Source: Candidatus Nanohalobium sp.
GTDB lineage: Archaea > Nanohalarchaeota > Nanosalinia > Nanosalinales > Nanosalinaceae
Assembly: GCA_042216335.1 (NCBI GenBank)
Contig: JBDGTY010000072.1
Location: 1-14,539 of the forward strand
DNA: 14,539 nt
Reading direction: 5' to 3'
The notes under the pieces were generated by a model. That model was not told where the DNA came from. It saw nothing but the letters and a program-made list of their open reading frames with translations, and made no database searches. Shown piece after piece: positions 1 to 14,539 of the stretch (position 1 is the stretch's first letter; each line of letters opens with the position of its first letter). Made by a program: the position numbers and the translations under genes.

Positions 1-2
1 TG

Positions 3-1109
3 GATGAAGATCCTGTCAGGAAGAGGAAAACCGAGCTTGTGGAGAGGAAGGGTGTCGGCCATCCGGATTCGATATGCGATGGGATAGCAGAGGCAGTTTC
101 TAGAAAGCTTTCCAAAGAATACAGGGAACGTTTCGGTCACATACTGCATCACAACACGGACGAGGTGCAGCTGGTCGCTGGAGAATCCAGACCCGAATTT
201 TCTGGCGGTGAGATCGTAACCCCGATCAAAGCGATACTGACGGGCCGGGCCACGCACGAGTTCCAGGGAGAAGAAGTCCCTGTAGAACGACTGGCGCTGG
301 AGGCAGCGAGAGATTACATCGATGAGAACTTCAAGGTTTTGAGTTCGGAGGATTTCGAGTTCAAGCCGATGATAGGCGAGACCTCGACCGACCTGAAGGC
401 GGTTTTCTCGGATGAGAAACCGCTCTCCAACGACACAAGCTTTGGAGTGGGGCACGCACCGCTCTCGCCTGTTGAGAAGTCCGTGCGGAAGATAGAGGAA
501 GAGGTGAGAAACATCAATGAAGTCGGAGAGGACGTGAAGGTCATGGCCCTGAGGGAAGATGGAAGGGTGAAGGCGACTGTGGCATGTGCGGTCATCGCCT
601 CAAGGGTCGACGACAGGGAGGAATACGAAGAGGTCCTGGAGGATGTGGAAGAGAAGACGCGTCACGTACTCGAGAACCACGGGCTGGAACCTGAGGTCCA
701 TGTCAACACTGCCGACACTGAGGAAAACGCCTACATCACGGAGACAGGAACCTCGGCGGAGATGGGAGATGACGGCAGTGTCGGAAGAGGAAACAGGATA
801 AACGGCCTGATAACGCCACACAGATCGATGAGCCTGGAGGCAGCTTCAGGCAAGAACCCTGTGACACACGTCGGGAAGATCTACAACTTCCTGGCCCGTG
901 AGATCGCAGAGGAGATCAACAGGAAGACAGGGGAGTTCGCAGAGGTCAAGCTACTTTCACAGATCGGCGCACCGCTCGACCAGCCTCAGAACGTCGAGGT
1001 TCAGACAGGAGCAAGCAGGGAAGTCGTTGAAGAAGTCGTTGAGGAGAAGCTGGATGGCGTCGAGGAAATAACGGACAGTATCCTGGACGAAAAAACCGGT
1101 ACTTTCTAG
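3..1109 (+). CDS. mat: Archaeal-type S-adenosylmethionine synthetase (5'-partial; frame is open from nt 3)
   Basis: Motifs of the archaeal MAT family: [14 protein letters not shown], [59 protein letters not shown], LLSQIGxPLDQP. There is no stop between nt 3 and the GTG at 39. Confidence 0.97.
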
Positions 1110-1132
1110 AAAAATAGGAGAAAAGTTGAGGT

Positions 1133-1324
1133 TTATACTACCCGGGAACCTGGCTCGAGGTTGTACTGGTTGTTCTCTTCCTTCCATTTCTCTGATTCAA
1201 GTTCGCTTGCGTAGCTTTCCAGAACCTCTTCCTCGAGAACATAGAGATCTTCCTCTGTCATATCTTCAGGTTCACCGAGAACCTCTTCAACAAAATCGTC
1301 CTTTTCCTCAGTCAGTTCATCCAT
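1133..1324 (-). CDS. Small acidic hypothetical protein (63 aa)
   Basis: Host-like Glu/Asp-rich composition. A Shine-Dalgarno-like GGGGTGAT lies just upstream of the ATG and an AT-rich TATA-like tract at about 1352-1370. Confidence 0.65.
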   Translation of the reverse strand: MDELTEEKDDFVEEVLGEPEDMTEEDLYVLEEEVLESYASELESEKWKEENNQYNLEPGSRVV

Positions 1325-1390
1325 ATATTGATCACCCCGGGAATCACGGGATTATATCTAAAGCTTTTAACACCCGAGAAAAACCGGCTT

Positions 1391-1405
1391 CGAAAGGTTT
1401 ATAAT
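1391..1405 (+). promoter_or_regulatory. Archaeal BRE/TATA promoter (CGAAAGG-TTTATAAT) with no protein gene downstream
   Basis: Purine-rich BRE followed by TTTATAA, about 25 nt upstream of the structured element at 1433-1486. Confidence 0.55.
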
Positions 1406-1429
1406 CGAGTCTGTAAGGCTTCTCCCCCA

Positions 1430-1490
1430 CAAGAGGACAGGTCAATAACGGCATGACCTCGGACTGACTTCCTGCCACACATCCTCATCT
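1430..1490 (+). ncRNA. Candidate small pseudoknotted RNA
   Basis: Helices GAGGA(1433-37)/TCCTC(1482-86), AGGTCA(1439-44)/TGACCT(1454-59) and GGA/TCC(1461-72). Loop GGCA(1450-53) can pair with TGCC(1473-76). It has an upstream promoter and a pyrimidine-rich tail. Confidence 0.35.
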
Positions 1491-1539
1491 ATCCTTCTAC
1501 ACTGCTCTGAACCAATTTTCAGGACCGAACCTTCTTTCT

Positions 1540-1556
1540 CGGAAACTTTTATAAAA
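1540..1556 (+). promoter_or_regulatory. BRE/TATA promoter of repeat unit 1
   Basis: CGGAAAC-TTTTATAA(1547-1554), about 22 nt before unit 1. An equivalent box precedes unit 2. Confidence 0.7.
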
Positions 1557-1575
1557 GCTGATGAACAAAGTAGAG

Positions 1576-1966
1576 ATGTGACTCACACAGACACGCACGC
1601 GTCTGCCGAGCATAGTACATCTAAGCCGGTCTGTGTGAGAACCTTCTATACAATTTTCTCTAATCTGAATATCCTGTATCGCTGATACAGGATCAGTAGG
1701 TTGGGGAAACCTGGCCTGGCTCACAACTCAGTGGGCCTCGGGCAAAAGGACTCAACCGAAAACAACCGGACTCGCCTCCTGCAGAACGAAAAGCAGAACT
1801 AAACAACTTTCATACCATTATAAACTCGACCAGCGTCAGCTAAATCCGGCAGAAAGGGTTGGAGAACACAAAACCTGGATCACACATCACACGGGACATG
1901 GTAACCACGGACATGAAAAACACATCGGAAAAGACCTGAGAAATCCCTATCTGATTTTCTCTTTTT
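1576..1966 (+). ncRNA. Structured RNA unit 1 (tandem paralog of 2101-2467; ncRNA or small-ORF mRNA)
   Basis: P1 CTCACACAGAC(1582-92)/GTCTGTGTGAG(1629-39). P2 ATCCTGTATC(1671-80)/GATACAGGAT(1684-93). P3 GGTTGGG(1699-1705)/CTCAACC(1751-57), capped by GGCTCAC-AACTCA-GTGGGCC(1718-37). P4 CCGGA(1766-70)/TCCGG(1845-49). T-rich end at 1955-1966. Confidence 0.7.
1578..1685 (+). CDS. Putative 35-aa peptide (GTG start) MTHTDTHASAEHSTSKPVCVRTFYTIFSNLNILYR
   Basis: Open frame from the predicted transcript start to the TGA in hairpin P2. It aligns in frame with the unit 2 peptide. The ATG at 1576 is followed directly by TGA, which weakens the call. Confidence 0.35.
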   Translation: MTHTDTHASAEHSTSKPVCVRTFYTIFSNLNILYR

Positions 1967-2063
1967 ATCTCTGCAGAGATGTTTTCACCAATCTCTATCT
2001 ATGGAAAACTTTTTTAAAGGTTTTTACAGGTTCGGTTGCTTCCTGAGCGAAACCTGCATTCTT

Positions 2064-2078
2064 CCGAACATTTATAAA
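2064..2078 (+). promoter_or_regulatory. BRE/TATA promoter of repeat unit 2
   Basis: CCGAACA-TTTATAAA(2071-2078), 22 nt before the ATG at 2101. Confidence 0.7.
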
Positions 2079-2100
2079 GGCCGGATGTTATTGTTAGTAT

Positions 2101-2202
2101 ATGTCTCACATGAGTCACTTCACGGCGAAATGTATCGGCTCTGTGAGGCATAAGTATACATTCTCAAATATCAGGTCCAATCTGTTTACCCTGTATAACT
2201 GA
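2101..2202 (+). CDS. Putative 33-aa leaderless peptide MSHMSHFTAKCIGSVRHKYTFSNIRSNLFTLYN
   Basis: ATG at the leaderless distance from the TATA box and TGA in the loop of P2. It shares VRxxYT and SNLxxLYx* with the unit 1 ORF. Confidence 0.4.
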   Translation: MSHMSHFTAKCIGSVRHKYTFSNIRSNLFTLYN

Positions 2203-2467
2203 ACAGGGTAAGTAGGTTGGCGCGTCTCCTTGCCTGGTTCTCAACTCAGGGAACCCGGGGCGAAGGAACCAACCGAAAGACATCGGACATCTCACTCCGA
2301 AACGAAAAACTCCAGACTTCACAAACACGACATACAACACACAAGACCTGACGAACACGCTCCGGACAGCAGATCAGGACCTGAAAAACCCTGTTAACAC
2401 GCACCACGAGGCACGATAACCACGACCCATTAAAAACAATTCAGAAACTCACGGAATTTTTCCTCTT
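2101..2467 (+). ncRNA. Structured RNA unit 2 (tandem paralog of 1576-1966)
   Basis: P1 ATGTCTCACA(2101-10)/TGTGAGGCAT(2142-51) plus GAGTC/GGCTC. P2 TTACCCTGT(2186-94)/ACAGGGTAA(2203-11). P3 GGTTGG(2215-20)/CCAACC(2269-74), capped by GGTTCTC-AACTCA-GGGAACC(2236-55). P4 TCGGA(2283-87)/TCCGG(2361-65). T-rich end near 2457. G-U pairs favour the + strand. Confidence 0.7.
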
Positions 2468-2473
2468 ACCTTT

Positions 2474-3256
2474 CTACTTCTTGAAAATCTCGGACAACTC
2501 CACTAAGTTCTCTGCGTCGTTCTCATCTGTCGTATTGCTCGAGGTGAAGATCTTGATGTTCTCGGGTCTGAAGGGCGGGCCGAGAAAACTCAAAGTCCTT
2601 AGACCGAACCTCATCAAACTTTTCGGAGCGGGTAGCAGGAAACAGCGGTAGCCTTCCTCCCTGTACATCTCGGTTGCCAGCTCACCCATCGAGTATTTTT
2701 CAGGGCCGGCAGCGTCCAGGGTCTCGTTGTCGAAGCTCTCGACTGTCTCCAGCACCACGCTGACAAGGTCGTCCCTCAAGATGGGCTGGGTTTCCGCGGG
2801 CAGATCCGGGAATATCCGTGTCGGCGCGAACCTCTTCATCAGTTCCAGAAGTTTGTTTCCCTGGCCGTAGACTGTGGAAGGCCGGACTATAGAATAATCC
2901 TTCCCTGATTCCCTGATCAACTCCTCGGCCTTTTCCTTCGTCCTGAAGAAGCTGTGGTCGACCTCTCCGACGCCGAGAGCGCTGAGGTACACAACTTTTT
3001 CACATTCCACTCCTTCCAGCATGTTCCCGGTTCCCTCGACATGCACCTGCTGATAGGCCTCTTCTGTGGCGAAACCCGGGGCCAGGCCGATGGTGTGGAT
3101 CAGTACGTCGAACTCCTCATCTATCTCAAAACTTTGAGTAACGTCTTCCCTGTAGTCGCCGGTGCTTCTGTCAAGGTACTTCACGTCGTAGAAAGTTTCG
3201 AGTTCGTCTCCTATGGCCTCTCCTATGAATCCTTTTCCCGCTACCAGGACTTTCAT
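2474..3256 (-). CDS. Atypical SDR / NAD-dependent epimerase family protein (NDUFA9-like)
   Basis: N-terminal Rossmann motif VLVAGKGFIG, plus VYLSALG, FFRTKEKAE (variant YxxxK), IVRPSTVYG and QPI..DDL. Confidence 0.88.
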   Translation of the reverse strand: MKVLVAGKGFIGEAIGDELETFYDVKYLDRSTGDYREDVTQSFEIDEEFDVLIHTIGLAPGFATEEAYQQVHVEGTGNMLEGVECEKVVYLSALGVGEVDHSFFRTKEKAEELIRESGKDYSIVRPSTVYGQGNKLLELMKRFAPTRIFPDLPAETQPILRDDLVSVVLETVESFDNETLDAAGPEKYSMGELATEMYREEGYRCFLLPAPKSLMRFGLRTLSFLGPPFRPENIKIFTSSNTTDENDAENLVELSEIFKK

Positions 3257-3350
3257 ACTTACATCTATCCCTGTTTACTCAAAAAGATGCTCGATTTCAG
3301 CCCAGGTTTTTATCGCTTGAAGGGTTAAGAGAGATGCGGGGGTTACAGAA

Positions 3351-4339
3351 GTGTCCGACGATTTCCAGCTCTCGAGGAGAAAGAGCCAGATAACCGGAAG
3401 GCTGGACGAGCTCGAGGAGAAAGAGGATTTCGAAGCGGAGTGGAGCGAAGAAACAATCCATAACCTGGTCGACCTGGCTAAGAAGGGCAAAATGCTTAGA
3501 GGAAGTCTTCTGCTCGAGGCCTGTGAGGCTCTGGACGGCCCTGAACCTGTCAACTATGCCACGGCGATCGAACTCATCCACACAGGCCTTCTCGTACACG
3601 ATGACATCATAGATGAGGACGATGAGAGAAGGGGAGTGGAGACCATCCACTCAAGGTACGGTGAGAGAGGTGAGAGATTTGGCGAAGGAGTCGCGATCTG
3701 CAGCGGCGACATAACGTTTTTCCTGGCTCTCGACCTTATCGCAGATTCGGGGGAACAGAGCGACCGGGCTCTACAGGCGATCTCGGAGTGTTTCATCAGG
3801 ACAGGCCTTGGTGAAATAATGGATGTAGAAACTCCCTGACCGCGGAAGAACCTGGAGAAGACGAGATAGAGAAGATGTACAGGGAGAAGACAGCCTCCTA
3901 CACCTTCGAGCTGCCGCTGAGGCTAGCATCCATTGTCTCAGATAGTCAAGACTCCAGAAAGCTCGCAGAGATTGGCAGAAATCTTGGAGTCCTCTTCCAG
4001 ATCAGGGACGACCACATAGAACTTTTCAGTAACGGCGAGACAGGAAAACCGGATCTCTCGGATATAATGCAGAACAAGAAGACGGTCCACAGGAGGAAGC
4101 TGCTGGAGAAAGCCGGGAACCCGGAACAGATTAAGGGAAAGATGGAGGGCGAGACCTCCAGGGAAGAGGCCGAGGAAGTGCTGGAAAGTTTCCGGGAGAA
4201 CGACGTAGAGGAGGTGATGCGTCAAGAAATTCGGGAAAGGAAGAGTAGACTGGAGAAAAAGATACAGGAACTGGAGAACGGCGGACTTTCCGAACTTCTA
4301 CATGATGTCGTCGAAATGGTTGTGGAGAGGCAGAAATAA
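3351..4339 (+). pseudogene. Polyprenyl diphosphate synthase (GGPPS/IdsA family), interrupted by a 1-nt frameshift near 3830 (may be a sequencing error)
   Basis: The first ORF has GKMLRG, ELIHTGLLVHDDIIDEDDERRG (first Asp-rich motif) and GEIMD. The second frame has EKTASYTF, LGVLFQIRDD and GKPDLSDIMQNKKT. One extra A in GAAAC joins them as DVENSLTAEEPGEDEIEKMYREKT. Confidence 0.9.
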
Positions 4340-4377
4340 GGGAAAAGTTATTATTCTGCCGCAGATATCAATAATAC

Positions 4378-5121
4378 GTGAATCTGGCCGGACTGCAGAA
4401 CCAGATGCTCAAGTCCTACTCTTCCTGGCTGAGGGAGCCGTACAGGGACAGAACCGAGGACGAGTTCCCTTTCGATGCATCGGTCGGCGGTTTCGGCGGT
4501 GAGGAGTACTGGAATGATTTTGGGGAAGCCGAGAATCCTGTGATCTATTCTCACGGTCTGGGCAGAACAGGTGCTGATGGAAGAGAGATATGCCTCGAAC
4601 TCCTGGGAAACGGTTACTCCGGCGGTGAACTGTACGCTGTGACCTACGGAAACTTCCTGCCCGGTCTTGAAGAAGGTGCGGAGCAGCTGGACGAACTTGT
4701 TGGAGAGGTGCTGGAGCATACAGGCGCTGAAGAAGTCGACATAGTAGGCCACAGCATGGGCGGCACAATACCGCTCTACATGATGAAGGAGCACGGCGAT
4801 GGAGATATCGGAACAGTCATCTCGCTCGGCGGCCCGGAGAAAGGATCCTACTGGAACGAATACCTGGAAACATGGGGGATACCCGCCAAAGACGAGATAA
4901 GCATCGAATCAGCCAGGAACGGCAAACTGGCGGGGCTCGACGAACACGAATTCGACGCCACCACAGTAACCGTCCAGGGCACAGAAGACTCCGCATACCC
5001 CGTCAGGGACCCAGAGGAGAGACATATAGGCCAGTACCAGATAACACTGGAAACGACACACGAAGGCCTCAAACACCCGAAGATAGTCGGCGAACTCGGC
5101 AGACAGTTCCTGAGAAACTAG
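4378..5121 (+). CDS. Alpha/beta-hydrolase, lipase/esterase type
   Basis: Oxyanion motif PVIYSHGLG, nucleophile elbow VDIVGHSMGG, candidate catalytic Asp in GTEDS and His in THEGL. Confidence 0.88.
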   Translation: MNLAGLQNQMLKSYSSWLREPYRDRTEDEFPFDASVGGFGGEEYWNDFGEAENPVIYSHGLGRTGADGREICLELLGNGYSGGELYAVTYGNFLPGLEEGAEQLDELVGEVLEHTGAEEVDIVGHSMGGTIPLYMMKEHGDGDIGTVISLGGPEKGSYWNEYLETWGIPAKDEISIESARNGKLAGLDEHEFDATTVTVQGTEDSAYPVRDPEERHIGQYQITLETTHEGLKHPKIVGELGRQFLRN

Positions 5122-6350
5122 CCTTTTTCTACTTTCCTGTCAAACTCCTCACGCATCAACTCCATCACTTCCGACTTCAGGTCCTCGATTTCGGACTCTA
5201 TCTCTTCCTGCCTATCCTCAAGGTTCCTGGATTCCTTCCGGGCGTCCTCCAGTTCTCTTTCCAGTCTCTCCTTCTCCTTCCGCATCTTCCGCCTGTCTTC
5301 CATGTACTCGTGGCTCTCTATCTCGTCCTCTAAACTGGTGATCTTTTCCTGCAGGTTCTCCAGTTTCTCCTTTCTCCCAGAGAAGTTCTTGAAGTAGCTT
5401 ACTCCCTGTAGAAGCCTCTGCCTGGTGGTGCTGTCCAGGAAGTCTCCCTCGACCGACTCCTCGACCGAGTTCGCAGCCTCCTCCACGACCTCGGGATCGT
5501 AGTTCAGTAACTCCTGTTTCTCACCATCCCTGATGCTGCGTAATGCTTCAGAGCCTTTACTCGATACTTTGCCGATCTTTCCCTCGTGAAGCATCTTCTT
5601 CAGCCCGCGCTCCATCCTACCCATCGACTTGCCTATATCCTTCAGTATTTCGTCCCTCTGTTCTCTGGAATCCTCCAGATCCTCCTGTTTCTCCCTGTAC
5701 TCTGTATGTACGGCGCTGTCTTCCAGCTGCTCGATGCCCTGCTTCTTCCTCTTGATCTCCTGCTCCAGCTCCTCTATCTCCTTTTCTCTGTCACTGTCGA
5801 TCGACTCGAGCTCCCCCTTTAACTCTTTCATCTCCTGCAGCTTCTTCCTGACTTCCTCGAACCTTTCTCTCGTCCTGTATTCGTCTTCTATAAACTCTTG
5901 GACTTCCTCATGGAGCTCTGTCAGTTCTTCAAGGCTCTCCGAGAACTCGTTCGCAACGCTGGCCTCCTCCAGCACTGCGCCCTGCTTCTGGCTCATCGAA
6001 TTGAACTCCCGCAGCAACACCTCCAGTTCAGAATCCAGTTCCTCAACGTTCTCCGGGGCGGAGAAGTCCTCCAGGATCCTCAGCCTCTCGCCGACAAAGT
6101 TCTCGATGTTGTCCTCCACGATCGCCCGCTGCTTGTGGTCGTCAAAGTCCTCAAGATCCTTTAAATCGGTTTTCAGCTCCTCCACGGCGGACTTTGTCCT
6201 CTCCCGGAACCTCTCCGATTCCTCGGCTATCCTGTCAAGTTCCTCACTCCTCTCCCTGCGGAAAACCCTCTCCGCATCCACGATTTTCTCCAGTTCCAGG
6301 GGCTCTTCCTCCCTTCCCAGTGCATCTTTCAGATTGTTTAGAATACTCAT
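5118..6350 (-). CDS. Acidic coiled-coil hypothetical protein (~410 aa; likely start MSILNNL at 6350)
   Basis: Long E/K/R/L-rich helical ORF with no Walker motifs. The in-frame ATG at 6350 avoids overlap with the upstream gene. Confidence 0.8.
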   Translation of the reverse strand: MSILNNLKDALGREEEPLELEKIVDAERVFRRERSEELDRIAEESERFRERTKSAVEELKTDLKDLEDFDDHKQRAIVEDNIENFVGERLRILEDFSAPENVEELDSELEVLLREFNSMSQKQGAVLEEASVANEFSESLEELTELHEEVQEFIEDEYRTRERFEEVRKKLQEMKELKGELESIDSDREKEIEELEQEIKRKKQGIEQLEDSAVHTEYREKQEDLEDSREQRDEILKDIGKSMGRMERGLKKMLHEGKIGKVSSKGSEALRSIRDGEKQELLNYDPEVVEEAANSVEESVEGDFLDSTTRQRLLQGVSYFKNFSGRKEKLENLQEKITSLEDEIESHEYMEDRRKMRKEKERLERELEDARKESRNLEDRQEEIESEIEDLKSEVMELMREEFDRKVEKG

Positions 6351-6381
6351 GTACAAGTGTATGTGGTTCAAGCTTATGACT

Positions 6382-6837
6382 TTACTCCTCTGCATTCTCC
6401 GTCCTGGAGTCCGTCCCGATCTCGAAAATCGCGGTGTAGAGGCCTGCTCTCAAGGTCTGACTGTAACTCTCAAGATCCGGGCCGCCAGGTATCTCGCCGT
6501 AGAACTGCCCGGCTTCAATTCCTGCGCCGCACAGGGCACCGGCACCAATCATAGTCATATACTTCGGAATATCAGTCTCAAAATGCTCATCAACACCGGA
6601 GTAATGATAGCCCAGCTCCGCAGCAAGAGAAGAAGCCATTCCAGCCCCCACGTGACCCCAGAAATCACCTAGCTCCGGACTGCCCTCAAGATACTGGTCG
6701 ACAGCAGCATAAGACGCCGCAACAGCGCTAGCAGCCAGCAAACCCACACGGGTCACGTCCTCACGGCCACGAGTCCCATCCATGAAACTCTTCAGTCTAC
6801 GCTCGTCCTCAAGAACGTCTTCATCTAGGTTACTCAT
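6382..6837 (-). CDS. Hypothetical membrane protein, weakly VanZ-like
   Basis: Several Ala/Gly-rich hydrophobic segments with a D..GH...E..Q...D pattern. The ATG at 6837 lies about 27 nt from a TTTAAG box. Confidence 0.65.
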   Translation of the reverse strand: MSNLDEDVLEDERRLKSFMDGTRGREDVTRVGLLAASAVAASYAAVDQYLEGSPELGDFWGHVGAGMASSLAAELGYHYSGVDEHFETDIPKYMTMIGAGALCGAGIEAGQFYGEIPGGPDLESYSQTLRAGLYTAIFEIGTDSRTENAEE

Positions 6838-6883
6838 CAAGAAAAGCACTGTTCAGACAAAACTTAAACAGTTCAAAATGAGG

Positions 6884-6926
6884 GTAGAAAAAGAAAGGTC
6901 GGGCCGAAGAATTGCTAACTCACACC
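6884..6926. repeat. Imperfect direct repeat of 7620-7665
   Basis: GTAGAAAAAGAAAGGTCGGGCCGAAGAATTGC versus GTAGAAAAAACAAGGGCGGGCCGAAGAGTTAC: 27 of 32 identical, followed by CTCAC(A/G)CC in both. Confidence 0.7.
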
Positions 6927-7348
6927 TATATCTGATCTGTGTAGAACTCCTGTATTACTTCTCCGGTTGTATAGACTTCAGAAACCTCCTGTTCCTGTAG
7001 ATCGCTGTCATCACTCCAGATAACTCCATCTATGGCCAGTGCCGCTGCAAGGAAGATCACATCGTCCTCATCTACTTCGGCAAGTTCCTGCTTTGCCTCT
7101 TCAACATGCCCGTCTATTTCATCTTCGTGTAAGATCTCGATATATTTGAAAAGCCTGTCAAGCAGTTCCTCAACTTCCTCATCTTCCAACCCGGACTTCT
7201 CCGCTATCAATCCACGGTAACTCTCTATCTCCCTGTAAATGGCTTCGGGAGCAACCAGCCTCTCATCCATGTTTACTACAAGCTCCCGGGTCTTGGAATC
7301 AGCGATAGCCGCGGAAAGAAGTACGTTCGTATCGACAACGATAGCCAT
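6926..7348 (-). CDS. vapC: PIN-domain ribonuclease toxin (VapC family)
   Basis: PIN acidic motifs VVDTNVLLSA, EI, DEDDVIFLAAAL and IWSDDSDL. Confidence 0.9.
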   Translation of the reverse strand: MAIVVDTNVLLSAAIADSKTRELVVNMDERLVAPEAIYREIESYRGLIAEKSGLEDEEVEELLDRLFKYIEILHEDEIDGHVEEAKQELAEVDEDDVIFLAAALAIDGVIWSDDSDLQEQEVSEVYTTGEVIQEFYTDQI

Positions 7349-7350
7349 CT

Positions 7351-7560
7351 CTAGACACGTGCATCCCTGTTGATCTTCCGGCTCAGCTCCTCTACATCCT
7401 CCTCGGTAAGCTCGCTCCTCGAAGCGATCTCATCCATAACCTCCAAGTCGTCTATCTTCTCCTTTATCGCCTGTCTGGCAACCTCGCTCCAGTTCATCTC
7501 CGGATGCTCATCCATCTTCCGCTTCAACTCGTCGCCAACCGACACAGTAACATTCGACAT
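7351..7560 (-). CDS. Ribbon-helix-helix antitoxin (VapB-like, 69 aa)
   Basis: MSNVTVSVGDELKRKM...NWSEVARQAI RHH pattern. It lies directly upstream of the PIN gene, with a TATA box at about 7583-7590. Confidence 0.85.
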   Translation of the reverse strand: MSNVTVSVGDELKRKMDEHPEMNWSEVARQAIKEKIDDLEVMDEIASRSELTEEDVEELSRKINRDARV

Positions 7561-7614
7561 ATGTGAAAACTGTGCAAGCAAAGTTTAAAACTTTATCTTA
7601 GGAGCGACAAGAAA

Positions 7615-7755
7615 CTGAAGTAGAAAAAACAAGGGCGGGCCGAAGAGTTACCCACGGCTCACGCCGCTTGATCCTTCAAAGAAGGCACGTCATTCCAGGC
7701 CCTACCCGCCCCTACTTCAGAGGGACTACTAGAAACGACCCCGATTTACGGAGTC
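7615..7755 (-). ncRNA. Candidate structured RNA of unknown family
   Basis: Minus-strand fold: 5' hairpin GACTCCG/CGGGGTC; closing stem GGGCGGG/CCCGCCC (7633-39 with 7704-10); GNRA hairpin GCGGC-GTGA-GCCGT (7654-67); GAAGG/TCTTC; AGGC/GCCT. It is followed by a T-run, and a 9-bp inverted repeat CTGAAGTAG (7615-23 with 7711-19) flanks the core. Confidence 0.55.
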
Positions 7756-7877
7756 AAAAACAAATTGTTCAACAAAAGTTAACACTGTAACCTTTTTTTG
7801 AGATTTTCAGGCTGACAACTTGGTGTGGGGAATGGTTTCAGTAATCTGAGAGTATTCTCAATAAATTGAAAATCTGG

Positions 7878-8312
7878 CTACTTCAGGTCTTCGATAATAC
7901 TGTTCATCTCCTCGATGAAGGGCTCGACTCTCTCCGACATGAAGTTTTCTGCCTCTTCCTCGATTGTCTCTGTGATCTCTGTTTCGTAGTTCACGTCCTG
8001 CCTGCGTTTGTAGATCCTGTTCATATCCTTCGATAATTCCTTTTCCTCCAGTACCCTGCCAAGCCCTTTGATAGTACAGAGATGCGTGTTGACCTTGTAG
8101 CCTTTCAGCGCCAGTGCCTGCTCAACCTTCTTCTCTGCGGCAAGATGTCCAAGTACAAAGACGCCGGCGGGAGTATCTGTACCCAGTAAATTTCTGGCGG
8201 CGTTCAGGAAATAATCGGAGTTGGACTTCTTCCTCTCCGCCAGTCTTTCCCTCTCGGTTGGGCTTTCCACAGTGGAGGCTCCCGGCCCGACTGTTATCTC
8301 CTGTTCCGACAT
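7878..8312 (-). CDS. HEPN-domain protein (partner of the MNT)
   Basis: Helical HEPN pattern (FLNAARNLL...GHLAAEKKVEQALALKG...TH, then RRQDVNY), directly downstream of an MNT gene. Confidence 0.8.
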   Translation of the reverse strand: MSEQEITVGPGASTVESPTERERLAERKKSNSDYFLNAARNLLGTDTPAGVFVLGHLAAEKKVEQALALKGYKVNTHLCTIKGLGRVLEEKELSKDMNRIYKRRQDVNYETEITETIEEEAENFMSERVEPFIEEMNSIIEDLK

Positions 8313-8340
8313 GCAGTCTTCCTTCCACTCATCCTCTTTT

Positions 8341-9075
8341 CTAATCTTCGTTCACCTTATATTCTGCCAGGAAATCCTTCAGCTTCTCGATCCTCTCTGA
8401 ATCCTCTTTGAGATCTCTGGCTGCAAGATGTTCCAGTCCCATGCCTTTTCGGATCACTTCCTCTAACCCCTTGCTGGAGGAGTAAAGTATGCTGAAGCCT
8501 TCTAGCATAATGGATTGAGCCAGTTCGGATTTCTCCTCCCCGAACTCCTCTTCGAAGTCATCTCTTTCCCGGACAACCACAGAGAACTCTCTTTCATACC
8601 CTTCCAGCACATCATAGATCTCATCCTCTTTCTCGGTACTCCTTTTCTCAAGCACCAGATAAAGATCGATATCGCTTTCAGGGGTGAAGTCGCCCCTGGC
8701 CAGGGAACCGAATACGATGATCATTTCAATACCTTCTATCCCTCTCAAACTCTTCTCCGCATCAAAAAGAATGTTCCTCAGATGCGCCGGCAAGTCCTCC
8801 AGGCTGTATTCCTCGCTTTCCGCCTCGAAAAGCTTCCTGACCTGGTCTGCCAGAGAGCTCTGCCTGTTCAACCTGTAGTAATTCCCTTTGCCCTCTGTCC
8901 TTACACCGGTAATAACGCCTTCCCTCTCCAGCTCACGCACCGCATCGTAGATAACCGAGATATTCTTCGTGGTCTCCTTCTCCAGCTCCTGGGGAGAAAA
9001 AGCACTGGAGCTGTCACTGAGCACACGCAAAACCTGCACCTTGCTCGAAGACGACAAAACACCCTCAACACTCAT
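8341..9075 (-). CDS. wHTH-fused minimal nucleotidyltransferase (MntA-like antitoxin)
   Basis: N-terminal winged helix (KVQVLRVL...ELEK...VYDAV-like, LEREGVI...YYRLN) and the GS-x10-DxD motif FGSLARGDFTPESDID. Likely start is the ATG at 9075. Confidence 0.9.
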   Translation of the reverse strand: MSVEGVLSSSSKVQVLRVLSDSSSAFSPQELEKETTKNISVIYDAVRELEREGVITGVRTEGKGNYYRLNRQSSLADQVRKLFEAESEEYSLEDLPAHLRNILFDAEKSLRGIEGIEMIIVFGSLARGDFTPESDIDLYLVLEKRSTEKEDEIYDVLEGYEREFSVVVRERDDFEEEFGEEKSELAQSIMLEGFSILYSSSKGLEEVIRKGMGLEHLAARDLKEDSERIEKLKDFLAEYKVNED

Positions 9076-9193
9076 TACATTTCTATCGTAAAAATCAGGC
9101 TCTACTTTTAAATAAATACTCTTTTTACGAAGAAGTCGTAGAAACTGCAAATTACTTATAAAGAAAAAGGATTTAATTACGATAATTTCGTAA
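9075..9193. promoter_or_regulatory. Three TTACGA-N5-TCGTAA palindromic operators interleaved with two TATA-like boxes
   Basis: 9075-9091 TTACAT-TTCTA-TCGTAA; 9125-9141 TTACGA-AGAAG-TCGTAG; 9177-9193 TTACGA-TAATT-TCGTAA. TATA-like tracts lie at 9106-9114 and 9155-9163. Confidence 0.75.
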
Positions 9194-9315
9194 CTTTGGC
9201 TGGGCTGAGGTGGTTATCTTCGGACCAGTCGCCAGAATTCCTTTAGAAAACTGAAGTTAGTTGCGTATGGGTATCAGGACGTTGCTCGGAAAAATACCTT
9301 TGGTTGAAATAATAT

Positions 9316-9708
9316 CTAACTGGCGTTCTGCTCAAAGTAATCTGCTGAAACCCTGAGGTTACCTTCCTCTACCTCGATATCGTCGTTGCCAAGCCTGATT
9401 TCCGGGCCGTTGGGATTCTGGTGTGCCGCAGGCTCATGGTCCCTATCATCCACCAGGAAAGCAGTCTGCTCGGCCACAGGAACCAGAGCCCCGCCGTAAC
9501 TCTCCGTATGCACCGTAACTCTGCGGTTCTCATCCGAATAACTGAACCTGTAACTGTCCTCATCATCAGGAAGATCAACGCCAAGCTCTTCAGCCAGACC
9601 CTCTATATCATCAAGCAGATCCGATTTTAACATACCGACTGTGTCTCCCATACCGTCGTCTACCTCATCCACAGGCACAGCATCGTCATACCTTCCGTTC
9701 CAGGCCAT
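9316..9708 (-). CDS. Acidic hypothetical protein (~130 aa)
   Basis: Asp/Glu-rich ORF. The ATG at 9708 is about 27 nt from a TTTAAA box. No family recognised. Confidence 0.7.
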   Translation of the reverse strand: MAWNGRYDDAVPVDEVDDGMGDTVGMLKSDLLDDIEGLAEELGVDLPDDEDSYRFSYSDENRRVTVHTESYGGALVPVAEQTAFLVDDRDHEPAAHQNPNGPEIRLGNDDIEVEEGNLRVSADYFEQNAS

Positions 9709-9761
9709 AAGCAACCACTAATACGCAGAAAACAGTTTTAAACCTATCGAGCATCCGGGCC

Positions 9762-11102
9762 TCAGATCCTGTCCGATATCAAGCTCTCCAATCTATCCTC
9801 AAGATCAGAAACCTGGACGATCCTCACAGGACCATCCTGCTCTCCGACACTCTGAACCTGTCTGTCCTCGAAGTCCTGAACCACGACCAGTCCCTGCCTC
9901 TCACCGCCGAAGGAATCACCGTCGTAGATGAAGTCGTCTTCATCCCTCAGGAACGCCAGGTACTCCAGGGCCTCCTTGATACCCCTCTTCACAGTCTTCT
10001 CATTCGTCGAATTCTTCACCTCCGTGATAAAGAACTCCCTATCGCTGGAAACCTTATCAATGATCTCCACAAGGATAACGTCTGGTCTCCCGGTAACCTG
10101 GTTAGTGTCCCTGTCAAAGTAGTCCTGTATAATCTCCCTCGACTTCAGCTCGACCTGTTCCGGCCTAGAATACGGTTTATCAGAGTCCTTCTCGGGATCA
10201 TACTTGAACTCTATGCCGAGGTCTCTGGCCGAGCTGTCATGGTAAACCGCTATCTCCTTCTCCTCGCTCTCCATAGATGCGATCCGCTGTGAGCCGGTCG
10301 AAACAGTGTTTAAGGAACAGCTGTCCTCCTCAATACTCTCAATAGTTGAGATAAATCTAAACAGGACGAAAAGCTCGAGCAGCGTCTCCTCATCTTGAGG
10401 CCTGATCACAGTCTTGTCCAGAAGCTCCCTGATCTCCTCTCTATCGCCCGAGAAAATGTCCTGTCTCTTCCTCAGAAGCCTGGCAGACTCCCTGTAAAGA
10501 CCTTTGCGTGAATTTTCCGCCGAATTAAGCATTCTTTCAGTTGGCTCGTATTCTTCTGGATCCTTGATTCTCTTGACGTGGACGTTCCTCTCAAAGATGT
10601 TCTTCATGTTTTCTACTAGGTCTTTTTCATCTCTCCATCTTTCGCTCCACTCATGATTCCTGTCAAAGAAGTCCTCGCAGTCCTTCAAGGTATTGTAGAT
10701 AACGCTGAGAAGCCTCTTCAAGACTATATTCTCTCCTGTGTCGTATCTCTCCGTTTTATTCTCACAGACAAAAAGCGATGTGTCACCAGGGTTCCTAGAG
10801 TACCTTTCCTGAATGGTTGAACTCCAATTGATTTTTCCATCTACAGATCCTCTCCTAACTCTGGATCTGTTTTCTGTCTCGGTGTTGACGGATCGAAGCT
10901 CGGACTCAAGATTTTTTACAAACTCTATAACGTCTTCCCGGAGGACAAAGTGGAAGTCCATCAACTTCTCATACTCCTCGAAACGTGAGTCAAGGTCCGT
11001 CGGCTTCAAGCTCTCGGCAAACTTCCTCTCAGGGAAATTGCCGTGCATCACGTAGGTGAGGATGTCCTCAGTCAATCCGTCGATTAACTCATTCTTCTCC
11101 AC
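9762..11102 (-). CDS. McrC-like PD-(D/E)xK nuclease subunit
   Basis: McrC-like N-terminal motifs (VDGKINWSSTI, DTGENIVLK) and C-terminal GRPDVILVEI...EVKNS...EALEY. It overlaps the stop of the McrB-like gene. Confidence 0.82.
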   Translation of the reverse strand: MEKNELIDGLTEDILTYVMHGNFPERKFAESLKPTDLDSRFEEYEKLMDFHFVLREDVIEFVKNLESELRSVNTETENRSRVRRGSVDGKINWSSTIQERYSRNPGDTSLFVCENKTERYDTGENIVLKRLLSVIYNTLKDCEDFFDRNHEWSERWRDEKDLVENMKNIFERNVHVKRIKDPEEYEPTERMLNSAENSRKGLYRESARLLRKRQDIFSGDREEIRELLDKTVIRPQDEETLLELFVLFRFISTIESIEEDSCSLNTVSTGSQRIASMESEEKEIAVYHDSSARDLGIEFKYDPEKDSDKPYSRPEQVELKSREIIQDYFDRDTNQVTGRPDVILVEIIDKVSSDREFFITEVKNSTNEKTVKRGIKEALEYLAFLRDEDDFIYDGDSFGGERQGLVVVQDFEDRQVQSVGEQDGPVRIVQVSDLEDRLESLISDRI

Positions 11103-13523
11103 TTATATCGACCTGCAGCATGTTTCTGGCAGTCCTCTCCAACCTTTCATCGTCCAGTTCAACATCGGCCTTGGAAATAGACTCGACAATCTGCTTCCTC
11201 TCAGGAACACCTTCAAGTTGTGGGAAGATATAGTTCGTTATCGCTGCAGTATTCGACTGTCTGTTAATTCCCGCTTCGTTCAGGAACTCTAGGATGTCCT
11301 TCGCAATTGCTGGACCGATCTCCCTGTCAACATCTGCAGAGTTAACCTGCTTCCAAATCCTAACAGTATTCACAACCTCATCGTCTTCCGCAGAAAGATC
11401 CATCTTCCAGGCATCCAGGTAGCCTTCCATAAGCTGTTTTCTCTCATCTTTTTCATCCGGAATCTCTGGAGCTTCTACTCTGATGAATGAGAATCTTCTC
11501 ATGAAAGCGTAACTCATCTCGTATAGCGAAGTCTTGTCGTACGTATTCATCGTCGCCATTATCTCCACGACTCAGGAATCACGTAATGATGCTTATCAGG
11601 ACTGTTCGAAGCCCTTTCATGACTTCCCGGCAAGACCTCAATCTCCCTGTCGTTCTCCGCCGTGAAAGGCAGCTGAACCCTCTGACCTGAGAGAACAGTG
11701 AAAAGCTGTCCGAACGCCTTGTCGATATCCGCCCTGTTAATCTCATCAATAACCAGCAACTCATTCTTCTGATCCCTCTCACCGTCCTTGAAACGCTTCA
11801 GAACCTGGCCAGGACTAAACTCTAGATCGCCACCGCCGTTCTTCTCAGGCATGAACCCGCCGACAGTATCAAAAGTCGACCAATCAGAAGTAGCAGTAGT
11901 CAACTGATGACCTGAAACGTTCGAATCATTCTCCATCTCCTCCGCCACAACCTCCGCCAACTCAGTCTTACCAGTACCAGGCGGACCAGTAAAGATAACA
12001 TGCTTACCAGAATTGATAGACGCCTTGATCTGATTTTTCAAAGACTCTTCCTCCTCTGGGAAATAAAGGTTGTCAAATTCAAGTTGGAAGTCTACAGAAA
12101 TATCTTCTTCAGGATTAATGTCGGATTCTTTTTCGTTAACAGGAGTTTCTAATGAGAGGATGGTTTCGAACTCCTTCTCGTCAAGCTGAAAAATGCTGCC
12201 CTGAGCAGTATTGATCATTGGTTTGGAACTCTCCAAATCCGGGATCTGACTTAGTTTACTCCATGAAACTTCTCCACTAATCTGCCTACCATATCTCAGA
12301 GTGATGCCTTCAACTGGTTCACTATATCCCTCAACTTCCTCTTTATGAAGGCCGTCACTAACAACGCCTTCAGCCACAACCCTCTTCACAGGTGTAGACT
12401 GATAGAAAACAACTCTATCTCCTTCAGAGGCTTTCTCAAAATTACTGAAAATCCTGGCCTTGTTCCCAGAAGGTAGATAAGCAGGATAAAACTTCTCGTC
12501 GCCTTCATTCAGCTCTGAAACCTTCCAAATCGAAGGATCAGCGGTAATCCAGAAATAATTCTTAGAGCTCTCAGGATCAACTTCTCCCGTCTCAAAGTCC
12601 TCAATACTTTTCTCACCGCCGTCATCCTCTATATCAGGATACTCCAAATCCTCCTTTGTGTCAAGATAATCTAAGTAGGCTTCCGCTAACTGCACAAAGT
12701 CATCTTCAACCTGTTCAGATTCAGGAAGATTCCCTAGTTCATACTTCTTCTGATAAATAGTACTTTCCTCGTAGAGCTTGTCGTTATCAGAAAGATCAGG
12801 GTTCTCGGTACTGAAGCCCTCAAGATCAACTTTTTCTCTAATCTCTTCCGCTCTGTCTTCTAAAGTTTCTCTAGCTTCGCCTCTGCCATTGCAACTTTCG
12901 ATAACTTCTGTGGTGCCCTGATTCAAAGTAGCGTAGACTGCCTGGTTCTCAGGATCGAACAAGTAAACAATGTAGACACCTTTCTGAGTAGTATCGGTTT
13001 CATCAGGATGTAAAACTGCGACCCATGGAATATTGGCCCAGTTTCCCTGCCCCGCAGAACCAACGAAAGCCCCAGAATTCAAATCAAGATCAGTTTTCTC
13101 GTCGGATAGATAGTTCAAGAGAATAGGAACTTTCTTTTCCAACAGCTTGAACAATCTAGTATCCCCATCCAACCTACTAGGCCTATCCGGATAAAGATTC
13201 AATATTTCTTCCAAAGACTCTTTCAAGTTTTCTGCAGCATGATTCTTCTGATTGTAGGACTCAAAACCAAGTTGATCGAAAACTTCCTCAACCTTCAAAG
13301 TACCAAAATCATTCCGAGAATCAGCCACCTCCTTAACCGACTCAATGTTATAGAAAACATGCTTAACCGGCTTCCTCACACCATCAACCTCAATAAAATG
13401 CCACGGAGAAACATTATACTCAAAATCACTGAACTCAGCACCAGTCCGCTCAAAAGCATCCCTTACATCCGATTTAGAAATAGAAACAATTTCCCCGTTA
13501 ATCTTAGTTGAAACTTCAGACAT
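11089..13523 (-). CDS. mcrB: McrB-family AAA+ GTPase with several N-terminal DNA-reader domains, split by a 1-nt frameshift at about 11562
   Basis: Walker A GPPGTGKT and Walker B LLVIDEINRADIDKAFG. The McrB signature MNTYD and AFMRRF are in the second frame. Also a DUF3578-like segment (GQGNWANIPW...GVYIVYLF...LNQG) and an EVE-like segment (YFWITADPSIW...GDRVVFYQS...QGSIFQL). Likely start is the ATG at 13523. Confidence 0.88.
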
Positions 13524-13613
13524 AGACAAGGTATCGGGAGGCAAGGTTAAGTTTTCTTCGAACTCGAAACCAGAAGGAAAGAAGAAATAAAGTGCCTTGA
13601 GTTAAAGGAGAGT

Positions 13614-14294
13614 ATGTCAAGAGCAGGACCTCTAAAACAGATATTAAGACAACTCAATATCAAAGAATTGAGGGAACTTAGGAAAGAATTTTGTCCTAGA
13701 GTAACAGAATACTCAGGAAACAAGACTGAATTTGTGGATAGTCTAAGGAATTCAATGAAAAGATCTATAGAAGATGGAGAACTAAGCTATGCGGAAATAT
13801 TCTCAAAAATAAGGTCAACAATCAAAGAAGACGGCCCTAAACAAGTTACTACCAGAATCCGGCATTCCATGGAAAATCTAGAAATCTCTAGGAACGTACA
13901 GAGTAGAAAAACCACCAGCGTAAGAGAAAAATGGATTAGCTCTGAACTATTCCAATCACTGAAATACCAGTTAGAAGATACAAATTACGAAATCGAACAA
14001 GAAGCAACCTTCGGCAGAACAGCAGCCGATCTATTAGTACACCAAAATAACAGAAACTACGTTATAGAAACTAAACTAGCCAGCAGCTACTCCAGCAGAG
14101 AAAGACTCCTCAACCAGGTCAAAAAATACAAGAAAAAAGTTCCGAACCTCCGCAGAGTCTTCGTACTTCTCATCGCGGAAAATGAAAGAGATCTACCAGA
14201 AAACAAAGACTCAGTAAAACATGTGGTTGACGAAGTAGAAAAAGAAGACAAAACAGAAGTAATACTCAAGAAGCCGAGCGACTTCAGAGACTAA
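13614..14294 (+). CDS. PD-(D/E)xK-family nuclease-like protein with a small helical N-terminal domain
   Basis: EQE...ADLLV...YVIETK...LNQVKKY matches the E, D, ExK and QxxxY pattern of restriction-endonuclease-like folds. Confidence 0.7.
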   Translation: MSRAGPLKQILRQLNIKELRELRKEFCPRVTEYSGNKTEFVDSLRNSMKRSIEDGELSYAEIFSKIRSTIKEDGPKQVTTRIRHSMENLEISRNVQSRKTTSVREKWISSELFQSLKYQLEDTNYEIEQEATFGRTAADLLVHQNNRNYVIETKLASSYSSRERLLNQVKKYKKKVPNLRRVFVLLIAENERDLPENKDSVKHVVDEVEKEDKTEVILKKPSDFRD

Positions 14295-14539
14295 ACTTCA
14301 CTGAACTTCTCCAAAATCGAGGCCTTCTCACCTTCAGAAGTATCCAGCGAGTCAAGCACTGTCTCAACCTCTTCCCCATTCAAATCATACAGGTCGAAGA
14401 CGATGGCATCAATCAACTCATCAGCCTCCTGAATCTCCTCCTCTAATTCCTTGGCTTCTTCCCTGTTCTCAACGAATTTTTCGAGGCCTTGTTCTACATC
14501 TTCCAGCTTCGGCAAAGTCAACTTCTCCAACCTGTCAAT
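14291..14539 (-). CDS. C-terminus of a probable type IIG (Eco57I/TaqI-like) restriction-modification enzyme (5'-partial)
   Basis: LEEEIQEADELIDAIVFDLYDLNGEEVETV resembles the 'ID..VY.LY.L..EEI' tail of N6-adenine MTase / type IIG proteins. The frame is open to the window edge. Confidence 0.7.
   Translation of the reverse strand: MDRLEKLTLPKLEDVEQGLEKFVENREEAKELEEEIQEADELIDAIVFDLYDLNGEEVETVLDSLDTSEGEKASILEKFSEV

Follow-up and report, generated by a model that had tools for sequence, protein, structure and literature searches.

Bacterial dual-function RNAs, among them RNAIII/hld, SgrS/SgrT and SR1/SR1P, are the nearest described counterparts of the locus analysed here. Small RNAs doubling as messages for a small protein are reportedly covered in one review, and archaeal spRNAs are said to be treated in a Methanosarcina mazei study. 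Regulatory leader and arrest peptides such as TnaC, SecM, ErmCL and MifM offer a second comparison. Nanohaloarchaea are genome-reduced DPANN symbionts, and we found almost nothing in the literature on their regulatory RNAs. The part of a Haloferax volcanii study considered here describes sRNA-encoded small proteins, as well as ncRNAs that engage ribosomes with little or no sign of a conserved protein (PMC12482152), and the corresponding part of a halite metatranscriptome study reports a conserved intergenic sRNA of 266 nt with a predicted structure, assigned to Nanohaloarchaea, STRG.4577.1 (Gelsinger et al. 2020, PMC7002113).

The window, the whole 14,539-nt stretch of a Candidatus Nanohalobium contig (JBDGTY010000072.1) that was analysed, holds two promoter-to-T-tract units, A at 1541-1972 (~390 nt) and B at 2064-2483 (~370 nt). 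They share P1, P2, P3, AGUAGG, the apical loop CAACUCAG and GAAA, and align with 74% column identity. An earlier note on this DNA had described a tandem pair of promoter-driven RNAs of ~370-390 nt, offset by about 515-525 nt, each with P1, P2, AGTAGG, a long P3 hairpin with an identical AACTCA loop, and GAAA. This layout was borne out: direct-repeat offsets measured 515-523 nt, BRE/TATA elements and a T-rich end are present in both units, and each of the named elements was located in both, as follows.

1541-1556, plus strand: unit A promoter, BRE-like GGAAAC and TATA box TTTTATAAAA, read in the sequence
1578-1685, plus strand: unit A micro-ORF of 35 codons, from a GTG start to a TGA stop within the P2 loop
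1580-1640, plus strand: unit A P1 hairpin, core 1582-1588 pairing with 1633-1639 (RNAalifold, pair counts)
1671-1693, plus strand: unit A P2 hairpin (ATCCTGTAT / ATACAGGAT), with the stop codon across its loop and 3' arm
1695-1700, plus strand: unit A invariant AGTAGG linker, whose final GG opens P3
1699-1757, plus strand: unit A P3, a long irregular hairpin with invariant apical CAACTCAG, loop AACTCA at 1725-1730
1758-1761, plus strand: unit A invariant GAAA directly 3' of P3 (invariant columns G183 A184 A185 A186)
1762-1954, plus strand: unit A A/C-rich tail with weak motifs AGC..CAGCTA and GGTTGGAGAA..AAAACC
about 1893-1909, plus strand: unit A genus form of the AGGTGAT motif
1955-1972, plus strand: unit A T-rich tract, a likely archaeal terminator
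2064-2078, plus strand: unit B promoter, BRE-like CCGAAC and TATA box TTTATAAA, 23 nt to the ATG
2101-2202, plus strand: unit B micro-ORF of 33 codons, from an ATG start to a TGA stop within the P2 loop
2101-2151, plus strand: unit B P1 hairpin, subfamily-B form that includes the AUG (MFE fold)
2188-2209, plus strand: unit B P2 hairpin (ACCCTGT / ACAGGGT)
2211-2278, plus strand: unit B AGTAGG (2211-2216), P3 (2215-2274, loop AACTCA at 2243-2248) and GAAA (2275-2278)
2279-2483, plus strand: unit B A/C-rich tail and T-rich terminator region (2457-2483)

Like the bacterial dual-function RNAs, each unit would give a short, free-standing transcript with its own promoter and terminator, in which a micro-ORF is combined with an RNA body structured and conserved beyond coding need. 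It differs from them in that the ORF is leaderless and overlain by covarying helices, that the stop codon is fixed at the hairpin immediately before an invariant junction, and that neither sequence nor model comparison links it to a described family (Rfam). We read the locus as a putative dual-function RNA, a free-standing gene in which a leaderless micro-ORF is fused to a conserved RNA domain, and assign this reading a probability of about 0.5; the odds that the peptide or its translation matters together with the RNA domain appear evenly balanced. Coding is indicated by a stop-free frame in 53/53 units with a pN/pS of 0.29 in that frame only, and structure by compensatory changes at 18 of 30 pairs and by an invariant AGUAGG, P3 loop and GAAA 3' of the stop.

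Regulatory leader and arrest peptides share with this family an open frame with free N-terminal and middle residues, constraint on the C-terminal 10-13 residues and on the stop position, and a design in which ribosome position would decide the structure of the downstream RNA. In contrast to such leaders, the units have no downstream gene on the same strand and end at a T-tract; the next gene, where an attenuator's regulated gene was looked for, is convergent or unrelated and differs between genera. Nor is an alternative pairing supported by covariation here, as a candidate helix, CCAAUCUG/UAGGUUGG, was 87% paired with 0 compensatory pairs, equal to shuffles. The haloarchaeal ribosome-associated ncRNAs have in common with the family a halophilic-archaeal origin, little or no sign of a conserved protein and a putative engagement of ribosomes, to which a complementarity of the family's tail to the 16S 3' end would fit; the two have no sequence relationship. 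STRG.4577.1 is likewise a conserved intergenic nanohaloarchaeal transcript with predicted structure, from a halite-nodule community, although it is 266 nt long against ~390 nt here and is set beside the family by its description in the part of the source considered (PMC7002113). Should STRG.4577.1 prove identical with the RNA described here, the family would have its sole expression evidence there and would be partly in print already, without its ORF.

By sequence comparison, the units belong to an undescribed structured RNA gene family of one family-level nanohaloarchaeal clade. A scan of the whole window against Rfam 15, riboswitches included, gave 0 matches at the gathering score, and relaxing the threshold to E up to 10 over 1330-2500 added only chance-level hits, four in number (12-19 bits, each with E > 3), of which three lay on the minus strand. 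ARAGORN found 0 tRNA or tmRNA genes in the window. Diverged RNase P RNA and SRP RNA were rejected as identities, the genome's full-length RNase P candidate lying elsewhere (G000:C48:1305-1644, 34 bits, E 1.5e-8) and its SRP candidate outside the window at C38:13072-13347 (84.7 bits). These results agree with the earlier note, which had recognised no tRNA, 5S, SRP, RNase P, C/D or H/ACA hallmarks and had proposed the Rfam scan and a covariance-model search; that search found homologs in other genomes whose helices carry compensatory changes. The note's proposal of an unannotated functional RNA family thus holds as far as a structured, covarying RNA without an Rfam match is concerned, but the RNA is not simply non-coding, since an ORF overlaps P1 and P2. 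The case shows Rfam-based annotation to under-detect RNAs in the nanohaloarchaeal lineage.

The RNA structure is almost certainly real and under selection. In the consensus fold, 95.4% of cells in paired positions can pair, compared to 25-43% with slid partners, and 0 of 500 shuffles reached any of the five measures used. Both-side changes occur in 7/7 pairs of P1 (RNAalifold, pair counts) and 3/6 pairs of P2, in which 98% of cells are paired, and the P3 helices are 95-98% paired with compensatory changes. AGTAGG and the P3 loop are invariant in 27/27 aligned units, and divergent members have AGTAGG too; the AGUA/GAA strand pair may resemble the sarcin-ricin/loop-E consensus. The compensatory changes first noticed between A and B, ATCCTGT/ACAGGAT versus ACCCTGT/ACAGGGT in P2 and GGCTCAC/GTGGGCC versus GGTTCTC/GGGAACC in the P3 cap, were correct on the A-B alignment, and the plus strand that G-U wobbles had pointed to is confirmed as the RNA strand by the covariance model, with 134 and 98 bits on plus (98 for unit B, on 2166-2283) against 25 bits on minus. 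Both units fold better than their shuffles (z = -3.3 for A and -3.2 for B; 0/100 shuffles as good). In unit A, P1 has a variable 39-nt loop and lies wholly within the ORF. Its pairing is kept across the family while the encoded residues change completely, from MTH../..CV. to MSL../..CK. or MIG../..YA., and in the divergent member G017 the pairing is GCTCCT/AGGAGC.

The earlier note had missed a conserved ORF that begins at the transcription start, spans P1 and reaches the P2 loop. A start codon is present in 53/53 distinct units tallied, at 22-23 nt past the TATA box (TTTWWAA) in 52 of them and at 23 nt from the end of the TATA 7-mer in unit A. For ORFs of at least 100 aa in the window's genome the TATA-to-start distance peaks at 23 nt, so this spacing is that of the genome's leaderless genes and suggests a leaderless start. 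The start is ATG in 52/53 units, unit A having the sole GTG. The frame is 27-55 codons long, with 35 codons in 36/53 units; all length variants (27, 30, 33, 34, 38 and 55 codons) stay in frame, and every length change, including a 60-nt insert in two lineages, is a multiple of three. Its stop lies 6-13 nt upstream of AGUAGG, in the P2 loop or at the P2 3' end.

Across the 587 codons that make up the variable part in 27 units, frame 0 is free of stops while the other frames have 31 and 36, and shuffles of this part had a mean of 30 stops and a minimum of 13, with 0 of 2000 stop-free. A set of 17 units gave the same picture, frame 0 being without stops as opposed to 46 and 26 in the other frames. 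Out of sample, the ORF was kept in 10/10 new named contigs and in 26 of 28 further model hits, the other two being one without upstream sequence and one that reads on. The divergent members G017, G018 and G002c also retain it, and one divergent copy beyond the 53 units has no stop at P2, its frame continuing. It is likely that the frame is kept open by selection, i.e. translated, and the family provides a clear case of covarying helices and a selected reading frame on the same nucleotides. Read-through or recoding to a longer protein was considered and rejected, as stops occur in every frame of the tail and subfamilies differ in frame relation past P2.

The constrained part of the peptide is confined to the C-terminal ~13 residues, [FY]xx[YF][IF]SNL[NF]ILYx. 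At codons 23-30 pN/pS is 0.29 (p = 0.006), a signal of 21 substitutions in total, 10 synonymous and 11 non-synonymous, in 7 independent close pairs; read in the other two frames, the same codons give 8.5 and 1.6. The mid-frame evolves almost neutrally, with a non-significant pN/pS of 0.74 at codons 6-18. No three-base periodicity was found in the column entropy of 22 units (1.48/1.57/1.52 in the loop, 0.97/1.02/1.05 in the linker), indicating that deep protein-level conservation is weak. The peptides are polar, basic and rich in S, T, R, K and H, and hydrophobic only in the short C-terminal tail.

Promoter and likely terminator are also kept across the family. The BRE/TATA elements are in register in all aligned units, and a T-rich tract closes other units too, at a conserved RNA length in the full-length alignment; we estimate the family RNA at ~300-460 nt. 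A scan with bacterial-type models, which are not applicable to archaea, returned 0 promoter-like sites and 1 terminator-like site, no more than shuffles. For the A/C-rich tail, the 21-unit full-length alignment has no consensus structure, and the P4 helix previously placed around an A/C-rich loop was not confirmed; no conserved ORF was found in any frame of the tail. The TAACCACG..AAAAACA block that had also been described is present in both units but is only a genus-specific form of a tail motif, which reads AGGTGAT in most other genera and takes the TAACCACG form in the window's genus. Tail motifs lie at fixed positions, 44 or ~145 nt past P3. As A(A/G)GGUGAU, the motif has its complement in the 16S 3' end ...GGAUCACCUCCA, an end present in three of four relatives' 16S genes; the motif is degraded in the window's own genus, and the assembly of the window's genome lacks the 16S gene. 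An ORF behind this Shine-Dalgarno-like motif was rejected because start codons occur at no consistent spacing, and an upstream UCACCU as pairing partner of the tail AGGUGAU, read from the sequences, was inconsistent and limited to some units.

Under the dual-function reading, the 5' third of the RNA would be translated as a leaderless mRNA. The ribosome would melt P1 and P2 and terminate with its leading edge just before P3, never unwinding it, such that folding of the 5' domain, or access to it, would be gated by translation status. P3 and the tail domain may then act as an RNA-level effector or binding platform, and the C-terminal ~13 residues could serve as a nascent-chain signal when the ribosome terminates, or form the working end of a micropeptide. 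A more specific version, a translation-gated, ribosome-engaging regulator, is very unlikely: here the leaderless 35-codon frame would load a ribosome at the extreme 5' end, the terminating ribosome would be parked against the invariant AGUA-helix-GAAA junction, and the unstructured tail would match the 16S 3' end over 7-9 nt. If it held, such an RNA might serve a genome-reduced symbiont to sense ribosomes or sequester them, and would be a type of device not known to have been described in archaea.

Other explanations were weighed against the dual-function reading. One is an ordinary small-protein gene whose sole product is the 35-aa peptide, with P1, P2, P3 and the tail as cis-acting mRNA elements for 5'-end protection, translation control and 3' UTR stabilisation. 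The conserved frame, the leaderless promoter geometry and the frame-specific purifying selection at codons 23-30 all fit such a gene, and gene callers have occasionally predicted the ORF, as a profile search of 1.84 billion protein representatives gave four matches, three family members and one spurious 895-aa protein. We nevertheless consider it rather unlikely, because the best-conserved part (AGUAGG, P3 loop and GAAA, 27/27 units) lies downstream of the stop, in an untranslated part of ~200-280 nt that is 2-3 times as long as the ORF and has motifs at fixed positions, while most of the peptide evolves neutrally, matches no Pfam family and gave an uninformative AlphaFold model, a low-confidence helix (pLDDT 65, pTM 0.23). 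At the opposite end, the view of the earlier note, a pure non-coding structured RNA, in which case the open frame would be an untranslated by-product, would account for strong covariation and for variability without codon periodicity. P1 begins 3-4 nt past the AUG and is stable, which should hinder leaderless initiation, and the GTG of unit A is a poor leaderless start; both count against the dual-function reading and suit a non-coding RNA. In Haloferax volcanii, moreover, most ribosome-occupied sRNAs are without coding potential, according to the part of that study considered (PMC12482152). A purely non-coding RNA is quite unlikely all the same, given 0 in-frame stops in 587 codons where ~30 are expected, length changes that are all multiples of three with two 60-nt-insert lineages among them, a stop always at P2, ATG in 52/53 units at leaderless spacing, and a pN/pS of 0.29 in frame only.

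Patchy distribution, variable neighbours and tandem copies would all be accounted for if the units were selfish or mobile small-peptide modules, of a type I toxin-antitoxin-like or another kind. Such a module is consistent with a small peptide encoded on a highly structured mRNA, with 1-3 copies patchily present within the family, and with the PIN-domain, HEPN plus nucleotidyltransferase and McrB-like ORFs in the window. We regard it as highly improbable, since the peptide is polar and basic without a hydrophobic membrane segment, no conserved antisense promoter was seen and antisense model scores are only 22-30 bits, 0/2 viral-contig pattern hits are real members, and the units have neither terminal repeats nor adjacent mobility genes. 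A functionless, decaying tandem duplication could be suspected when the window alone is viewed, where the copies are only 74% alike; its probability is negligible, as compensatory changes extend over at least 14 genera and A and B fall in separate old subfamilies, each with relatives elsewhere.

The covariance model detected the family in 27/49 other genomes of the same nanohaloarchaeal family and in 0/20 genomes of four sister families, and BLAST in 15/24 same-family genomes and 0/16 genomes of other families. Matches were also obtained in 21 archaeal contigs of a species-representative collection, and 26 of 36 metagenome contigs that matched a DNA pattern were true model hits. Pattern hits in 4 bacterial MAGs, 2 viral contigs and 10 metagenome contigs had no model hit and were discarded as chance. 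Altogether, conservation of the family extends over at least 14 genera, and its 53 distinct units offer enough natural variation to define the fold of a long, well-supported RNA family. Five high-quality same-family genomes, one of them single-contig, gave no hit to the RNA, indicating that it is dispensable in some lineages. Carriers include three named records with complete or near-complete genomes, L047 (CP046106.1), L051 (NZ_CP180230.1) and L030 (SG9, complete genome, CP012986.1), the last of which we take to come from a halite community of the kind that yielded STRG.4577.1. If a cultured strain carries the family, translation-coupled RNA function in archaea would be directly testable.

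Most genomes have one copy, and some have two or three. Unit B falls in a distinct, deep-branching subfamily (100/100 support), which is the only one present in another genome of the genus; with A and B in two old subfamilies, a recent tandem duplication is not the source of the pair. The arrangement given in the earlier note, two copies next to the SAM synthetase gene, is no family trait: neighbour genes vary between genera, and the AdoMet-synthase neighbour recurs at just one other locus, in the same genus. No conserved partner gene was found, a recurrent 405-aa coiled-coil neighbour being present in 36/50 family genomes, including ones that lack the RNA. The window also holds a PIN-domain ORF, a HEPN and nucleotidyltransferase pair and a McrB-like ORF. 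In unit A, the A-to-G change that gives the GTG start also makes an out-of-frame ATG-TGA at 1576-1581.

The gap at 1325-2473 (1.15 kb), which contains no long ORF, holds units A and B head to tail, with 74% column identity when aligned and direct-repeat offsets of 515-523 nt. The earlier note had proposed a tandem pair of promoter-driven structured RNAs, and every part it listed was found in both units at the positions below; the compensatory differences it quoted between A and B are likewise correct in the unit alignment. Both units folded better than dinucleotide shuffles (z = -3.3 for A and -3.2 for B).

Features of the gap and its flanks
3-1109, plus strand: archaeal AdoMet synthase gene (PF01941, E 1.9e-136), upstream flank of the gap
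1133-1324, minus strand: 63-aa ORF, after the AdoMet synthase gene and before the gap
1541-1556 (A) and 2064-2078 (B), plus strand: BRE/TATA promoter
1580-1640 (A) and 2101-2151 (B), plus strand: P1 hairpin
1671-1693 (A) and 2188-2209 (B), plus strand: P2 hairpin
1695-1700 (A) and 2211-2216 (B), plus strand: AGTAGG
1699-1757 (A) and 2215-2274 (B), plus strand: P3 hairpin, loop AACTCA
1758-1761 (A) and 2275-2278 (B), plus strand: GAAA
1955-1972 (A) and 2457-2483 (B), plus strand: T-rich end, past the A/C-rich tail
2474-3256, minus strand: 260-aa NAD-binding ORF, convergent, far flank of the gap

In the stretch between the units (1991-2021 and 2031-2044), a third, weaker promoter motif, GGAAAACTTTTTTAAAGG, shows 65% identity to the unit A promoter and precedes TTCGGTTGCTTCCT. 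The latter has 93% complementarity to the P3 3' arm plus CCGAA in unit B and 86% in unit A; the arrangement could be what is left of a duplication joint, or else a short antisense-like transcript. A further promoter-like motif, CTTCGAAAGGTTTATAA at 1388-1404, sits ~150 nt upstream of the unit A promoter and may drive the 63-aa ORF on the minus strand or some further short transcript.

RNAalifold analysis of 27 aligned units (231 columns) returned P1, P2 and a P3 in three parts, with a total of 30 pairs; 18 of these have changed on both sides at least once (7/7 pairs in P1, 3/6 in P2 and 8/17 in P3). Paired cells made up 95.4%, compared to 25-43% when the 3' partners were slid by 1-3 columns, and none of 500 column shuffles reached the observed value on any of five measures; both controls ignore phylogeny. 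Within P3, a further 3-bp helix (CCU/AGG) is paired at 95% and shows a single compensatory change. The AGUAGG linker, CAACUCAG and GAAA are invariant in all 27 units and retained in the most divergent members. The AGUA and GAA strands flanking P3 may resemble the sarcin-ricin/loop-E consensus. Model scores of 98-137 bits sense vs 22-30 bits antisense place the RNA on the plus strand.

The tail yielded no consensus structure, yet its motifs are kept at fixed places. In short-tail forms A(A/G)GGTGAT lies ~44 nt beyond P3, and in most long-tail forms ~130-151 nt beyond it; some GGTGR word is present in 28 of 48 units. A(A/G)GGTGAT complements the 3' end of the 16S rRNA, ...GGAUCACCUCCA, as read in three of four relatives' 16S genes (the fourth extraction did not show a canonical end); in the window's genus the motif is degraded to GAGG...GATAACCACG. 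Measured by a simple rule, from start codon to first T-rich tract, the rough RNA length is ~365-420 nt in most of the long forms and ~303-312 nt in the short ones, with two units estimated at 409 and 459 nt.

Novelty had been made to hang on an Rfam search, and Rfam 15 gave no match at gathering score over the whole window and, at E up to 10, chance-level matches only (12-19 bits); ARAGORN found no tRNA or tmRNA. Diverged copies of RNase P or SRP RNA were ruled out because the window's genome (1.02 Mb, 74 contigs, 96% complete) has candidates for both elsewhere: a full-length RNase P RNA on contig C48 (1305-1644; 34 bits, gathering score 84) and an SRP RNA on C38 (13072-13347; 84.7 bits, gathering score 96.5). 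Both fall below the Rfam thresholds and would therefore be missed by standard annotation in this lineage. In literature on nanohaloarchaeal small or non-coding RNA, RNA-seq and leaderless transcripts, we found no description of the family. A conserved 266-nt intergenic nanohaloarchaeal sRNA, STRG.4577.1, is mentioned in PMC7002113 (Fig. S6A, sequence in its supplements) and might belong to this family. Among published systems, the closest in kind are dual-function RNAs, archaeal sRNA-encoded small proteins and ribosome-associated sRNAs (PMC12482152, PMC11456600, PMC12612679).

The earlier proposal overlooked a conserved reading frame in the units. In the first 17 units, an ATG 21-23 nt past the TATA match (GTG at 1578 in unit A) opens a frame of 30-38 codons that ends inside the P2 loop, 8-9 nt short of AGTAGG; from start to P2 this frame has no stops, compared to 46 and 26 in the other two. 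Across 27 units, with the first 4 and last 9 codons excluded, the variable part has 0 stops in 587 codons, compared to 31 and 36 in the two alternative frames; mononucleotide shuffles averaged 30 stops (minimum 13; 0/2000 stop-free), and thinning to 23 units left the picture unchanged. The frame was also kept out of sample in 10/10 new named contigs, in the divergent members G017 (35 codons, TAG stop, compensated P1) and G018 (38 codons, stop immediately past P2), in the third tandem copy of G002 (34 codons), and in 26 of 28 further model matches. Among those 28, one has only 10 nt of upstream sequence, and the exception is the second, divergent copy in L030 (CP012986.1), which lacks the P2 stop and reads on for 59 codons.

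Micro-ORF properties in the final tally of 53 distinct units
Start codon: ATG 52, GTG 1
Length in codons (units): 27 (1), 30 (1), 33 (3), 34 (5), 35 (36), 38 (5), 55 (2)
Stop codon: TGA 35, TAA 17, TAG 1
Beginning of stop to AGTAGG: 12 nt in 43 units, range 6-13
End of TTTWWAA to start codon: 22-23 nt in 52 units

Among the genome's ORFs of at least 100 aa, TATA-to-ATG distance peaks sharply at 23 nt, and the micro-ORF therefore begins where real leaderless genes begin. Unit A has the sole non-ATG start of the 53: at 1576-1581 the family's ATATG is now ATGTG, so the frame opens with GTG, and the change creates an ATG-TGA start-stop outside that frame at the predicted 5' end. In the 55-codon forms, 60 nt are inserted in frame ahead of the PNILY end; by eye the insert looks like two hairpins, and it encodes a partly conserved QIQ[YFH]..DLL.E stretch. 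A library search found two such peptides, P0001 and P0003; P0001 is encoded on contigs L086 (11350-11467) and L107 (3800-3917), and a further 55-codon form lies on L091 (2401-2518).

Column entropy showed no three-base periodicity. In seven independent close pairs, pN/pS was 0.74 for codons 6-18 in the P1 loop (not significant) and 0.29 for codons 23-30, in the stretch from P1 to P2 that is predicted to be helix-free, the latter resting on few substitutions (10 synonymous, 11 non-synonymous; binomial p = 0.006). Codons 23-30 read in the other two frames gave 8.5 and 1.6. Fifteen non-independent pairs gave 0.13 and 0.98. Within in-frame helices, pairing is kept at the expense of amino acids, as where MTH/CV becomes MSL/CK in relatives G013 and L048 and MIG/YA in G024. 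The micro-ORF is thus kept open; its final ~13 residues ([FY]xx[YF][IF]SNL[NF]ILYx) look constrained and the others drift, so the peptide itself appears only partly under selection. Pfam had no family for it, a profile search of 1.84 billion representatives recovered three family members only, and its AlphaFold model was an unconvincing helix (pLDDT 65).

We give a probability of about 0.5 to a dual-function RNA in which a translated micro-ORF is coupled to a P3-tail RNA domain. The observations behind it are the promoter geometry, the covarying fold, the open frame, the position of the P2 stop, the invariant junction and loop, and the tail motifs. The transcript would begin at or beside the AUG and be translated as a leaderless mRNA, with the ribosome opening P1 and P2. 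Once the stop codon occupied the A site, the ribosome would reach about to AGUAGG, so P3 would never be entered. The P3-tail domain could then act as an RNA-level effector or binding platform, to which translation or the nascent C-terminal peptide would couple.

A plain small-protein gene with cis-acting structure is the second choice, at about half the probability of the dual-function reading. A pure ncRNA we regard as unlikely. A toxin-like or selfish module is very improbable, and decay is barely credible.

The RNA family is real. BLAST of the A+B pair against 40 relatives matched 15 of 24 genomes in f1, the family containing the window's genome, and none of 16 in four other families of the order, with the best-kept stretch at P2-P3 (83-91% identity across genera). 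A degenerate pattern (AGTAGG linker, P3 loop word and CGAAA) matched 25 contigs of a species-representative collection: 20 titled Nanohaloarchaea, Nanohalobium, Nanosalina or Nanohalarchaeota, one 'uncultured archaeon', and four bacterial MAG contigs rejected for having no promoter, ORF or covariance-model match. Covariance model R1, built on the P2-P3 core of the 27 units (118 positions, 25 pairs), was run over 70 genomes of the order: it matched 27 of the 49 f1 genomes besides the window's own and none of the 20 from the four other families. A second search with laxer filters, in five high-quality f1 genomes that had lacked a match (93-98% complete, one single-contig), gave nothing real (best E 0.13), and the family is therefore patchy within f1. 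R1 confirmed 26 of 36 pattern contigs from metagenomes and neither of two viral ones.

In a maximum-likelihood tree of 47 units, unit B and six others (G002b, G003 and four metagenome units) form a clade on a long branch with 100/100 support; each of the seven has 33-34 codons, with the AUG inside P1. Unit A clusters with G001 and L117. Relative G002 has the A-then-B order of the window plus its third copy, G001 the A type only and G003 the B type only. These separate clades and single-type genomes argue that units A and B are old paralogues and did not arise by recent duplication. In L030 (3428-3537) and L091 (4075-4190), the main copy is followed 1.5-1.7 kb downstream by a second, more divergent paralogue type with its own TATA box (54-58 bits); in L091 it has a 27-codon ORF with its stop in the P2 loop, and in L030 the 59-codon frame runs through P3.

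Neighbouring genes vary between genera. In 5 of 28 loci, a 405-aa coiled-coil protein is encoded at a distance of 0.1-3.4 kb from the RNA; this protein occurs in 36 of 50 family genomes, some without the RNA, so it was rejected as a specific partner. Elsewhere in the window, a polyprenyl synthetase (PF00348) appears as two adjacent same-strand ORFs, 3351-3839 and 3875-4339, spanning profile positions 6-126 and 141-247; the split could reflect a frameshift, decay to a pseudogene or misassembly. A defence-like gene cluster occupies 6926-14294, in which 446-aa and 159-aa ORFs without a family precede the McrB-like protein.

Members of the defence-like cluster
6926-7348, minus strand: PIN_2 domain ORF
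7878-8312, minus strand: HEPN, adjoining the nucleotidyltransferase
8341-9150, minus strand: nucleotidyltransferase
11559-13544, minus strand: McrB-like MrcB_N plus AAA_5 protein
13614-14294, plus strand: HSDR_N-like ORF
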